A DNA stretch of 64,000 nucleotides, taken from Candidatus Heimdallarchaeota archaeon (GTDB lineage: Archaea > Asgardarchaeota > Heimdallarchaeia > Hodarchaeales > Hodarchaeaceae). Under the pieces are notes generated by a model that saw only the letters and a program-made list of their open reading frames with translations, made no database searches and was not told the DNA's origin. Every line of letters starts with the position of its first letter. The stretch's first letter is position 1. A program made the position numbers and the translations under genes. This document shows positions 1-64,000 of this stretch, one piece after another. The stretch is from assembly GCA_020353515.1 (NCBI GenBank), contig CP070695.1, forward strand, positions 3,582,177-3,646,176, given 5' to 3'.

Positions 1-2
1 TA

Positions 3-482
3 ACACCTGTATATTTGTCAATGATTTCTGGTCCAAGCAAAACAGGTGATATTGAGTTTGATGTACGAAATGGAATGCATGGTCCAAAAGAAGTTCATGT
101 GATATTGCTTGACAATCATCGAATAGAAGCTAGTAAGAGTCCTCTGAAAGAATCTCTACTTTGTATAGGGTGTGGTTCTTGTATTAATGAGTGTCCAGTT
201 TATGAGCAATTAGGAATTGCCTTTGGAGGGCCAACATATGTTGGTCCGATTGGTATTGTTCACACAGCAGTTTTAACTGGGATCCAAACAGCAGTGGAAT
301 CAGGTCTAAATTTTTGTACAATGTGTAAGAGATGTGCCGATGTTTGTCCAGTTGATATTCCAATACCTGATCTCATCAAATATATAAGAGAATGTGCAAC
401 AGAAAAGGGATTCCTTTTACCTCCACTAGCAGACATTGAAAAGAGAATCGAGATGACTGGAAATCCATTTGGAAAAGTGTGA
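3..482 (+). CDS. LutB/LUD-domain 4Fe-4S protein, C-terminal part (5' truncated by window edge)
   Basis: Frame is open from position 3 (TPVYLSMISGPSKTGDIE...GMHGPKEVHVIL, LUD signature), followed by two CxxCxxCxxxCP ferredoxin motifs. Confidence 0.85.
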   Translation, partial: TPVYLSMISGPSKTGDIEFDVRNGMHGPKEVHVILLDNHRIEASKSPLKESLLCIGCGSCINECPVYEQLGIAFGGPTYVGPIGIVHTAVLTGIQTAVESGLNFCTMCKRCADVCPVDIPIPDLIKYIRECATEKGFLLPPLADIEKRIEMTGNPFGKV

Positions 483-1189
483 GAATAATGGTAGGAAATA
501 TTCTTCTATTTCATGGTTGTATGAACCGTTTCTATACCTCTCGAATTTCTGAAGCAACAGAAAAAATATTAACAAAAGCAAAGGTTGAGTACATAAATTT
601 AGACAACGAGGAGTGTTGTGGATTCATCTTATATGAAAATGGACAAGAAAAAACAGCAAAAGGATTAATGAAGAAGAATCAAGAGATTTTTTCAGGATTA
701 AAGGAAGTCGATACAATTCTTACCAGCTGTCCCACATGTGCTTATATTTTCAAAAAACATTATCCAAAATATCTGAAAAATTTCGATTATAACATTATTC
801 ACGTTACAGAATTACTGGCAAGGTTAATCGAAGAGAAAAAAATTGATATTCCTAAGAAAAATATTAGTGTTACTTATCACGATCCATGTCATCTTTTACG
901 AGGCCTCCAGATCACCGAAGAACCACGGAACATTTTAAACGCTGTATTGGAAGGAAATATTATGGAAATGGATCATTCTCGTGAAGCGTCAAAATGTTGT
1001 GGTGCTGGAAGTGGTGTACGCCTTTCATTTAGTCGAATTGCCCAAACTCTTGCACGAGATCGTATTGCAGAAGCAAAAAAAACTGATGCTTCTGTACTAG
1101 TAACGTCATGTCCCACGTGTATGCTTCATCTTCAAGAAAATGCAAAAATTCTAAAAGTAATAGATATTGTTGAAATAATTAATCTTTAA
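479..1189 (+). CDS. CCG-domain Fe-S protein (LutA/GlcF/HdrD-like)
   Basis: Two CCG domains (FHGC...ECCG...SCPTC; YHDPCH...CCGAG...SCPTC); overlaps the upstream stop (GTGA). Confidence 0.88.
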   Translation: MRIMVGNILLFHGCMNRFYTSRISEATEKILTKAKVEYINLDNEECCGFILYENGQEKTAKGLMKKNQEIFSGLKEVDTILTSCPTCAYIFKKHYPKYLKNFDYNIIHVTELLARLIEEKKIDIPKKNISVTYHDPCHLLRGLQITEEPRNILNAVLEGNIMEMDHSREASKCCGAGSGVRLSFSRIAQTLARDRIAEAKKTDASVLVTSCPTCMLHLQENAKILKVIDIVEIINL

Positions 1190-1231
1190 CTTCCTTGAGG
1201 TTCATTCTATAGAGTAAAATGATGAACAGTT

Positions 1232-2101
1232 ATGGATTTCTTGTTAGTTCATTTGAGCAGTATACAACAAGTAGCTCGGTTATTATCTGAGATTTTAGCT
1301 TTTTTTGGCTTCTTTGGAATAGCTTTTTCCATTGGAATACTCTTACGAAATTATTTACGTACAAAATCCCTTGATTATCTTATCGTCGCAGGTATATTCT
1401 TTTTCATGAGTTTAATCTTATTTATAGGTGTGTTTGCTGTTCAAATAGTCCCTCCGATATCAGAACCTTTAGAGAAAATAACTCTATTTATTGTTGCTAT
1501 TCTTTGGGGTATTCTAATTTTTCTCATTTTTCTTCATGTCCTTAGATTGAAATATGATTGGAATTCAATTCCCAAAATTTTATGGTTTTTTACAGTCTTA
1601 TGGTATTTGTTATATTCAATAGTCGCATTTCTCATAACTTCTTTGGAGACCATATCTGGAATAATCTATACTCTCTCTATTTTTGTAATATTTATGTCTT
1701 ATTTGACGATTGGAGTTTTTTTAACATTTGTTTATATTTCAGTGACTCCTGTCAAACCAACTGATAGAATTGAATTAGTCAGAAAAGTGTATATACTGTT
1801 TGGAATAATTATGATAATGATGAGCTTAAACCAATTTCTTTTTGGATCTCTTTTCATCATTACGAATGACATAAACCTATTGAGTTTAGCTATGGCAATT
1901 CAGAGTCTTCTTGGTATCATTCAGGGTTTACCTATCCTCTATATTTGTGTATTTTACCCTGAATTATTGTTGATTTCTCATGTACAAATTCTTAGAGCAA
2001 TAAAATTGTATAAGAAAGTAAAACAAATGCCTATTGAACACTTGAGAGGGGATAAATTACTCACTTATCTAAATAGCATCCCTGAATCCTGCTTTGATTG
2101 A
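1232..2101 (+). CDS. 7-transmembrane protein of unknown function
   Basis: Seven hydrophobic segments followed by a short soluble C-terminal tail. Confidence 0.75.
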   Translation: MDFLLVHLSSIQQVARLLSEILAFFGFFGIAFSIGILLRNYLRTKSLDYLIVAGIFFFMSLILFIGVFAVQIVPPISEPLEKITLFIVAILWGILIFLIFLHVLRLKYDWNSIPKILWFFTVLWYLLYSIVAFLITSLETISGIIYTLSIFVIFMSYLTIGVFLTFVYISVTPVKPTDRIELVRKVYILFGIIMIMMSLNQFLFGSLFIITNDINLLSLAMAIQSLLGIIQGLPILYICVFYPELLLISHVQILRAIKLYKKVKQMPIEHLRGDKLLTYLNSIPESCFD

Positions 2102-2254
2102 ATTACTGTGTATTACCAAATGAGTTACAATCTTCATAGCATTCTTTTTATATGCTTGAATTTTATTCTGGGAAGCCTATCCGAAATAATGAAGGAGTAG
2201 GATACTTGAGATTAATATAATGAAACCTGAAATAATCAAATAAATATCGAGATG

Positions 2255-2869
2255 CTACCCTAATGATCGGAACTGTTTCCTAAAATTGATTTCTCTCACT
2301 TGATGGTCAACACTGGTTTCTACCTCACGCATTGGAACCTTTTGAGGGGAAAGTACACCAAAAGAGCGACCAAATCCAGTCTTACCAAGCTGAGCTAGGG
2401 TTCCTAAAGACAATTCTATTATTCCCAAAACGAGAAAAACGTCAGTAAAGGAGATTAGAATTTGTTGGAAGCTGAAAATGAGCATAAGAAAAAAGGAAAC
2501 TAATATCGTAATAACTAGGAGAATGAATAACGGAAATAATAGTTTAATTCTTTTTATCTTTCCGTATTTTAATTCCTCTTCCTTTAATGATTTAACACTG
2601 ATTTCCCCTTCCAATGGAAATATTAGCAATCTGTCTTCTGGAAGCTGAATAGACCTAAAATATTTATTTATCCGCTTCAAAAGAAGGTAAAAGGATACAT
2701 TCGAGATTTTTCCCTTGAGGAACCTTCTTTTCTGTTTTTCATACAACCTTTTCCATTCGTTCCAAGTCTTTTCTATATCTGTTCCAAAACTTAAATCGGA
2801 AAAAATGCTATCAACAGCTATTATAGCCAATTTTAGCGTCGAATCCTCTTCTGTAACCTCCACTGCCAA
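2255..2869 (-). CDS. Membrane protein, probably truncated by an in-frame TAG (frame continues to 2177)
   Basis: Soluble N-terminus plus two TM helices. The 25 codons after the TAG at 2257-2255 encode another clean TM helix. Confidence 0.65.
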   Translation of the reverse strand: MAVEVTEEDSTLKLAIIAVDSIFSDLSFGTDIEKTWNEWKRLYEKQKRRFLKGKISNVSFYLLLKRINKYFRSIQLPEDRLLIFPLEGEISVKSLKEEELKYGKIKRIKLLFPLFILLVITILVSFFLMLIFSFQQILISFTDVFLVLGIIELSLGTLAQLGKTGFGRSFGVLSPQKVPMREVETSVDHQVREINFRKQFRSLG

Positions 2870-2887
2870 CTGAATCAGCCCAAAGAA

Positions 2888-3355
2888 TTATAAGGGTTTC
2901 ATATTCCACATCTTATACGTTTCATATATAAAAATTCCAGCTGCACTTAATGAGAATAGAAGAAATAAGAACTCGACTGGTGTGATATTTCCTTTAAAGA
3001 GAATGATTAAAATTGATAATAAAGACCCAATAGAAAAGAACGACAAATATAAAAGCATACGTGGTATCATCTTCCGGCCAATTTTGATATATAATCCCAT
3101 TATACCCTCTTTCACTTCTGATTTCACAAGATACTTTCCTGTCTTTTCAGATTGAATTACTAGTTCTGCTTGGACAAGTTTGTTTATATGGTATGAAACT
3201 GTGGAAGGAGAAGGGATCTTTAGTTCCTTTTGTATTTCACGAATTCCAGAACTACCATGAGTAAGAAGGTACCAATATATTTGAAGGGTTTTTCCTCTCA
3301 GAAGGTCTTCTGTGTCTCCACTCATAAAATCGTGCAGTAGTAAATCCATGTACAC
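2888..3355 (-). CDS. Winged-HTH (ArsR-like) regulator with two C-terminal TM helices; likely start ATG 3325
   Basis: GKTLQIYWYLL...GIREIQKELKIPSPSTVSYHINKLVQAELV wHTH, then two hydrophobic helices. Confidence 0.85.
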   Translation of the reverse strand: MYMDLLLHDFMSGDTEDLLRGKTLQIYWYLLTHGSSGIREIQKELKIPSPSTVSYHINKLVQAELVIQSEKTGKYLVKSEVKEGIMGLYIKIGRKMIPRMLLYLSFFSIGSLLSILIILFKGNITPVEFLFLLFSLSAAGIFIYETYKMWNMKPL

Positions 3356-3382
3356 AAAAATGTTTTGTTAGAGGAAAAATTT

Positions 3383-3413
3383 GAAAAAAGAAGAAGAAAG
3401 GAAATTGTTCCTT
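3383..3413 (-). terminator. Hairpin plus pyrimidine tract terminator of 3422..4159
   Basis: Minus strand reads AAGGAA-CAAT-TTCCTT followed by TCTTCTTCTTTTTTC just after the stop. Confidence 0.5.
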
Positions 3414-3421
3414 CTAAAATG

Positions 3422-4159
3422 TCAAACTGGAAATGTTTCATAAATTAAATCTTCAAAACTTTGAATGGCTGTTAAGAAGAGTTGTGCATCAGAAAGGGGG
3501 AGAAAAACTAGATCGTCAAAATTGTAGGCAACATTTACAGTATTTATTCCAAAATGGGTATGTTGAGATAACTCCCAGGTCCCATTTAATACACTAAGGA
3601 CGCTGTGTTCTTTTGAAAAAATAAGTGATAACGAAGTACCGTCTTCATATGCAATATCACAAATGAAAGAAGGTGGGAAAATGTCCATTATATCAGTAAG
3701 AGTCTGACTCGTATCATTTAAAACCTCAATTGCACCACGAAAATTGGCCATAACATCATTCAGATCTTGTTGATTAATATCAGCTAATTCAGCTACTGGT
3801 TCATGAATCAAAGCCATTTTCGGGATATCATTTACTAATCCAACACGAATTCCATCAATATATAATGGAGTATAGTGCATACTAAGATTAAAATTAACCC
3901 AGGTATTGTTATAACACCAAACATAAGAAATATTATCTTCAGAAGCAGCCATTCTAGCAGCAATCTGGGCACCTATTCCTCCCTCTGGTATTTCGCCATT
4001 GCCATTACCATCACCATTACCATTCCCATTCCCATTTTCATGATTCGTATCTTGGTTGTTTAATATATTGTAAGCAATGATAAAAGCACTAGTAGCGATA
4101 ATCCCGCCGATCACAATTGCAATGATACCGTACTTTAAAATATTACCATTTAATGCCAT
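3422..4159 (-). CDS. Membrane-anchored extracellular protein with Asn-Gly linker
   Basis: N-terminal TM helix, NGNGNGNGDGNGNG linker, acidic globular domain. Confidence 0.75.
   Translation of the reverse strand: MALNGNILKYGIIAIVIGGIIATSAFIIAYNILNNQDTNHENGNGNGNGDGNGNGEIPEGGIGAQIAARMAASEDNISYVWCYNNTWVNFNLSMHYTPLYIDGIRVGLVNDIPKMALIHEPVAELADINQQDLNDVMANFRGAIEVLNDTSQTLTDIMDIFPPSFICDIAYEDGTSLSLIFSKEHSVLSVLNGTWELSQHTHFGINTVNVAYNFDDLVFLPLSDAQLFLTAIQSFEDLIYETFPV
3995..4036. repeat. Coding hexamer repeat (7 x NCCATY) encoding the NG/DG linker
   Basis: gccattgccattaccatcaccattaccattcccattcccatt. Confidence 0.8.
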
Positions 4160-4226
4160 AATTCAAAACATCCTTTGGTTAGAATCCAAGATATATTAAA
4201 AATGAATTATTTAAAAGGTTGTACAA

Positions 4227-4275
4227 TAGAACAAATTGTTTCTAATATAGAACATGATGTTCTAATGTAAGAACA
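4227..4275. promoter_or_regulatory. Phased operator array: AGAACA at 4228, 4249 and 4270, with a central perfect inverted repeat
   Basis: TAGAACA-TGA-TGTTCTA at 4248-4264, imperfect copy TAGAACAAATTGTTTCTA at 4227-4244, half-site at 4270; spacing is exactly 21 bp. Confidence 0.65.
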
Positions 4276-4389
4276 AAGACCTAATATCACTAGTAATTAA
4301 AGAATTAATTATTTCAAAGAGTGTACATAAAAAAATAAATAAATTAAATTAGCTTTTTCATAAAATGTTGAAATTTAATGTGAATAAAG

Positions 4390-4893
4390 ATGAATCCTAA
4401 CAGGCAAGAAAGAAAAATCGGACCAATAATATCAAAAGAATTTCAAAATAGTTGGAATATGTTACGACAAGCCGTTGAAAATATTTCTGACGAATTTTGG
4501 TTAACCACGATTAATGAATGGTCGTTTTCATGGACCATATACCATATAATTGAAACAGCTGAGTTTTATAGTCATAGTACACCTTTAGGAATGGAATGGG
4601 GAAAATATGCGGGAATTAATTGGGAAGTGGATTCGGAAGATGAAATTAACAAGAAAAAATCATTAATAACAAAAGAAGTCATTTTAAATTATCTTGAAGA
4701 TATTGAGAAGAGAATTTCTAATTACTTCACTAATGTTACTGATTATGATTTGTTTGACACCGACGGATTTGATAATGGTAATCTTTATGTTATAGAAAAG
4801 ATGATATATTTATTAAGACATAATATGCACCACATTGGGGAACTGAATAAAGTACTAAGGGATTCAAACTGTCAACGAATAAGTTGGCGATAA
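4390..4893 (+). CDS. DinB/DUF664 superfamily protein
   Basis: Four-helix pattern with His triad (IYHIIE ... RHNMHHIGEL). Confidence 0.8.
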   Translation: MNPNRQERKIGPIISKEFQNSWNMLRQAVENISDEFWLTTINEWSFSWTIYHIIETAEFYSHSTPLGMEWGKYAGINWEVDSEDEINKKKSLITKEVILNYLEDIEKRISNYFTNVTDYDLFDTDGFDNGNLYVIEKMIYLLRHNMHHIGELNKVLRDSNCQRISWR

Positions 4894-4948
4894 AACTACG
4901 ATTATTTACCAAAAAAATAAAAGGAAGTGGAATAAAACGTCTTGGTCA

Positions 4949-5734
4949 TTGGAGGAACTGAAATCATTTCGGGAGCAAAATCATACTACTGAAACAATTC
5001 TAGATAAAATAAACTGGAAGTATTATGATATTGGAAATATGGGGTCAGATATTGCCATTGTTTTTTTACATGGAACTATTGGGAACGAAGAAATATTTTG
5101 GATTCAAATGGAGTCATTAATGAGTACCTATCGGATAATAAGCTTCGACCTACCTCCTATAATAGGAGTTGATGCATTATCTCAAGGAATATATGAAATA
5201 CTTAGCAAATTTAATGTAAAAAGAATAGTCTTGATTGGGACATCGTTCGGCGGATATTTAGCCCAATTTTTCTCGTTTAAATATAAGGAAATGGTTCAAA
5301 AACTTGTTCTTTCGAATACTTTCAAAACAACTCACCTTTACAACCAGAAATACAAAAGATTACTCATGCTTGAGAAGTTAATCCCAACTTTTCTAATAAA
5401 AAGATTCATGAGAAAAGGTCTGTTATCACTCGAACATGAACGAACTCGCGATTATCTTCTTAGCCAATTAAAGCATCAACTAACAAAAAAGACACTTATG
5501 GCTCGATTGAAGAGTTTTATTACAGACGTGGAACTCAACAATGCGCCAATAGACCAAGTACTAATCATCGAAACAATAAAAGATCCATTGGTACCAGAAC
5601 AATTACAAGATGAGTTAAAAAAGGCATACCCAGAAGCTTCTGTAAAGACGTTTGGAAAAGAAGCGAACCATTTCCCTTATCTTACAATGGGTGATGATTA
5701 TACTCGAACTTTGATAGACTTTCTAGAGAATTAG
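4949..5734 (+). CDS. Alpha/beta hydrolase, maspardin (SPG21)-like
   Basis: FLHG, GTSFGG nucleophile elbow, IKDPLV acid, NHFPYL His. Confidence 0.85.
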   Translation: MEELKSFREQNHTTETILDKINWKYYDIGNMGSDIAIVFLHGTIGNEEIFWIQMESLMSTYRIISFDLPPIIGVDALSQGIYEILSKFNVKRIVLIGTSFGGYLAQFFSFKYKEMVQKLVLSNTFKTTHLYNQKYKRLLMLEKLIPTFLIKRFMRKGLLSLEHERTRDYLLSQLKHQLTKKTLMARLKSFITDVELNNAPIDQVLIIETIKDPLVPEQLQDELKKAYPEASVKTFGKEANHFPYLTMGDDYTRTLIDFLEN

Positions 5735-5766
5735 GATTTTCACTAGTTAAAGGAAATGATTAATTT

Positions 5767-6732
5767 ATGGATCGAAGTGCTAGTATTTGTAAATCGGTCT
5801 TGGATGTAATTGGAAATACGCCAATAATCGAATTATCTCGATTAACAAAAGTTTTAGATGGCAAAATTTTAGCGAAGATGGATTATCTGAATCCAGGATT
5901 CTCAAAAAAGGATAGAATAGCTTTACAAATGATACAAGAAGCAGAACATTCAGGTGCATTAAAACCAAACCAAACTGTAGTAGAGTTAACTAGTGGCAAT
6001 ACAGGGACAGGTCTAGCAATTGTTTGTGGGATTAAAGGATATCCATTCATTGCAGTCATGAGTAAGGGGAATACAAATGAAAGAGCTCGAATGATGAGGG
6101 CACTGGGGGCTGAGGTTATTCTAGTTGAACAAGCTCCAGGATCAACACCAGGTACCGTTTCTGGGGAATCTTTGGAATTAGTAGAACAAGAAACAAACCG
6201 TATAGTAGAAGAATATGGAGCTTTCCGATGTGATCAATTTAATTTAAATGGAAATTTTAATGCGTGGTATTTACGCGCAGCAAGGGAAATTATCCAACAG
6301 ACAAAAGGTAATTTTGATGGTTTCTGTGATTTTATGGGCACCGGCGGAACATTTGCAGGATTATGCAGAGCCTTTAAGGAATTTAATCCCAAAATTCAAT
6401 GCTATGTTATAGAGCCAATTAATGCTGCAGTTGTTGCAGGGAACAAAGTTCTAAGTAGTGGTGATCACAAAATCCAAGGTGGAGGGTATGCAATGTCTAA
6501 TTTAATGTTTCTTAAGAATTTATCTATCGATGGCGCATTACAAGTTACAGATGAGGAAGCTTATGCTATTACAAGAAGATTGGCCAAAGAAGAAGGGATT
6601 TTTGCAGGTCCTTCCTCTGGCGCTAATGTTCACGGAGCACTGCAGCTCCTTAAGGGACCATTAAAAGGGAAAACAGTTTTTGTTGTACTCCCTGACTCAG
6701 GACTCAAATACTTAAGTACTGATTTATGGTAG
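5767..6732 (+). CDS. PLP-dependent cysteine synthase family protein
   Basis: IGNTP, NPGFSKKDR, TSGNTG, GTGGT, GPSSGAN, PDSGLKYLS motifs. Confidence 0.9.
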   Translation: MDRSASICKSVLDVIGNTPIIELSRLTKVLDGKILAKMDYLNPGFSKKDRIALQMIQEAEHSGALKPNQTVVELTSGNTGTGLAIVCGIKGYPFIAVMSKGNTNERARMMRALGAEVILVEQAPGSTPGTVSGESLELVEQETNRIVEEYGAFRCDQFNLNGNFNAWYLRAAREIIQQTKGNFDGFCDFMGTGGTFAGLCRAFKEFNPKIQCYVIEPINAAVVAGNKVLSSGDHKIQGGGYAMSNLMFLKNLSIDGALQVTDEEAYAITRRLAKEEGIFAGPSSGANVHGALQLLKGPLKGKTVFVVLPDSGLKYLSTDLW

Positions 6733-6740
6733 ACATAAAT

Positions 6741-8060
6741 TCATACAGGTCTCAAATTGCCCCATTTTTTTAAGGCCTTCTGAAGTTCAGGATGCGATTT
6801 AGCCTTCTCTTCGAGCGTGATTTCTTCTTGCCATGCCTCAATCGCTTGAACTGTGGCTTTGGTCCCTGCAGGAGTACCTCCAGGATGGCCATGAATACCT
6901 CCACCAACCTGTAGAACCATATCAGTGGTTCCATATACAGTTAGAACTTCTGGAAGAACTCCAGGGTGTAACCCACCAGAAGCTACAGGTAAGGTGGGTT
7001 TAATTTGACCCCATGTTTGCTCAAGTCTTCTACCCTTGTCTTCAGTAATTTCCTGTTTGAGAAGAAGATCTCTCATATCTAAAACGTCCTCCTTCGGACT
7101 ATCAAGCTTACCCACAACAGTTCCAATATGGATATTATCAACACCAATTAACCTCATCAATTTAGCTAAGAAGTACATACTTATACCATGCGTATAATGT
7201 TTAGTGAACGTTGCATGCATTGCACGATGTGCGTGTATAGCCATATCTAGATCGCCTGCCAGATTTCTAAGAGTCTGAACACTTGCAAATCCAGTTGTTA
7301 CGACATCAACCATGAAATATTTAAATCCATGATCATGAATAACCTTTGTACGGTTTTCCATCTCATGAGTTTCAGCAGTTACATTAATGAGTGCATCTTT
7401 TATTTCACCAGTTTCATTCTCGGCCTTATCTCTAACTTTTGCCATCTGTTCAACACGTTTCTCGAAAACATTAAATGATTGAGAGGTGAGGTTCTCATCG
7501 TCTTTAACCAAATCACCACCAGCGCTCCAAAAGTCCCAAGCTATTTCACAATGCTGTTCTACTGTCATACCAATCTTAGGTTTAGGGACGCATGCTAATA
7601 AGGGGCCTTCATTCTTTTTGAAGATCCGTTGAATTGCTTCAACTCCCATATGCGGCCCCTTTGATCCTTTAATATATTCTAAAGGAAGAGTCGCATCTAT
7701 TAGTCTCAAATTCTTAACAGCCTTCATACCAAAGATATTGCCAGCTATCCCAGACATTAGCTGAGGGATATTATCTTTTTCCCATAATATCAATGGATAA
7801 GCGATTTTTACTAAATGCTTATCATTCCAAAATGCCAATCCTCGCATATCAAATATACGATCATCTAATGTCTCTAAAGTGGTCCACGTACCAATAGAGG
7901 ATTCCGAAGCTAACCTCCCAATAGTGTCATCAATTGAAACTTCATCTGATTTATCAAAATAAAAAAGTGCAACCAAGTCTTTGTCTTTTGGTTGATAATC
8001 TCTCTTAATAAAATCGTGATACCATTCAATTTTCTCTTTTGTCATGATAAAACCTCTCAC
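6741..8060 (-). CDS. rbcL: Form III RuBisCO large subunit (likely start ATG 8045)
   Basis: SESSIGTW, AGNIFGMK, PKPKIG, DLVKDDEN, HAHRAMH, HIGTVVGKL, SGGLHPG, GGGIHGHP: all catalytic motifs present. Confidence 0.95.
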   Translation of the reverse strand: MRGFIMTKEKIEWYHDFIKRDYQPKDKDLVALFYFDKSDEVSIDDTIGRLASESSIGTWTTLETLDDRIFDMRGLAFWNDKHLVKIAYPLILWEKDNIPQLMSGIAGNIFGMKAVKNLRLIDATLPLEYIKGSKGPHMGVEAIQRIFKKNEGPLLACVPKPKIGMTVEQHCEIAWDFWSAGGDLVKDDENLTSQSFNVFEKRVEQMAKVRDKAENETGEIKDALINVTAETHEMENRTKVIHDHGFKYFMVDVVTTGFASVQTLRNLAGDLDMAIHAHRAMHATFTKHYTHGISMYFLAKLMRLIGVDNIHIGTVVGKLDSPKEDVLDMRDLLLKQEITEDKGRRLEQTWGQIKPTLPVASGGLHPGVLPEVLTVYGTTDMVLQVGGGIHGHPGGTPAGTKATVQAIEAWQEEITLEEKAKSHPELQKALKKWGNLRPV

Positions 8061-8157
8061 AGTTTAGGTTCTCTTTATTTTTTACTTACTTCAATAGTAA
8101 GCTGATTTTTTGTTTATTAATACAGATTATTCTAAGAAATTCTTATCTTTTAAGATG

Positions 8158-9384
8158 CTAAATAAACGGGAGTGTTTCATCGTTTTCAACTCCCTCAGCC
8201 TGTACCATGAACTTCCAGCGGGTAAGCAGACGCTGAAATGCTTCTTTTATATTTTCGTCTACAGATAAATGTGATTCTCCTTGAAAATTAAATAAGCGAA
8301 GTATTTTTGACTTTGTTTCAAATTTTGCTTCCAATCTTCCAATAAAATCACCTGAGTAAAAGAGGGGATATACGTAATATCCCCATACGCGATCTTTAGG
8401 CTTTTTATATACTTCCCACACATATTCATAACTAAATAACTTATTTAAAAGCTGTCTATCCCAAATAAGTGGATCCAATGGCCCAATGACTCTCATCTCA
8501 TCATCTAGCTCTTGTTGGCATAAATTTTCCCAATTTGATGGAACAATAAAGCCCAAGCCCTCATCTTCTAATTGAACAAGTGAAGGTAGAAGATCTTTGG
8601 TAGATTCTCCAATTAATAGTTTTTCGGGAGAAATAGCTATTCTTTTCCCAAATCTGATTTTTCCATCTTTCTTGATGGTTATTTTACCAGTAGGAGTCAC
8701 AGGGAAACTTTTTATCTTGAGTTTGAGCTTCATAAAACGTTGTTCTTCCTCCGAGTAAGATTCCTTTTTCAAATGTGATTTTTCGATATAGTTCTCAATC
8801 AAATCATACGTTTTTCGGAAGTTATTATCTCTTAATACAGCAAGTTTACCCATAGCCCACAGAAGTTCTAGAGCTGTTCCTGAATTCCGACTAGTCTTCC
8901 AGACTGCGTATTTTGGATCAGCTTTTCCTAATTCAGTTAAATCGGAACCCCGAGTAATACCATGAGATCTAACATACTCCAATACCTGATCAAGCATATC
9001 AGGGTGGGTTTCTTCAAGTATCTTCAATGCTCGACTGTAGTATCTTCCAAGTTGATCTCGCCCAAGCGTTTGAGAGTAGAAAAGAGGAAAAAAATCAACA
9101 TGAATCGCGTTTAAATTATGAAAATATGATTCAAAAATTAATTTCTCTGAATAAGCAATTTTTTCATAATCTCCTTGCTGATAATCTTGTATCCGAGAAC
9201 TAAAGAAATAGTCATGGTACCTACCAGCAGGATTAAGAGGATCAAGTTGAATTAAACCCTGTTCTTTAATGATTTTTCTTACATCGTTACCTTGCCAACG
9301 ATGGAGATGACATCCCACTATTAACAGGCGTTTCAGTTCTTTCTGGGTAATATGAGGAATCGATGGCATTACTAACGTCCTCAA
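8158..9384 (-). CDS. YcaQ/AlkZ-family (HTH_42) crosslink-repair DNA glycosylase (likely start ATG 9369)
   Basis: QLDP (QxD) motif, wHTH, and GPLDPLIWDR...YVWEVYKKPKDRVWGYYVYP C-terminal signature. Confidence 0.85.
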   Translation of the reverse strand: MRTLVMPSIPHITQKELKRLLIVGCHLHRWQGNDVRKIIKEQGLIQLDPLNPAGRYHDYFFSSRIQDYQQGDYEKIAYSEKLIFESYFHNLNAIHVDFFPLFYSQTLGRDQLGRYYSRALKILEETHPDMLDQVLEYVRSHGITRGSDLTELGKADPKYAVWKTSRNSGTALELLWAMGKLAVLRDNNFRKTYDLIENYIEKSHLKKESYSEEEQRFMKLKLKIKSFPVTPTGKITIKKDGKIRFGKRIAISPEKLLIGESTKDLLPSLVQLEDEGLGFIVPSNWENLCQQELDDEMRVIGPLDPLIWDRQLLNKLFSYEYVWEVYKKPKDRVWGYYVYPLFYSGDFIGRLEAKFETKSKILRLFNFQGESHLSVDENIKEAFQRLLTRWKFMVQAEGVENDETLPFI

Positions 9385-9516
9385 TGGATCTCATATTGTT
9401 ATGTTAACCCAGTTTTTCAACGGCTTAAAGTTGAGCTTGTTCATTCTCTCTTTATATTTTACCAATCCTCTTATAATAATTGCATATTCTCTACTTACCT
9501 AACCTAAAAATCAAGT

Positions 9517-11934
9517 GTGAGAAGAAAAATCATGGCTGAGGCGTGCAAAACTCCTAAAGATATCTGGAAACCATCAGAAAAACTTAGTCCAAGAATAAAA
9601 AAACTTCGAGAGGAATACTTTTCTTTTTATGAAAGGTACGATAGATATACAAACGAAGTAAGGCCTTATACCACGGGTCGAAAGTGGGATAATGTCTATT
9701 CGTTCTTTCATTGGGGAGTGACGCCTGAAGGCATTCCATTCTTTCCAGGATTTAAAGATACTTTACGAGTACTAGCAGAAGTTGTTCAATTTCCAGATGA
9801 ATACTATCGACGAACAATTGCTGAAAGAAAAGCATTATTTTTCAACAAGGTTCTTGCAGATCATCTACCAGTATTGATATTAGAAGGAGAGTTGATAGTA
9901 GGGAGTCATTTCAATACAGCACTAAGTAAAGTTTTAACTGAATCAGAAACAAAAAAATGGGATAAAGGTCAAACAGAATTTTTTAAAGAACTAAAGTTTC
10001 GATGTGAAACAGGAGAATTTAACTACGGCGCAATCCCAGGTCATCTTGTTCCTAATTATCCTAAAGTTCTCGAGAAAGGCTTTTCAGGAATCCAGAAAGA
10101 ATTAAAAGAGTTACATGCTCAAATAAAAAAACCAGAACAAAAAACATGGCTTCAAGCACTAATTGATTCGTGTGAGGGACCTCGAGTATTAGCTAAAAGG
10201 TATTCAGATGAAGCTAAACGATTAGCTAATAAAGAATCTGATCCTAAACGTAAGGAAGAATTGATAAAACTATCAAGAATCTGTGCTAAGGTACCTTGGG
10301 AACCTGCAAACACCTTTTGGGAAGCAGTACAATCTGTTTGGATGACTCATGCATTAGTATTAGCTGCTGAGAGTTATCCAGGCGCTGGAACAAGTCCAGG
10401 ACGTATCGACCAATTTTTCTATCCTTATTACAGGAATGATGTTGAAAATGGAACATTAACAAGGGAATTTGCCAAAGAATTACTTGAATGCTATTGGATA
10501 AAACATAATTATGCTTATGACTTCCAAGGCCAAATAGGTAACTCACAAGGTATTAATTCGAGCTTTGGACAGCTAATAACAATTGGTGGGATTGATGAAA
10601 ACCACGAAGACGCTAGCAATGATTTGACATGGTTAATACTAGAAGTGATTGAAGAAATCAATCTCCTTGAACCAAAACCAAATATTCGCCTTCATGCGAA
10701 AACCCCTCAACCCCTTATGACTCGAGTCGCGGAGCTAATAGCAAAAACTCAAGGATCACCTTTCTTGATGAATTTTGACGAACTTGCTATAAAAGCACTA
10801 GTCTGGCAAGGAATACCAAAGAAGGAAGTTTGGAATTATGCTCCAGTCGGTTGTCTTGAAAACACCATGATTGGAAATGATGTATCTGGAACAGTAGATG
10901 TGAATGTCAATATTGCTAAAGCTGTTGAACTTACTATGAACAATGGTAAGGATATGAGGCTAGATATGCAATTAGGACCAAAGACTGGAGATCCAATAAA
11001 AGACTTTAAATCTTTTGATGAATTTTTGACTGGTTTTAAAGTTCAATTACAAGCTCTATTGGATCGAGCAATTGAAGCTTATAATTTTGCAGATAAACTA
11101 CGACTAGACTACGAACCTGTTCCATACGTGTCTGTTTTAGTTGATGGATGTGCTGAATCAGGAAAAGATGCGCGATCTGGGGGAGCAAAATATAACTTTA
11201 CAACAGTAGAAGGATTAGGACTTGCAAATGCAGCTGACTCGTTGGCAGCCATTAAAAAATTAGTTTATGAAGAAAAAAAAGTGTCGATGGAGAATTTAGT
11301 GGCAAATTTACGATCAAATTTCGAGGGAAACGAGGAACTTCGACAACTATTGATTAACCATGCCCCTAAATTTGGTAATGATGATGATTATGTTGATGAA
11401 TTAGCGCGAGAAGTATCACGATTTTGGGGAGAATATGTATTCAAGAAAAAGTCTCCAGCGACGGGTCGCCAATATCGAGGTGGATATCTTTCTTGGAATT
11501 ATTTTATTAGTTTTGCGCCGAAAACTGCAGCATTACCAGACGGAAGACTTCAAGGAGGCTATTTATCTGGTGGTGTTGGACCTTATCAAGGAATGGACAT
11601 TACAGGCCCAACTGCTTCCGCTTTATCTGTCGGAAAACTAGGATTAGAAGTTCATCCCAATGGTACTTCTCATACAATGAGTTTCTCTCCAGCGTCCCTA
11701 CGTGATGAAGAACATATTGAAAAAATGATAGCATTTTTACGGACATATGCTAAAATCGGTGGAACAGCTTTGCAAACGAATGTAATAAGTTCTGAAACCC
11801 TCATTGAAGCTCAAAGGCATCCTGAGCAGTATCGAAATTTATTAGTCAGAGTGACTGGATACAATGCCTACTTCACAACTCTGGGTAAAGAACAACAAGA
11901 TGAAATCATTGCTAGGGAATCACATAAGGTTTAA
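9517..11934 (+). CDS. Glycyl radical enzyme of unassigned substrate (likely start ATG 9532)
   Basis: GRIDQFFYPYY, single-Cys loop VGCLE, Gly loop VRVTGYNAYF; about 800 aa. Confidence 0.93.
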   Translation: MRRKIMAEACKTPKDIWKPSEKLSPRIKKLREEYFSFYERYDRYTNEVRPYTTGRKWDNVYSFFHWGVTPEGIPFFPGFKDTLRVLAEVVQFPDEYYRRTIAERKALFFNKVLADHLPVLILEGELIVGSHFNTALSKVLTESETKKWDKGQTEFFKELKFRCETGEFNYGAIPGHLVPNYPKVLEKGFSGIQKELKELHAQIKKPEQKTWLQALIDSCEGPRVLAKRYSDEAKRLANKESDPKRKEELIKLSRICAKVPWEPANTFWEAVQSVWMTHALVLAAESYPGAGTSPGRIDQFFYPYYRNDVENGTLTREFAKELLECYWIKHNYAYDFQGQIGNSQGINSSFGQLITIGGIDENHEDASNDLTWLILEVIEEINLLEPKPNIRLHAKTPQPLMTRVAELIAKTQGSPFLMNFDELAIKALVWQGIPKKEVWNYAPVGCLENTMIGNDVSGTVDVNVNIAKAVELTMNNGKDMRLDMQLGPKTGDPIKDFKSFDEFLTGFKVQLQALLDRAIEAYNFADKLRLDYEPVPYVSVLVDGCAESGKDARSGGAKYNFTTVEGLGLANAADSLAAIKKLVYEEKKVSMENLVANLRSNFEGNEELRQLLINHAPKFGNDDDYVDELAREVSRFWGEYVFKKKSPATGRQYRGGYLSWNYFISFAPKTAALPDGRLQGGYLSGGVGPYQGMDITGPTASALSVGKLGLEVHPNGTSHTMSFSPASLRDEEHIEKMIAFLRTYAKIGGTALQTNVISSETLIEAQRHPEQYRNLLVRVTGYNAYFTTLGKEQQDEIIARESHKV

Positions 11935-11936
11935 CA

Positions 11937-12884
11937 ATGATGACGGATATAATGGGTCATGTACTAAACATTCAACGGTATAGTACTGAAGATGGACCTG
12001 GCATTCGTACTACAGTTTTTTTACAGGGATGTTCACTCAGATGCAAATGGTGTCAGAATCCGGAGAGTTTTGAACTACAACCATATTTAGTATGGTATAG
12101 CGATAGATGTATTGCTGCCAGACACTGCATTGAAGTATGCTCAGATGATGCACTTGAACTCACAAAAGAAGGAATGCAGATAGATCGATTTCGTTGCACA
12201 TCTTGTGGAAATTGTGTACAAATATGTCCAACAAAAGCATTTGAAACCCTTGGACGGGAAATGACTGTCGATGAAGTGGTGTCTCAATCTCTCCGAGATA
12301 AATCTTTTTATAAAGAATCAAATGGTGGAGTCACACTCTCAGGGGGAGATCCTCTTTACCAACCAAAATTTTCGCTAGCAATTCTAAAAGATCTCAAAGA
12401 TAACGAGGTTCATACAGCCCTTGATACTAGTGGTTATGCTAACCAAGAAACTTTTGAAAAAATCGTGAAACTTACAGACTTAGTTCTACTAGATCTCAAA
12501 GTTATTGATCCTAAAGTTCATAAGAATATCACTGGTGTTGATAATAAAACGATCCTTTCAAATGCTCAATGGTTAGGACAACAAAAAATTAAAGTTTGGA
12601 TTCGGACTCCGATTATTCCATCATATACTGATCAAGAGAAAAATATCCAAGCAATTGCATCTTATATTAATAAAAATATGGCTAATGTTGTTGAGCGTTG
12701 GGATCTCCTATGTTATAACAATATGTGCATTTCAAAGTGGAAACGATTGGATTTATCTTATGAATGTGAAGATCTTCCATTAATGTCAGAAACAAAAATC
12801 AAAATATTAGCAAAAAATGCTCAATCAGCAGGAGTACCAGTCACGTGGTCAGGTGTTGTTGATAAAACGTGGGTGAAATATTAG
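11937..12884 (+). CDS. Glycyl radical enzyme activating enzyme (radical SAM with ferredoxin insert)
   Basis: DGPGIRTTVFLQGCSLRCKWCQNPES, additional Cys clusters (CIAARHCIEVC; CTSCGNCVQICP), GVTLSGGDP. Confidence 0.94.
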   Translation: MMTDIMGHVLNIQRYSTEDGPGIRTTVFLQGCSLRCKWCQNPESFELQPYLVWYSDRCIAARHCIEVCSDDALELTKEGMQIDRFRCTSCGNCVQICPTKAFETLGREMTVDEVVSQSLRDKSFYKESNGGVTLSGGDPLYQPKFSLAILKDLKDNEVHTALDTSGYANQETFEKIVKLTDLVLLDLKVIDPKVHKNITGVDNKTILSNAQWLGQQKIKVWIRTPIIPSYTDQEKNIQAIASYINKNMANVVERWDLLCYNNMCISKWKRLDLSYECEDLPLMSETKIKILAKNAQSAGVPVTWSGVVDKTWVKY

Positions 12885-13678
12885 TGAAACTACCTAAAAC
12901 TGTAAAAGAAGCTTTTGCATTGGAATTAGAGGCAGCTAAATTTATGGCTACTCGTGATGCAAATGGAGTACCAAATATAGCAATGATCTCAACCATCAGT
13001 CCATGGGAGAAAGATGAAGAGCAATTGATTTTTGGTAATTTTTTGATGTGGCAAACAAAAAAGAATCTTGAGAATGGATCACCAGTCTCGATTTCCGTGA
13101 TGACCTTAGACTTCAAATCCTATGAGGTTAGAGGAAGATTTCTTGGTTTCGAGACTTCAGGGGAGAAATTCGATACAATGAGTAGCAAGGATCTTTTTCG
13201 TTACTCTGCTATTGGTTTGTTACGAAGTGTTGGGACCATTGCAATTGATGAGATCTATCCTATCAAGCTAAGTATGCTAGGTGTTGGAACGGAATGGTTT
13301 TTGGCAAAAATTGCTGGAAAAAGAATCAAAGATCTTGAGAAAGGAAAGGGTATAAATCCATTAGTAATGCAAAATGTTGGTGTGCTTCAAGGATCAAAAT
13401 TCTTAACAGTCTCACGAAAAGACCATATGGAACAATTTCCCATCTTAGGAATGAAACCTGTGGATGATTATGTTATTATCCGTTCAGATCTTCCATTGAA
13501 AGAAGGAGATAATATAGCAATATCAGCTTTCAATATGGAACTTAAAGCTTTCCAAATAAAAGGAGAATATATGGGAGTAAGACGGTCAAGAGGAGTAAAG
13601 TTTGGTTATATTAGAGTGAACAACGTTCTGACACAAACACCCCCTCTTGTTTCTCGAGAAGTTCCAACTGATAATTAA
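12869..13678 (+). CDS. Tandem pyridoxamine-5'-phosphate-oxidase-like (FMN split barrel) protein
   Basis: KFMATRDANGVPN...TKKNLE...SYEVRG domain followed by a degenerate second copy (SKFLT...AFQIKG). GTG at 12884 overlaps the activase stop. Confidence 0.75.
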   Translation: MGEILVKLPKTVKEAFALELEAAKFMATRDANGVPNIAMISTISPWEKDEEQLIFGNFLMWQTKKNLENGSPVSISVMTLDFKSYEVRGRFLGFETSGEKFDTMSSKDLFRYSAIGLLRSVGTIAIDEIYPIKLSMLGVGTEWFLAKIAGKRIKDLEKGKGINPLVMQNVGVLQGSKFLTVSRKDHMEQFPILGMKPVDDYVIIRSDLPLKEGDNIAISAFNMELKAFQIKGEYMGVRRSRGVKFGYIRVNNVLTQTPPLVSREVPTDN

Positions 13679-13947
13679 CCATTGTTGTGGATTCTTTCTT
13701 ATTTTCTTCTTCAGTTTTTAGCTTTATAAGCATTGGCCAGAAAATCTGAGTTATGATTATTTTTATTTCAGTAATATTAAATGTTGATAATAACACTATA
13801 ACTCCTTAATTTTTGAATAATACTAAACAATAAACTATTTAAACCCTTAATTTTTTATTTTATTTGATCAATGATTTTTGTGCATTAGCTCTTTGCATTG
13901 ACTCAAAAATTAAGTAGACCAATATATCGAACAAAAGAAGATTAAAA

Positions 13948-14097
13948 ATGATAAAAATAATAAAAAGTGTTATTCCAACTTCATGGTTTCAAATAAAGCA
14001 AGATGATAAACTACGTCAGACAATTGTAATTGTTTCTTTGCTTATTGAAGTATTAAGTATACTTTTAATAGGATTTTACTTAAAATCGTATATATGA
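13948..14097 (+). CDS. Putative 49-aa small protein with C-terminal TM helix (not in ORF track)
   Basis: MIKIIKSVIPTSWFQIKQDDKLRQTIVIVSLLIEVLSILLIGFYLKSYI, ending in TGATGA. Confidence 0.35.
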   Translation: MIKIIKSVIPTSWFQIKQDDKLRQTIVIVSLLIEVLSILLIGFYLKSYI

Positions 14098-14116
14098 TGA
14101 AAACTATTTCTGATTT

Positions 14117-15157
14117 TCAAACATAATTTTCATATAAAACATCGTATTGATTATTTGCTTTAAATACAATTGTTTTCACTTTTTTAATAATTAGATTTAC
14201 TTCCTGTTTTGTTATAACAGGGAAATTATGGAGTTTATTTAAATATTTCAAAGGTTTATTTTGTGCTATTCTCTCTTGAACAAATTTTTCATGTCTTTTT
14301 AACCGATTTTCAATATATTCATTCGCAAATTCTACAAGATCTCTTATTCTAAGGTTTATTGTCTTTTCGAACCTAGAGTCGAGTTCATACCCAATACTAT
14401 TTCTTCCTGAACTCATCGCTGCAAGAGTTGTTGTTCCAGTACCGAGAAAAGGGTCTAAAACAATATCTCCTTTAACTGAAAACATATTTATCAATCGATA
14501 TGCCAAGTCAAACGCGAAAGCTGCGCTTCTTTCCCTAGTTTCATTATTCATAGCTTGAGATGTTCCTTTGATGAACCAGAGATCTGAAAACCAAATATTT
14601 CTTTCCTCCCAAAAATAAGAGCTTTCCTGTCGATTTAATTTCTCTGTGGCATTTTTAAACTCTCTTTTACCACCCTTTCTTAGGATCAAAATAAATTCAT
14701 GTTCTAATGTAATATATGCACCAGGGGGAAGCATTCCTGATCCCATGAATTTGTTTGGTGCATTGGTCGGTTTCCTCCAAATAATTTCTGGTAAAATACT
14801 GAATCCAAGTTTACAACAAAATTCCAAGATCCGTGAATGGTTTGCATAGAGGCGAAATTCTTTCCCAATCGTTCTAACAGCATCACCTACGTTAATACAA
14901 GCAATTCCTCCACTTTTAAGTACACGATAAATTTCTACCCATGTTTTATCGAGCTCTTGATGCATCAACTCAAAAGCTAAAGATCCATCTTGGACATCTA
15001 AAGCATTTTTAATCTCTGGACTCATTTTAGAAAACAAATTGTCCCACAATTCTATGATTGGATACGGGGGACTTGTTATTACTAAATCTATACTTTCTGT
15101 ATCAATGTCCTCCATTTTATTGGAATTAGTAAACTTGATCTTGTGGTAGGTTTTCAT
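14117..15157 (-). CDS. Orphan N4/N6 DNA methyltransferase (beta class)
   Basis: TSPPY precedes LDPFLGTGTT; IIWRK, HEFIL motifs. Confidence 0.9.
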   Translation of the reverse strand: MKTYHKIKFTNSNKMEDIDTESIDLVITSPPYPIIELWDNLFSKMSPEIKNALDVQDGSLAFELMHQELDKTWVEIYRVLKSGGIACINVGDAVRTIGKEFRLYANHSRILEFCCKLGFSILPEIIWRKPTNAPNKFMGSGMLPPGAYITLEHEFILILRKGGKREFKNATEKLNRQESSYFWEERNIWFSDLWFIKGTSQAMNNETRERSAAFAFDLAYRLINMFSVKGDIVLDPFLGTGTTTLAAMSSGRNSIGYELDSRFEKTINLRIRDLVEFANEYIENRLKRHEKFVQERIAQNKPLKYLNKLHNFPVITKQEVNLIIKKVKTIVFKANNQYDVLYENYV

Positions 15158-15317
15158 GACTGAATATTCACCAGAAATAATTGCTCAATACATAAAAAAT
15201 ACTGATCAACTGAAAAGACTTTGGGATATTCATCAGAAAAACATAGGAAACTGATAGAAATAACAGAAAAGACTTCTTTTCTATCAAAAGTTTTCGACAG
15301 TGAACATTTCCTAACTA

Positions 15318-16796
15318 GTGTTTCTAAATGCTATTAAATCTAACGGAAAAATTAATTTTAGACGTTTTATTCTGGAATGGGGACATTTGAAAGACATTAG
15401 TGAAACAACAAAACCAAAGGTGTTACAATTTTGGAAAATGGATGAAAAAATATATGCAGCTTTTTCCTCAGTTATTGCAGCGATCTTTTTAACCATAATA
15501 AAGTTTATTGTTGGGATTTGGAGTGGGAGTTTAGGTCTCCTTTCTGAAGCCCTTCATTCAGCCCTAGATCTTGCAGCTGCCGGAGTGACACTTATGGCTG
15601 TTCGATCGTCTTCAAAACCAGCTGATCAAGATCACCAGTATGGACATGGAAAAATAGAAAGCTTATCAGCCCTATTTGAAACGATTCTTCTATTAATTAC
15701 AATAATCTGGATCGTTTATGAAGCAACGCGAAGAATTTTACTTAATGAATTGGAAATCATTACTCACCCAATTACTTTTGGAGTAGTGATCCTAGCTATT
15801 ATTATTGATTACTCTAGGAGTAGGTTACTCTACAAAATGGCTAACAAATATGATAGTCAAGCATTGAAAGCTGATGCCCTTCATTTTAGTACTGATATTC
15901 TAAGCTCTTCAGTTGTATTTATTGGATTAATTTTCGTCATGTTTGGATTTCCGTTAGGTGATCCACTCGCAGCTATTGGAGTAGCAATTATTGTTTTACT
16001 TATGACCATTAATTTGGGAAAAGAAACAGTTGATTCGCTTCTAGATCGTGCTCCCCCTGGAGAAAAAGAAAAGGTACAATTAGCAGCAGAACGCGTAGTG
16101 GGAGTAATTTCATGTGAGAAGATTCGAATACGGAAATCAGGGATGGTTACGTTCGTAGATCTAGCAATTATAATAAATCCAAACATATCATTAGAAAAAG
16201 CTCATTCTATAGCTGAAAATGTCACAATAGAAATTCAAAAAGTCATAAATTACGCTGATGTGAGTGTTCACATGGATCCAGCTTCAGAGGATCTTACTCC
16301 TTTAATTAAAGCCATAAGAAAAGAAGGTAAGCGAACTGAATGGATTCTAGACATTCAAAAAATATATGCTTTCGAATTTTTGGGGAAACTATCAATCGCT
16401 CTTCACATTGTAGTTGAGGCTGAAAAAAGCCTTGGTGAGATTTACCAAAGCTTAGAAGATTTTAAAGGAAGTCTTCGAACTATTGATCCACGAATTTCTG
16501 AGGAGTATTTAAATTTCCATATAGAACCTTCTGAAACAAAAAAACCTCTAAAACTTAACTTTAAAGAATTAGAAAAAAGAATCCAATTTTTAACAGAGGA
16601 AAATGAACTTCTTAATAATCCTCATGAAATTAAATTATATAAGATACCTTCAGGAGTTTTTGTTTCCCTACATTGCAATACTCAGCCAATCTTATCTGTA
16701 GAAGAAGTTCATAAAGCTACAGTCATCTTGGAAGAAGCCATTTCGAGAGAAATTCCTGGTGATTCTCATATATACATTTTTGTAGAACCACAATAA
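15318..16796 (+). CDS. CDF/FieF cation efflux transporter with three C-terminal metal-binding domains (likely start ATG 15438)
   Basis: SEALHSALD, HQYGHGKIE, ADALHFSTD; VHMDP, FHIEP and IFVEP end three ZT_dimer-like repeats. Confidence 0.9.
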   Translation: MFLNAIKSNGKINFRRFILEWGHLKDISETTKPKVLQFWKMDEKIYAAFSSVIAAIFLTIIKFIVGIWSGSLGLLSEALHSALDLAAAGVTLMAVRSSSKPADQDHQYGHGKIESLSALFETILLLITIIWIVYEATRRILLNELEIITHPITFGVVILAIIIDYSRSRLLYKMANKYDSQALKADALHFSTDILSSSVVFIGLIFVMFGFPLGDPLAAIGVAIIVLLMTINLGKETVDSLLDRAPPGEKEKVQLAAERVVGVISCEKIRIRKSGMVTFVDLAIIINPNISLEKAHSIAENVTIEIQKVINYADVSVHMDPASEDLTPLIKAIRKEGKRTEWILDIQKIYAFEFLGKLSIALHIVVEAEKSLGEIYQSLEDFKGSLRTIDPRISEEYLNFHIEPSETKKPLKLNFKELEKRIQFLTEENELLNNPHEIKLYKIPSGVFVSLHCNTQPILSVEEVHKATVILEEAISREIPGDSHIYIFVEPQ

Positions 16797-16812
16797 CATG
16801 AAATTTAAACGC

Positions 16813-18174
16813 TTATTGTGTACCTGTTGAGAAATTAACATCTTCAACAAGCATTGCAGGAGCAAAGGTCGGAATAGTAACTTCAATCCACCATTTTATT
16901 TGTCTAACCTTGTTTTGTACTGCAATAATGTTTTTTACTAAATTCGGGAATGTCTCTGAGATCCGAAGCTCACGAAGAGGTTCTTGAATCTCCCCATCCT
17001 CAATTAGAAACATCCCATCTCGGGGAATTGTACTGAACACGCCTTCAGCGGCATTGGTCATCGTTGTATACCAATTAGATGTAACGTAGATTGTTGGTTT
17101 TTTGCACTCACTTATCATTTCCTCAAAAGAAAAATTACCTGGTTCGATCATGATGTTACTATTCTGGGGAGAAATAATTCCTGCATTAGCAGTAGTAACT
17201 GTACCAGCTTTTTTTGCGGTACTTGTGTTTTGAATCAGATTTTTTAGAACACCATTCTCAATTATGAGTGTTCGTTGGCTTGGAACCCCTTCAGCATCGG
17301 CACAACGACTTCCAAGAGCATTTGGTATAGTAGCATCATCATAAGCTGTAAGAAGTTCTGATGAAATTGTTTCTCCAATTTTATCTTTTAACCAAGATTG
17401 CCCTATTTCAATAGTAAAAGGATTGGCTAAACGAACTGGATTTGCTATGATATCAGCAACAACTGTTGGTGATAATAATGCGTCAAATACCCCATTTTTT
17501 CCTGGTTTCGCTCCTTTTGACTGAACTGCGATTGTTCCTGCATTATCTCCAGCTTGAAAAGTGTCTAATGTATCAAGTTTACGTCCAATACTCATTCCTT
17601 GACCAGATTCAATAGGTGTTAGAAAAGAACGAATTAAGAATTCAAATCTAGATATGCTTTCGGTTGTATTCACCCCATGATTTGTAAGTAACATGTTATT
17701 AGAATAGCCCCATTCAAGAATACCAGCGCTGTGATTTGCTCCAGACTCCATTGCAGAATTAAGCCCCTGTTCAACCATATCTACTGCATTATCAGAAAAA
17801 TTTATTATTTTTGGGTCATAAAGGTCTGGGACTGATTTATAGTTAAACGGTCCTTCCGCTATTCCACCGTAATCTTCTTTCGGAGGAAGGACAGAGCTAA
17901 ATTTCAATAAATCATCTAATGCGTTGTAAATAGAATCTATTGATGAGATATCTGAAATTTCCGTGCCTGCCATTTTCTTGTTTTTTACATAAAAGAAGAA
18001 CAATTTAACGTTTGCCCAACGCTTACTCACGATGATGTTATTTCGACTGAATCGAAGTTGATAATTTACTTGTTCGGTACCAGACACAATGACATCTTCA
18101 GGATTATTTTTTTCTAAATAAACTAATGATTTTTCTAAAACAGTGTTAAGATCTAATTCTTCAGTCTGTTTCAC
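16813..18174 (-). CDS. TldE/PmbA family protein
   Basis: DAEGVP, IIENGVLK, GVFSTIPRDG, ELRISE; no HExxH; directly downstream of TldD. Confidence 0.88.
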   Translation of the reverse strand: MKQTEELDLNTVLEKSLVYLEKNNPEDVIVSGTEQVNYQLRFSRNNIIVSKRWANVKLFFFYVKNKKMAGTEISDISSIDSIYNALDDLLKFSSVLPPKEDYGGIAEGPFNYKSVPDLYDPKIINFSDNAVDMVEQGLNSAMESGANHSAGILEWGYSNNMLLTNHGVNTTESISRFEFLIRSFLTPIESGQGMSIGRKLDTLDTFQAGDNAGTIAVQSKGAKPGKNGVFDALLSPTVVADIIANPVRLANPFTIEIGQSWLKDKIGETISSELLTAYDDATIPNALGSRCADAEGVPSQRTLIIENGVLKNLIQNTSTAKKAGTVTTANAGIISPQNSNIMIEPGNFSFEEMISECKKPTIYVTSNWYTTMTNAAEGVFSTIPRDGMFLIEDGEIQEPLRELRISETFPNLVKNIIAVQNKVRQIKWWIEVTIPTFAPAMLVEDVNFSTGTQ

Positions 18175-18180
18175 AACTAA

Positions 18181-19623
18181 TCACCTAACCAAAATGTTCC
18201 GAATTCGAGTAGCTTTAGGCCCACCGTGCCACACAGGTGTACCTTGTACAGGGTCTCCCTTACCACACGTAGCTGCATCAAATTCTAATTTCTTACTCGC
18301 AGCATCAATCGAACTAAATAAATCGGGAGTAGTAGTCTCTAATACAGGTCTTCTAATTAATTCGTTTGTCAGTTCTCCATCACGAATTAAATATGCCTCT
18401 CTTCCAACATATTTGGATTGAAAACGTCGATCATCTATGTTCCACTCAGAATGATTTTTAATATAAATACCTAATTTGATATCTTCAAGAATCTCATCAA
18501 AATCATAATCCCCTGCAGCAATGAAAGTATTTGCCATTCTTGGAATGGGTTCACGATTAAATGCAGAAACTCGAGCTGCTCCAGTAGATTGGGTATTTAA
18601 AAAACCTGCTGACTCTCTATTATGTAGCATCTCTTTGAAAATGCCATTCTTTATCAGATATCTAGGTTTACCTGGTATTCCTTCAGCATCATAGAGATAA
18701 TAACCATATGAACCCGAAATGGTTGGATCATCAATTATAGTAACATAATCAGATCCTATTTTTTTTCCAAGTTTGTCAAGGCCGAGATAAGACTCACCTG
18801 CTTGAGCTGCCTCCCTTCCTAGGATCCTGTCAGCTTCTGAAGGATGCCCACAATTCTCATGGGCTATAATACCTGCAATATTTGGACCAGCGACGAAGTC
18901 TATTTTCCCTTTAGGGGATTTTTTGGACTCGGAAGCTACTCGTGTTAATATTTCAGCTTCCTTCTTCAGAAAATTTACAATATCCCACTTTTCAATCCAT
19001 TCATAACCTCCAGTGGCTCCTTTCTGAAAGTAAGCTTGCTCCATTGCTCCTTTAATTTGATCAACTGCAGTTAAAAGACCATAAAAGAGTATTCTAGGAA
19101 TATCGTCCTCAATACGTGCTCCATCAGAGTTGACATAATATCTGTGGCTTATAGTGTCAATAAGTATGACTATCCTGAAAGGAATCGGAAGATCAGATAT
19201 ATTCTTATCAATTTCAAATAAGATTTTCATTTTTTCTTCAGGATCAGTATCACTAGGTGATTGTACGACCTTTGCTGCATATTTCTTTTCGTAAGCTTTT
19301 TCCTCAGAAAATGTAATTGGATGTTTTCTTACTCTTGAACTTGCCTTTGCTAGTTTGATTGCTTGTGTAATAGCTTCATTCATCGAATTTCGGTTTAGAG
19401 TGTTAAATGACCCAAAACCCATAGCACCATCAACTAAGACACGAATACCTAGTCCTTTTGTTCGATCAAAAGCTCCCAGCTCTGGTACACCATTTTTCAA
19501 AACAAATTGGTTATTTTGAAGAGATTCAAACCGAGCTTCTACATAAGTAGCGCCTTTCTGTAATGCTAAATCAATGGCTTTATCACATAATTCTTGTCCA
19601 CTAACGCTCATAAACATGACCAC
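18181..19623 (-). CDS. tldD: TldD metalloprotease
   Basis: GLGIRV, AHENCGHPSEADR (HExxxH), YDAEG, PRMANT, TCGKGDP. Confidence 0.9.
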   Translation of the reverse strand: MVMFMSVSGQELCDKAIDLALQKGATYVEARFESLQNNQFVLKNGVPELGAFDRTKGLGIRVLVDGAMGFGSFNTLNRNSMNEAITQAIKLAKASSRVRKHPITFSEEKAYEKKYAAKVVQSPSDTDPEEKMKILFEIDKNISDLPIPFRIVILIDTISHRYYVNSDGARIEDDIPRILFYGLLTAVDQIKGAMEQAYFQKGATGGYEWIEKWDIVNFLKKEAEILTRVASESKKSPKGKIDFVAGPNIAGIIAHENCGHPSEADRILGREAAQAGESYLGLDKLGKKIGSDYVTIIDDPTISGSYGYYLYDAEGIPGKPRYLIKNGIFKEMLHNRESAGFLNTQSTGAARVSAFNREPIPRMANTFIAAGDYDFDEILEDIKLGIYIKNHSEWNIDDRRFQSKYVGREAYLIRDGELTNELIRRPVLETTTPDLFSSIDAASKKLEFDAATCGKGDPVQGTPVWHGGPKATRIRNILVR

Positions 19624-19794
19624 AAAACAGATTTTTGTCTTAATATCTCGATTTTAGAGCTCTTCTTCTATTTATTTATTAAACTCTGACTGTTCATGCA
19701 ACATTAGCTGTCAAACTCAGGGTTTAAAATAGAAATGTCCTGATTAACAAAATGAAGATTTTCAGGTAAATTAAAAGATTAAGAGACGAAAATA

Positions 19795-21105
19795 ATGGCT
19801 TCGGAGGATATTGAAGAACTTTCAGCGGTTTCATCATCTATCTTTTATGCAATAAGAAATACTCCTGAAAATCAGAAATTATTACTAAATAATATAATAG
19901 TTCAGACTGATAAACGGGCACTAGCAACTTCTTCTGAGCAGTTGTCGGATATTGATGAAAAAGCTAAGGAAATTCTTCCCATCAGGAAGAAAAAAGTAAT
20001 GAAAATACTGCCTCTCTTCAATTTTTATTCAGAAATTCCACCTAGTAAAGAAGACAAACCTCCATTCAAGAAAAAGAAAAGAGAGAAAACGATTTCACCT
20101 ACTAGACAGTTTCTTAGTACAGCTTTACAGGAGACAAAGAAGCATTTATCTCCACAACAGGAAACACCTCCATCTAAACAAAGAACAATCTCAAAGAAAG
20201 AAAGAAAAATAAGAGAACGTAAAAAAATATATGATCAAACCATTAAATTAAATCAATTTATTGCTAAAAAGAAAGTTGAATTAAAGCCAGTCAAGAGAAA
20301 GGATATCAAATTACAAGAAACGAGTAGTACACAAGCAAATTTGGGGGTAGTTTTAGGTGATGAAGATCCTTTTCCATTCACTAACCTTTCTGAGTGGTTA
20401 ATCTGGCATCATAACTACCCCGAATTAGCGTTTGTCCGAGAAGTATATGATCCTGAACAAATCCCAGACAAGGGGGATATAGAAGTGTTTTGGGTCAACA
20501 TTATGAATGACCCTGAGTTTTTTAATCCCGAATGGAGAATTGCTGGATCAAGAATTGATATAGATACTATTAAACAGCATAAGCGTCCTGATTGGGTACC
20601 AGAATGGGATATACTGTCATCATATACTGATGGTTTTTCGATTTTTCTTGAAGATGTATACCAACTTTTATCAAATTATCCAAAAGGCCTGAAGAATTAT
20701 CGTTATCCTGTACTTCAGTTCGCATTAAAAGGGTTATTTTTGTTAGATTTGGTTCATAATGACAATGAAAGATGGTTTAAAAAGGGAAAAAGAGAGGATC
20801 TCTCTCGACTTATAAAACTCGATCAGTTTATAACTGAACAAGATAGCCTCTCAACCTATCAACGACTCTTAAACTCTGATGAAATGAAAAATGAGTGGTA
20901 CCTCGGTTTAGTATGCTTTGATTTAATTATAATTCGCTCGTCTTTTCTCAAACAGTTTTCTCAGAATCAGCTAACTGAAGATGAAAAGATTGAGGTTCTC
21001 AAAGAAGGAGATTTAAATCAAATCATTGGTAAAAAGCTTTCAACGATAGAAAAGCTTGAAAGAATAAATGTAAAGAATCTCAAAAAGAAACTCGGAGTAG
21101 GGTGA
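19795..21105 (+). CDS. Hypothetical protein with Lys-rich linker
   Basis: 436-aa ORF with basic low-complexity middle region and Trp/Pro-rich folded C-terminal half; no family recognised. Confidence 0.7.
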   Translation: MASEDIEELSAVSSSIFYAIRNTPENQKLLLNNIIVQTDKRALATSSEQLSDIDEKAKEILPIRKKKVMKILPLFNFYSEIPPSKEDKPPFKKKKREKTISPTRQFLSTALQETKKHLSPQQETPPSKQRTISKKERKIRERKKIYDQTIKLNQFIAKKKVELKPVKRKDIKLQETSSTQANLGVVLGDEDPFPFTNLSEWLIWHHNYPELAFVREVYDPEQIPDKGDIEVFWVNIMNDPEFFNPEWRIAGSRIDIDTIKQHKRPDWVPEWDILSSYTDGFSIFLEDVYQLLSNYPKGLKNYRYPVLQFALKGLFLLDLVHNDNERWFKKGKREDLSRLIKLDQFITEQDSLSTYQRLLNSDEMKNEWYLGLVCFDLIIIRSSFLKQFSQNQLTEDEKIEVLKEGDLNQIIGKKLSTIEKLERINVKNLKKKLGVG

Positions 21106-21134
21106 AAAGGTTAGAAATCAAAATTTGATCTATC

Positions 21135-22217
21135 TTACCGGGTGACACGAAAACTAAGAACTTGGTCTCTGAGATCTCTTAATTTGGAATTCGATTCAAA
21201 AGCTTCTCTTACAGGGTGGATCATTTCATTCAAGTATGTTGCAACTGCGTTTTTAAGATCTGCAGGGTGAACTTCTCCCTTCATATAAGAAGTTTCTAAA
21301 TCAAGATAAGAATTAAATTCTATATCTCCACCGAATTTAGAAGATCGTTCCACTTTAAGCCTATCATACTTCTCAAAAATGAAATATTGAGAATATTCAA
21401 GGATTGGATTTTCTTCAACAATTTCAGGACAGTATGCCTTTTGGATTTTTTTTCTAATCTGAGATTCATTATCAGTCATAAAAATTGCTGCGTCAGGATT
21501 AGATTTAGACATCTTTATATCTAGCAATTTCTCCTCGATGCTGGCATAAGATGCTTTCGGAGGATTGAGACCTCGAATCATGTGATGACTAACTACGATT
21601 GGTTTTGAACCAAATAGTTTTGGGCCTATTTCCCGTGCTAACATATTGACCTTACGTTGGTCCATACCTAATTGACATACATCTACCTCCATTTGAAAGA
21701 TATCAGCGCATTGTAAGCAGGGATATAGGATTTGGGAAGCTTGAAGCGCTTCTGATTGTAATCGACCCATAATTTGAGCAGTTCTAATAATACGTTTCAA
21801 TGTTGAGTTCCGAGCAATTTGCATCACTTTTTTCCAATACTCATCATCTTTTACAAAATCCGAAGCCCAAAGAAAGTTCACATGTTTTAGGTCCATTCCA
21901 GTTAATCGCCATACTTCTATCAGGTATTTCCCAGCTGTTTGAATCTTGTCTAAATTTCCTCCAAGCTTGTTATTGGCCCATCCATGCCAATCAGCGACTA
22001 GCATATTGAACGTTGCCCCAGCACCAATCATCTTGTTTACATTAATGGAGCGTAAGATTCCCTGAGCGATATGAATCTGCCCAGAAGGCTCAAAACCGTC
22101 GTAAGAGTAGAAGTTCTTCTTCGAATCTAATAATTCAATCAACTCTTCTTCAGTAACAACTTCTTCTCCAACGCTTCTGATAAGATTCAATCTTTCCTCG
22201 GTGCTCAATCCAATCAC
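21135..22217 (-). CDS. tyrS: Tyrosine--tRNA ligase
   Basis: YDGFEPSGQIHIAQG (HIGH-like), YPCLQCAD, LGMDQRK, KMSKS. Confidence 0.96.
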   Translation of the reverse strand: MIGLSTEERLNLIRSVGEEVVTEEELIELLDSKKNFYSYDGFEPSGQIHIAQGILRSINVNKMIGAGATFNMLVADWHGWANNKLGGNLDKIQTAGKYLIEVWRLTGMDLKHVNFLWASDFVKDDEYWKKVMQIARNSTLKRIIRTAQIMGRLQSEALQASQILYPCLQCADIFQMEVDVCQLGMDQRKVNMLAREIGPKLFGSKPIVVSHHMIRGLNPPKASYASIEEKLLDIKMSKSNPDAAIFMTDNESQIRKKIQKAYCPEIVEENPILEYSQYFIFEKYDRLKVERSSKFGGDIEFNSYLDLETSYMKGEVHPADLKNAVATYLNEMIHPVREAFESNSKLRDLRDQVLSFRVTR

Positions 22218-22433
22218 CTGTCGTTATAGATAGGGAAAAAGATTCATTTTGGTTAGTAACAATCTTTAAAGGGTAAATAAGGCTTCTTATTTCTTTTAAT
22301 CCTGAATAAAGACTATCTAGAGCAAGATAAAAGACTCTGTTTTAGGTTTACGATATACTTTTTCAGCTAACTAAAAACTTTCAGAAAAACAAATAGCTCG
22401 ATGAAAAACTAGCTTGTTGAGGTTATTTTATCT

Positions 22434-23129
22434 ATGAAGACAATAGGTCTCATCGGAGGAATGAGTTGGGAATCATCCCTAGAATATTATCGAATTATTA
22501 ATGAAACGGTCAAGGAACTTATTGGAGGGTTGCATTCAGCTAAGAGTATAATGTATTCTTACGATTTTGAAGAAATTGAGTCTCTACAACATCAAGGAAA
22601 ATGGACCAAACTTATGGATTACATGATTGAAACGGCTAAGAGGCTTGAGAATGCTGGAGCGGAAATGATAGTCATCTGTACTAACACAATGCACAAGGTA
22701 GCTGAAGGGATGCAACAGAATCTAAGCATACCAATAATACATATAGCCGATGCAACAGCAAGAAAGATATTAGAAAAGAAATTTCAGAAAGTTGGTTTAC
22801 TAGGAACCAAATTTACGATGGAAGAAGGTTTTTACAAGGATAGATTGAAAAAAGAATATGGTTTAGAAGTAATAATCCCGAATAATGATGAGCGGCAAAT
22901 GGTTCATGATATAATCTACAAGGAATTAGTATTAGGGCAGCTAAAAGAACACTCAAGAAAGGTCTTTATTGATATTATCCAGCATTTAGCAGTTCAAGGA
23001 GCTCAAGGGATAATCCTTGGTTGTACTGAAATCCCTCTTTTGATAAAACAGGAAGATGTCGATATCCTATTATTTGATACAACAACCATTCACGCTCGTT
23101 CAGCAGTAGAATATGCATTAAATGATTAA
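22434..23129 (+). CDS. Aspartate/glutamate racemase family (RacX/YgeA-like)
   Basis: IGLIGGMSWES, CTNTMH, LGCTEI. Confidence 0.92.
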   Translation: MKTIGLIGGMSWESSLEYYRIINETVKELIGGLHSAKSIMYSYDFEEIESLQHQGKWTKLMDYMIETAKRLENAGAEMIVICTNTMHKVAEGMQQNLSIPIIHIADATARKILEKKFQKVGLLGTKFTMEEGFYKDRLKKEYGLEVIIPNNDERQMVHDIIYKELVLGQLKEHSRKVFIDIIQHLAVQGAQGIILGCTEIPLLIKQEDVDILLFDTTTIHARSAVEYALND

Positions 23130-23239
23130 TAAAATAAATGAATTCCTATTATCTTTGAAATTACATATCAATCAGGTTATATTGTGTGATTTTCTTAGTA
23201 TTCAAAAAATGTATTTAATTCGCTATTCAATTTAACATA

Positions 23240-25891
23240 ATGAGGTTCGTAGATATGTCAGTGTTTCAGCGATTAGGGAAAGCTATCATATCTTCTTTCA
23301 CACTTAAGAATAAAGAAATCAAAGTAGCTTGGATTATCATCTTAATTTGGTTAATCCTAGTTACTCCCGTTTCAGCATTATTCTCCGTAAGAGTGATGGA
23401 AAGCATGAGTACTGAATGGAGTTTCGTTCCTGCAGGATCTGAATCAGACATCGCTTTAGAGATCGTAGAGAGAGAATTTCCTCCGACTAACGAATCACTC
23501 ATCGCTGTACTAAAATCTGAGACTGGTTTTACTTTTGATTCTACTCTGTTCAACAGTACCTTTCAAGCATCAAACCAAACTATGGATGATTTAATCGATG
23601 CCACAATCGCTGCATCAAATGATAATTTCCTATATGGTTTATTTTTAAGTCTTGAGATCAATGAGTCTGTTTATGAGTGGGGAATTGGAACGTTTGAGAA
23701 TATTATTTCCCCTTTTGTACTCTTTCCAGGGTTAATTATGAGTTTTCCCAATCAATCAGATTTATGGGAAGATTTTTGGACCCAAATGTTTTTTAATGAC
23801 GACAAAGTAACTATGATTATCATAGGATTAGAAATTTCCAGTTCTGGCTTTTCTGCACTTGGTGTTGGAGAACAAAATGCTTATTTTGAGTATATTCAGG
23901 AGCTAAGGGATTTTATTGCTGATAAATTACAGAAAAGAATTAATTTAGCCGCTGCTTTCCTTGGAATCGATGATGTTAATCCTGATATAGAAACAAAAAT
24001 TACTGGTTCACTTGCAATCTCTTACGATAGTCTGGAATCAACTGAAGCTGATCGGGAACGTATGGATTTTTTAACAGTCGCCTTAGTTATCATCATCTTA
24101 TTCATAATACTTCGGTCAATAATCGCTCCCGCGGTACCTTTGGTAACAATGGGCCCAGCTCTCCTTTTAGCTAACACAATATTGTATTTTCTAGGAAATT
24201 ATATTGAAATTGGTACATTTGCTCCAGTCATAGTCACAGTTTTAGGATTAGGTGTTGGGGTTGATTATTCTATCTTTATTCTGACTCGGTTTATTGACGA
24301 AATAAAGGAAGGAAAAACTAGAGAGGAAGCAGTGGAAACTTCAGTTACGATGAGTGGTAGAGCAATTTTTTCATCGGGTTTAGTTGTAATAATGGGATTT
24401 GGTGCATTATTGATACCAAATATCGAACTAATTCAAAGTATTGGATTGGGTGCTATTATTGCAATAATTTGTGGATTGTTATCAGCCTTTACATTACTCC
24501 CCTCCCTTCTTTATGTATTTGGTGAGAAAATTACCTGGCCAAGAAAAATTACAGTAGTAAAAACTCAAGAGGAAGAGAATGAGGAGTTCATAAAGGAGAG
24601 GAGTTCAAAGACAAATAATACAATTTGGGGTAAATTTGCACGATTTAGTATCCGTTTTGCGTGGCCTATCATCATTATTGCTATAGCTATCACAGTACCT
24701 TTCGCTTTTTTGCTAGCCTCTTACCAACCATCTTATGATATATTATCTATGCTTCCTCCTAATGTTGAAAGCAGTGAAGCTTTTGAAATACTTGATGAGA
24801 TAGGTATGACAAGTGAAATATATGGAAATAGTATGATTCTTTCAGGATTTAGCAGTTCAGAGGAATTATGGGCAAATTCTACACTTCATGCTATTGATCG
24901 GTTAGCTGAGTGGTTTACTAATACTGAAGCTGTACTAGACGTTGAAACCCTCACTCGGCCTTCATTAGGCCTTGTAAAGATCAATTTAATCAATGAAACT
25001 AGAATTAAACAAGGAATGGAAACACCATTCCTTTCAGTTTCGACTTTAAGATCCGCATTACCCCCTGAAACTAACTTCGATATTATAGTGCAAAATTATG
25101 TCAATTGGAACCAAGCAAACAACACAGTGATCTTAAAATTAAAATTTGTTAATAATCCGATGGGAGTTAAAGCCATGGGTGATTTACGTTCACTTCGAGC
25201 TGAATTAAAAGATTTACAAAAGTTTGACCTTCCCACTAACGTTAATGGCTACATTTATGGTGGTTCCTCAATTAATGTTGATATGTCTAATGAAGTATAT
25301 TCCGCTTTCCCCCTGATGATTCTATGGATCCTTATAACAATAATGCTTATACTAACATTTCTCTTGGGTTCTATCACTGTACCAGTCCGATTAATTGTCA
25401 CAATTGCCACCTCTGTAACGTGGACATTAGGGTTTTTAGTTTTGATGTTTCAATTTAACCTGGAAGAAATAACAATTGCTTATCTCAATCCCCACATCAA
25501 TATTGAAGCAGGACTTTATTGGATAATCCCCCCGATATTATTCTGTATATTATTTGGATTGGGTATGGATTATGATATCTTCATAACTTCTCGAATCCGC
25601 GAGGAATATTTGAAAGGAAAATCAAACCATGAAGCTATTGAAGAGGGCTTGATGCATACAGCATCGGTCGTCACATCCTGCGCAATAATCATGGCAGGCG
25701 CATTTCTTGCCTTATGGTTCTCCTATATTTTAATTCTGACAGAGATTGGACTTGGTATGGTGTTCGCTGTGATTGTGGATGCCTCTATTGTTCGTGTTTT
25801 CCTTGTTCCATCGGCAATGGCTATTATGGGTGACAAGTACAATTGGTGGCCAGAGTGGGTGAATAAGAAGTTTGGAAAGTTCACTCATTAA
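23240..25891 (+). CDS. MMPL/RND family transporter
   Basis: Two repeats with GLGVGVDYSIF and FGLGMDYDIF; about 12 TMs with two large external loops. Confidence 0.9.
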   Translation: MRFVDMSVFQRLGKAIISSFTLKNKEIKVAWIIILIWLILVTPVSALFSVRVMESMSTEWSFVPAGSESDIALEIVEREFPPTNESLIAVLKSETGFTFDSTLFNSTFQASNQTMDDLIDATIAASNDNFLYGLFLSLEINESVYEWGIGTFENIISPFVLFPGLIMSFPNQSDLWEDFWTQMFFNDDKVTMIIIGLEISSSGFSALGVGEQNAYFEYIQELRDFIADKLQKRINLAAAFLGIDDVNPDIETKITGSLAISYDSLESTEADRERMDFLTVALVIIILFIILRSIIAPAVPLVTMGPALLLANTILYFLGNYIEIGTFAPVIVTVLGLGVGVDYSIFILTRFIDEIKEGKTREEAVETSVTMSGRAIFSSGLVVIMGFGALLIPNIELIQSIGLGAIIAIICGLLSAFTLLPSLLYVFGEKITWPRKITVVKTQEEENEEFIKERSSKTNNTIWGKFARFSIRFAWPIIIIAIAITVPFAFLLASYQPSYDILSMLPPNVESSEAFEILDEIGMTSEIYGNSMILSGFSSSEELWANSTLHAIDRLAEWFTNTEAVLDVETLTRPSLGLVKINLINETRIKQGMETPFLSVSTLRSALPPETNFDIIVQNYVNWNQANNTVILKLKFVNNPMGVKAMGDLRSLRAELKDLQKFDLPTNVNGYIYGGSSINVDMSNEVYSAFPLMILWILITIMLILTFLLGSITVPVRLIVTIATSVTWTLGFLVLMFQFNLEEITIAYLNPHINIEAGLYWIIPPILFCILFGLGMDYDIFITSRIREEYLKGKSNHEAIEEGLMHTASVVTSCAIIMAGAFLALWFSYILILTEIGLGMVFAVIVDASIVRVFLVPSAMAIMGDKYNWWPEWVNKKFGKFTH

Positions 25892-26004
25892 AAAGAAGAT
25901 CAAGTAGAAGAAAACTAGTATTTTTCAAGTCCTAGTATTCTTAAACTAATTTAATCAATACAATATTTACAACGTGTTAAATAGGAATAGCACCTCTACC
26001 TAGA

Positions 26005-27393
26005 GTGAGGATTATGTCAACCTCTTCAAGTCACGACATTAAGAAATATGGTCTCGAGTTTATTAATGACCTGGCAAAGGATCGGGAAGTAGCTGTACAG
26101 TCTCTCGGTGTTGCATTTAGTGCAATGAAAACAGAACTAAGGGAATCAAAGATTCTTACACGGAGTACCGAGTTCAAATATATTGACGACTTAATGAAAC
26201 ATTTCAGAGAAGAAGTCAATCGGAATTTTGAAAGTCAGCTTACTCGAATCACAATCAAATCTTTGGGGTGGATTAAACGTGTTTTGCGGGGAGAACAGAT
26301 CTTGGTCAAAGATGAATCCCGAGAAGAAGAACTTCAACAAATGATTAATGATTTATCCAGACAATTGAAATCTAAATCCGCAGAACTCTCTAAACTCTCA
26401 GAAATATCCCCTAGAATCCAAGCACTCGAATTACAAGTTGAAATCAAAGATCAGGAAATCCAAGAATTAAAAACATTTAAGCTAAAGGAGATGCATGAAC
26501 TTCAACAACAATTGCTTCAGGAGAAGAATCGGGCAGATAGTGCTTCTTTAGAAAATAAAAGCCTTCAAGAGGAGGTATTTGATTTTCAACTAGAATTAGA
26601 AGAGAGAATCAAACAAACAAACTCTTTAGAAGAACAAAATACCCAATTAAATAGTGAATTAATTGCTGCAAAAGGAGAGATTGCGAGAGTTACTTCTTCT
26701 CTTGAGCAAGCAAGGTCGGCTGTTGACCAAACAGATGAAGATGTCACAGCAGCTATGCAACAGTGGGCATTATCTTACCAACAACAAGAAGAATATTTCC
26801 AGCAAACTCTCAAAGATACAAAAGAACAATATGAGGGAATGATAAAAAACAAATTAAAGGAATTAACTGATCAGCACCAAAAAGAACTCGGTAATCTAAC
26901 CGAAAAACTTTCAGATCGGGATTCAAGAGGGAAAGAGTATCAAAATCAAATTTCAGAACTTGAAATGGAAAAACAAACGATATCGGAAAGAAAAGAACAA
27001 TTAGAGCTAGCAGTAGACGAGTTAACTCAAAAATATGAGGATAATCAACAAAAAGTTACAGATCTTAATCAACAAGTTGAAAAATTACAGGTCGAACTTG
27101 AAGAAGAACGAACAAAAGAACCTGAAAGTATGGGACTTCAGTTACGGGACATTCAACTTACACGGGCGGAAAGTAAAGCAGAATGGTTAGAACAATGCCT
27201 ATCTTACTCAAATTTTGCCCCCTTGACAATTCTAATTAGAATGGGAAATGAAATGACATTAGATGCTTTAGCCAAGAGCGTTGGGATGGATCCTATTGTC
27301 TTGGATAACCAACTTCAAGTGCTACATAAAAGGGACTTAATTGATATCCAACACGATGGTTTGATCGTAGCTAATATTCCCACTACAGAATAA
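26005..27393 (+). CDS. Long coiled-coil protein with C-terminal winged helix
   Basis: About 280 aa of E/Q/K/L heptads; C-terminal MTLDALAKSVGMDPIVLDNQLQVLHKRDLI wHTH; no Walker motifs. Confidence 0.8.
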   Translation: MRIMSTSSSHDIKKYGLEFINDLAKDREVAVQSLGVAFSAMKTELRESKILTRSTEFKYIDDLMKHFREEVNRNFESQLTRITIKSLGWIKRVLRGEQILVKDESREEELQQMINDLSRQLKSKSAELSKLSEISPRIQALELQVEIKDQEIQELKTFKLKEMHELQQQLLQEKNRADSASLENKSLQEEVFDFQLELEERIKQTNSLEEQNTQLNSELIAAKGEIARVTSSLEQARSAVDQTDEDVTAAMQQWALSYQQQEEYFQQTLKDTKEQYEGMIKNKLKELTDQHQKELGNLTEKLSDRDSRGKEYQNQISELEMEKQTISERKEQLELAVDELTQKYEDNQQKVTDLNQQVEKLQVELEEERTKEPESMGLQLRDIQLTRAESKAEWLEQCLSYSNFAPLTILIRMGNEMTLDALAKSVGMDPIVLDNQLQVLHKRDLIDIQHDGLIVANIPTTE

Positions 27394-27478
27394 ATCTTTT
27401 GCAGTTATCTTATGTCGAATCGGATTTAAAAAATTATGCCGTAGCCTTATGCTAGGCCAGTAGATGGAAGAGCAGGAG

Positions 27479-27757
27479 CTATCTTCTTCCAAAAAATCCA
27501 AATAATCCTGCTCTAGTAGCTAACCGATAGTGAGCTTCTCTGAGATCTTTCAAATTGATGTGTTTCTCAATAAGGGCCTTATCTTGGAGTTGCCTCAAAG
27601 CAAAGTAAATTGTACGCTCTGCATAAGGTAACTCATTTTGAATTTCATGTACGGCCAGTGGAACCCTTTTTTGATCTAAGAGAGTGAGGACTGCCCAAGC
27701 ACTACTTGAAACTCTGATTTTTTCTACTGGATTGATATATGATGTTAAGTAGACCAT
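27479..27757 (-). CDS. Small archaeal MarR-like winged-HTH protein
   Basis: SSAWAVLTLL...EIQNELPYAERTIYFALRQLQDKALI...DLREAHY. Confidence 0.8.
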   Translation of the reverse strand: MVYLTSYINPVEKIRVSSSAWAVLTLLDQKRVPLAVHEIQNELPYAERTIYFALRQLQDKALIEKHINLKDLREAHYRLATRAGLFGFFGRR

Positions 27758-28002
27758 ACAACCAACTCGAACTAAAGATTTATTTTTTAAACAGATAGGA
27801 AGATTACTAGGAATAGGAAGATCGGGTTAGGAGTGTGATTCCACTAACACAAACCAAGTTATTTATTTACCTTTAACCTATAAAAAAAATTTAGATATGT
27901 GCAATTTTTGCAGTAGTCACTTTATTGTAATCAAATAACGAAGTGATCTGAGTTTTAAGGTTAAAGAAATATATTCACAATTTTATACCACAACGGTTTG
28001 TT

Positions 28003-29415
28003 ATGAGTAATTCTAAACACAGTTATGATGTTATTATCGTAGGAGCAGGCCCAGCAGGGATTTTTACAGCCTTATTTTTGGTTCGATTTGCGATAAAAAA
28101 GAAACAACAGCCAAAAATACTACTTATTGAAAAAGGAACAAGTATTCAGGAGAGAATCAGAAATCGAGAAAAAGGTGACAAAGATATCTTGCATGGATGG
28201 GGTGGAGCGGGTGCATTTTCTGATGGAAAGTTAACCCTTTCTGTCGATGTTGGGGGGTCATTATCACGTTACATTCCGATTAATCAACTGGAGAATGATC
28301 TTAAAAAAGTCGAAGAAATTTACATTGAATTTGGAGCGGATAAATCTCGATTGTTGTCAGGAACAAGCGAAGAAACAAACAAAATTCGAAAACAAGCTCT
28401 CCAGTATGGTATCCACCTCCTCCCTTATCGTCTTCTGCACATAGGAACAGATAATTCTGTTAAGATACTTGAATCCTTTTATCAATACTTAAAAGATCAA
28501 TCCAATGTAACAATACACTTTGGAGAAACAACTACTCATATTTTAACCGAGAAAAATCAAGTTATCGGTGTCCAGACTGACCAACAGAAGTATTATTCTA
28601 AAAATATCACAATGGGAGTTGGAAGAGCTGGAGCACACTGGCTACGAAAAGAAGCTGAAAGACTAGGGCTCGAATTCCAAACGAATCCTGTTGATATTGG
28701 AGTAAGAGTAGAAGTTCCTGCTGAAATTACTTCACATCTAACAGATTTATTGTATGAATTCAAATGCCACTTTTATGCTCCTACATTTGATCAGGATTGT
28801 AGAACTTTTTGTGTGGTACCAAATGGAGAAGTTGTACGAGAAATTGCGTATGGGGAAGATGGGGAACAATGGGTTACGGTAAATGGGCATGCTTATGCAG
28901 CCAAAGATCGCCAGACTACAAATACAAATTTTGCCATACTTGTTAGTAGTAGTTTTACAGAACCTTTTGATGATCCTATTGCCTTTGGTCGCTCTGTTTG
29001 TAAGTTAGCTAATCTTCTTAGTAATGGTGAGGTTATTATTCAACGCTTAACAGATTTAAAGAGAGGAAGGCGATCTACTCCGTCACGAATAACGCGATCA
29101 ATAATATCACCTACTTTAAAAAGTGCGGTTCCAGGAGATCTCTCCTTTGTCCTTCCTTATCGGCACTTAACGAGTATTTTGGAAATGATTAAGGCTTTAG
29201 ATAATATAATTCCTGGTATCGATTCAAATAATACGTTTTTATATGGGATTGAAACAAAATATTATTCTAATCAACTTCGACTAACTAATGAACTGGAAAC
29301 AAAGATCTATGGATTATTTGCAATGGGAGATGGAGCTGGTGTAACACGATCTTTAGCTCATGCCTCTCTCAGTGGAATCATCGTTGCCAGGGCTATTACT
29401 TCACGATTAAAATAG
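28003..29415 (+). CDS. FAD-dependent oxidoreductase (COG2509-like)
   Basis: GAGPAG, GWGGAGAFSDGK, HIGTD, RTFC, VNGH, GDGAGVTR. Confidence 0.88.
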   Translation: MSNSKHSYDVIIVGAGPAGIFTALFLVRFAIKKKQQPKILLIEKGTSIQERIRNREKGDKDILHGWGGAGAFSDGKLTLSVDVGGSLSRYIPINQLENDLKKVEEIYIEFGADKSRLLSGTSEETNKIRKQALQYGIHLLPYRLLHIGTDNSVKILESFYQYLKDQSNVTIHFGETTTHILTEKNQVIGVQTDQQKYYSKNITMGVGRAGAHWLRKEAERLGLEFQTNPVDIGVRVEVPAEITSHLTDLLYEFKCHFYAPTFDQDCRTFCVVPNGEVVREIAYGEDGEQWVTVNGHAYAAKDRQTTNTNFAILVSSSFTEPFDDPIAFGRSVCKLANLLSNGEVIIQRLTDLKRGRRSTPSRITRSIISPTLKSAVPGDLSFVLPYRHLTSILEMIKALDNIIPGIDSNNTFLYGIETKYYSNQLRLTNELETKIYGLFAMGDGAGVTRSLAHASLSGIIVARAITSRLK

Positions 29416-29449
29416 AGGTTTTAATGTCGAAATCATTATTGAACTTAAA

Positions 29450-30022
29450 CTAGATTACTTTTGAAAGTTCACCCTTAACTGAGATCTTAAATATTGACTG
29501 AACTTGGAATCCAGTTTCCTGAATTACATTTTTTACTCCTTGATATTCTATTTTCTCTCCAATCACTATTATATCTATTATTTCAGCTCCTATTCCTTGA
29601 AGTGCCTTTATCATGCCTATTAATGTTCCTCCTGTGCTTATAATATCGTCAATAATACACACACGATCACCGCGATTAATACCACAGATATATAATGTTC
29701 CTCTTGATAAGTATTCACAGGAGAATATTGAACTTACTTGATCTGCTAGCTGATTAGGATACCAACGTGCCATCCCAAAAGGTAATCCAGATAAAAGTGA
29801 AACAGCTGCAACCAACACAGCTCCTTTATCTTCTTCAGTAATTAGCCTGTCATAATCAGCAATCTTCATATGATCTATTAGAGCTTTTGCTGCTTCTTCC
29901 AAGAGTTGAGATGTAGTAGCTGGTACCTGTTCTGTAAGCGGGTTGAGAATAAAATTATAATTATTTACTTTAAATAGTGGTTTTCTATCTAAAGCGGATC
30001 TTAACACTTCATAATGATTCAT
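29450..30022 (-). CDS. Purine phosphoribosyltransferase (archaeal Hpt/Apt-like)
   Basis: PRPP-binding motif CIIDDIISTGGT. Confidence 0.88.
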   Translation of the reverse strand: MNHYEVLRSALDRKPLFKVNNYNFILNPLTEQVPATTSQLLEEAAKALIDHMKIADYDRLITEEDKGAVLVAAVSLLSGLPFGMARWYPNQLADQVSSIFSCEYLSRGTLYICGINRGDRVCIIDDIISTGGTLIGMIKALQGIGAEIIDIIVIGEKIEYQGVKNVIQETGFQVQSIFKISVKGELSKVI

Positions 30023-30249
30023 GAGTATCCCTACTCATTTTACTAATTTTAATCTTAAGATCATTTTCCATTTTATAACATTAAGATGATACTAAACAGT
30101 AATAAAATATGAGTAAGTTGAAATCAGAGTGTTGATGACTATTGATTCCTGTATGAATAGTATAAAAAATTGTGGATTTGAACAGGTGGGACTAAACCAC
30201 GAATCAAGAAGCTAAATTTAATACCATTTCAACCAAAATATGGTTACGA

Positions 30250-33200
30250 ATGAACTTAGCGTTTAGTTTGGCTCGAAAAAATATTATCCGCTCAAAATAT
30301 CGGTCTATCCTAATCGTTTTTGGTATATTACTCACCATTGCTCTAGAAACAGGGATTGTTATCACTATAGATACTTTATATGACGATTTCATTCTCGATA
30401 ATCGGAATAACAATTATACAGATATCACAGTGATCCCGATCACAAAATGGACAAACATTACAAATCTAAGAAAAATTGCAAAAGACGTCGAGTCAGTCCA
30501 CGGAATAACTCAAGCCAGTCCTGTATATTCTCTTCAGAATAAGGGGATTCTACAGGTTGCATTTTCTGATTCAAAGATATTAATTTATGGTATTGATTCA
30601 AATTCACATCCAGATTTCTCTTCTTTAAACGTTACTGATGGTAAGAGATTGGTTAAAGGAAATACAATAATTGTGTCAAAAAATATTCTGAGGATGACTG
30701 GATTAAAAGTTGGGGAGAGTGTAGTAACGGAGTATTCTCCAACCACTGGATTTGAGGTTAATTTTACTATAGGTGGCGTAATATCTGATTTCAGCTTTTT
30801 TGGAAATAATATTGGATTTTCTTTCATTCTTGTAGACATCGAATCCTTATATGAGATTATTCCTCAAGAACAGAAAGAATTATTTCTGTCCCCTAAAATT
30901 GATGTTCAAGTGCAGAATCTTCTTGATATCAAAAAAGTCAGTGATAAGCTCAAAGATCATATGGGGACTGATTATCATATCTGGGTTGAAAAAGGTATTT
31001 CGCAACTTAAAATCACTGGAATTAAGTCATATCAAGCCGCCATGAATGTAGTAATCCTTGCCTCATTTGTAGTTGAATTCTTATTTATTACAAATATTCT
31101 AGCAATTTCAATAAACGATCGTAGTAAGGAAATTGGAATTCTACGTGCAGTGGGCTCAGATTCTAAACAGCTGATTGAAATTATAGCAATTGAAGTATTA
31201 ATCTATTCAGTTATTGGCAGTTTCCTTGGTATAATTGGAGGGGTTGGTTTTGCTTATACTTTACTGGGGATAATGCAGAATTTTTACCCTTCTTTAGTTA
31301 TTGAAAAATTAACTTTGCATCCTACGTCTCTCTTGGCTACTTTTATTTCAGGTATAATTGTAGCAATAATCTCAGGTTTATACCCTATATTTATAGCAAT
31401 ATCAATGCCTATAATACAGAATATCCATTCTCGTATGCGAAGAGGGCAAAGTAAGTACTCTCAGTATTTCCCAGTTTATTGGAAGTACACAATTGGAATG
31501 GGCAGCTTGTTAGCACTCACAGGATTCATTTTGCAATTTTTTATTGGACCAAGTCAATTCTTAGCTTTTGAAGTTATTTCTATCCATTTTTTTGTCATTA
31601 TTTTAGTCTTCCTGGGAACACTGTTTGTAGAAATTGGACTTGTGTTCTTTTTGCCGAGAATTGCTTTTAGGTTGTTAGTTTGGTTTGGTTTAGTTACACG
31701 TACTATTTCAATGAGAAATATTGCCCGTGAATTTCAAAAATCCTTGTTTACTATAATGACATCCACATTATCCTTGACATTCATTGTTTTAGTCGGATTG
31801 GTAAGTGCAGCTATTGTAGCAGGTGTTCCTGACTTTTTTGAAAGTCAATGGGGAGGTATTGATCTCATAGCTGAAGGCCAAGAAGGGTATTTACCCGTAA
31901 TGGCTTTTTCAAATGAATTGTCCACTATTGATGGAATAGCAGAATCGTGTCTTATTCAAGAACAAAGAACGCAAATAGATAACAACATTAATTGTTATAT
32001 TTTCGGTGTAAATTATTCTAAATACGAACCTTTTGCAGAAGAAGTAATTGATTCATTAATTTTTGGTGTACCTGCACATAATTGGCTTAATCAATCAGCT
32101 TATGGAACTCATAGAACACATGGAACATATACAGTCGTCTCACATCTTTTACAACAAAAGCTTCTGGTTTCATTAGGATCAAATATCTCTGTGAGAATTG
32201 CATCTAATCTTACCGTGAATGTCACAATTGCTGCTGTAATCAAATCAAACGCTTTTTTAGAAAATGGTGAATATCTGTATCTCCCAACAAATCGATTTCA
32301 AGAATTTTTCAATTCTACTGTTGCCAAATGGCTTCTTTGTGAGGTAAATGGTGAAATAGAGAAAGTAGTAGATCAATTGTGGGAGTATCCCTATTTTAAA
32401 GAAATAATTAAGGTTGAATACTTTACTCAAATGATGGAGAGGAGCTTAATATTCCAATCAGTACTATTTCAAGTGTTATTCATTGAATCATTTATTCTAG
32501 CAGCTATTACTCAATTCATATGCATTTTAGTCTCCACTCTTAGAATGGAACGAGAAGTAGGGATTTTAAGAGGATTAGGCTTACATAAAAAGGGAGTCTT
32601 GGCTATATTTTTAGCAGAATCAACAGCATTAGGAATTACCGCAGCATTTCTTGGCTTAATTGATGGGTTACTGGGATCTCTTCTTATGGGTTGGTATATT
32701 TCCCTATCAATTCCAATAAAAATTGAACTATCTTTGAACTATACCATTTTATGGATACTATTCTCGATTCTAATTTCCCAAGTATCAGCTTTCATACCTT
32801 CTTATCGTAGTAGTAGAAGAAACATCGTAGCAGCTATTTCTGGAAGACCAATGATCAAAGAATATCGTGAATCAATAAAAATAAGAATTTTCATGAAAGA
32901 AAATTCGTCACAATTACTAGTATCTATTCTCTTCTTGCTTGGAATCGTTACCTGCATTTTTCTCTTCAATAACTCATTAAAAATAATGGGATTATTACCC
33001 CTTGACCTAATTGTGTCAATATTTGTCTTTATCTTGGATTTAGAATTTATTACGGAATTAGATCTCTTTATTGCGATTGCAGGATTAGCTAGTATTGGTC
33101 CGCTAAGTTACTTGATCGTACATGAATCATTTCCTGATAATTTTGCTAGAGAACTAATTAAAAGTTTGATTTATGGTTTAGTTGGTATCTTCATTGCTAC

Positions 33201-33771
33201 ATGTTGTTTTCTACTGATGTTATCAATCAACTTCAGTATAATAGAGTTTTTATCATTAGATATGATCATGATGGAAATAAGTGAGAAATTGGATTGGTTA
33301 GAAGGTAATATACTAATTAACCTTATTAGAGGAGCAATTATTATATCGTTTCTAGCTATTCTTTTTTTAGAGCTCATCATTTTTCATCGAATTTGGTCAT
33401 TTCTTATTATTCGTGGATTTATGCCCCAAAAACCAGCGAGAGACCTTATATCGTGGATTATGAAAAAAAGTTCTAAAGGCCAATTTAGAATCTTAATGTT
33501 ATTTCTTTGTCATTTAGGTGTTCAAGTATGCTTAATAGCTATAAATAGAGTCGTAACAGAAGTCTCAAATGACCCCTATATCCTATATAAACATCCCCTG
33601 TTAACTTTACTCCATCCAATAATGTTTCTGATAACAGCTTTAATCGAAATTTGTTTCTTTTTACTCCTGATTATTCTGCCAATTATCACCTATAAAAACC
33701 AAAATTTTGAGACATACTCTGCCGTTAAAAGAAACACCATTAATGGTTCATTCAGAACTCTTTCCTCCTGA
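30250..33771 (+). CDS. FtsX/MacB-type ABC permease (duplicated) with extra C-terminal TM domain
   Basis: Two FtsX motifs (KEIGILRAVG; REVGILRGLG), two external loops and an extended hydrophobic C-terminus. Confidence 0.88.
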   Translation: MNLAFSLARKNIIRSKYRSILIVFGILLTIALETGIVITIDTLYDDFILDNRNNNYTDITVIPITKWTNITNLRKIAKDVESVHGITQASPVYSLQNKGILQVAFSDSKILIYGIDSNSHPDFSSLNVTDGKRLVKGNTIIVSKNILRMTGLKVGESVVTEYSPTTGFEVNFTIGGVISDFSFFGNNIGFSFILVDIESLYEIIPQEQKELFLSPKIDVQVQNLLDIKKVSDKLKDHMGTDYHIWVEKGISQLKITGIKSYQAAMNVVILASFVVEFLFITNILAISINDRSKEIGILRAVGSDSKQLIEIIAIEVLIYSVIGSFLGIIGGVGFAYTLLGIMQNFYPSLVIEKLTLHPTSLLATFISGIIVAIISGLYPIFIAISMPIIQNIHSRMRRGQSKYSQYFPVYWKYTIGMGSLLALTGFILQFFIGPSQFLAFEVISIHFFVIILVFLGTLFVEIGLVFFLPRIAFRLLVWFGLVTRTISMRNIAREFQKSLFTIMTSTLSLTFIVLVGLVSAAIVAGVPDFFESQWGGIDLIAEGQEGYLPVMAFSNELSTIDGIAESCLIQEQRTQIDNNINCYIFGVNYSKYEPFAEEVIDSLIFGVPAHNWLNQSAYGTHRTHGTYTVVSHLLQQKLLVSLGSNISVRIASNLTVNVTIAAVIKSNAFLENGEYLYLPTNRFQEFFNSTVAKWLLCEVNGEIEKVVDQLWEYPYFKEIIKVEYFTQMMERSLIFQSVLFQVLFIESFILAAITQFICILVSTLRMEREVGILRGLGLHKKGVLAIFLAESTALGITAAFLGLIDGLLGSLLMGWYISLSIPIKIELSLNYTILWILFSILISQVSAFIPSYRSSRRNIVAAISGRPMIKEYRESIKIRIFMKENSSQLLVSILFLLGIVTCIFLFNNSLKIMGLLPLDLIVSIFVFILDLEFITELDLFIAIAGLASIGPLSYLIVHESFPDNFARELIKSLIYGLVGIFIATCCFLLMLSINFSIIEFLSLDMIMMEISEKLDWLEGNILINLIRGAIIISFLAILFLELIIFHRIWSFLIIRGFMPQKPARDLISWIMKKSSKGQFRILMLFLCHLGVQVCLIAINRVVTEVSNDPYILYKHPLLTLLHPIMFLITALIEICFFLLLIILPIITYKNQNFETYSAVKRNTINGSFRTLSS

Positions 33772-33786
33772 AAAATACTGATTATT

Positions 33787-35817
33787 TTAAGTAGTTTTAA
33801 TTAGAAGACTAGAACAAACAATTATTAAAATGATCATTCCTATAAACGGACTTACAATATTTGTGGGATTAATGGGGGTTTGAATAGTGATCCAATCTGA
33901 GATTTCCCAACTTGAAAATCCTAAAGAATCATATACCACAATTTTTATCTTGTATTGTCCATCTGTAACATTCCGAACATCCCATTCAAAATAGTTTAAT
34001 GTCAATCCAGTTGTTAAAAGTGACCAACTGTTGTTCTTAGTAGAAATATAGATCTCGTACGTCAATGCATGATCTAGGGTGTCATAAGCCAACCAAATAA
34101 TTTTCACAACAGAATCTAGACAAGCTCCTCCAGAAGGGGAAATAAATTTTGGTCCAATCATGTGATTAGGCATTTTCGAAGGTATTCTGTCATAATTATT
34201 TGTGGAAACTCCTGATATGTCATCTGGAATCCGGTAATAATCCTCATCAGTTGAGTCATTCCAAAAATTGGACTCGAAGACATTATTTAAACTTAAATCG
34301 ATGGCATTTATATAATTATTTTGGAAATCATTATGAAGTATTAAGTTATATTCAGAACTTGTTCCAATTACTAACCCAATATCCTCGATAGTTTGTTTCC
34401 TTTTACCCGATATTGAATTATTAACAATGACATTATTATTCGATCTGAGAGTCTTTATACCCCGAGTGTTTTTGTCAAGTGTGTTACTCTTTATTACATT
34501 ATTATCAGCATAGATAAGAGAAATACCTGTATCGTGGTTAATAATTGAATTGTCTCTTATCACACATTCATTTACATTTATTAAAGAGATACCAAGTTTA
34601 TTATTATTGAGGTTATTATTAGCAAGCAAGCAATAACTAACATTTTCTAAGAAAATTGCTGTTTTTCCGTTATGTAAGAAATTATTCGTGATTTGAAAGA
34701 AAACATCAACATTTTTGATATGAATGAAATAATTCTGTGAACTTAACTTCATAATATTAAATCCAGAAATAATGTAGGGATCTAAAGGACTTCCAACGCC
34801 TCTCAATCTTTCAGCATTAACGAATAAAGTAAATTCATTGTTTCCATTAATTCTAATTAAATGAATATCGAAATCAGAATCAGAATATTTCTGGGTAATA
34901 AAATTAGGATTGGTTTGAAATATAATGACATCTGTGTTATCGGAGATTATAATGTTAGTGACAACTAGAGAGCCATTTATTTTTAATTCTCGTAAAGACT
35001 CCGCAGCAAACCGTATTGAAATGATATTCAGACCTTTCTTGAGAGAACTTTGATTAGATCCCGTAAGTTTCTTACCGGATATGCTACTTTCAGTAACCAA
35101 GTTCATCTCAACTGAATATTTACCTGCCTGAATTATATCAACTTCAATTTCAACAACCAAATAATCATAACGCCAATTAAAATCATCATCTTCTCCTCTA
35201 TCCCAAATTTGGCCTGTGAATCGTACAAATATTTCAAAATTGCTTTTCAAATATATTTGAGTAGTATAGAGGTCATCATCAGTAAATACTGCGTATGCAT
35301 AGCTGCTCATTAATTCATGATATCTGATTATCCGTAGCTTATGGATATTAAACATTAGATCCTGTCCAAGGTTATGAAAACGAGAGGCATTAACTAATGA
35401 TATTCTTAAATTGTGAATGCCTATCGCCAATCCAACATAATTTTCTGTAACTACGAATTTCTCTCCAATCGGGGTTTGATTTACCATTAAAGGTTGAATA
35501 GTAATAACTACTGAAAGATTGAGAAAGATTTGGGTTGCATTAATCCCAAAAATTAAAACAACATGATCATAAAGATTATCTCCATCCAAATCCTCTGCCA
35601 TGTCGAAAAAATTCCCCGTACAATATACTGGATGCGATTCCGATGTTTTAAAACTTAGGTTCTTAATTGTTGGGTTGTCTAAATCAGCATTAGATGGAAC
35701 AGTATTATTTTGAACTAAATTTATGTTTATAGCTCCCTGTATTAACATTAATACGAGTAACAAGGAAAAAAGCGGTAATTTAGCTTTAATTGGTAGTGTT
35801 TTTTTGTGATCTTTCAT
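33787..35817 (-). CDS. Surface protein with Ig-like repeats, NosD/right-handed beta-helix and C-terminal anchor
   Basis: Signal/TM; two related repeats (DLDGDNLYDHVV; DDDFNWRYDYLV); GSPLDPYIISG; Asn-rich GISL/NN ladder; C-terminal TM. Confidence 0.8.
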   Translation of the reverse strand: MKDHKKTLPIKAKLPLFSLLLVLMLIQGAININLVQNNTVPSNADLDNPTIKNLSFKTSESHPVYCTGNFFDMAEDLDGDNLYDHVVLIFGINATQIFLNLSVVITIQPLMVNQTPIGEKFVVTENYVGLAIGIHNLRISLVNASRFHNLGQDLMFNIHKLRIIRYHELMSSYAYAVFTDDDLYTTQIYLKSNFEIFVRFTGQIWDRGEDDDFNWRYDYLVVEIEVDIIQAGKYSVEMNLVTESSISGKKLTGSNQSSLKKGLNIISIRFAAESLRELKINGSLVVTNIIISDNTDVIIFQTNPNFITQKYSDSDFDIHLIRINGNNEFTLFVNAERLRGVGSPLDPYIISGFNIMKLSSQNYFIHIKNVDVFFQITNNFLHNGKTAIFLENVSYCLLANNNLNNNKLGISLINVNECVIRDNSIINHDTGISLIYADNNVIKSNTLDKNTRGIKTLRSNNNVIVNNSISGKRKQTIEDIGLVIGTSSEYNLILHNDFQNNYINAIDLSLNNVFESNFWNDSTDEDYYRIPDDISGVSTNNYDRIPSKMPNHMIGPKFISPSGGACLDSVVKIIWLAYDTLDHALTYEIYISTKNNSWSLLTTGLTLNYFEWDVRNVTDGQYKIKIVVYDSLGFSSWEISDWITIQTPINPTNIVSPFIGMIILIIVCSSLLIKTT

Positions 35818-35890
35818 CTTATAACTAGATCGATTTAAAAAAATCAGAGTATATAAATTGTCACTTCAAGCTATATCTAAAGTGTTAGTT

Positions 35891-36892
35891 TTAATAGGAG
35901 GACGGGACATAACATGCTACTTTCTTTATAACTCCATCAGTTGGCACTTCGATTGATTCTTTCTTAATTAGACGATTTTGACTCATAGCATTCAAAATAA
36001 AACCAACGATAGCAAAAGGGAGGTCAAATGATAACGAAATAGAAAACTGTGTACATTTTGTTGAAGGACAATCAACATGCTGTTTCAGATAGTCAAGTAT
36101 TTCAAGATGTTTTCTCGCTGTTTCAGAATTAAAATCCTTTTTAAGTATATAATAATCAAATAATTTGAATTCTTTTTGAATAATACCCTCGCTTTCCAAG
36201 CCTTCTAAAGTTTCATTAACTTGGGAGATTTCTAACCCTAAAAAGTCGGCGATACTCTCAGGATGACGTTTTTTTGTCTCGTGGATGTTCTCCTCTAAGT
36301 ATAATTTTATAAGATCTTTCCAAGTAATTTTTCTCTTTTCACCAGCAGCTATTCTCTCCTCAATTGCTACTGCTATTAGTTCCTTCAGAGTTTCGTCTTC
36401 TAACTTCTTTTGGGTGACTTCTTGCACTTCAGCTGCAACAAGAATTTCTTGCTTCCTAATGTCTTTTTTCTTCTTTTTAACTTTCTTTTTTACTTTTTTT
36501 GGTCTTGTTTTTTTCTTACACACTGAGCATAAATCTTTGGTTATTTCGAGCTGTACTACTTCGTCCTGATCCATGGCCTCTAAAACATTAACATTTTCTA
36601 CTCGTTCAAGGGTTTTATACCAAATATTGAGACAGTCTAATATTTCTCGATTATTTGATATGTTTTTTTCATGAGAACCAAATGGAGTGCTCCATTCTTC
36701 AATGGCTTTAAATTTCGGTTCTGATGTAATAGTGAACAAAAATTGACACTCTTTTTGTGTGAAGGTAATACTATGGGGTTCATTGATCGTTACATCATCA
36801 GAATAATCTTGAGTTAGAATCCAATCCCAAACATCTGTAACAATATTTTTGGTTGTAATGAGAGGAAATTTACACGAATTACATACCTTCAA
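35891..36892 (-). CDS. Hypothetical protein: split CxxC pair, Lys-rich linker, tandem winged helices
   Basis: CNSC ... CSVC; KKVKKKVKKKKK; ESIADFLGLEISQVNETLEGLESEGII and a second wH-like unit. Confidence 0.65.
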   Translation of the reverse strand: MKVCNSCKFPLITTKNIVTDVWDWILTQDYSDDVTINEPHSITFTQKECQFLFTITSEPKFKAIEEWSTPFGSHEKNISNNREILDCLNIWYKTLERVENVNVLEAMDQDEVVQLEITKDLCSVCKKKTRPKKVKKKVKKKKKDIRKQEILVAAEVQEVTQKKLEDETLKELIAVAIEERIAAGEKRKITWKDLIKLYLEENIHETKKRHPESIADFLGLEISQVNETLEGLESEGIIQKEFKLFDYYILKKDFNSETARKHLEILDYLKQHVDCPSTKCTQFSISLSFDLPFAIVGFILNAMSQNRLIKKESIEVPTDGVIKKVACYVPSSY

Positions 36893-37104
36893 AATAAAAA
36901 CACCCTGTAATAAAAACCAATTTGGGCTTTTTAACCTATAGATATAGAATTATTTGTGGTTTGAAGATTACTATGTGCAATAATATTGTTAAGAAAGAGC
37001 TCTGAAGCAAGAGAAATAGCTCAAAAGACTCTTTTTACTTAATTTCAGTTAAGGAAAATGTCGTCAAAGAGAGGATAGACGACACTTCTGAAGTTTATAT
37101 ATAA

Positions 37105-37587
37105 TTAGAGTAGTAGTCTTTTGACCATGTTGAAACCAGTATCAACTTCCTGAATAATCGTGTACCCCAACTTCTCATATAAACGCTTAGCCAGGAAATT
37201 GTGTTTAAATACATGTAACACAATAGCTTGGAATCGATGACTGATTACCTCTTTTTCCAATAATTTTAAGGCTTGGGTGGCATATCCTTCATTCCGAAAT
37301 TCTGGAAAAACCTCTATGTCTGCAAGAAATGTATACTTCTTTTTATGTTCATGAATATACCAGATATGACCAATATTTTGGGCTTCCCCCCTTATAAATC
37401 CAATAAACACGTCAGGGGTAGCGTACCCTTTTGGTAAAAGGACCTCGATTTGTAATTCAGTTTGTTTTTTTGCTTCTTCTAACCCAACTTTTTTTATCTG
37501 AGCATAATCTTTGCTATAGTCCTTAATCAGGTATTCTAGATAATCAAGGAATTCCTGTTCTGTCATCTTTCTAAACTTAATCAACAC
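37105..37587 (-). CDS. GNAT acetyltransferase
   Basis: VFPEFRNEGYA; LHVFKHNFLAKRLYEKLGY. Confidence 0.9.
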   Translation of the reverse strand: MLIKFRKMTEQEFLDYLEYLIKDYSKDYAQIKKVGLEEAKKQTELQIEVLLPKGYATPDVFIGFIRGEAQNIGHIWYIHEHKKKYTFLADIEVFPEFRNEGYATQALKLLEKEVISHRFQAIVLHVFKHNFLAKRLYEKLGYTIIQEVDTGFNMVKRLLL

Positions 37588-37747
37588 TATCTCACCATCA
37601 AGAATTGAGTTCTTGACTTATTTCATGTTGTTTTCAAATATGAAACAGGAAAGTTTTGCCTTTATCATAATTTGTATATAATTCAAGTTTAAATCTATTT
37701 TTTAATATGTTAAGAGAAGTCAAACTTTTTTTTAAGGTCAAAATGGA

Positions 37748-38644
37748 ATGATTCCAATGGATAAGATTGTTTTTGCTTTTGTTTCTACTGGTTTAGACAT
37801 AGAGACTCAAATTCATGTTGCAAGCATACGCCAATTTGCTGGACCATTGTCTGAATCTCCTATATGGATGTTTACTCCGAAATCAGAGAAAAAGATCCCC
37901 AAAAATCTCAAAGAACGCTTTCTATCTTTAGATGTTCAAATTATTCCATTTTCAATGGATCCCAAGCATAGAAACTTCCCTTTTGCTACTTATGTATTCG
38001 CTACTGCTACAGCAGAATCTTTTGCTAAACGTAAAACTGATATTCTCGCTTGGCTTCTTCCTGACACGCTGATAATGAATACACCAACTCATTTTCTCCT
38101 ACCCAAAGGTAAATCCTTGGGGTTTCGACCAGTACACCACACATTAATTGGATCTATCTATAACGAACCCATTGATCCATTTTGGGATTTAATCTATCGA
38201 AAATGCGATGTACCAGTAGACAAGATCTTCCCATTGAAAACTCATGTTGATCATAACATTCTTCGCCCCTACTTTAATGCAGGATTTTTAGTTGTGAGGC
38301 CTGAAAGAGGATTACTTCAATCATGGTGGAACTTTTTCCAAGAATCATATAATGATCCAGATTTTGATAGATTTTATCAAAAAGATGAACGGTACACTAT
38401 ATTCATGCATCAAGCAATTTTAGCTGGCGTAATTCTTTCAACTCTTGAGAAAGCAGAGCTCCAAGAACTCCCATTTAGTTATAATTATCCGTTGCATTTA
38501 TACCATGAAAGTCCAAAAGAATACCGTCCTCAGAATCTTGATAATCTAATAACTGCCAGGTATGAAGAAGTTGGATGGTTAAACAAAGTCCCCCTACACG
38601 AACCATTGAAAAGCTGGCTTACTAACCAGTTGAAGTCAGTCTAA
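37748..38644 (+). CDS. GT8-like (GT-A fold) putative glycosyltransferase
   Basis: PYFNAGFLVV, HQAIL, ELPFSYNYP; DxD position degenerate (WLLPDT). Confidence 0.6.
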   Translation: MIPMDKIVFAFVSTGLDIETQIHVASIRQFAGPLSESPIWMFTPKSEKKIPKNLKERFLSLDVQIIPFSMDPKHRNFPFATYVFATATAESFAKRKTDILAWLLPDTLIMNTPTHFLLPKGKSLGFRPVHHTLIGSIYNEPIDPFWDLIYRKCDVPVDKIFPLKTHVDHNILRPYFNAGFLVVRPERGLLQSWWNFFQESYNDPDFDRFYQKDERYTIFMHQAILAGVILSTLEKAELQELPFSYNYPLHLYHESPKEYRPQNLDNLITARYEEVGWLNKVPLHEPLKSWLTNQLKSV

Positions 38645-38670
38645 AAATTAAATACATCTAGTGATTAGAA

Positions 38671-39261
38671 ATGAATTCCCCTACAAAGGTGAAATTTGGA
38701 AAAGTTCCACTGATTTTCCCTATTCCTATCATTCTTGCTGGAGCTCTTGTCCGAGGAAAACCTAACTTTGAAACTTTGGGAGACGTAGGAATAATGGGGA
38801 TTAAACCACCAATTATCTACATCTCATCTGGAGTAAACCACTATACAAACATCGGAATTCTTGAGCATGAAACATTTAGTGTTAATTTTCCCTCCACCTC
38901 ACTTCTCACAAAGACTGATTATTGTGGAGTAGTATCAGGACATAAGACAGATAAGTCACAATTATTTGATGTTTTTTTTGGAGAATTAAGAACAGCACCA
39001 ATGATAGAAGAATGTCCAGTTAATTTAGAATGTAAAGTTATCAAAGAATTCTCAATCTTGCATAGACAAATTTTCATAGGAGATGTAGTTCAAGCTTATG
39101 TTACCAAGAATTTTGTCACTGAAAGAGAAGGACGAAAACAAATTATGGATATGACAAAACTAGATCCTATTATTTATGCATTAGATAATCGCTATTACAA
39201 CATTGGTGAGCCAATCGGGGTCGGATATCACGAAAGTAAAAAGTTACATAGGGAAGATTAA
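38671..39261 (+). CDS. Flavin reductase-like (flavoredoxin) protein
   Basis: FSVNFP, DYCGVVSGHKTDKS, APMIEECPVNLECKV. Confidence 0.9.
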   Translation: MNSPTKVKFGKVPLIFPIPIILAGALVRGKPNFETLGDVGIMGIKPPIIYISSGVNHYTNIGILEHETFSVNFPSTSLLTKTDYCGVVSGHKTDKSQLFDVFFGELRTAPMIEECPVNLECKVIKEFSILHRQIFIGDVVQAYVTKNFVTEREGRKQIMDMTKLDPIIYALDNRYYNIGEPIGVGYHESKKLHRED

Positions 39262-39267
39262 AGGAGT

Positions 39268-39903
39268 ATGAGAATTGACAAAGTTACAGCATTTATAACC
39301 CGAAAAAAAGACAATGTTGAAGAACTTCTGTTAATCCTTCATCCAAATGCAGGAATCCAAATCCCAGCAGGTACAGTTGAAAAAGGAGAATCTGTAGAAG
39401 AAGCACTAAAAAGGGAAATTACTGAGGAAACAGGATTAAGAAAAATAACAATAGAAAAGTACATTGGATCCAAGGAAACTAAGTTAAAAAACGATAATTT
39501 TCTTGTAGCAGAAAAAACTAAGGTTTATTCTCGTCCAAGTTCGGCGAGTTTTGATTGGGCTGAACTCAGAAAAGGGACTAATGTAAAATCTATTCGTATT
39601 AGTGGAAATTACACTCAAATCACATACAAAGAATTTGATAGATTTCCAGATCCTAATTACTTGTCATATCAAATAACAGGCTGGGTTCCAACGGTCATTC
39701 TTTCAAAAAAAATGAGAAGACACTTTTTTCATGTAGAACTCAACGAAAAAGTTCAGGATGAATGGGAAATCTTTGCAGATAATCATAAATTCAAACTATT
39801 TTGGTCTTCTCTCACTAATTTAGCAAATATAATAGATCCACAATACGAGTGGCTCAAATATGTAAGGTATGATTTAGGATATCAATTTGAAAAAACCATA
39901 TGA
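39268..39903 (+). CDS. NUDIX hydrolase with inserted SH3b-like domain
   Basis: Nudix box AGTVEKGESVEEALKREITEETGL; insert KVYSRPSS...LRKGTNV...YTQITY...TGWV. Confidence 0.85.
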   Translation: MRIDKVTAFITRKKDNVEELLLILHPNAGIQIPAGTVEKGESVEEALKREITEETGLRKITIEKYIGSKETKLKNDNFLVAEKTKVYSRPSSASFDWAELRKGTNVKSIRISGNYTQITYKEFDRFPDPNYLSYQITGWVPTVILSKKMRRHFFHVELNEKVQDEWEIFADNHKFKLFWSSLTNLANIIDPQYEWLKYVRYDLGYQFEKTI

Positions 39904-39922
39904 AATATTACTAAAGTTCCTT

Positions 39923-40285
39923 TTATAGCCGTTCAATCTTAAAGATCACAGGTCGAAACCAATCTGTACAACCAGCTATAACGGTTCCTCTATGTTTCAT
40001 TCCAGGCATCTCACATCCAAGAGCAACAGTCATTATATCCTTTCTTATATCTGCCCAAGCCCAAGCACAAAAATCTGTAGGTGGTTGCGAAAAGGCAGTG
40101 TCTCCTTCTAAGATAAATTCCTGATTGTCTTGAAAAGTCTCACATGGTTTCATGTGATCTCTATACTGATCATCAAGATACTTGTCAATTAAATCTTGAT
40201 CGATAGTGCGCTTTATCACGGTAATTTTACATTTTATTATTCCTGAGGACATCAAAAAACCCCCAATTGGTATATTCTTTGACAA
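39923..40285 (-). CDS. TIGR04076 family protein
   Basis: KITVIK...PC...FCAWAW...CTDWFRPVIFKIER. Confidence 0.85.
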   Translation of the reverse strand: MSKNIPIGGFLMSSGIIKCKITVIKRTIDQDLIDKYLDDQYRDHMKPCETFQDNQEFILEGDTAFSQPPTDFCAWAWADIRKDIMTVALGCEMPGMKHRGTVIAGCTDWFRPVIFKIERL

Positions 40286-40672
40286 CTCTAAACTTTTCTT
40301 ATGATATAAAAAAAAATAATCATGATGGTAACTACAAATTTTTAATCTTTATCAAAAAAATACGATTAGGTAAAGTTAAATCAGTTTCAATATTAAATTT
40401 TGTCTTGAAAATCCATTTAATTTGAAAATACCGTCCTATTGTCTTAGTTACAAAAAAATTTTCTCATATAAATGATTTCCTCTATTTTTTCCTCATTGAT
40501 AAAACTTTTAAGAATTTAGTAAAGTACTAAATGGTAAGTTTTGCCATAACAACCCAAATAGCTCAATTTTTCGAAAGCATGGATTAATTTGATTTGTTAT
40601 CAAAAAGAAACCTAATTTTACGATTGATATTAGAGGATTAAGAATGGAATCAACTACAATCAGGGAATTAAA

Positions 40673-41503
40673 ATGATTAAGATGAATTACCAAAAGGTAA
40701 CGGAACATACTTTAGCGGTTACCTCAGAAGATTTTATAGCAGGGGCAATTGCGTTAAATAACTTCATAATAATCATTGATTCTACATTATTCCCTTATAC
40801 GGGTAAAATAATGCGTAATTACATTGAAAAATTTTTTAGATTGCCAGTAAGGTTCCTTTATTTGACCCATTATCATGGGGATCATTTATGGGGTATTAGT
40901 GCATTTAATGGTGTTGAAATCTTAGCATCAGATCAACTTATTGAGAATGTTGCAAATGAAAAACCAATTCAATCAGCAAGATTTGAAGAATGGAAAAAAA
41001 AAGATCCCGAAAAGACGAAATTAATAGATGCTATCGATACTACTTTTTCAGTTAATATTACTTTTACAAATTTGATGAAAATTCATGATGAGGACATCTT
41101 TGTAGAACTCAAACATTGTGGAGGGCATACCTCGTGTTCTTCATATGCCTATTTTCCACAAGAAAGAGTATTAGTCGCAGGAGATCTAATTTTTGCCAAG
41201 GAATGGCCATGGGCTGGTGATCCAACCTGTAACCCTAATGACTGGATTAATGGATTTGAAGAAATAATGAAGCTAGACATTGAATTTGTGATCCCTGGAC
41301 ATGGACCTATAGTAACTAAGGATGAAGTGGAGGTACATTTGAATTTCTTCAAAAGTTTAAGAGAGGAAGCGAATATTGCTCATAAAAATGGGGAAGAAAT
41401 GAGAATTCCTCCTTTTTATGACGATACTACACCTGGAGAGTGGGTGAAAAACGAGACTCTCAAATTTATATACAAATTCTACAGAAATCAATTCTTAGAA
41501 TAA
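40673..41503 (+). CDS. Metallo-beta-lactamase fold hydrolase
   Basis: THYHGDH, GGHT, AGDL, PGHG. Confidence 0.9.
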   Translation: MIKMNYQKVTEHTLAVTSEDFIAGAIALNNFIIIIDSTLFPYTGKIMRNYIEKFFRLPVRFLYLTHYHGDHLWGISAFNGVEILASDQLIENVANEKPIQSARFEEWKKKDPEKTKLIDAIDTTFSVNITFTNLMKIHDEDIFVELKHCGGHTSCSSYAYFPQERVLVAGDLIFAKEWPWAGDPTCNPNDWINGFEEIMKLDIEFVIPGHGPIVTKDEVEVHLNFFKSLREEANIAHKNGEEMRIPPFYDDTTPGEWVKNETLKFIYKFYRNQFLE

Positions 41504-41516
41504 ATATGGATGTGTT

Positions 41517-41828
41517 TTGTTGAGTAAGGTAAAAATCACAGTGATAAAGAAATTTGAACCAAAAGAAATATTTGGACATGATATAGTTCGAAAAGACACA
41601 GGAAAACCTGTTCCACCCTGTTACTTGAATGAAGGGCAAAATTTTTTTGTAACCAGTCACCTTGAACCACCTGAAGGATTCTGTGAAAAAGCTTGGATTG
41701 ACATTTATGATATCCTAATGATTTTTTACTACGATGGGGATTACGCCTATCCTGAACCTGGAATGACATATACCCCATGCAATGATGGCATCAGGCCTGT
41801 TATATTCAAAATAGAAAAACAGGATTAA
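41517..41828 (+). CDS. TIGR04076 family protein
   Basis: KITVIK...PC...PEGFCEKAW...CNDGIRPVIFKIEK. Confidence 0.85.
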   Translation: MLSKVKITVIKKFEPKEIFGHDIVRKDTGKPVPPCYLNEGQNFFVTSHLEPPEGFCEKAWIDIYDILMIFYYDGDYAYPEPGMTYTPCNDGIRPVIFKIEKQD

Positions 41829-41958
41829 TCTTATTTGGTTAATTGCAGCTCTATAAGTCCCTATCTCGTCTCAGTGGACTTTTCCAAAAAGAAAGGAGGG
41901 AGGTAAAAAAGATAATCATATTTGGATGAAAGGAAAAAAGATCGGAATGAGTTAAAAG

Positions 41959-42276
41959 ATGACCTCCTCATTTTCCAAGAGAGTAAAAGATATTATTAAG
42001 AAGATCCCCACAGGTAAAGTTGCTACATATGGCCAGATCGCCACATACGCAGGTAATCCTCGTGCTTCACGCCAAGTGGCTTGGATTCTACATTCATCAT
42101 CGGGAAAAGATAATCTTCCGTGGCATAGAGTAATTAATAGTAAAGGACGTATTTCGTTACCTCATAATGGGGGTTATGAAATGCAAAAAGGGTTATTAGA
42201 GGAAGAAGGGATTTTATTTGACAAGAATGATAGAATCAACTTTGACCGTTATCTCTGGCAAATCTTTGAGGAGTAG
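41959..42276 (+). CDS. Alkyltransferase-like (ATL/YbaZ) protein
   Basis: IPTGKVATYGQIA; PWHRV, with Trp replacing the MGMT acceptor Cys. Confidence 0.9.
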   Translation: MTSSFSKRVKDIIKKIPTGKVATYGQIATYAGNPRASRQVAWILHSSSGKDNLPWHRVINSKGRISLPHNGGYEMQKGLLEEEGILFDKNDRINFDRYLWQIFEE

Positions 42277-42282
42277 TAGGAT

Positions 42283-42762
42283 ATGGAAACCAATAAGATC
42301 TCCTCTAAAGGTAGTGAAATAGGAATAGGTGAAATTAGTAAAGATTTCAAAGTATTAATCCCTCCTGAAGTCCGAAAAAAACTAAAATTGAAAGTGGGAG
42401 ATTGTATTACGTTTACGGAAAAAAACAGGGAGATAATCATCTCGAAAGTATTAGAAATGAGCCAGTTAGATCAATTAATCCAAGATCTAGTTACAATAGC
42501 CTTACAAGATGGTAAAATAACTACAGATGAGAAAAAATTAATTAAGTCCATATATGAAAATATTGCCACTTTTAAACAAGCCTATCGAAAAGCATGGGAA
42601 GATGAAGTGATCACTCCTGAAGAAAAAAGTCTATTAACCCATCTATGGAAAAAAATCTATGATAAACCAGCTGAAACCGTCCAGAAGGACAAAAATATAA
42701 CATTAGATGAAATGAAACTTTTGATGAGTGTCTTCAGGGCAATTCATCACCCTGAAACATAA
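42283..42762 (+). CDS. AbrB/SpoVT DNA-binding domain fused to three TerB/EF-hand-like repeats
   Basis: VLIPPEVRKKLKLKVGD; repeats ALQDGKITTDE, AWEDEVITPEE, VQKDKNITLDE. Confidence 0.75.
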   Translation: METNKISSKGSEIGIGEISKDFKVLIPPEVRKKLKLKVGDCITFTEKNREIIISKVLEMSQLDQLIQDLVTIALQDGKITTDEKKLIKSIYENIATFKQAYRKAWEDEVITPEEKSLLTHLWKKIYDKPAETVQKDKNITLDEMKLLMSVFRAIHHPET

Positions 42763-42875
42763 TGAATGGAATTTTTTCTAGAGCATAAAAATAAATACTC
42801 TAGGATGACCTAGGAAGTTATATAAAGAGAGGTGGTAGTGGAAGAAAATACAAAAAATACCGAGAATGATGGAAG

Positions 42876-44615
42876 ATGGAAGAACAGATTTGGCATAAAT
42901 ATAAATGGCCTGAAACGGTCAAGAAATCCATAGAACCTTATCCAGATGAGCCCCTTTATAAAATACTTGAAAATACAGCAACAAAAAGTGGTGATCTCCC
43001 GTATCTAAAATTTATGGGAACCACAACAACCTTCGCAGAAACAGATACCATGGCAAACCAAGTGGCAAATTACCTCATAAAGCAAGGTGTGAAAAAAGGG
43101 GATAAAATTGCTATATTTCTACCCAATACTCCTCATTATCCAATAATTTTCTTTGGGATCTTGAAAGCTGGCGCAACTGCGGTTACCTGCAATCCCACTT
43201 ATACGTCAAATGAATTAAACTATCAACTGAAGGACTCAGAAGTAGTCATGGTTTTTGCGTTTGATCATGAGAGATTCGCTCCTTCTACTTACAAAGCGAT
43301 AAAAGGAACACAAGTCAAACATGTGGTCATTTGTCAGACGAAGGATTTCCTCCCTAAATTCAAAGCAATAATTGGAGGATTACTAGGAAAAGTCCCAAAA
43401 AGCCCGTTTTATGAAGAAGAAATCACTTCTTTCTTCTCAGAAATTCTTACCTATGAAACAACAAAGCCTAATGTGGAAATAAATCCCGATGAAGACTTAG
43501 CAGTGGTAATTTATACAGGGGGCACGACAGGTTTGCCAAAAGGAGTGATGTTATCTCATAAAAATGTCTACTCTAATGTCCTCCAAGCAGACGAATATGT
43601 CAGAGTCGAGATTGAAGAAGGAAAACCACAAAAGCTTCGATACGGAGAGGAAGTATATATTGGTGCCCTACCTTGGTATCATTCATATGGATTTACAATG
43701 ACAATGATTGGTGGCGCATTCTACGCTGCTACAGTTATACCAATTCCTGATCCGAGAGCTGGAAAACCTCCCCTCTCAGTTCTACTTGAAACTATTAATG
43801 ACCATAGAGTTACTGTGTTCCATGCTGTACCCGTCTTCTACACCGCAATTGTTAATCATCCAAATGTTGAAAAGTATGATCTAACATCTATTATAGGGTG
43901 TGGTTCTGGTGCTGCTCCTTTAGCTCCTGAAATAGCCAAAGAATTTGAAAGAGTTACGAAAGGAACGATCTATGAGGCTTATGGACTATCTGAAACATCC
44001 CCCCTTACTCACTTAAATCCAACAAATAAAAGAGATCGAAAATTTGGGACAGTTGGATTAGCAGTGCCTGATACTTATGTCAAAATTGTAGACCTAGATA
44101 CTGGATTACAAGAACAACCTTTAGGGGAAGATGGCGAAATCGCCCTTTCTGGCCCCCAAGTGATGAAAGGGTACTGGAAAAAGCCTGAGGAGACAGCAGA
44201 AGTCTTTCGTGAAATTGATGGAAGAAAGTATTTCCTCACTGGCGATATCGGACACCTCGAAGAAGAAGGATTCTTAGTGATTACTGATCGTAAGAAAGAT
44301 ATGGTGATTATAGGTGGTTTGAAGGCTTATCCTCGTGAAATCGAAGATATTCTGTATGAGAATCCAAAGGTCAAGTTGGCTGCAGTAATTGGACTACCAC
44401 GAGAAGATGATCCTGGTAACGAATATGTTGCAGCTTACCTCGTTCTTAAAGAGGGGGAAACAGCAACAGAAGAAGAAATTATAGAATGGTGTCGAGATCG
44501 AATGGCGGGGTACAAACGTCCAAGAAAAGTGGAGTTTCGTGACGATTTGCCCTTAAGTACTGTAGGTAAGGTCTTACGTAGAGTGATAAAAGAAGAAGAA
44601 TTAAAAGGAAAGTAA
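42876..44615 (+). CDS. Long-chain fatty acid--CoA ligase (FadD-like)
   Basis: YTGGTTGLPKG, AYGLSETSP, GPQVMKGYW, TGDIG, DRKKD, GKVLR. Confidence 0.93.
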   Translation: MEEQIWHKYKWPETVKKSIEPYPDEPLYKILENTATKSGDLPYLKFMGTTTTFAETDTMANQVANYLIKQGVKKGDKIAIFLPNTPHYPIIFFGILKAGATAVTCNPTYTSNELNYQLKDSEVVMVFAFDHERFAPSTYKAIKGTQVKHVVICQTKDFLPKFKAIIGGLLGKVPKSPFYEEEITSFFSEILTYETTKPNVEINPDEDLAVVIYTGGTTGLPKGVMLSHKNVYSNVLQADEYVRVEIEEGKPQKLRYGEEVYIGALPWYHSYGFTMTMIGGAFYAATVIPIPDPRAGKPPLSVLLETINDHRVTVFHAVPVFYTAIVNHPNVEKYDLTSIIGCGSGAAPLAPEIAKEFERVTKGTIYEAYGLSETSPLTHLNPTNKRDRKFGTVGLAVPDTYVKIVDLDTGLQEQPLGEDGEIALSGPQVMKGYWKKPEETAEVFREIDGRKYFLTGDIGHLEEEGFLVITDRKKDMVIIGGLKAYPREIEDILYENPKVKLAAVIGLPREDDPGNEYVAAYLVLKEGETATEEEIIEWCRDRMAGYKRPRKVEFRDDLPLSTVGKVLRRVIKEEELKGK

Positions 44616-44643
44616 TCTTTCCAAATATCTTCACCCTTTTTTT
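44616..44643 (+). terminator. Archaeal pyrimidine/poly-T terminator
   Basis: TCTTTCC...CACCCTTTTTTT directly after the stop. Confidence 0.5.
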
Positions 44644-44714
44644 CTAATGAGTATCTTGGGGAGTAGAAGATTGAAGAATATCTAAATAATAGTATTTTTA
44701 CTTCTGCAGATAGA

Positions 44715-45968
44715 TTGAATGAGAATAGATATGGAGCTAAAACAATGGAGAACAGAAAATTTCTCTTATTCTTAATGGATGGTGTTGGAGACCGTCCCAT
44801 ACATGAATTAAACGAGAAAACGCCACTAGAGGCGGCTAAGACACCAACAATGGACAAATTAGCACAAATAGGGATAACAGGACACTTACATACTATTGGA
44901 CGAGGAATTACTCCTGGAAGTGATACTGCACATCTAGCTTTATTTGGTTATAATCCTTACGATGTTTACACAGGTAGAGGCCCATTTGAGGCCGCGGGAA
45001 CAGATCTCCCTGTTAAACCAGGTGATATTGCCTTTCGTACAAACATGGCTACTATTAAGGATGAGATAATTGTTGATCGAAGAGCAGGTAGAATATCCAA
45101 AGGTACGGTAGAAATTGAGGAAGCTCTTAAGAATATTACAATAGAAGATGTTGAAACAATTTTTAAACTTGGGATCGATCATCGGGCCGCGTTAGTTTTA
45201 AGAGGTCCTGGTTTAGCAAGTGATGTAACTGGAAATGATCCAAAGATTGAGAATAAAAAACCAAAATCTATTATTGGCACAAGTCCAGAGGCTGAAAAGA
45301 CTGCACGAATATTGAAACAATACATCCGTCAAGCGTCTGAGATAATGGAAACTCTAGAGATCAACCAGAAAAGGATAGATGATAACAAGCTTCCAGCTAA
45401 TTATCTGTTAGTAAGAGGAGCTGGAAAAGCTCCACACTTAGAAAGCTTTCAAACTAAATATGGCATAACAGCTGATTGTGTGGCTGGTGGAGGATTATAC
45501 AAAGGTGTTGCTTCGATTTGTGGAATGAAGATTAATAATAACCATAAAGGTACCGGGGGTGTTCCTACTGATGTACCTTCGAAAGTCAAAGCAGCAATGA
45601 AATCGTTAGAGCGATCCCAGTTTGTCTTTTTGCATGTAAAGGGAACTGATAATTTCGGTCATGATAACAAACCTATTCAGAAAATGGAGTTCATCGATGA
45701 GATAGATCGAGCAATAGAGCCTATCTTAGATTTATTACCTGAAACTCTCATCTGTATCACAGGTGATCATAGCACTCCTTGTGTAATGAAGGATCATTCC
45801 TCTGATCCATTACCAGTATTGATGGTCGGTGAAGGAGTGCGACCAGATCAAGTAACTGAATTTGGTGAACGCCCAACAATGAGAGGTGGATTAGGACATA
45901 TGTTAGGTCAAGAAGTTATTTCTACCATGCTGGGTCTTGCTGGAAGGGTTCACAAATTTGGTGCTTAA
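44715..45968 (+). CDS. apgM: 2,3-bisphosphoglycerate-independent phosphoglycerate mutase (likely start ATG 44745)
   Basis: [39 protein letters not shown]. Confidence 0.93.
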
Positions 45969-46013
45969 GCATTACCTAAGTGTCCCATTTCCTCTTCCAT
46001 CAGGAGATTAATA

Positions 46014-46784
46014 ATGATTGAGATTAAGAAGTTAACGACTATAAAAGAATTTAAAAAAACTCTTGAGATCCAAAAAAGTGCATGGGGAGTCAGTGATGTA
46101 GAAGTCGATCCCCACTTTTTAATGACAAGAGTACAAAAGTTTGGAGGCTTACTTCAGGGACTTTTTGTTGAAGAGGAATGTGTTGGTTTTACCTATGGTA
46201 TTCTAGGAAAATGGCAGGGACACATCTTCTTCTTCTCGTACATGGCAGCAGTCATGAGGAAATACCAAGGGAGGGGATATGGATTTTTACTGAAGAAAGC
46301 TCAAAGAGAAGAAGTCATGAAAATGGGTTATAATATCATTCGTTGGAATTTTGATCCTTTGGAATCCCAAAATGCTTATTTCAACATTCACAGACTTGGA
46401 GTGATTAGCTCAGAATACGAACAGAATATTTATGGAGAGGGGGAAAGTGGACTTGACACAGGTCTCCCAACTGATCGATTACTTGTCACATGGAATTTAA
46501 CCTCTGAACGAGTGATTAAGAAGATGGAAAGAAAAGAAGAAAAGAATTTAGGGGTCATTCCCACATCAAAACTCGGTGAATTTAATGAGGAAATTGCTTA
46601 TATTGAAATTCCGAGAGATTTTCAGTCACTGAAAAAGGAAAATTTAAACCAAGCATATAACTGGAGAATGAAGACCCGTGACCAGTTTGAAGCTGCTTTT
46701 AGAATAGGTTTTGTCGTAGAAGAAATCGTTTTCTCTGAAGATCAACAAAAAATCTTCTATAAATTGATCAAGAGGGAAATGTGA
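46014..46784 (+). CDS. GNAT N-acyltransferase (COG3375-like; D-amino acid N-succinyltransferase candidate)
   Basis: GYGFLLKKAQR, WNFDPLESQNAYFN, PTDRLLVTW; 1 nt upstream of the NSAR/OSBS gene. Confidence 0.85.
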   Translation: MIEIKKLTTIKEFKKTLEIQKSAWGVSDVEVDPHFLMTRVQKFGGLLQGLFVEEECVGFTYGILGKWQGHIFFFSYMAAVMRKYQGRGYGFLLKKAQREEVMKMGYNIIRWNFDPLESQNAYFNIHRLGVISSEYEQNIYGEGESGLDTGLPTDRLLVTWNLTSERVIKKMERKEEKNLGVIPTSKLGEFNEEIAYIEIPRDFQSLKKENLNQAYNWRMKTRDQFEAAFRIGFVVEEIVFSEDQQKIFYKLIKREM

Positions 46785-46785
46785 A

Positions 46786-47910
46786 ATGAACCGTATTGAT
46801 CAAATCGACTCGATGGAATTATTTATCATCAAACTACCACTTGTAGAAGCTTTTGAAACCAGCCTCGGAGCTGAGACATACAAAGAAGCCCTTCTTTTAA
46901 AACTCAAATCTGAGGAAATAGCTGGATGGGGGGAATGTGTGGCATCTCCAGAACCTTTTTACAGTAGTGAAACTAATGAAACTGCCCTTCACATAATTCG
47001 GACGTTTTTACTTCCAGTAATTATGAAAATAAAGAATTTTTCACTTGACGAGGTTCTAAGAGCCTTCGAGAGGATTCGTGGCCATAATATGGCGAAAGCT
47101 ACTGTAGAGAATGCACTTCTTGATCTTCAAGCAAAAATGCAAGGTATCCCTCTTTATGAGCTCATTGGGGGGGAAAAAAGAGATATTATGTCAGGAATCA
47201 GTATCGGGATAAAAGAAGACACAGATGAACTTTTAGAATCTATTGGACAGGCGGTAAGGAAAAAGTATCACAGGATCAAAATTAAGATAAAAAAAGGAAA
47301 AGAACTTGAACCCTTAGCCAGAGTGAGAGAGAACTATCCAGATATCAAACTCATGGTTGATGCTAATGCTGATTATTCTATCGATGATCTTGAACTCCTT
47401 AAACAACTTGATGATTATGATCTAATGATGATCGAACAGCCCTTAGCATATGATGACATCTATTTTCATTCCATTATTCAAAAAGAGTTACAAACACCAA
47501 TTTGCCTTGATGAATCAATTGAGAGTCTCAATGATGTGAAAACAGCTATTAACTTAGGAAGTTGTCAAATTATTAATATCAAACAAGGACGAGTAGGAGG
47601 CATTTTGAGTGCAATAACTATTCAGAATTTTTGTTCAAGTAATGGCATCAAGGTCTGGTCTGGAGGTATGCTAGAAACGGGGATTGGCCGAGCCTTTAAC
47701 ATTCATTTACAAACGCTTCCTGGATTCACGTTACCTGGAGATACGTCTGAAACCTCCCGTTATTTCCAAGAGGATATTGTTGAACCTAATATTACGTTAC
47801 GTGGTGATGGCTTCATTGATATACCAGAAGGGGAAGGAATGGGGGTTCAAATTATCCCAGAAAGACTAGAACACTTCACAACCTTTTCTGAAAGGATTGA
47901 AACCAAGTAG
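46786..47910 (+). CDS. N-succinylamino acid racemase / o-succinylbenzoate synthase (enolase superfamily)
   Basis: RIKIKI, VDAN, IEQP, LDES, NIKQGRVGG, GMLETGIG, PGDTS. Confidence 0.9.
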   Translation: MNRIDQIDSMELFIIKLPLVEAFETSLGAETYKEALLLKLKSEEIAGWGECVASPEPFYSSETNETALHIIRTFLLPVIMKIKNFSLDEVLRAFERIRGHNMAKATVENALLDLQAKMQGIPLYELIGGEKRDIMSGISIGIKEDTDELLESIGQAVRKKYHRIKIKIKKGKELEPLARVRENYPDIKLMVDANADYSIDDLELLKQLDDYDLMMIEQPLAYDDIYFHSIIQKELQTPICLDESIESLNDVKTAINLGSCQIINIKQGRVGGILSAITIQNFCSSNGIKVWSGGMLETGIGRAFNIHLQTLPGFTLPGDTSETSRYFQEDIVEPNITLRGDGFIDIPEGEGMGVQIIPERLEHFTTFSERIETK

Positions 47911-47914
47911 TCGT

Positions 47915-49294
47915 CTATGTATCAAGGTATTTTATACCTGATTTACCCCATGAATCTAAGGCTTGTTCCAATTCAACGTACTGATCCTCATGGTCGTCTA
48001 AATAGTCTTCGAGATCCTCAGCTGCCTCATCCAAGTGAGTCATGCCAATATCAATCACCTGACGAAACGCCTTGGCACCTGCTCGAGTACCCTTGGGATG
48101 AGAATGAATACCCACACCAGCTCCAATCATAATATCATTGCCCAAATCCTTCATGATACGTAAAGCAATACCTGGGGTAACTCCTCCTGATGGCATAGGT
48201 AATACTGGTTTTAATGGACCAAAGGGATAACGAAGTGCTTTTGCACAGGCAAGATATTTATCTCGAATAAAGGGGGCTTTACTGTATGCACTGGGGTAGA
48301 CCAATGCATCAAGACCAGCTAACCGAGCAAGTTTCCCCATGATCAGAAAAGAAGAGATTCCAGACATTGAAGACTCATAATACACTCCAGCGAAATCCAT
48401 ATGCCCTAAAATAGGAACTTTGATACTCTCATCAGCAGCTAATTCCCGTACAACTGGAAGACCAACAGTGAGATAATTGACCATTAATCCATTAGTGCCA
48501 GAATCGATCGCTTTTTGGGCATTTTCTAAGATTTGTTGCGGACCTGCCGTTATATTAACCATATAGATCGTATCTTCACCCGTCTCCTCTTTTGCTTTGT
48601 CTCTCATTTCCATATAGGTAGTGACTCGTTCCTCTAGTGGTAAATACTTTATATCGCCAGCCGTACTTTCATCGTCCTTGATAAAATCGGCACCTCCCAT
48701 TGCTGCTTCATAAAACAAGGCTTTCCCATCATCCAAGGTGTAAGCATGATCAATATTTGTTAAGAAAGGTCGTTCTGGAACAGTTAGTTGTTTACGAATG
48801 CCTTCAATCCCAAATTTCGGTCCTTTGAATTCTGACAAAAAGCGTTGGGGGAAAATTACGTCTAAAAGTTTCACTTTGCCACCCATACTAATGTTTCCCA
48901 TGAGGGTAGTCAAAAGTAACGGAAACTGTGTATCTAATCCTTCAAGAGGATACGCCACTTGAAGAATATATTGGCGTTCTTTTATGCCATCGGGGACCCC
49001 AATTTCGTAAGGGGGTACTTCATATACTCCAATGACCTTACCAGAGAACTTTCGAAGGATATCACGGGGGTCACTATGTACAGGATAATAAGAACCAACA
49101 GTTTGCTCTTGAATAACAACCTTACCCATGTACCATGGGTCAAGAGTACTACTGAAAGCAGTATAGTAAACTCCAATCACATAATCATCATGATTGATAG
49201 ACTCTTGGCAACCCTCAGGGTAAAAACCCCACTTGCTATCCGCATAACTATCGACTTTAGGTCTTTTTACCATTTGTTGAGCCTCAAGATTCAC
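47915..49294 (-). CDS. RuBisCO-like protein (form IV, Archaeoglobus-type) lacking the K175/K177 loop; alternative start ATG 49273
   Basis: GNISMG, GPKFGIEG, DFIKDDE, GHMDFAG, PSGG, GVGIHSHP; loop reads PFLTNIDHAYT. Confidence 0.9.
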   Translation of the reverse strand: MNLEAQQMVKRPKVDSYADSKWGFYPEGCQESINHDDYVIGVYYTAFSSTLDPWYMGKVVIQEQTVGSYYPVHSDPRDILRKFSGKVIGVYEVPPYEIGVPDGIKERQYILQVAYPLEGLDTQFPLLLTTLMGNISMGGKVKLLDVIFPQRFLSEFKGPKFGIEGIRKQLTVPERPFLTNIDHAYTLDDGKALFYEAAMGGADFIKDDESTAGDIKYLPLEERVTTYMEMRDKAKEETGEDTIYMVNITAGPQQILENAQKAIDSGTNGLMVNYLTVGLPVVRELAADESIKVPILGHMDFAGVYYESSMSGISSFLIMGKLARLAGLDALVYPSAYSKAPFIRDKYLACAKALRYPFGPLKPVLPMPSGGVTPGIALRIMKDLGNDIMIGAGVGIHSHPKGTRAGAKAFRQVIDIGMTHLDEAAEDLEDYLDDHEDQYVELEQALDSWGKSGIKYLDT

Positions 49295-49357
49295 TACTAA
49301 ATGTGCTTAAATATCTATTATCGGTCTCATTCACCTCGATTTTAGAGGTGATAACCA

Positions 49358-49696
49358 ATGAAAAAACAACTTTTTGTATTATTCAATTATAGCAAAGGGA
49401 TCTTTACTCATATTCTTTTGAATGTTTTCGATTTAGCTGAAAAAGGCTATGAGGTTGGTGTCATTTTTGAGAGTGAGGCATGTAAACTAATCGTCGAATA
49501 TGAAACAAAAAATTACGACAAATTTGAAAGATTAAAGACCCAAAACTTAGTTGCTGCTGTCTGTGAAGTCTGTGCAAGAGCAATGGGTGCCTTGGAAGCT
49601 GCTGAACGTCAGGGATTACCTATTGATGGTACATTACATGGCCACCCTACATTAGAATCTTGGATAAATGATGGATTTCAAGTTATGCTGATTTAA
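49358..49696 (+). CDS. DsrE/DsrF-like protein
   Basis: VIFESEA, AVCEVCARAMG, GHPTL, GFQVM. Confidence 0.75.
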   Translation: MKKQLFVLFNYSKGIFTHILLNVFDLAEKGYEVGVIFESEACKLIVEYETKNYDKFERLKTQNLVAAVCEVCARAMGALEAAERQGLPIDGTLHGHPTLESWINDGFQVMLI

Positions 49697-51688
49697 ATGA
49701 ATGACCATCGAATTCTCTATGGAGATGTACAAGCTAGCCTCTTCACATTAGAAGACAACAGTATCGACAGTGTAATCACATCTCCCCCATATTGGTCACA
49801 AAGAGATTATGGATTTGATGGTCAGATAGGAAATGAATCCACAAAAGAGGAATATCTAGCAAAACTAATCTCTATTTTCAACTTAATGCAAAGAAAATTA
49901 AAACCAGAGGGAAATTTTTACCTAAATATTGGTGATAAATATGTAAGTAGATATGGTAACACTCCATTAGCAATGATTCCTTATTTACTCGCATATTATC
50001 TGGTTACAGATGGATGGAACTTAGTGGATACGATAATCTGGTACAAACCAAATCATATGCCAGCACCAGTGAAAAATCGATTTACGAATACTTATGAGCC
50101 AATTTTTGTCTTCTCTCGTAATAAAAAAAATTATTATTCTGAATACAATCAAAAGGTGAGTATTTCTAACATTTTAAAGATTCCTCTCCAACCTGTTCCT
50201 TATAAGCATATGGCTACTTATCCTGAAAAACTTGTTGAAACCTTATTAGGATTTGGCCTTCCTAATGATGCACTAGTACTCGATCCATTTGCAGGTTCAG
50301 GAACTACCTGCAAAGCAGTCCAAAAAATATCTGAGGGGTACTTTAATCCAATAAAAATGCGCTCAATCATGATTGAAGCCTATAAATACTATGTGAAGAT
50401 CATTAAACAACGATGTCAAATCAAAAGGAAAGATATTCGGAAACTCTCTTTTCAACCTTATCATATTCACCCCCTTGCAGACAACTTTGTTATTCCAGAA
50501 GTAGAGAAGAAAATTCCTGATGAAACCAACATTGAACCTGATAATGTGATCATCAAGGTATTTCAAGAGCCAGCAAATTTTCATTCGTTCTTTCCCCTTC
50601 TATTTAGTGATAGTCTTGCAAATATTCTAGATGACGACGGTGTTCTTTTCCTTGGATTACCAAATCACGATATCAAAGAGATTTTTTCTATCGCTCAACT
50701 GAATAATCACGGTTGGGTCATTCGTAATATGATTGTTGTGCCTCGAGGACATGATTGGATTCCAATCTTCATGTTAGTCAAAGATATAAAATCTGTACAA
50801 TATAAATTCAATCTTGATAATATTAGGGTTGCACATCAATTCGAGATTACAGAGAATTGGGAGGAGGTTGATTTCATTGGTTATCGTGTTGAAAAGGCCC
50901 CTGTACTGTATAAAAATGCAGATACAGGTCTTATTGGTAAAGTTCTTTCGCATCATCCTAATGGACTACCCCATTGGGTTGTTGTTAAGTGGAAATCAGG
51001 AAAATATTCTCTGGAAGAAGTCATTAATACTTCTGGAAAAGTAAACACGATCAAACTATACTGTCCAGCATGTGAAGCCGAATTAAAAAAATTTCACCAT
51101 TACAAGGAATCTGTTTCCTGTCCTTCGTGTTCTTTAGGATTATGGCAAGATATGAATAGTATTCCCAAACTTCTAGAAGTCAATCCGTGCGTTAAACCTG
51201 AATATCTTCACAATGAATTCATGATCAAAGAGAAAGATACTAGAAAGGACTACGAAGGAAAATTCAAAGATGTTGAGAGACAAAATATTGGACAATCTCC
51301 AGGAGCAAGAGTCTCTGTTGAGGAACAATTTTTTACTGTGAAACGGTACTATAATGTAAAGCAAAGCATGATTTCTGACTATCTCAATCTTCACAGGATT
51401 AATAATGGTTTTACAAAAAATGAATTAACAAAGAAGTATCCTCCTGAGTATAAACATACTGTGGGCCATTGGTTACGGAAAGATATGGGGGGTTCTCTCC
51501 CAAAATATGAAGATCTAATGAAGCTAGATGAACTTCTTCACTTAGATCAATCCTATATCAACTATATAAGTAGAACAGGATTGAAACTTCAGACTGTTAT
51601 GGCAGATACAAAAGGAAAGAATCCAGGAGACTTTCTTGATCTTCCATTACCGAAAGTGATCAACATGCTAAAACAAGTGGGAGAATAA
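49697..51688 (+). CDS. Beta-class DNA methyltransferase with degenerate second MTase module, Zn ribbon and HTH
   Basis: TSPPY and DPFAGSGTT in the N-terminal half; CPAC/CPSC, HTVGHWLRKD and GKNPGD in the C-terminal half. Confidence 0.85.
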   Translation: MNDHRILYGDVQASLFTLEDNSIDSVITSPPYWSQRDYGFDGQIGNESTKEEYLAKLISIFNLMQRKLKPEGNFYLNIGDKYVSRYGNTPLAMIPYLLAYYLVTDGWNLVDTIIWYKPNHMPAPVKNRFTNTYEPIFVFSRNKKNYYSEYNQKVSISNILKIPLQPVPYKHMATYPEKLVETLLGFGLPNDALVLDPFAGSGTTCKAVQKISEGYFNPIKMRSIMIEAYKYYVKIIKQRCQIKRKDIRKLSFQPYHIHPLADNFVIPEVEKKIPDETNIEPDNVIIKVFQEPANFHSFFPLLFSDSLANILDDDGVLFLGLPNHDIKEIFSIAQLNNHGWVIRNMIVVPRGHDWIPIFMLVKDIKSVQYKFNLDNIRVAHQFEITENWEEVDFIGYRVEKAPVLYKNADTGLIGKVLSHHPNGLPHWVVVKWKSGKYSLEEVINTSGKVNTIKLYCPACEAELKKFHHYKESVSCPSCSLGLWQDMNSIPKLLEVNPCVKPEYLHNEFMIKEKDTRKDYEGKFKDVERQNIGQSPGARVSVEEQFFTVKRYYNVKQSMISDYLNLHRINNGFTKNELTKKYPPEYKHTVGHWLRKDMGGSLPKYEDLMKLDELLHLDQSYINYISRTGLKLQTVMADTKGKNPGDFLDLPLPKVINMLKQVGE

Positions 51689-51705
51689 AGAAAGAAAATA
51701 CACAT

Positions 51706-52668
51706 TTATCTTTGGATCATTCCAGGCAGGTAGAAGTCATACTGCTTACGTAATAATTTTGTTTGAATATACCTGTCAAGATGTCTGGTATTTTGAAAAA
51801 TAACCCATATCTGTTTATCTTCATCGTAATATTTTTTCACTTCCTCATAAGTTAGAGGAATAATATCAAATTCTACAGCCTCTTCCGAGAAAAAATCATT
51901 TATCACCTTAAGTACGCCAGGGATCAGTTCAGGTCGTTGTTCTTTAAAAAAATTAGCAACTAAATCAATGGTTACGAGACGCCAGTCATAATAACGATCT
52001 ACTACTTCTTTAAGAAACAAGGCTTTTAATAACCACCTCAAAAAGAAAGGTGCACTTTTTAAGAAGAGAATAGGTTCCATTGCCTCAATTCCCTGCTTTC
52101 GAAACATTGGGGTGGATGTATCTAGGTATATTAGCTGATCATCCTCAGATATATGAGGATTCTGAGGATTGTAACCTATCACGGCCCAGTTTGAGATTTG
52201 ACCATCTAGACCAACTTTCAAAGTCTTACTTCGATGGCTAAATGCCCAAATCTTATGCATCTCTCGCATAATCAGGAGAATTAGAGTATGGATTTCTTTC
52301 TTACTGATTGAATGATGAAGGATCTTATGCCCCACTGTTTCCACAGGTATTTTCTCTTGTGCGCAATATAAAACGATATTTCCTTTCTGAGATTGAACCC
52401 AGATGGCGTCATGAGCAGGTACAATGAGGTGAAGCCTTTGAAGAATTTGATGATAGATGTCATAAGCTAGAATGTGCCGATTGACTTGTGTTTCTGAGTC
52501 AAAAATAGGTAAGCGTTTATAGGCGATTGGTTGATCATCATTGGCCAATTCAAAAACAAGACTGATCTCACCGTAACCAAGGATTTTAATTGGAACCTTA
52601 CCTCTTTCAGGCTGAATAGTATCAATTGTATTTTCAAATTCTTGTAATTTCTCTAGGTCAATTCTCAT
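51706..52668 (-). CDS. DUF6206-like protein, probable protein-kinase-like fold
   Basis: LGYGEISLV, AYKR, LDGQISN, YLDT. Confidence 0.7.
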   Translation of the reverse strand: MRIDLEKLQEFENTIDTIQPERGKVPIKILGYGEISLVFELANDDQPIAYKRLPIFDSETQVNRHILAYDIYHQILQRLHLIVPAHDAIWVQSQKGNIVLYCAQEKIPVETVGHKILHHSISKKEIHTLILLIMREMHKIWAFSHRSKTLKVGLDGQISNWAVIGYNPQNPHISEDDQLIYLDTSTPMFRKQGIEAMEPILFLKSAPFFLRWLLKALFLKEVVDRYYDWRLVTIDLVANFFKEQRPELIPGVLKVINDFFSEEAVEFDIIPLTYEEVKKYYDEDKQIWVIFQNTRHLDRYIQTKLLRKQYDFYLPGMIQR

Positions 52669-52771
52669 GAAAATCCTTCAAAGAAAGTATTAAAGGAATA
52701 ATAAATAGTAATTTAATTGTTCCTAAGAAGTTGGTTTCTTTCTGATGGAAGTTAAATATGCAATAAAGGAT

Positions 52772-52804
52772 AAAAAAAAAGGGGGAAGGAAGAGGATTAA
52801 ATCC
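52772..52804 (-). terminator. Hairpin plus pyrimidine/T9 terminator
   Basis: Minus strand reads GGATTTAATCCTCTTCCTTCCCCCTTTTTTTTT after the protease stop. Confidence 0.6.
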
Positions 52805-54850
52805 TTATTTATGGATTGTTGTTATTTGAAAGCTGTAGTCAGCGTGACCTCTTGGTTGGATTGGGCTAACAACTAAGTAGACATAGCTTGGAAATGTCAT
52901 CTCGATGGTTTTTTGTCCATCATTTAACTCATCTAGTTCTAAGTCCACGACATCGTATTTAGATCCCCATTTATTTTTCCCTTTGAGTTCATAGACTAGT
53001 GAAACTTGAAACGCTGCATCTGGATAATCAACTGTAAGATCTAAGACTTCATCGCTGACTCTTGCCTCAAATATATACCAACCATCATAGGTTGTATACC
53101 AGTCAGTCATATAACGGAATCCAAAGAGAATTGTTTTATCTTCGTAAACTGTACCAGTAAGGTCAAAGGTTATCGTAAGAACCTCTTCGCTCCAACCTGT
53201 AAGTCCTGGAAGATTCGGATAGATATCTGGATGAGTACCTGCATGTACATCAACTGTGTATTCATTTGCTAGTGATTCCCAGTTTAATCCTCCGTCAAGT
53301 GATACTTGTACAAATCCAAAGTCCCAAAAGTCCTCGATATCCCAATAGGTAGTTAATTCCAATCTCGGATCTGCAGGGTCAACGAAAGCTTCTCCTACCA
53401 TTAGAGTATTCATCAAATCGTAGTTGTCTGACCACCAGATTCCACCTATGTCTTGCCAACCGACTACTGCGGTATCATCACCATCAAAGTTAAGTGTTTC
53501 TGTCCAAGGCTTAGAAATGTACTTCCCTGCGTCGAACCGTATATAGTCTGTACCAAATGGTTTAATTGTTGTCATTCCCGTATCATATCCTAAGATCGTG
53601 ATAGTTGGACCAAAATCTGATCCAGTCATCCAAGGAACTGGAAGTTTTGGAACATCATATACCCTAATCTGTTCTACATCCTTGTCATTAAGATCTATAC
53701 TCTCATAATTATAGATTTCATCACCCCAGTGGATCAGATTTGCAATCCGCCAATCGTGATAAACTTCGTAAAAGGTCTTTGGGTAGAGAGCAGCGTTAAG
53801 ACCAACTATACCAGGGATGCCTGCTTTCACAAAGTTACCTAAGAAATCAGATCCGTAATGGTCATTGAGATATAATCCCCAAAGTCCAACAGCACCATAA
53901 TCCGCCAAATCATTGTTCGCTTGATCATCCCATTCAACTAGTGAATTATCAGGTGTGGCTAAATAGCTATTAATATCATTCCATGGGAAGCCATAACCAC
54001 AAAGTGATTCTGCAAAAACTGAACAACATTCATTCATAAAGAGATCATCTTCTGGATTATGGTCGTCATGAAGAAGATGTTGGAGCTCGTGAGCAGTCGT
54101 GGCCTCATAAGCAAATGGATGACCTGAATCTGGGCCAGTATAATCGTCCCAATTGTAAGCGTCTAGGGTAATTATGTTCCTGTCAAAGAGATATTCGAAT
54201 AAACCCCAGTAGAATCCTATCACGAAATATGGATACCAAGAATTATAGTAACTAAAATCTCTAACATTTGAGATAAGAATTACTGATCTACCAGTGTCTT
54301 CAAGCCACCAACCTAATCCGAAAGCATCATTTAAACCAGCGTGATAATCAGGTTCTCCAAAGTAATCAGTGTCAGTGGGATAAATGTTTGAATCAAATTC
54401 TTCAATAATATTCTGCACATTTTCATCGGTTATCACTGGTGTTTCACGAGGATCACCAGCAGGCCAAGAGAGATCTTCTTGAACCCAAACTTCAACATGT
54501 TCACCAACACCTCTCAATTCAAACCACGCGTAGTTATAACCATATGGATCACCACTGTCATAGTAAGCCCATATATTCCAAGCCGACTGTTGTAAGGAGG
54601 CACCACCACCTCCACTGAGCGAAGATTGTATGTCCTCTAGTGGTTTTACGCTTGGATCTCTCGCTCGAAGCTCTGGTCCGATATCAAATGGTTTATATTC
54701 TGGAAACGGATTCCGATTTCCTTGTGCGATCAGTATAACTCCTATAAATCCTATCGCGCTAAAAAGTAGCATTGATACTACTATATACGAAACAATTTTT
54801 TTTCTCATTTGTTTTCTCTCACTTTTTTTAAATTTTCTACCATTTTCCAC
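52805..54850 (-). CDS. Secreted zinc metalloprotease (immune inhibitor A/M6-M30-like) with MAM-like domain; likely start ATG 54808
   Basis: Signal peptide, AHELQHLLH...MNE, DIEDFWDFGFVQVSLDGG, GLTGWS, FRYMTD. Confidence 0.85.
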   Translation of the reverse strand: MENGRKFKKSERKQMRKKIVSYIVVSMLLFSAIGFIGVILIAQGNRNPFPEYKPFDIGPELRARDPSVKPLEDIQSSLSGGGGASLQQSAWNIWAYYDSGDPYGYNYAWFELRGVGEHVEVWVQEDLSWPAGDPRETPVITDENVQNIIEEFDSNIYPTDTDYFGEPDYHAGLNDAFGLGWWLEDTGRSVILISNVRDFSYYNSWYPYFVIGFYWGLFEYLFDRNIITLDAYNWDDYTGPDSGHPFAYEATTAHELQHLLHDDHNPEDDLFMNECCSVFAESLCGYGFPWNDINSYLATPDNSLVEWDDQANNDLADYGAVGLWGLYLNDHYGSDFLGNFVKAGIPGIVGLNAALYPKTFYEVYHDWRIANLIHWGDEIYNYESIDLNDKDVEQIRVYDVPKLPVPWMTGSDFGPTITILGYDTGMTTIKPFGTDYIRFDAGKYISKPWTETLNFDGDDTAVVGWQDIGGIWWSDNYDLMNTLMVGEAFVDPADPRLELTTYWDIEDFWDFGFVQVSLDGGLNWESLANEYTVDVHAGTHPDIYPNLPGLTGWSEEVLTITFDLTGTVYEDKTILFGFRYMTDWYTTYDGWYIFEARVSDEVLDLTVDYPDAAFQVSLVYELKGKNKWGSKYDVVDLELDELNDGQKTIEMTFPSYVYLVVSPIQPRGHADYSFQITTIHK

Positions 54851-54982
54851 AGACTTTTCAAGATCTTTGAATTTTAGGTAATCAGTTTTCTGATGAATCT
54901 GCGGAGAAATTCTCTAGATATATTGAGTTCGAAATATGGAATGACTCTATTTGATTTCATAAGCTTTTCTAGATTTGTTCCA

Positions 54983-55019
54983 TAGATGTAATTTCAATTT
55001 TAGTTCCAAATTACATTTA
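54983..55019. promoter_or_regulatory. Inverted repeat in divergent promoter region
   Basis: TAGATGTAATTT-N13-AAATTACATTTA (11 of 12 complementary). Confidence 0.4.
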
Positions 55020-55169
55020 TCTAATCTGAAAATTCATTGAGGATGAAGAAATATTCTAAATAATTAACGAGGTTTCCCTGTGAGACTTGCTCTAGTGAAA
55101 CGAATAACTGATTAGGGAAAGTAATTTATTTTGAAAAGCTATTTAAAAATGAATGTCTAAACATTCTCT

Positions 55170-55640
55170 ATGTCATTCAAAAGATTTTATTTTGTTTTTT
55201 TCTGTATTTTGGCATTTAGTACAATTACGCCTGTTTTTGGCCTCAATTATGTCACTTTTTTGAGTATAAATGAGAAAATTGAAACCACTTTAACTATTAC
55301 AGATGCTTATTATTCGGATCTTGACCAAGATGAGGTACTTGACGTCATATCTTATTTTAACCTCCAATTTGATAGTGCTTGTCCCCATTTAGTGAGAATA
55401 TATGTAAGTTTGATTCTTCCCTCTGGTTTTGAATTCTCCTATAAATGGATTATTCTGTCAAAACAACTAGTATATTACGGCCAAATTCATTTTTATGATC
55501 ATGCTATTGAATCAGGGGTCTATATACTACAAATCAATGCATTGTTATCAACTGGTGGGCTAAATTCTGGGTTAGCAGATTATGAATTTGACCCTCCTGG
55601 AGGTTCAGGTGGAGGAGATCCATGCGCTAGATTAATGTAA
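55170..55640 (+). CDS. Small secreted beta-sandwich protein
   Basis: Signal peptide, DLDQDEVLD Ca-binding-like motif, FDPPGGSGGGDP tail. Confidence 0.7.
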   Translation: MSFKRFYFVFFCILAFSTITPVFGLNYVTFLSINEKIETTLTITDAYYSDLDQDEVLDVISYFNLQFDSACPHLVRIYVSLILPSGFEFSYKWIILSKQLVYYGQIHFYDHAIESGVYILQINALLSTGGLNSGLADYEFDPPGGSGGGDPCARLM

Positions 55641-55688
55641 TATAAATATGAAAGAAGAGAAGTAGCTTTTTAAAAAGGCAGTTGTAAT

Positions 55689-56783
55689 ATGATTACTCCT
55701 GAAGATTACCAGATTGTCTTAAAACTGGAATCAAACCCTCTAATCTCGTATTCGGATCTAGCAGATGAATTAGGAGTCTCCTGGCCAACTGCAAAAAGAA
55801 AATTAAACGATCTCAAATCACGTGGTGTGATAAGAACACCTGTGGCTCTCTATAATATTAAAGCACTTGGCTTACAACGGATAACTGTGATATGGTCACT
55901 CGAAAGTATTGAAAATCTCACTTTGATGGAGAAATTATGTGATCTCCATCCATATACACATTATCGGGTAAGAGGTTATGGGGATGGGTTTGTCTTATTT
56001 GCTCAATTTGACATCCCCCCCGAGACCATTTCCTTAATGAAAGAGTTAATCGACACTCTGGAACAAGAGAATTATGTCAGTGTTACAGAAATTCTACAAA
56101 GTTCAGGGTATCAAATTGAAGTTTTTCCTGATTTGAATTTTTATGATCTACAGCACAACAAGTGGCATTTTAATTGGAATGAATGGCTTAGTCTCATTGA
56201 AGACCAACCAGAGAATCTCCCCAAACCCGAACCACAAAAGATTGGATTAGAGGAGTGGAAGCTAATTGATTTTAAAATCTTAAGAGAACTAACAAAAAAT
56301 CCTGAAATTAAACAGGCTGAATTGATGAGATTATTGGACTTAACTCGGACAAATGTTCATCTAAAATACAACTTAGTATTTGAGAATTTAATTTCAAGTG
56401 TTCGATCTCGATATGACCGAATTTTGTTCAATCTAGTGAATACACGCCTTTTTTGGGTTTCCAATGAGGACAAAAAGAGAATTCATCAATTCTTCAATTT
56501 AATAAATGAAGCTCCACCACCTTTTCGATTTGGTATGGATATTCTTAAAGATAATGGATTTGTATTCTGGGGTGGTGCTCTTCCAAGCTTTCATGAACAT
56601 CAATTAGCGTTCTCAATCTGGAAACTTTTCCAGTCCTTTGCTACATATACTTTAGACACATCCGCTGATACCTCGATGATATATTGGTTTTACCCTGAAA
56701 ACTTTGATTTTAACACACATTACTGGAAAATTGATCGAGAATATGTCTTAGAATACCCCCTTGAAGAACTTAGGCAAGTTTAA
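55689..56783 (+). CDS. Tandem Lrp/AsnC-type wHTH regulator
   Basis: Two HTH units (DYQIVLKLESNPLISYSDLADELGVS; DFKILRELTKNPEIKQAEL), each followed by a RAM-like domain. Confidence 0.82.
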   Translation: MITPEDYQIVLKLESNPLISYSDLADELGVSWPTAKRKLNDLKSRGVIRTPVALYNIKALGLQRITVIWSLESIENLTLMEKLCDLHPYTHYRVRGYGDGFVLFAQFDIPPETISLMKELIDTLEQENYVSVTEILQSSGYQIEVFPDLNFYDLQHNKWHFNWNEWLSLIEDQPENLPKPEPQKIGLEEWKLIDFKILRELTKNPEIKQAELMRLLDLTRTNVHLKYNLVFENLISSVRSRYDRILFNLVNTRLFWVSNEDKKRIHQFFNLINEAPPPFRFGMDILKDNGFVFWGGALPSFHEHQLAFSIWKLFQSFATYTLDTSADTSMIYWFYPENFDFNTHYWKIDREYVLEYPLEELRQV

Positions 56784-56805
56784 TGTATTAATTAAAAATT
56801 TTAAC

Positions 56806-56826
56806 AAGAAAAAAAGAAAGGGGAGA
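56806..56826 (-). terminator. Pyrimidine/poly-T terminator of the S8 protease gene
   Basis: Minus strand reads TCTCCCCTTTCTTTTTTTCTT after the stop. Confidence 0.5.
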
Positions 56827-56841
56827 ACGGAAAATTAGGGC

Positions 56842-58362
56842 CTAGTATTTCCGACCTCCATGTCGACCTCTATGACAACGTCGAAACATGAATTTTGCGA
56901 CGAAAAGCGCGCTATCAGCCTGCAGCAATCCAGTTCCATAATCATTCCTAAACCAGGTCTGATCTATTAGATCAAAAGTGTCCAAGATGTCAAAGATCGT
57001 TGCTGTTCGTTCATTTTCACGCCATTTTGTCATACGATTGTAGAATCCAGCAGCTTTCAAGCACATCTCCATTGTAAATTGATTAGCTTTTGGATATTTT
57101 TCCAGAACCATTGCAGCAATTCCTGAAACATGTGGTGCTGCTTGACTTGTTCCCCAAACAGTCCAGATTCCTCTGGTATCAGTCATATCATACCATGACG
57201 GGTCACCTTCTGGTCTATATGGACCTTTTATAGCTGCCCCAGGAGCAGCAACATCAAGATGCCACGGTTTTTGGCCAAGATCGGGATTTGGTCGTGAGCT
57301 AAAATCTGACAAATATACTTGGAAGTCATTACCTAAGACATCTTCAGTCCATAAACATTCAGGAACATCGTCAGTAAACCAATAGTATGGATCAAGATCA
57401 CCAGTGTAATAGCGTAAGTATTCCCCAGTCCAACCAGCAGAAGCACAGGAAATCACTTGAGGATAAGCACCTGGCCAACCCATACCATCGTATCCTTCAT
57501 TACCAGCAGAAGCCACAATAATGACACCTTGTGAAATAGCGTAATTGACAGCTTCTTCTATCAATTCCGAGGGTGATGGTCCTCCAAGACTTAAGTTGAC
57601 GATGATTTTGACGTCATGTTCTTCCGCTAACCAGCCAATATATTCAATACCTGCAGCTACCATTTCGTTAGTACCACCAGACCACCACCAACCATTTCCA
57701 TCATCTGCAAACACAATCCAATCATCTAAGACAAGCACTGGAATCAATGTAATCTTGGGAGCAACACCTCTAACCCAAAATGCTACATCGTCTCTTTCAA
57801 ATTGGTACCCAGTAATGATACTTGATACATGTGTTCCATGGCCATTTCCATATGGGAATGGGAACCACATACCTAATGGAGGATAGTAGGACCACAGGGG
57901 ATTATCTTCGTCAAAAGTGTAGAAACCCCGCTCAGCATTCAGTTCTTTATATGAGAATTTGTATCCAGCTTCTATACTCCAGTTACCTTCTCCATCAGGA
58001 TCATAGAAAACTTCATGTGAAAATCCAAGACCCCATTCTTCTTTAACATTTACTTGACCTTCAGGGAAGAAGTTGAGGTAATTAGATAACAAACCAGTGT
58101 CCAGAACTGCAACATAGATTCCTTCACCATCATTTGACAGATCTTCTGCATCAATCATGTCAATGTTGAAGGGTACGGTTCCCTCGGGGATTTCAGATCC
58201 ACCATAACCACCCCAGCATTCTATTTTCACAGGATTGGCACTAAAAGCAATACTTGATGCCCGTGATGGTATAGGAGCTGTCGAGGCATAGACCCCTGTC
58301 AATGGAAGTATTGTTAGTGTCATTACAATGACCAATACAGTTGAAATTAGTTTTTTCTTCAT
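56842..58362 (-). CDS. Secreted subtilisin-like S8 serine protease
   Basis: Signal peptide; VLDTG, GHGTHV, SAGNEG, GTSQAAPHV. Confidence 0.93.
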   Translation of the reverse strand: MKKKLISTVLVIVMTLTILPLTGVYASTAPIPSRASSIAFSANPVKIECWGGYGGSEIPEGTVPFNIDMIDAEDLSNDGEGIYVAVLDTGLLSNYLNFFPEGQVNVKEEWGLGFSHEVFYDPDGEGNWSIEAGYKFSYKELNAERGFYTFDEDNPLWSYYPPLGMWFPFPYGNGHGTHVSSIITGYQFERDDVAFWVRGVAPKITLIPVLVLDDWIVFADDGNGWWWSGGTNEMVAAGIEYIGWLAEEHDVKIIVNLSLGGPSPSELIEEAVNYAISQGVIIVASAGNEGYDGMGWPGAYPQVISCASAGWTGEYLRYYTGDLDPYYWFTDDVPECLWTEDVLGNDFQVYLSDFSSRPNPDLGQKPWHLDVAAPGAAIKGPYRPEGDPSWYDMTDTRGIWTVWGTSQAAPHVSGIAAMVLEKYPKANQFTMEMCLKAAGFYNRMTKWRENERTATIFDILDTFDLIDQTWFRNDYGTGLLQADSALFVAKFMFRRCHRGRHGGRKY

Positions 58363-58924
58363 CCTTTTTCACCATATACTTGGTTTATTATACACATTAA
58401 GCTCTGATACTTAGAAAACATTGGAAACATGATATTGTAACATCAGTAAAAGCCTTTGTTTTGAAACTGCCTCAAATGTATATAATAAACACAATTATCA
58501 ATAGTTTGGAGAGATTTCTCTTTCAGATCGCACTCACATAAGTTTGAACTACCAAAGTTAATCTCTAGAAACTATTAATACAAAGGACATTTTGCCCTTA
58601 TATCCATTTTAAATATCTTTCTGCTAATCCCTGAGCCAGTACTATACATGCATTGTCACGAACTTATATTTGTTTATTTAATCATTATTAAATGATAGAA
58701 AAAGTGGAAAAAATCAAACATAGTTTAAGATATATTCTAGAAATGTCCCTTTTTTGTATTAGAGATGAGAAATGCTAGTTTAGAGTTATGTTTCCGATTA
58801 CCCAAAAAGCTAGGATTAATAATACGATTAAAAATTGATTTGCATGTTCTAATCCTAGGTTCTGATTCTCATCATATTACAGTAATTTAGGATACACAGC
58901 AGTTTAAAATAAGGAGGACTTACC

Positions 58925-59698
58925 ATGAGATGTCAAATTGTTTTTAATACATGGGAGAGTCGTGCATTCATTGCTAAAAGCATACTTAATCATCCAGATG
59001 TAAAAAAAGTTTTGAATAAGGGTGTAATAGCTCTTGGCCGAGGAATCACGAATGCTTATCTTCTTCGTGAGATGTTAGAGGTCACAAATAACACAGATTT
59101 TCAAGTTGATATTGATAATTATGTTGTAGGAGTTGTTGATGGATCTTTGTGGGCCAGTAATTCTGCCACACGAACTCCAGAGGTCGCGTTCTATAATGGA
59201 AAACCAGAATTTGAACCTATAACCAAAGCTATTGAGAAAGCAGATCTTGTAATTAAGGGGGGGAACGCTCTTGGTCCTGATTGGATCGCTGGGGTCTTAT
59301 GTGCACACCCTGCAGGTGGAACGATAGGATCAGTTTATGCTATAGCGATATCAAGAGGTATAAAGATTCTTGTACCAATTTCAATCAGCAAAATGATTCC
59401 TTACTCTGTTACAGATATTGTTCCAGATCTTGGAGGCCAACAGGCCATTGACTATGTTCGAGGAATGCCAGTTGGTCTTTTCCCTATAGTTGGTGGTGAA
59501 ATCTTCTCAGAAATTGAAGCCATAGAAACCTTAGCAAAGGTTGAAGTCTATCCAATAGGAGCAGGTGGGGTTTATGATGGAGCTGGAGCAACTATCTTTG
59601 AAATTTCTGGAGTAAAAGAAGAAGTGGATAAAATTATTGAGCTCTACGAGTTGGTTAAAGACACAAAACCATTAAATGTTGATTTACAACCCCACTAA
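58925..59698 (+). CDS. Conserved hypothetical enzyme (possible RpiA/CoA-transferase-like fold)
   Basis: GRGITNAY, IKGGNAL, HPAGGTIG, GAGGVYDGAG; SD-like AAGGAGG upstream. Confidence 0.7.
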   Translation: MRCQIVFNTWESRAFIAKSILNHPDVKKVLNKGVIALGRGITNAYLLREMLEVTNNTDFQVDIDNYVVGVVDGSLWASNSATRTPEVAFYNGKPEFEPITKAIEKADLVIKGGNALGPDWIAGVLCAHPAGGTIGSVYAIAISRGIKILVPISISKMIPYSVTDIVPDLGGQQAIDYVRGMPVGLFPIVGGEIFSEIEAIETLAKVEVYPIGAGGVYDGAGATIFEISGVKEEVDKIIELYELVKDTKPLNVDLQPH

Positions 59699-59941
59699 GA
59701 AAAATCTGACTGATCTTTTTTTCGTCGGACGATATGACTCTTTTCTTATCCTTTTTTTCATAATTTTTTCTTCGAAAACTAAATACGTCATTTTTTATTG
59801 AAATCTGTCATTTTTAGAGAACTTCATGATATTTCTACTTCTATATTCTCTGTAAGGATGAGTAAGGATATTTCAGTTCCTCAATGAAAATACTGAAATA
59901 AAGCGAAAGCTAGCACGTAAATTTATAGCTGATGATAAGAT

Positions 59942-60616
59942 TTGACTTATAATAGTATTTTTTCGACAGAAAGGAAAATTTCACAGGAAATTGAGAATCA
60001 AAAAGAATTACAAAGACTATTGAGCTTAAAAGGAATAACATCCGAAAAGGTAGTTAAAAAAACATGGATTCTTCTAAAAAAAATGCAGAAAGAATTACAC
60101 CTCCCTACATTATACCCAATTAAACAGCACTATCATTTCTATCTAAAATTGGATGAAATTCAAAAAATATTAAACCACTATCTAGATTTTTCTCAATTAA
60201 ACCAACTTTTTAATGAACTTACAGCGCTGCGAGACCTTCTTGGATTACCTGAAACAGCTTCTATATCTAAAATCATCACAACTATTTGGAAAGAACCTCT
60301 TGAGAGACTTGTTTCATTAGATATGGGATACGATTCTTTACTTCTAAAAATATTAATGCTTAATTCAACTACTAAAGACTCAACGAAAACTCAAAAAGGG
60401 CCATCTTTAACTCATGATCTGGATTTTACTTTATTATCAATTTTAAAAGCTTATGGGCCTCTTTCTCGTCCTGAACTAGTCCAATTAGCTGGTGCTCCTC
60501 GCAGTACTATTTATGATAGTTTACAAAGATTAATCACAAGGGGATTCGCCGTTCAATATACAAAAAAGAAAAATCCTGTAGGACGGCCAGTCACATTATT
60601 TGATGCATTAATATGA
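59942..60616 (+). CDS. Protein with C-terminal TrmB-like HTH (start uncertain)
   Basis: GPLSRPELVQLAGAPRSTIYDSLQRL...VGRPVTLF. Confidence 0.75.
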   Translation: MTYNSIFSTERKISQEIENQKELQRLLSLKGITSEKVVKKTWILLKKMQKELHLPTLYPIKQHYHFYLKLDEIQKILNHYLDFSQLNQLFNELTALRDLLGLPETASISKIITTIWKEPLERLVSLDMGYDSLLLKILMLNSTTKDSTKTQKGPSLTHDLDFTLLSILKAYGPLSRPELVQLAGAPRSTIYDSLQRLITRGFAVQYTKKKNPVGRPVTLFDALI

Positions 60617-60791
60617 AATAAGAGAATTTTACACATAAAAAGGGGTAACAACAGCGCGGGAGTTTCCTGGAGACTTTAAACGTTTGTGGAGAGTTAGTAA
60701 TACCTGGTACTTTCAGGCATGACTCTATGAATCAGGAATGAGTTGTTTTTATTGGTGTAAATATTTGATCTCAAGGAACGGTTCTTCATTT

Positions 60792-60815
60792 GCTACAAAA
60801 AGATTTATTTGTAGC
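60792..60815. terminator. 8-bp hairpin between convergent genes
   Basis: GCTACAAA-AAGATTTA-TTTGTAGC. Confidence 0.4.
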
Positions 60816-60858
60816 TGATATATTTGTGGTTTTTAGGGCAAGTATGTTTCTTCTATTC

Positions 60859-61155
60859 TCATTTGTTTTCAAAGTTCTCCTTTGATCGTGATTCCTTAAG
60901 CCATCTTACGACATCTTTCCTAGTAAATAATTCACCTGTTTCCATACACACCCATAATTCTTGTTTTATAGAATCTTCAGGAAGATAATGAAACCCAATA
61001 TAATAAATATAGTCAGGACAGATAGTATTGGAAAAAACTTTTGGTATCCTATGGGATTTTGAGATTTTCTTCTTCAACCAATGCTTACCGATAATATATG
61101 TATGGCCAGGTTTTCCTAGTACATGTTTCCATGTCATAAATAATTCAAATCCCAT
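60859..61155 (-). CDS. Small hypothetical protein
   Basis: 98-aa ATG ORF occupying an otherwise empty interval; no family recognised. Confidence 0.55.
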   Translation of the reverse strand: MGFELFMTWKHVLGKPGHTYIIGKHWLKKKISKSHRIPKVFSNTICPDYIYYIGFHYLPEDSIKQELWVCMETGELFTRKDVVRWLKESRSKENFENK

Positions 61156-61314
61156 TTCTATCTGATTATTCGAAACCTGAAATATATAAATTCATTACTT
61201 CTTTCATAAATCTCTCAGAAGAACCATCTAAGTCCTATTAAAATACTACTTTTATTGCTATATATGACACTAGAAGATTTGGACAATACTTGGTGAATAT
61301 GAGCGATTGAAAAC

Positions 61315-63024
61315 ATGAGCCTATTTCAAGATGTGATTGTTGAAGCAGAGAAGTGGTGTGAAAAAGGAACTTTTTATTACAAAAAGGGTCGCTTAACTGA
61401 AGCTGAGGAAGCCTATCGGACGGCATTGAAATATAAATCTAATCGGGCAAATATCTGGTATCATTTAGGAAATTGTTTATTCAAAAAAGGCTGCTTTTCA
61501 GATGCAGAGGAAGCTTACCAGACTGCTTTAGAACACAATTCTACTTCATCAAAAGCATGGTCACATCTAGGAATTTGTTTATATAAACAAAATAAAACCT
61601 TAGAGGCTGAGAGCTCTTTCAGAAATGCCATTAAACACGAACCTGGAAATATTAATGCCCGAAATAATCTGGGAAAACTACTTTACACGCAAAAACGTTT
61701 TAGAGAAGCAGAAGAGGAGTTCTGGTCGGCTTTACTGCGAGATCGTACCAATGCATCAGTTCTGAATAACCTAGGGGTATTATTGACTAAAAAAAATCGT
61801 TTAACAGAAGCAGAAGAAGCTTTTCAATTAGCTATAAAATCTGATTCAGGGAATGTAAAAGGATGGTACAACTTAGGAATCGTGTTTGAGAAAAAAAACA
61901 ACTTTGTTGAAGCCGAAAAAGCCTATCGAATGGTCTTAAAATATCAATCAACACATAAAAATACTTTAAAAAAGTTGAAGAATGTTTTAATGAAAATAGG
62001 CCAACTCAAAGAGGCCTATCAAATCGCTGTTAAACTTGACCCTCAAAATGCTGAGGCATGGTCAAAATTGGGGGATATTCTTTGGGAACAGGAACAGCTC
62101 GCTGAGGCTGAAAAAGCCTTTCAAACATCTCTAGAACATGATCCTTCTCAAACTGATACATGGGTGAATCTAAGTAGGCTGTTAAATGATCAAAATAAAT
62201 CTACTGAGGCAGAAAAAGCGAGTCTTGCCGCATTAAAAAATGAAAAGACCAATGTAGAGGCTTTGTATAACCTTGGAGTATCACTTACCAATCAAAGTCG
62301 TTTAGCGGAAGCGGAAAAAGTCTATCAGGAAATATTGGAGAATGATCCTTTTCATGCAAATACTTGGGGTATAATGGGAGATATATTACATAAACAAGGA
62401 TACTTTAAACAGGCAGAAAATGCTTTTCGCATCTCTCTAAAATATGAGGCTAATAAAGCCAGTACATGGTGTAATTTAGGGAACCTACTTGTCGAAAAAG
62501 GAACTCTAATGGAAGCAGAACAAGCTTATCATACTGCAATCCAATTGAAACCAAGATATAGCAAAGCTTGGTATAAGCTAGGTATTTTACTTGAAGTAAA
62601 AGAACAGAATATTGAAGCAGAAGGAGCATATCGTAACGCAGTAAAATATGATCCAAGTAATGACGAAGCTTGGTATAATCTAGGAGTGCTTTTACTTAAG
62701 CAACAACGGCTTAAGCAAGCAGAAGATGCTTTTCAAAGGGCAATAAAACATAACCCCCATCATACAAATGCATATTTTCATTTGGGAGAACTTTTGTCCC
62801 AAGAAAATAGATTAAGCGAAGCTGAAGAATTATTCTTGACGATTTTAAAACAAGAACCAAATAACCCTTATGTTTATGCCAATTTAGGAACTATTTTAGT
62901 AAAATTAAGACGATTTAGCGAAGCAGAGCAAGCTTTTCGCTTTACTTTACTTGCTGCACCTCCTGACTGGCATTTTCGATCCCAAATAGACATGATGCTT
63001 TCTAGCATTAAAAAAAAGAATTAA
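61315..63024 (+). CDS. All-TPR protein (about 16 repeats)
   Basis: 34-aa periodic AWYNLG...EAE.AY..A...P units across the whole ORF. Confidence 0.93.
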   Translation: MSLFQDVIVEAEKWCEKGTFYYKKGRLTEAEEAYRTALKYKSNRANIWYHLGNCLFKKGCFSDAEEAYQTALEHNSTSSKAWSHLGICLYKQNKTLEAESSFRNAIKHEPGNINARNNLGKLLYTQKRFREAEEEFWSALLRDRTNASVLNNLGVLLTKKNRLTEAEEAFQLAIKSDSGNVKGWYNLGIVFEKKNNFVEAEKAYRMVLKYQSTHKNTLKKLKNVLMKIGQLKEAYQIAVKLDPQNAEAWSKLGDILWEQEQLAEAEKAFQTSLEHDPSQTDTWVNLSRLLNDQNKSTEAEKASLAALKNEKTNVEALYNLGVSLTNQSRLAEAEKVYQEILENDPFHANTWGIMGDILHKQGYFKQAENAFRISLKYEANKASTWCNLGNLLVEKGTLMEAEQAYHTAIQLKPRYSKAWYKLGILLEVKEQNIEAEGAYRNAVKYDPSNDEAWYNLGVLLLKQQRLKQAEDAFQRAIKHNPHHTNAYFHLGELLSQENRLSEAEELFLTILKQEPNNPYVYANLGTILVKLRRFSEAEQAFRFTLLAAPPDWHFRSQIDMMLSSIKKKN

Positions 63025-63419
63025 TATTGATAGACTGGGAAAAATATATTTCTTGACCATTGAAAACTTATTTACTTTTCAAAGAGGCGTAAAGATCAGT
63101 TTGGATAGTTCCAATAATGCTGATGACAAGTTTCACACCAATAACAAAAAAATAATTCTAATTTCTCATCCTGATCTGAACTAATATATATTAACTCATT
63201 TTCACAGTTCGGACACGTAACCATTTTAATCATACAAATGAATGATGGATTTTATGTTTTTCATATCAAAAATAGGGAGATCTAAAACAATTATTGGAAT
63301 CTTTTTAACCTAGTTATAATATAGTAAAAATGGTTATAAATATTCTAGTTGATATTATTATTATTATCTGATCATTTTCTTAAATATCGTATAAACTATC
63401 TATAAAGGAAATAAAGATA

Positions 63420-64000
63420 ATGTTCAGGGTGTCATTTATTTCAACTGGGACTACAGCAAGTCAAACTCCTGTAATGGCTTCTATTAGTTATGAAATTGTA
63501 AAGAATTGGATAAAAGAAAAGCATGAAAAGCAATACGATTTCCCAATTGCTTGTATATTCGATTTTTCGAACATGTATTCAACTTTGTTATTTTTTGCTT
63601 CTGATAAGATTTTAATGAGGATGGGGGAACTTACATCGTTAATAGAAGAGATGAGATCATCAACAGAACCAGATTGGTCAAAATGTAGTTTTCCCTCTAA
63701 ATTTGTGCATAAAGATACGAATGAACCTCTATTTTTCATGATCCCTCTATTCCCACGAGGTATGACTAGTTTTCTATCAAAAACAGAGACTCTTGATTTG
63801 ACGAAGATTTTTTGGGATATTTCTCTTTTATTAGAAAAAGCGGGTACTCATTATATCTTTTTTGATTTACCAGTAATTGAAGTAAGAGAAAGAAAGAATG
63901 CAGTTATTCCTGCATTACTTAATTCAAACATTATTGTAGGAGTTGTCGATTGTAGTAAAGCGAAATATGAAGAATTATCAAGGGAAATAGAAAATCTAAT
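63420..64000 (+). CDS. Degenerate MinD/ParA-like P-loop protein, 3' truncated (not in ORF track)
   Basis: Open frame from ATG 63420 to the window end: MFRVSFISTGTTASQTPVMASISYEI...ACIFDFS...HYIFFDLP...ALLNSNIIVGVV. Confidence 0.7.
   Translation, partial: MFRVSFISTGTTASQTPVMASISYEIVKNWIKEKHEKQYDFPIACIFDFSNMYSTLLFFASDKILMRMGELTSLIEEMRSSTEPDWSKCSFPSKFVHKDTNEPLFFMIPLFPRGMTSFLSKTETLDLTKIFWDISLLLEKAGTHYIFFDLPVIEVRERKNAVIPALLNSNIIVGVVDCSKAKYEELSREIENL

Follow-up and report, generated by a model that had tools for sequence, protein, structure and literature searches.

A widespread three-gene operon coupling an uncharacterised glycyl radical enzyme and its activase to a tandem split-barrel protein

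Results and Discussion

The window (the whole stretch of 64,000 nucleotides analysed here) harbors, at 9532-13678 on the forward strand, a self-contained operon whose three genes specify a three-component glycyl radical system. It encodes, in this order, an oxygen-sensitive glycyl radical enzyme (GRE), its radical SAM activase (AE) and a tandem split-barrel protein (SB). The GRE-AE-SB combination is a real, widespread and uncharacterised GRE system, and its three genes are kept together in archaea and in many sediment bacteria. No studied enzyme of the glycyl-radical superfamily has a partner of the SB type. As a whole, the system is best explained by an eliminase/isomerase-type GRE with its AE, with SB as an accessory of radical installation or maintenance, a reading to which we assign a probability of about 45%.

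Gene organization

Three coupled genes on the same strand were read from the open reading frames (Table 1). The tight spacing described in an earlier note on this DNA was borne out: AE begins 2 nt past the GRE stop, and the GTG of SB overlaps the TAG stop of AE by one base (TAGTG). Another possible SB start is the GTG at 12869, giving a 16-nt overlap with AE. The GRE frame is open already from a GTG at 9517, and the 800-residue form from the ATG is the entry for the same genome in the protein collection (P0035). The neighboring genes lie on the opposite strand, with an AlkZ-like gene upstream and a DNA methylase downstream; as the earlier note had stated, there is no small Fe-S subunit gene beside the GRE. 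The T-rich stretch that follows SB is a possible archaeal oligo-T terminator closing the operon.

Table 1. Features of the GRE-AE-SB operon (positions are those of the window).
Feature	Position	Strand	Remarks
GRE, glycyl radical enzyme, 800 aa	9532..11934	+	ATG at 9532
N-terminal GRE region, ~160 residues, specific to SB-associated GRE clades	9532..10020	+	
His171, counterpart of glycerol dehydratase His164	10042..10044	+	alignment, codon read
Cys loop VGCLENT	10846..10866	+	read from DNA; aligned to GCVE of 1r8w and 5i2a
Predicted catalytic Cys441 (C-x-E motif)	10852-10854	+	within VGCLENT
Glu443 (C-x-E motif)	10858-10860	+	within VGCLENT
Glycyl radical loop RVTGYNAYF	11848..11874	+	read from DNA, Gly_radical domain
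Predicted radical Gly776	11857-11859	+	within RVTGYNAYF
AE, GRE-activating radical SAM enzyme, 315 aa	11937..12884	+	
AE CX3CX2C motif	12030-12053	+	read from DNA within 12021-12056
SB, tandem split-barrel protein, 264 aa	12884..13678	+	GTG start
SB N-terminal barrel, residues 1 to about 130	12884..13273	+	conserved core; family profile against PDB
SB FRYSAIG loop, family consensus FRYNAY.G	13196..13216	+	top-conserved SB motif
SB C-terminal barrel, from about residue 150 to 264	13331..13675	+	diverged duplicate
T-rich stretch immediately past the SB stop	13679..13730	+	sequence read

The glycyl radical enzyme and its activase

The GRE matches the Pfam domains PFL-like (E 1.9e-151) and Gly_radical (E 8.9e-29). 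Its best PDB match is the B12-independent glycerol dehydratase 1r8w (433 bits, E 1.6e-128, residues 165-803), and propanediol dehydratase gave 405 bits. The C-x-E isomerases and eliminases YbiW, PflD, HypD, CutC, IslA/IseG and HpsG/HpfG gave 313-402 bits, while BSS alpha and MASS gave 236-260 bits, against 433 for the top eliminase. Glycerol and propanediol dehydratases, CutC and HypD are the nearest neighbors in PDB and NCBIfam, and no curated family cut-off is reached. None of the NCBIfam equivalogs reaches half its cut-off, and the PFL2/glycerol-dehydratase subfamily model gives 525 against a cut-off of 678, which upholds the earlier statement that the GRE is unassigned to any characterised family. 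Its separation from pyruvate formate-lyase also stands, with a single Cys and a TIGR01255 score of 118 against a cut-off of 994. The distinction that the same note drew between CLE and CVE is not diagnostic, since C-x-E is common to all eliminases and isomerases and its middle residue is free (PMC13450708).

Residues C441, L442, E443, N444 and T445, the loop RVTGYNAYF and His171 are all invariant within the GRE clade. His164 of glycerol dehydratase has been proposed to act as general acid towards the leaving group (PMC13450708). At three pocket positions of glycerol dehydratase, the GRE has other, clade-invariant residues (A for H281, G for S282 and G for Y339), as mapped by pairwise sequence alignment to 1r8w and not on a structure. 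Given Ala and Gly at these positions, the GRE probably accepts a polar substrate of larger size than glycerol. With no cut-off passed and these residues replaced, the GRE does not fall into a characterised family with its substrate residues kept, the case that the earlier note had set against its own proposal. Judged by sequence, the GRE falls within the C-x-E eliminase/isomerase class, in a large and strongly conserved "clade A" that is uncharacterised. Most likely the GRE applies the chemistry already known for eliminases and isomerases to a new substrate, and a new radical reaction is plausible.

Pfam PFL-like and the GREs in PDB align to this protein only from about residue 165. The N-terminal region of ~160 residues is strongly conserved within the clade; family-model matches start at 1-17 in clade A/B GREs and at ~127-170 in other Asgard GREs. 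This region could be a docking module for SB. The AE scores 335 bits with TIGR02494 (cut-off 174), matches the Radical_SAM and Fer4 families and carries a ferredoxin-like two-cluster insert.

The split-barrel protein

SB had been described as two homologous split barrels, and several approaches agree with this. The AF2 model (pLDDT 90.4) has two all-beta lobes. Foldseek matched the N lobe to HupZ, the Swol_0183 FMN-binding protein and the FMN-binding protein of D. vulgaris (probability 1.0, target-normalised TM 0.74-0.84), and SB matches also include F420 reductases and the prFMN maturase PhdC. Finally, profiles of the N-half and the C-half were aligned by hhalign over 102 columns (probability 98.5%, E 2.3e-15). 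The SB family profile retrieved HupZ (E 5e-10) and FMN-bound Swol_0183 (E 1e-8) from PDB, and Pfam PNPOx_N on the window's SB is below cut-off (23.7 against 28.1). The N-terminal barrel carries the motifs KF.AT.D..G.PN and (K)T..NL, and the KT..NL helix motif is common to the SB N-domain and FMN-bound Swol_0183. The fold and this one shared helix motif suggest that SB may be a flavoprotein; HupZ, its closest solved relative, is not a confirmed flavoprotein.

R106 and Y107 of the FRYSAIG loop are invariant across the diverse family. The loop is the least confident block of the model (pLDDT 63) and is missing from the C-terminal barrel, where hhalign leaves a 19-residue gap in the C-half. The C-terminal barrel has a conserved Q.KG motif and a PP tail. 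Conserved polar residues are K19, T23, N31, T58, N61, R106, Y107, R114, Q224 and K226; the family alignment contains no conserved Cys, and SB is therefore not an Fe-S subunit. N-domain-only forms of SB follow GRE-AE in two loci (L123 and L124).

Conservation of the cassette

Conservation of the split-barrel gene beside GRE homologs had been put forward as a test, and SB is present in 57 of 59 related loci, these being the relatives with at least 2.3 kb of downstream DNA. The order GRE-AE-SB is found in 55 of them, and 2 further loci carry SB. Asgard archaea and no fewer than six bacterial phyla contribute to these loci; the complete order was detected in Thorarchaeota, other Loki-type archaea, Jordarchaeales and Actinomycetota, as well as in GCA_040961035.1 (L007) and a sequencing-run contig (L038). 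A collection with one genome per species yielded 369 confirmed stretches that encode a relative. Full-length SB occurs in ~110 of 301 Asgard genomes, and AE and/or GRE lie alongside SB in 26 of the 30 SB loci that were fetched. The trio is not obligatory, because some clade A or B GREs (L094, L128, L136 and L137) have neither AE nor SB adjoining. A second GRE, paired with a short activase, is encoded in the genome of the window itself, but there is one SB only, which accompanies the ferredoxin-insert AE and not the second pair. Comparison of neighborhoods across the loci revealed no pathway gene universally conserved beside the cassette. Sugar-type neighbors (GH4, GHMP kinase) are present in a few Asgard loci.

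Proposed mechanism and the role of SB

From what is known of the family, AE would use SAM and a reduced [4Fe-4S] cluster to place the radical on Gly776, from which it would move to Cys441. A carbinol carbon of the substrate would then lose H to the Cys441 thiyl radical, with Glu443 deprotonating the hydroxyl of that carbinol and His171 protonating the leaving group on the adjacent carbon. The bond cleaved would thus be C-O or, with lower likelihood, C-N or C-S. By analogy, this chemistry would be that of 1,2-eliminases and ring-opening isomerases. The weakest step concerns SB, which may act with AE as a clade-specific accessory factor for radical installation or maintenance, most likely by binding flavin and relaying electrons to the auxiliary clusters of AE, and would not be a pathway enzyme. 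The absence of a universal pathway neighbor agrees with such an accessory role. Activases of other GREs are served by general ferredoxin or flavodoxin, and thus a dedicated electron donor for AE is not obviously needed.

Gene order ties SB most tightly, though not exclusively, to AE. In at least 11 loci, genes for acyl-CoA dehydrogenase, creatininase or nitroreductase-Fer4 are inserted between GRE and AE, while none of the 55 loci with the full order has an AE-SB spacing wide enough for a gene, the widest gap being about 780 nt (L089). Insertions thus split GRE from AE-SB and never AE from SB, which argues against a second, rather unlikely explanation, in which SB would serve the GRE itself as a small, stoichiometric subunit of non-Fe-S type, perhaps docking on the clade-specific N-terminal module. 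SB would then be a functional analog of BSS beta/gamma, MASS delta or HPAD gamma. The Asgard loci where SB directly follows GRE, with AE displaced or not found nearby (L008, L010, L014, L021, L036, L064 and L119), are also compatible with a GRE-bound subunit. SB is found with GRE clades A and B, which have in common the N-terminal region that other GREs lack, and in the sampled genera (that of the window, g7, g11 and g23) its presence follows that of a clade A/B GRE, the sole exception being G184, with just a GRE fragment at a contig end. The superfamily also offers a precedent in accessory subunits that regulate solubility, the substrate channel and glycyl-radical installation (PMC13450708). 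However, AE-SB pairs occur in L133 and L135, in whose genomes no clade A/B GRE was found, and G137 and G138 have SB without such a GRE. The window's SB is about 25-30% identical to its bacterial counterparts and the GRE 57-61%; proteins that share a tight, obligate interface do not usually differ so much in conservation. Fusions of GRE with SB were not found either, but this carries little weight.

It is less probable still that SB is a flavin- or deazaflavin-dependent enzyme that reduces, oxidises or isomerises the carbonyl/enol product of the GRE, or prepares its substrate, in a two-step mini-pathway. Many split-barrel proteins (PNPOx-like, F420-dependent) are oxidoreductases, the Foldseek matches to F420 reductases and PhdC are in line with this, and the conserved polar residues from K19 to K226 could form an active site. 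Since the flanks of the cassette contain no further conserved pathway gene, a step following at once on the GRE reaction would fall to SB. Yet downstream enzymes of GRE pathways are not usually linked as tightly as SB is (~97% across phyla), AE-SB pairs persist without a cognate GRE, and the surroundings of SB contain no conserved gene for a dehydrogenase or electron donor to serve it. Moreover, the conserved loop is lost from the C-terminal barrel and some lineages keep the N-domain only.

A GRE of known function (pyruvate formate-lyase, glycerol dehydratase or alkyl/benzylsuccinate synthase) with SB as an unrelated neighbor, as the source annotations "pyruvate formate lyase family protein" and "formate C-acetyltransferase", the Ass/Bss-like label of Asgard GREs at 29-33% identity (PMC8163825) and the top PDB match to glycerol dehydratase might suggest, is highly improbable and largely refuted by one Cys instead of Cys-Cys, the family scores and pocket replacements given above, the absence of beta/gamma subunit genes and an SB adjacency across domains that is beyond chance neighborhood.

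Comparison with known systems

The nearest systems by sequence are DhaB1/DhaB2 of Clostridium butyricum (1r8w/1r9d) and the GRE propanediol dehydratase (5i2a/5i2g). The fold, the single catalytic Cys, the Glu of C-x-E, the His164 counterpart and a ferredoxin-insert activase are alike, and the radical 1,2-elimination logic of the DhaB1 type is probably shared. The window's GRE differs from DhaB1 in the three pocket residues, in its score below the subfamily cut-off and in its N-terminal ~160 residues, which do not align. Unlike DhaB1-type operons, this one has SB as a third gene, and dhaT-type and microcompartment genes are absent from the locus. The C-x-E motif is also shared with the 1,5-anhydrohexitol-6-phosphate ring-opening isomerases YbiW and PflD and with the C-x-E eliminases, a group that provides a precedent for ether-type C-O cleavage beside a carbinol. 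However, the YbiW, PflD, HypD, CutC, IslA/IseG and HpsG/HpfG systems have no split-barrel partner, the equivalog scores separate the window's GRE from them, and neighbors of its clade are not conserved.

Co-inheritance of a GRE with a small accessory protein resembles the multisubunit enzymes benzylsuccinate synthase (beta, gamma), 1-methylalkylsuccinate synthase (beta, gamma, delta) and 4-hydroxyphenylacetate decarboxylase (gamma). Their accessories are HiPIP-like [4Fe-4S] or rubredoxin-like proteins, whereas SB is a duplicated split barrel without conserved Cys, and the catalytic subunit in the window is eliminase-like, not XSS-like or decarboxylase-like. A 2026 review gives GRE small subunits as Fe-S or rubredoxin-type only, so the SB type of partner is undescribed; the literature describes no characterised GRE with a PNPOx-like partner, in agreement with the earlier note.

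The COG3576-type proteins HupZ (5esc), Swol_0183 (3in6) and the D. vulgaris FMN-binding protein (1flm family) are homologous to the SB N-domain. These proteins form homodimers of one-domain chains, about 120-150 aa in length, and are not known to be connected with radical enzymes, while SB is a fused pseudo-dimer with the FRYNAY loop and PP tail, encoded in GRE operons. The electron relay proposed for SB is drawn by analogy with flavodoxin, a small flavoprotein electron donor that reduces the PFL-activase of E. coli. Flavodoxin has its own fold and is a general, unlinked housekeeping protein, whereas SB is an operon-encoded, clade-specific split barrel.

Organization of the operon

Three ORFs were read from the DNA on one strand. 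They encode a glycyl radical enzyme (GRE), a ferredoxin-insert activase (AE) and a tandem split-barrel protein (SB); GRE residue numbers refer to the 800-aa form. The AE gene begins 2 nt past the GRE stop codon, and the GTG start of the SB gene has one base in common with the AE stop codon. Both flanks carry genes of the opposite strand: upstream lie an AlkZ-like glycosylase and a RuBisCO large-subunit homologue, downstream a DNA methylase. A T-rich stretch lies directly 3' of the SB gene; the three genes therefore form a stand-alone operon. The active-site motif quoted in the earlier note (VGCLE) and a glycyl radical motif were both found in the DNA. Small Cys-rich ORFs, candidates for Fe-S beta or gamma subunits, were not found in the operon, and an Rfam scan of positions 8000-15500 detected no RNA elements. 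Between the operon and the convergent DNA methylase gene, the AT-rich spacer holds a putative short ORF (about 50 aa) with a hydrophobic segment.

Coordinates of the features discussed, counted within the window unless a fetched locus (L), or a genome (G) and contig (C), is named
Feature	Position	Strand	Remarks
PLP-dependent enzyme and alpha/beta hydrolase	4949-6732	+	further upstream
RuBisCO large-subunit homologue	6741-8060	-	439 aa; both RuBisCO domains match
AlkZ-like DNA glycosylase	8158-9384	-	upstream neighbour of the operon
GRE	9517-11934	+	ATG at 9532 gives the 800-aa form (protein collection P0035); PFL-like and Gly_radical domains
Active-site motif VGCLENT	10846-10866	+	in GRE
Glycyl radical motif RVTGYNAYF	11848-11874	+	in GRE; loop RVTGY at 11848-11862
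AE	11937-12884	+
SB	12884-13678	+	264 aa
SB loop	13196-13216	+	probably flexible
Putative short ORF	13948-14098	+
Acyl-CoA dehydrogenase between GRE and AE	L091		435 aa; equal-sized ORFs at the same place in L080, L090, L093 and L116
Creatininase-family gene between GRE and AE	L078		similar-sized ORF in L057
Nitroreductase with 2x[4Fe-4S] domain between GRE and AE	L087
GH4 glycosidase, AE and SB, in this order	L133:42-3340		genome G138, contig C132; no GRE adjoining
Stand-alone glycyl radical domain	L135:1703-1891	+	genome G137, contig C99; 62 aa; Gly_radical E 4e-8; loop FRISGYNAFF; directly upstream of AE-SB
SB in two pieces	L113:13380-14176
Interrupted GRE	L134:1-762		genome G189
Second GRE of the window's own genome	G000:C1:889738-892473	-	outside the window

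Identity and active site of the glycyl radical enzyme

The enzyme has a PFL-like barrel (PF02901, E 1.9e-151) and a C-terminal glycyl radical domain (PF01228, E 8.9e-29). Its RVTGY loop fits the superfamily pattern RVxG[FWY], VGCLE aligns with the GCVE that holds the catalytic Cys in the B12-independent glycerol dehydratase structure 1r8w, and a cognate AE gene adjoins. It scores below every curated NCBIfam cut-off. HypD (487 against 1100), CutC (406 against 1050), the sulfopropanediol dehydratases HpsG and HpfG (471 and 433, each against 1000), and indoleacetate and 4-HPA decarboxylase (331 against 1100 and 257 against 1150) were rejected as identities on these equivalog scores. Pyruvate formate-lyase is excluded by the single Cys in Gly-Cys-Leu-Glu, in place of Cys-Cys, and by scores of 118 against 994 (TIGR01255) and 366 against 1109 (NF007437).

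Among solved structures, the enzyme is closest to B12-independent glycerol dehydratase (433 bits), propanediol dehydratase, CutC and HypD, all of which match only from about residue 165 on. The first ~160 residues are clade-specific yet strongly conserved in the clade alignment. Asgard GREs have been labelled Ass/Bss-like at ~30% identity in metagenome work (PMC8163825). The scores for BSS alpha (4pkc, 236 bits) and MASS (9o8u, 260 bits), set against that for glycerol dehydratase, argue against this label for the clade, and the X-succinate synthases were rejected on these scores and on the lack of Fe-S small-subunit genes. The labels 'pyruvate formate-lyase' and 'alkylsuccinate synthase-like' are corrected for these genes.

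In the sequence alignment, Cys433, Glu435 and His164 of 1r8w correspond to Cys441, Glu443 and His171, while His281, Ser282 and Tyr339 are replaced by Ala, Gly and Gly, invariant throughout the clade. Glycerol dehydratase itself is therefore also rejected: its His164 is kept, but the other three positions are changed, and the broad PFL2/glycerol-dehydratase subfamily model TIGR01774 gives 525 against a cut-off of 678. C441-L442-E443 is invariant in the clade. The C-x-E motif is the common mark of 1,2-eliminases and of ring-opening isomerases, namely YbiW, PflD and HplG; its Glu forms a hydrogen bond with the hydroxyl of the substrate and deprotonates it, and in glycerol dehydratase the leaving group is protonated by His164 (Imrich et al. 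2026, PMC13450708). From the retained C-x-E and His164 counterpart, and from the change of pocket residues to Ala, Gly and Gly, we infer chemistry of the eliminase/isomerase type on a substrate larger than glycerol. The earlier note had drawn an argument from CLE as opposed to CVE. This carries no weight, since the residue between Cys and Glu (Leu here, Val in diol dehydratases) has no diagnostic value.

Activase and split-barrel protein

The AE scores 335 bits with TIGR02494 (cut-off 174). It contains the radical SAM motif CX3CX2C as CSLRCKWC and a ferredoxin-like insert, matched by Fer4 families at residues 55-104, with two further Cys clusters.

An AlphaFold2 model of the SB (31 homologues, pLDDT 90.4) consists of two all-beta lobes joined by a helix. 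Foldseek matched one lobe, with probability 1.0, to HupZ, to FMN-bound Swol_0183 (3in6) and to the D. vulgaris FMN-binding protein of 1flm type; F420 reductases and the prFMN maturase PhdC are also among the matches. The family profile (86 members) detected HupZ (E 5e-10) and Swol_0183 (E 1e-8) in the PDB, with a KT..NL helix common to them, and Pfam PNPOx_N gave 23.7 on the window SB against a cut-off of 28.1. Predicted fold and homology together place the SB in the FMN-binding split-barrel (PNPOx-like) superfamily. Some members of this fold bind no flavin; the SB has one motif in common with FMN-bound Swol_0183 and may bind a flavin.

Profiles of the N- and C-terminal halves match each other in hhalign (probability 98.5%, E 2.3e-15), so the SB is an internal duplication. 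With the two beta lobes of the model, this bears out the single-chain pseudo-dimer that the earlier note had supposed. A 19-residue loop is missing from the C-terminal half; its N-terminal counterpart bears the best-conserved motif of the family (FRYSAIG in the window, FRYNAY.G in the consensus) and is the least confident part of the model. The YNAY common to this consensus and to the GRE loop was set aside as a four-residue match expected by chance, the Asgard SBs having RYSAI.

Accessory subunits are listed for three GREs only, HPAD, BSS and MASS, and all are HiPIP-like or rubredoxin-like (PMC13450708). The SB, in contrast, is a split-barrel protein in which no Cys is invariant or near-invariant among 31 close or 86 diverse sequences. 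Without conserved Cys ligands for [4Fe-4S] or Fe it is not an Fe-S subunit, and a known type of GRE small subunit was therefore rejected.

Conservation and distribution

The proposal of the earlier note depended on the split-barrel gene being conserved beside GRE homologues, and it is: among loci with more than 2.3 kb downstream, 57 of 59 carry the SB, 55 of them as GRE-AE-SB on one strand. The same order recurs in Thorarchaeota, other Loki-type contigs, Jordarchaeales, Actinomycetota, an NCBI assembly (L007) and a sequencing-run contig (L038). Clade-specific peptide patterns, run against a collection with a single genome for each species, gave 369 confirmed stretches encoding a relative. The best 80 of these come from Hod-, Heimdall-, Thor-, Hel-, Jord- and Promethearchaeota among archaea, and from Chloroflexota, Actinomycetota, Thermodesulfobacteriota, Acidobacteriota, Spirochaetota and Bacillota among bacteria. 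The clade is widespread, with relatives in a large share of Asgard archaea and in subsurface Chloroflexota, Actinomycetota and Thermodesulfobacteriota. Archaeal and bacterial members are 56-61% identical, including the unique N-terminal region, which indicates strong constraint.

All SB homologues at 50-89% identity belong to Asgard archaea. An exhaustive profile search returned 362 cluster representatives, about 100 of them full-length two-domain proteins, down to ~20% identity. Full-length SB occurs in about 110 of 301 Asgard genomes, and the AE, the GRE or both adjoin it in 26 of 30 fetched SB loci, each with a flank of only 1.5 kb. Within the window's genus, SB is confined to the genomes with a GRE of the window's own clade (clade A), namely G000, which holds the window, G262 and G253; in G184 only a fragment of a GRE was found, at the end of a contig. 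Three other genera (g7, g11 and g23) show the same one-to-one co-occurrence. In a FastTree phylogeny of 84 GREs, the window enzyme clusters with Hod-, Heimdall- and Thorarchaeota sequences in an Asgard group of good support. The backbone is unresolved, and further Asgard groups are interspersed with bacterial ones. Transfer of the cassette between lineages has evidently occurred.

A second GRE is encoded in the window's own genome and matches the PFL-like family over its full length (745 bits). It adjoins a short AE without ferredoxin insert and without SB, and the genome has a single SB.

Neighbouring genes and substrate

Immediate co-directional neighbours were compared by all-against-all clustering and Pfam scans. 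A truncated acyl-CoA-dehydrogenase-like gene lies upstream in 11 of 52 loci (those cross-checked, L005, L050, L053 and L086, are Actinomycetota); 7 of 32 loci, apparently of Thorarchaeota type with ORFs of ~180 aa, have a GNAT gene downstream. Enoyl-CoA hydratase, TPP enzyme, radical SAM, GH4 and GHMP kinase genes are sporadic. No universal cassette neighbour was found among the loci scanned, and nothing comparable occurs in the window. The neighbours being lineage-specific only, neither a lipid/ether nor a sugar substrate was adopted on their account.

Role of the split-barrel protein

A widespread three-component GRE system is real; this kind of system is known, and its type of partner is undescribed. 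In full-text searches, no paper was found that connects glycyl radical enzymes to a split-barrel partner, nor did any of the papers searched link Prometheoarchaeum with pyruvate formate-lyase.

Comparative evidence on the role of the SB points two ways, to the AE and to the GRE. With modest confidence, the genomic linkage suggests that the SB may be an accessory factor in radical installation or maintenance, beside the AE. The simplest form of this role would be a flavin electron relay. In at least 11 loci, GRE and AE are separated by inserted genes, for an acyl-CoA dehydrogenase (in Dehalococcoidia and one Acidobacteriota bin for L091 and its four counterparts), a creatininase or a nitroreductase-ferredoxin fusion. 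In the 55 GRE-AE-SB loci no gene intervenes between AE and SB, the largest gap being ~780 nt (L089), and the pair is kept in two Asgard genomes (G137 and G138) where GREs of clade A or of the second SB-associated clade (clade B) were not found. Both observations stand against a close rival, in which the SB is a regulatory subunit bound to the GRE. This rival accounts for several Asgard loci in which the SB is right behind the GRE and the AE is displaced or not nearby; moreover, apart from those two genomes, the SB occurs with the two GRE clades that have the special N-terminal region. A complex prediction for the full GRE with the SB N-domain (residues 1-146 only) scored 0.01 against a mark of 0.32, an outcome that speaks neither for nor against binding. 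Fusions of SB to AE, GRE or other domains were absent among the longer proteins searched, which is weak evidence. A pathway enzyme is a weaker candidate than a GRE-bound subunit.

To a more specific and tentative reading we give a probability of about 0.3. The SB would be the first flavin-type, non-Fe-S GRE accessory, a dedicated partner controlling installation, re-reduction or quenching of the radical, and the GRE would cleave a C-O bond of a larger polar or lipid-linked substrate, such as an anhydro- or ether-linked polyol, handled by no known anaerobic enzyme. If this reading is true, this would be the first functionally definable archaeal PFL-like GRE system, one shared with sediment Chloroflexota and Actinomycetota.

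GREs catalyse demanding anaerobic reactions, and entire clades are without assigned function. All functionally characterised PFL-like GREs are bacterial, archaeal GREs being an open gap, and installation and protection of the glycyl radical are the main practical bottleneck of the field (PMC13450708). The role of the SB, a kind of accessory protein never reported for the GRE superfamily, would bear on this installation or protection once identified. The substrate, once identified, would extend the known anaerobic carbon cycling of sediments, and Asgard physiology, by one reaction.

Variant loci

Some GREs of clades A and B have neither AE nor SB beside them. SB forms of 140-162 aa with the N-terminal barrel only were found in L123 and L124 (genomes G038 and G047) and in L121, L122 and L128 (G012 and G023). 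Single-domain SB lies behind GRE-AE in one Asgard family and 20-24 kb from a clade A GRE in another. At L128 (G012), genes for a galactokinase-like GHMP kinase and an alpha/beta hydrolase come after the clade A GRE.

Near the AE-SB pair of L133 lie a GHMP kinase gene and a gene for DUF447, another split-barrel family; this genome has about nine other GREs, none of clade A or B. The small glycyl radical ORF of L135, in a genome where no full-length GRE of clade A or B was found, may be a spare part of GrcA type or the remnant of a deletion. Decay of the cassette is possible at two loci: at L113, where the SB is split and AE was not detected, and at L134, where the C-terminus of the GRE is broken by a stop codon.

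Follow-up and report, generated by a model that had tools for sequence, protein, structure and literature searches.

A RuBisCO-like protein clade of Hodarchaeales with histidine in place of the near-invariant Lys175: a possible neofunctionalised enolase/isomerase-type paralogue

Which reaction, if any, is carried out by a RuBisCO-like protein (RLP) that has a histidine at the position of the acid/base lysine? The question is raised by a gene in the window, i.e. the whole 64,000-nucleotide stretch of a Candidatus Heimdallarchaeota genome that was analysed here (G+C content ~31-40%). In RuBisCO the metal is held by K201 (carbamylated), D203 and E204, and the acid/base acting on O2/C2 is K175. 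The P1-phosphate pocket consists of T65, W66, G381, G403 and G404, and the P2-phosphate pocket of R295 and H327. RLPs are a classic case of one active-site scaffold re-used for different enolate chemistry, and to our knowledge each newly assigned RLP clade has revealed a new pathway. A preliminary description of the locus had suggested either new chemistry with Asp/His in place of Lys, possibly on a substrate lacking the P1 phosphate, or a non-catalytic subunit; a likeness of the remaining sequence to the RLP of Archaeoglobus fulgidus was tentatively proposed as well. The gene is represented by two nested features:

47915..49294, minus strand: open reading frame of the RLP, 459 aa from a GTG, frame intact
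47915-49273, minus strand: probable coding sequence of the RLP, 452 aa from the ATG at 49273 (M8)

The true start is probably the ATG at 49273 (M8) and not the GTG, since the orthologues are 451-453 aa long, a TAA stands shortly ahead of three of them, and a TATA-like ATATTTAAG lies ~35-45 nt upstream of this ATG. Residue numbers of the RLP are given in the 459-aa GTG numbering, in which His183 is residue 176 counted from M8.

Both Pfam domains of the RuBisCO large subunit were recognized in the protein above their gathering thresholds: PF00016 (RuBisCO_large) with 111.5 bits against a cut-off of 30.1 (E 6e-32), and PF02788 (RuBisCO_large_N) with 21.4 bits against 20.7. Together with the two-domain fold, an N-terminal domain followed by a TIM barrel, they make the protein a member of the RuBisCO large-subunit superfamily. 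The AF2 model (pLDDT 91.2, pTM 0.89) was most similar in Foldseek to the structures 2zvi/2oek (TM 0.79/0.91), and the top matches were all RuBisCO or RLP chains. The closest solved structures in a phmmer search of PDB chains were likewise the DK-MTP-1-P enolases of Bacillus and Geobacillus. By its residues the protein is assigned to form IV, the non-carboxylating RLPs: KDDE is retained, and the RuBP-binding and catalytic residues are substituted (R295M, H327V, K177 deleted, K175H, T65/W66 replaced by S/Y). A carboxylating RuBisCO of forms I-III was considered and ruled out, as K175, K177, R295, H327 and the P1 pocket residues T65/W66/G404 are substituted or deleted and the TIGR03326 score is 202.6 against a cut-off of 497. 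The window also encodes a form III RuBisCO (6741..8060, minus strand), which scores 540 bits with TIGR03326, above the equivalog cut-off.

The active-site features of the RLP were located by alignment, translation check and the AF2 model:

49088..49108, minus strand: EQTVGSY loop of the N-domain; E63 (= E60) kept, S68 (= T65) and Y69 (= W66) changed
48893..48895, minus strand: Asn134 (= N123), kept, from the alignment
48737..48772, minus strand: end of barrel strand beta-1 and the shortened loop, RPFLTNIDHAYT, from the alignments, the AF2 model and the translation check
48746-48748, minus strand: His183, in the K175 column, from the translation check
48668..48679, minus strand: KDDE, with K206 = K201, D208 = D203 and E209 = E204
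48401..48403, minus strand: His298 (= H294), kept and followed by Met299 in place of R295
48278..48280, minus strand: Lys339 (= loop-6 K334), kept, in YSKAP; upstream, Val332 replaces H327
48095..48118, minus strand: GVGIHSHP, in which Val394 replaces G404 of the GGG loop
47984..48031, minus strand: acidic C-terminal insertion DEAAEDLEDYLDDHED, from the alignment and the translation check

When the two proteins of the window were compared by BLASTP and MAFFT, the form III segment PLLACVPKPKIGMT was matched by PFLTNIDH and, after a gap of three residues, AYT in the RLP, and the motif pairs ESSIGTW/EQTVGSY and GGGIHGHP/GVGIHSHP were recovered. The differences listed in the preliminary description (a loop three residues shorter and devoid of Lys, both altered motifs) were thus reproduced, as was its list of retained elements, namely KDDE, the H294 equivalent and the Lys of YSKAP. 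In the loop itself P176, residue 177 and one further residue are deleted, and G179 is replaced by Ala184; compared with the NNMIKPC(S/T)G of the relatives, the RLP reads NIDH-AY, and the K-P-x-x-G turn is reduced to H-A. Two lines of evidence place His183 at the site of the lost lysine. In the phmmer search the IFKG of the Geobacillus kaustophilus enolase is aligned to IDHA, so that His183 falls in the K175 column; in the AF2 model, where residues 177-182 form a barrel strand and 187-199 a helix, His183 is placed at the C-terminal end of beta-1, the position of K175 in the family. A search of the sequence comparison for a stand-in lysine revealed no clade-specific one in the barrel; K/R77 of the N-domain is the sole clade-specific basic residue.

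To place this substitution within the superfamily, the RLP was scored against 1.84 billion cluster representatives (50% clusters), and the best 150 were aligned by L-INS-i. Among the 142 of these best 150 representatives that have a residue in the K175 column, Lys is present in 130 (92%), Arg in four, His in three and other residues in five, in agreement with the near-invariance of K175 stated in the preliminary description. All three His-bearing representatives belong to the clade of the window's protein (hereafter the His clade), and the five with other residues are degenerate proteins, most of which also lack K201, D203, H294 or the like. Pro176 (124 sequences) and Gly179 (133 sequences) are conserved nearly as well as Lys175 in the same alignment, and both are lost in the RLP.

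The change is shared by all orthologues. A search of 5.8 billion proteins yielded 21 further clusters at 66-94% identity, i.e. 22 with the window's protein, and the named homologues come from MAGs of Heimdallarchaeota, Hodarchaeales or 'Promethearchaeota'. In 22/22 clusters N(I/V)(D/N)H runs straight into (A/S/T)(Y/F), the three residues in between being deleted, so the altered loop is no peculiarity of this assembly. The His is invariant, and the residue before it is Asp in 15 clusters and Asn in seven; of the proposed 'Asp/His for Lys' exchange, the His part therefore stands and the Asp part was overstated. In 14 independent DNA sequences the His codon varies synonymously between CAT and CAC, as do the flanking codons. 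Pairwise Nei-Gojobori estimates for the closer orthologues gave dN/dS of 0.026-0.049 at dS of 0.9-1.5, which points to strong purifying selection on the orthologues; this was the check that the preliminary description had proposed for the loop. In the same genome pairs dN/dS of the paralogue that retains K175 is about 0.05, and that of the His form is equal or lower.

The active-site residues of the 22 His-clade clusters were tabulated in spinach numbering against 31 K175-bearing relatives. Ten positions are invariant in all 22 clusters (E60, N123, K201, D202, E204, H294, K334, G380, G381 and G403), and D203 is Asp in 19 and Asn in three. The following are switched only in the His clade: T65S, W66Y/F, Met replaced by Ile at the T173 equivalent, I174D/N, K175H, G179A and G404V/S/A/T. 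The switched positions, T65, W66, K175, G179 and G404 among them, are invariant in the 31 relatives, and G404 is variable in the His clade only. All three motifs of the K175 clade, NNMIKPC(S/T)G, EQSTGTW and GGGIHAHP, are altered in 22/22 members of the His clade. R295 (now Met) and H327 (now Val), in turn, are already gone throughout the wider RLP clade and not only from the His form. By the structural roles known from RuBisCO, the changes are assigned to K175 and the P1 pocket, with the predicted enolisation core untouched. The suspected alteration of the phosphate site is accordingly borne out at residue level by T65S, W66Y/F and G404V/S/A/T, and such a pocket would fit a substrate with a different P1 handle or with none.

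Three members of the family are encoded in the window's genome, a single contig of 4.94 Mb: the form III enzyme, the His form and a K175 form. The latter, whose existence had been left to a search of the genome, is located at ~4.20 Mb (G000:C1, about 4199433-4200788; minus strand of locus L003, 1123-2478) and carries NNMIKPCSGW, EQSTGTW and GGGIHAHP. The His form is present in 12 of the 21 genomes of the window's own GTDB genus and nowhere else among 301 Asgard genomes; the K175 form is present in 16 of the 21, and nine genomes have both. In a maximum-likelihood tree of 55 sequences the His clade is monophyletic (SH-aLRT 100), with a stem of 0.44 substitutions per site vs 0.08-0.13 for the neighbouring stems, and in the best tree it weakly groups with the K175-bearing Heimdall clade (support 64). 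The His form and the K175-bearing Heimdall paralogues have in common an insertion of the DEAAEDLEDYLDDHED type, which form III and more distant RLPs lack. The insertion highlighted in the preliminary description is thus real relative to form III and the distant RLPs; it is a feature of the lineage and not of the His form, because the K175-bearing paralogues carry it as well. This shared insertion and the weak tree grouping support an origin of the His form by a presumed duplication within the Heimdall/Hodarchaeales lineage.

Two further genomes bear on the idea of a non-catalytic subunit. In G244, a single 3.16-Mb contig, the His form is the sole RuBisCO-family gene, and G253 (95% complete) encodes form III and the His form without the K175 paralogue. 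Since G244 has no other RuBisCO-family gene, the His form is not an obligate partner subunit; this, along with the conservation of the carbamate/metal triad, H294, K334, N123 and E60, makes the subunit proposal a disfavoured one.

The genomic neighbourhood was inspected for functional clues. In the window the RLP gene forms a monocistronic unit. A DsrE-like gene, with which a DNA methylase gene overlaps, is transcribed divergently from it, and an OSBS/NSAR-type gene, a 256-aa gene, apgM and an acyl-CoA ligase gene are oriented convergently. These neighbours (DsrE-like/methylase, OSBS/NSAR-type, 256-aa gene, apgM and acyl-CoA ligase) were rejected as plain synteny without functional weight, because only the loci of orthologues with 88-94% identity have them as well. 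Around the more diverged orthologues the neighbours differ, with one recurrent exception, a UbiA-family prenyltransferase. Its gene is directly downstream of the His-form gene and on the same strand at three loci (L045, L006 and L078), divergent from it as an SDR-UbiA pair at L069, and two genes away at L047. These five loci span all three subclades of the His clade, and an extended SDR (HpnA/OleD-like) occurs alongside UbiA in two of the arrangements. The UbiA orthogroup is narrow (30 proteins in 5.8 billion, all of Hodarchaeales type). Of the 12 genomes of the genus that encode the His form, 11 also encode UbiA, compared with one of the 10 that lack the His form; these genomes are close kin, so this co-occurrence is confounded by shared ancestry within one genus and may stem from a small number of events in evolution. 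Another member of this UbiA orthogroup lies three genes from a basal K175-bearing RLP, P0027 (accession numbers three apart on one 13.4-kb contig), and the link may for this reason not be specific to the His form. In the window's genome UbiA (G000:C1:2124656-2125597) is at 2.12 Mb, 1.5 Mb from the RLP, beside PAC2 and CDC48; this setting was discarded as uninformative. The SDR gene of this genome is at G000:C1:2391950-2392936. The wider K175 clade has a recurrent cassette of its own, Sacchrp_dh - RLP - FGGY-kinase, in Hadarchaeales and other Asgard lineages, which fits a phosphorylated substrate held by an intact P1 pocket. Sacchrp_dh and FGGY-kinase genes were never found beside the His form at the loci examined, and the window's genome has a Sacchrp_dh-FGGY pair at 2.857 Mb with no RLP adjoining.

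Taken together, we favour, with a probability of roughly 0.55, the reading that the RLP is a neofunctionalised, still catalytic enolase/isomerase-type paralogue of the archaeal form IV RLPs, in which His183 would serve as acid/base on a substrate different from that of the K175-bearing sister and probably devoid of a simple P1 phosphate monoester. Alignment and model indicate that it keeps the two-domain fold and the putative residues of the metal-assisted enolisation machinery (Lys206, Asp208, Glu209, His298, Lys339, Asn134 and Glu63). In the proposed mechanism, Lys206 would be the carbamylated lysine, Asp208 and Glu209 would be metal ligands, and Asn134 and Glu63 would be contributed by the partner subunit. 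Proton abstraction next to a carbonyl would be retained, the enediolate being stabilised on the metal, and the invariant His183, located where barrel strand 1 ends and on a loop three residues shorter, would have taken over from Lys175 as acid/base. The substrate would be neither RuBP nor DK-MTP-1-P, and probably not the monophosphate ester of the K175-bearing sister, because the P1 pocket is rebuilt (T65S, W66Y/F, G404V) and the P2 residues R295 and H327 are absent. The protein may act as a homodimer, independently of other RuBisCO-family proteins. As a lead only, UbiA, sometimes accompanied by the extended SDR, hints at a possible role in making or modifying an isoprenoid-linked compound. 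In this sense we infer the 'new chemistry' of the preliminary description, and the His form probably carries out an undescribed reaction.

Several other explanations compete with this reading. The idea that the sequence is an artefact of sequencing or assembly, or that the gene is a pseudogene in decay, has practically no chance of being correct: no support for it was found, the frame is intact, the same loop recurs across independent assemblies (22 protein clusters) and across 11 genomes, and dN/dS is about 0.03-0.05. It is also highly improbable that the protein is MtnW, the DK-MTP-1-P enolase of methionine salvage, although this is the name that the JGI automatic annotation gives to the orthologues, and the best NCBIfam and PDB sequence matches are indeed MtnW proteins. 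The scores are below both equivalog cut-offs (NF007095 / TIGR03332; 310.6 vs 409 and 260.5 vs 513.6), and two lysines of the enolase are replaced, the catalytic one at the N123 position by Asn and the K175 equivalent by His. Profile searches with PF03079 and TIGR01767 detected neither ARD/MtnD nor MtnK in the 96%-complete single-contig genome, in which three IF-2B family genes are present. On the grounds of its defining residues, its scores and the lack of ARD/MtnK as partners, a role in methionine salvage was rejected.

Two readings that accept a maintained gene deserve more weight, and we consider each of them unlikely. According to one, the His form is an isofunctional duplicate that catalyses the reaction of the K175 paralogue with His as an alternative acid/base, the copies being distinguished only by expression, regulation or pH optimum; the exchange of Lys for His could be conservative, with no effect on the reaction. 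The two forms do not differ in the metal triad or in H294, K334, N123 and E60; they also share the acidic C-terminal insertion and the weak tree grouping (support 64), and G244 and G253 carry the His form without the K175 paralogue, as expected if the copies are interchangeable. Against this, the changes cluster at the substrate-contacting T65, W66, G404 and 175-179 loop, all invariant in the 31 K175-bearing relatives; the stem is long (0.44); both copies are retained under strong purifying selection in nine genomes; and the ancestral Sacchrp_dh/FGGY-kinase context never occurs beside the His form. According to the other, which we rate slightly lower, the protein is a non-catalytic pseudoenzyme: its fold is retained, its turnover is lost, and its role is to bind a ligand, to regulate or to serve as a scaffold. 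The loss of a near-universal catalytic Lys would agree with this, and so would the monocistronic gene with no pathway context in the window; the Asn at D203 in three of the 22 clusters and the drifting GGG phosphate loop could equally reflect relaxed constraint on catalysis. However, K201, E204, H294, K334, N123 and E60 are invariant across the 22 clusters, the replacing residue is an invariant His, itself a competent acid/base, and dN/dS (0.03-0.05) is equal to or below that of the K175 paralogue in the same genome pairs. A pseudoenzyme role as obligate partner of another RuBisCO-family protein is contradicted by the genome that has the His form alone.

The preferred reading of a neofunctionalised enzyme can be extended to a more specific proposal, which we regard as speculative and improbable. 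The His183 clade would represent a new reaction class of the RuBisCO superfamily: a His would act as acid/base at the carbamate-metal centre, and the rebuilt P1 pocket would bind a ligand that is no phosphate monoester, e.g. a phosphodiester, a prenyl-linked or an unphosphorylated keto compound. Together with UbiA and the extended SDR it would produce an isoprenoid-linked metabolite that is restricted to Hodarchaeales. Such a route would be loosely analogous to the decaprenyl-phospho-arabinose pathway with its UbiA/SDR logic. Independently of this proposal, the His clade is a newly recognised subclade of the RLPs, and its core substitution is without precedent. It is also a natural experiment on the role of Lys175, with a Lys to His swap, the enolisation residues kept and strong purifying selection.

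Among characterized proteins, the MtnW/YkrW-type DK-MTP-1-P enolases (G. kaustophilus, 2oek/2oem; Bacillus subtilis, 2zvi) are the best sequence match to the RLP (E 1e-66, ~32% identity). Both have the two-domain RuBisCO fold, KDDE, H294 and the SGG motif, and both lack the R295/H327 P2 site. They differ in that the enolases have a Lys at the N123 position and a K175-equivalent Lys (IFKG), whereas the RLP has Asn134 and, on a shorter loop, His183; in the alignment to 2oek, GK is matched by the GN that contains Asn134. GGG and TW of the enolases correspond to GVG and SY. Lys98 of the G. kaustophilus enolase, the N123 equivalent, is said to have been described as the catalytic Lys by Imker et al. 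in 2007. The form III RuBisCO of the window is 30% identical to the RLP over 369 residues and has K201, D203, E204, H294, K334, N123 and E60 in common with it, but keeps K175, K177, R295, H327, T65/W66 and GGG, all of which the RLP lacks.

The members of the wider RLP clade (Hadarchaeales, Theionarchaea, other Asgard and Caldisericia) are 45-50% identical to the RLP and have the same catalytic core. Unlike the RLP, they have K175 and an intact P1 pocket, show a conserved Cys in place of K177, and lack the acidic insertion. We know of no assigned function for this archaeal and bacterial K175 clade, and a full-text literature search found none. A full-text search likewise retrieved no description of the His clade or of an RLP with His175; two Asgard papers mention RuBisCO in passing. 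A further comparison is offered by the K175-bearing paralogue of the same genome, which is 53% identical to the RLP and shares with it E60, N123, K201, D203, E204, H294, K334, M295 and V327. Unlike the His form, it is located among ThiS/Urm1-like and AMP-binding genes. A genome that encodes both the K175 and the His paralogue offers enzymology a ready-made comparison.

The genome of the window (single contig, G000:C1) encodes a second RuBisCO-like protein (RLP), which retains the Lys175 residue (spinach RuBisCO numbering):

G000:C1, about 4199433-4200788 (positions 1123-2478 of locus L003), minus strand, K175-bearing RLP paralogue, 451 aa

The paralogue carries the motifs NNMIKPCSGW, EQSTGTW and GGGIHAHP, and it shares the acidic C-terminal insertion of the window RLP. 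Within the genus, its gene adjoins genes for a ThiS/Urm1-like protein and an AMP-binding enzyme. In the RLP protein alignment A1, 28 of the 31 K175-bearing RLPs of the archaeal clade possess a Cys at the K177 position (KPC), and this column, following K175-P176, is deleted in the clade with His in the K175 column (His clade). Three His-clade members (P0015, P0019 and P0020) read KDNE in place of KDDE, so that the metal ligand D203 is replaced by Asn; each of them likewise carries Asn where the window RLP has Asp182, the residue preceding His183. Asn182 was also observed together with an intact KDDE in other members of the His clade.

In the wider K175-bearing clade, the RLP gene belongs to a recurrent three-gene cassette with genes for a saccharopine-dehydrogenase-like oxidoreductase and an FGGY sugar kinase, which was found in Hadarchaeales and several Asgard families and looks like an uncharacterised pathway of a sugar or polyol phosphate:

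L076, 4766-8808, cassette
L077, 2266-7314, cassette
L056, L057, L059, L064 and L065, Asgard loci with the cassette

In the window's genome, the oxidoreductase-like and FGGY kinase genes are adjacent (G000:C1:2856599-2859393), with no RLP gene alongside.

The UbiA prenyltransferase orthogroup, recurring beside the His-form RLP in several relatives, comprises 30 proteins among 5.8 billion, exclusively from Hodarchaeales-type genomes:

L045, 3142-4095, UbiA orthogroup gene
L006, 9377-10363, UbiA orthogroup gene
L069, 2256-3209, UbiA orthogroup gene
G000:C1:2124656-2125597, UbiA orthogroup gene

Its top match is NCBIfam PRK12884, with a score under the cut-off, and an HpnA/OleD-like extended SDR gene is frequently adjacent. 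In the single-contig relative G244 (CP070760.1; L005/L044), the adenylosuccinate lyase and polyprenyl synthetase genes flanking the RLP were called as short fragments (218-259 and 171-206 aa, respectively), which may be pseudogenes or split genes.

The other genes considered in the window are as follows:

6741-8060, minus strand, bona fide form III RuBisCO (TIGR03326, 540 bits, above cut-off)
42876-47910, plus strand, run of four same-strand genes
49358-51688, plus strand, DsrE-like gene (112 aa) and N4/N6 DNA methylase gene (663 aa)

The form III RuBisCO gene adjoins an AlkZ-like DNA glycosylase gene. The DsrE-like and methylase genes are separated by zero gap (49696/49697), and relatives keep the pair together, also when it is parted from the RLP by an insertion of two genes (L043). 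The four-gene run encodes a long-chain acyl-CoA ligase-like enzyme, ApgM (the archaeal cofactor-independent phosphoglycerate mutase), a 256-aa protein that matched no family, and an enolase of the OSBS/N-succinylamino-acid-racemase type (TIGR01928, 357 bits). The last two genes are almost contiguous (46784/46786), a pairing reminiscent of the N-succinyl-amino-acid racemase operons of Geobacillus.
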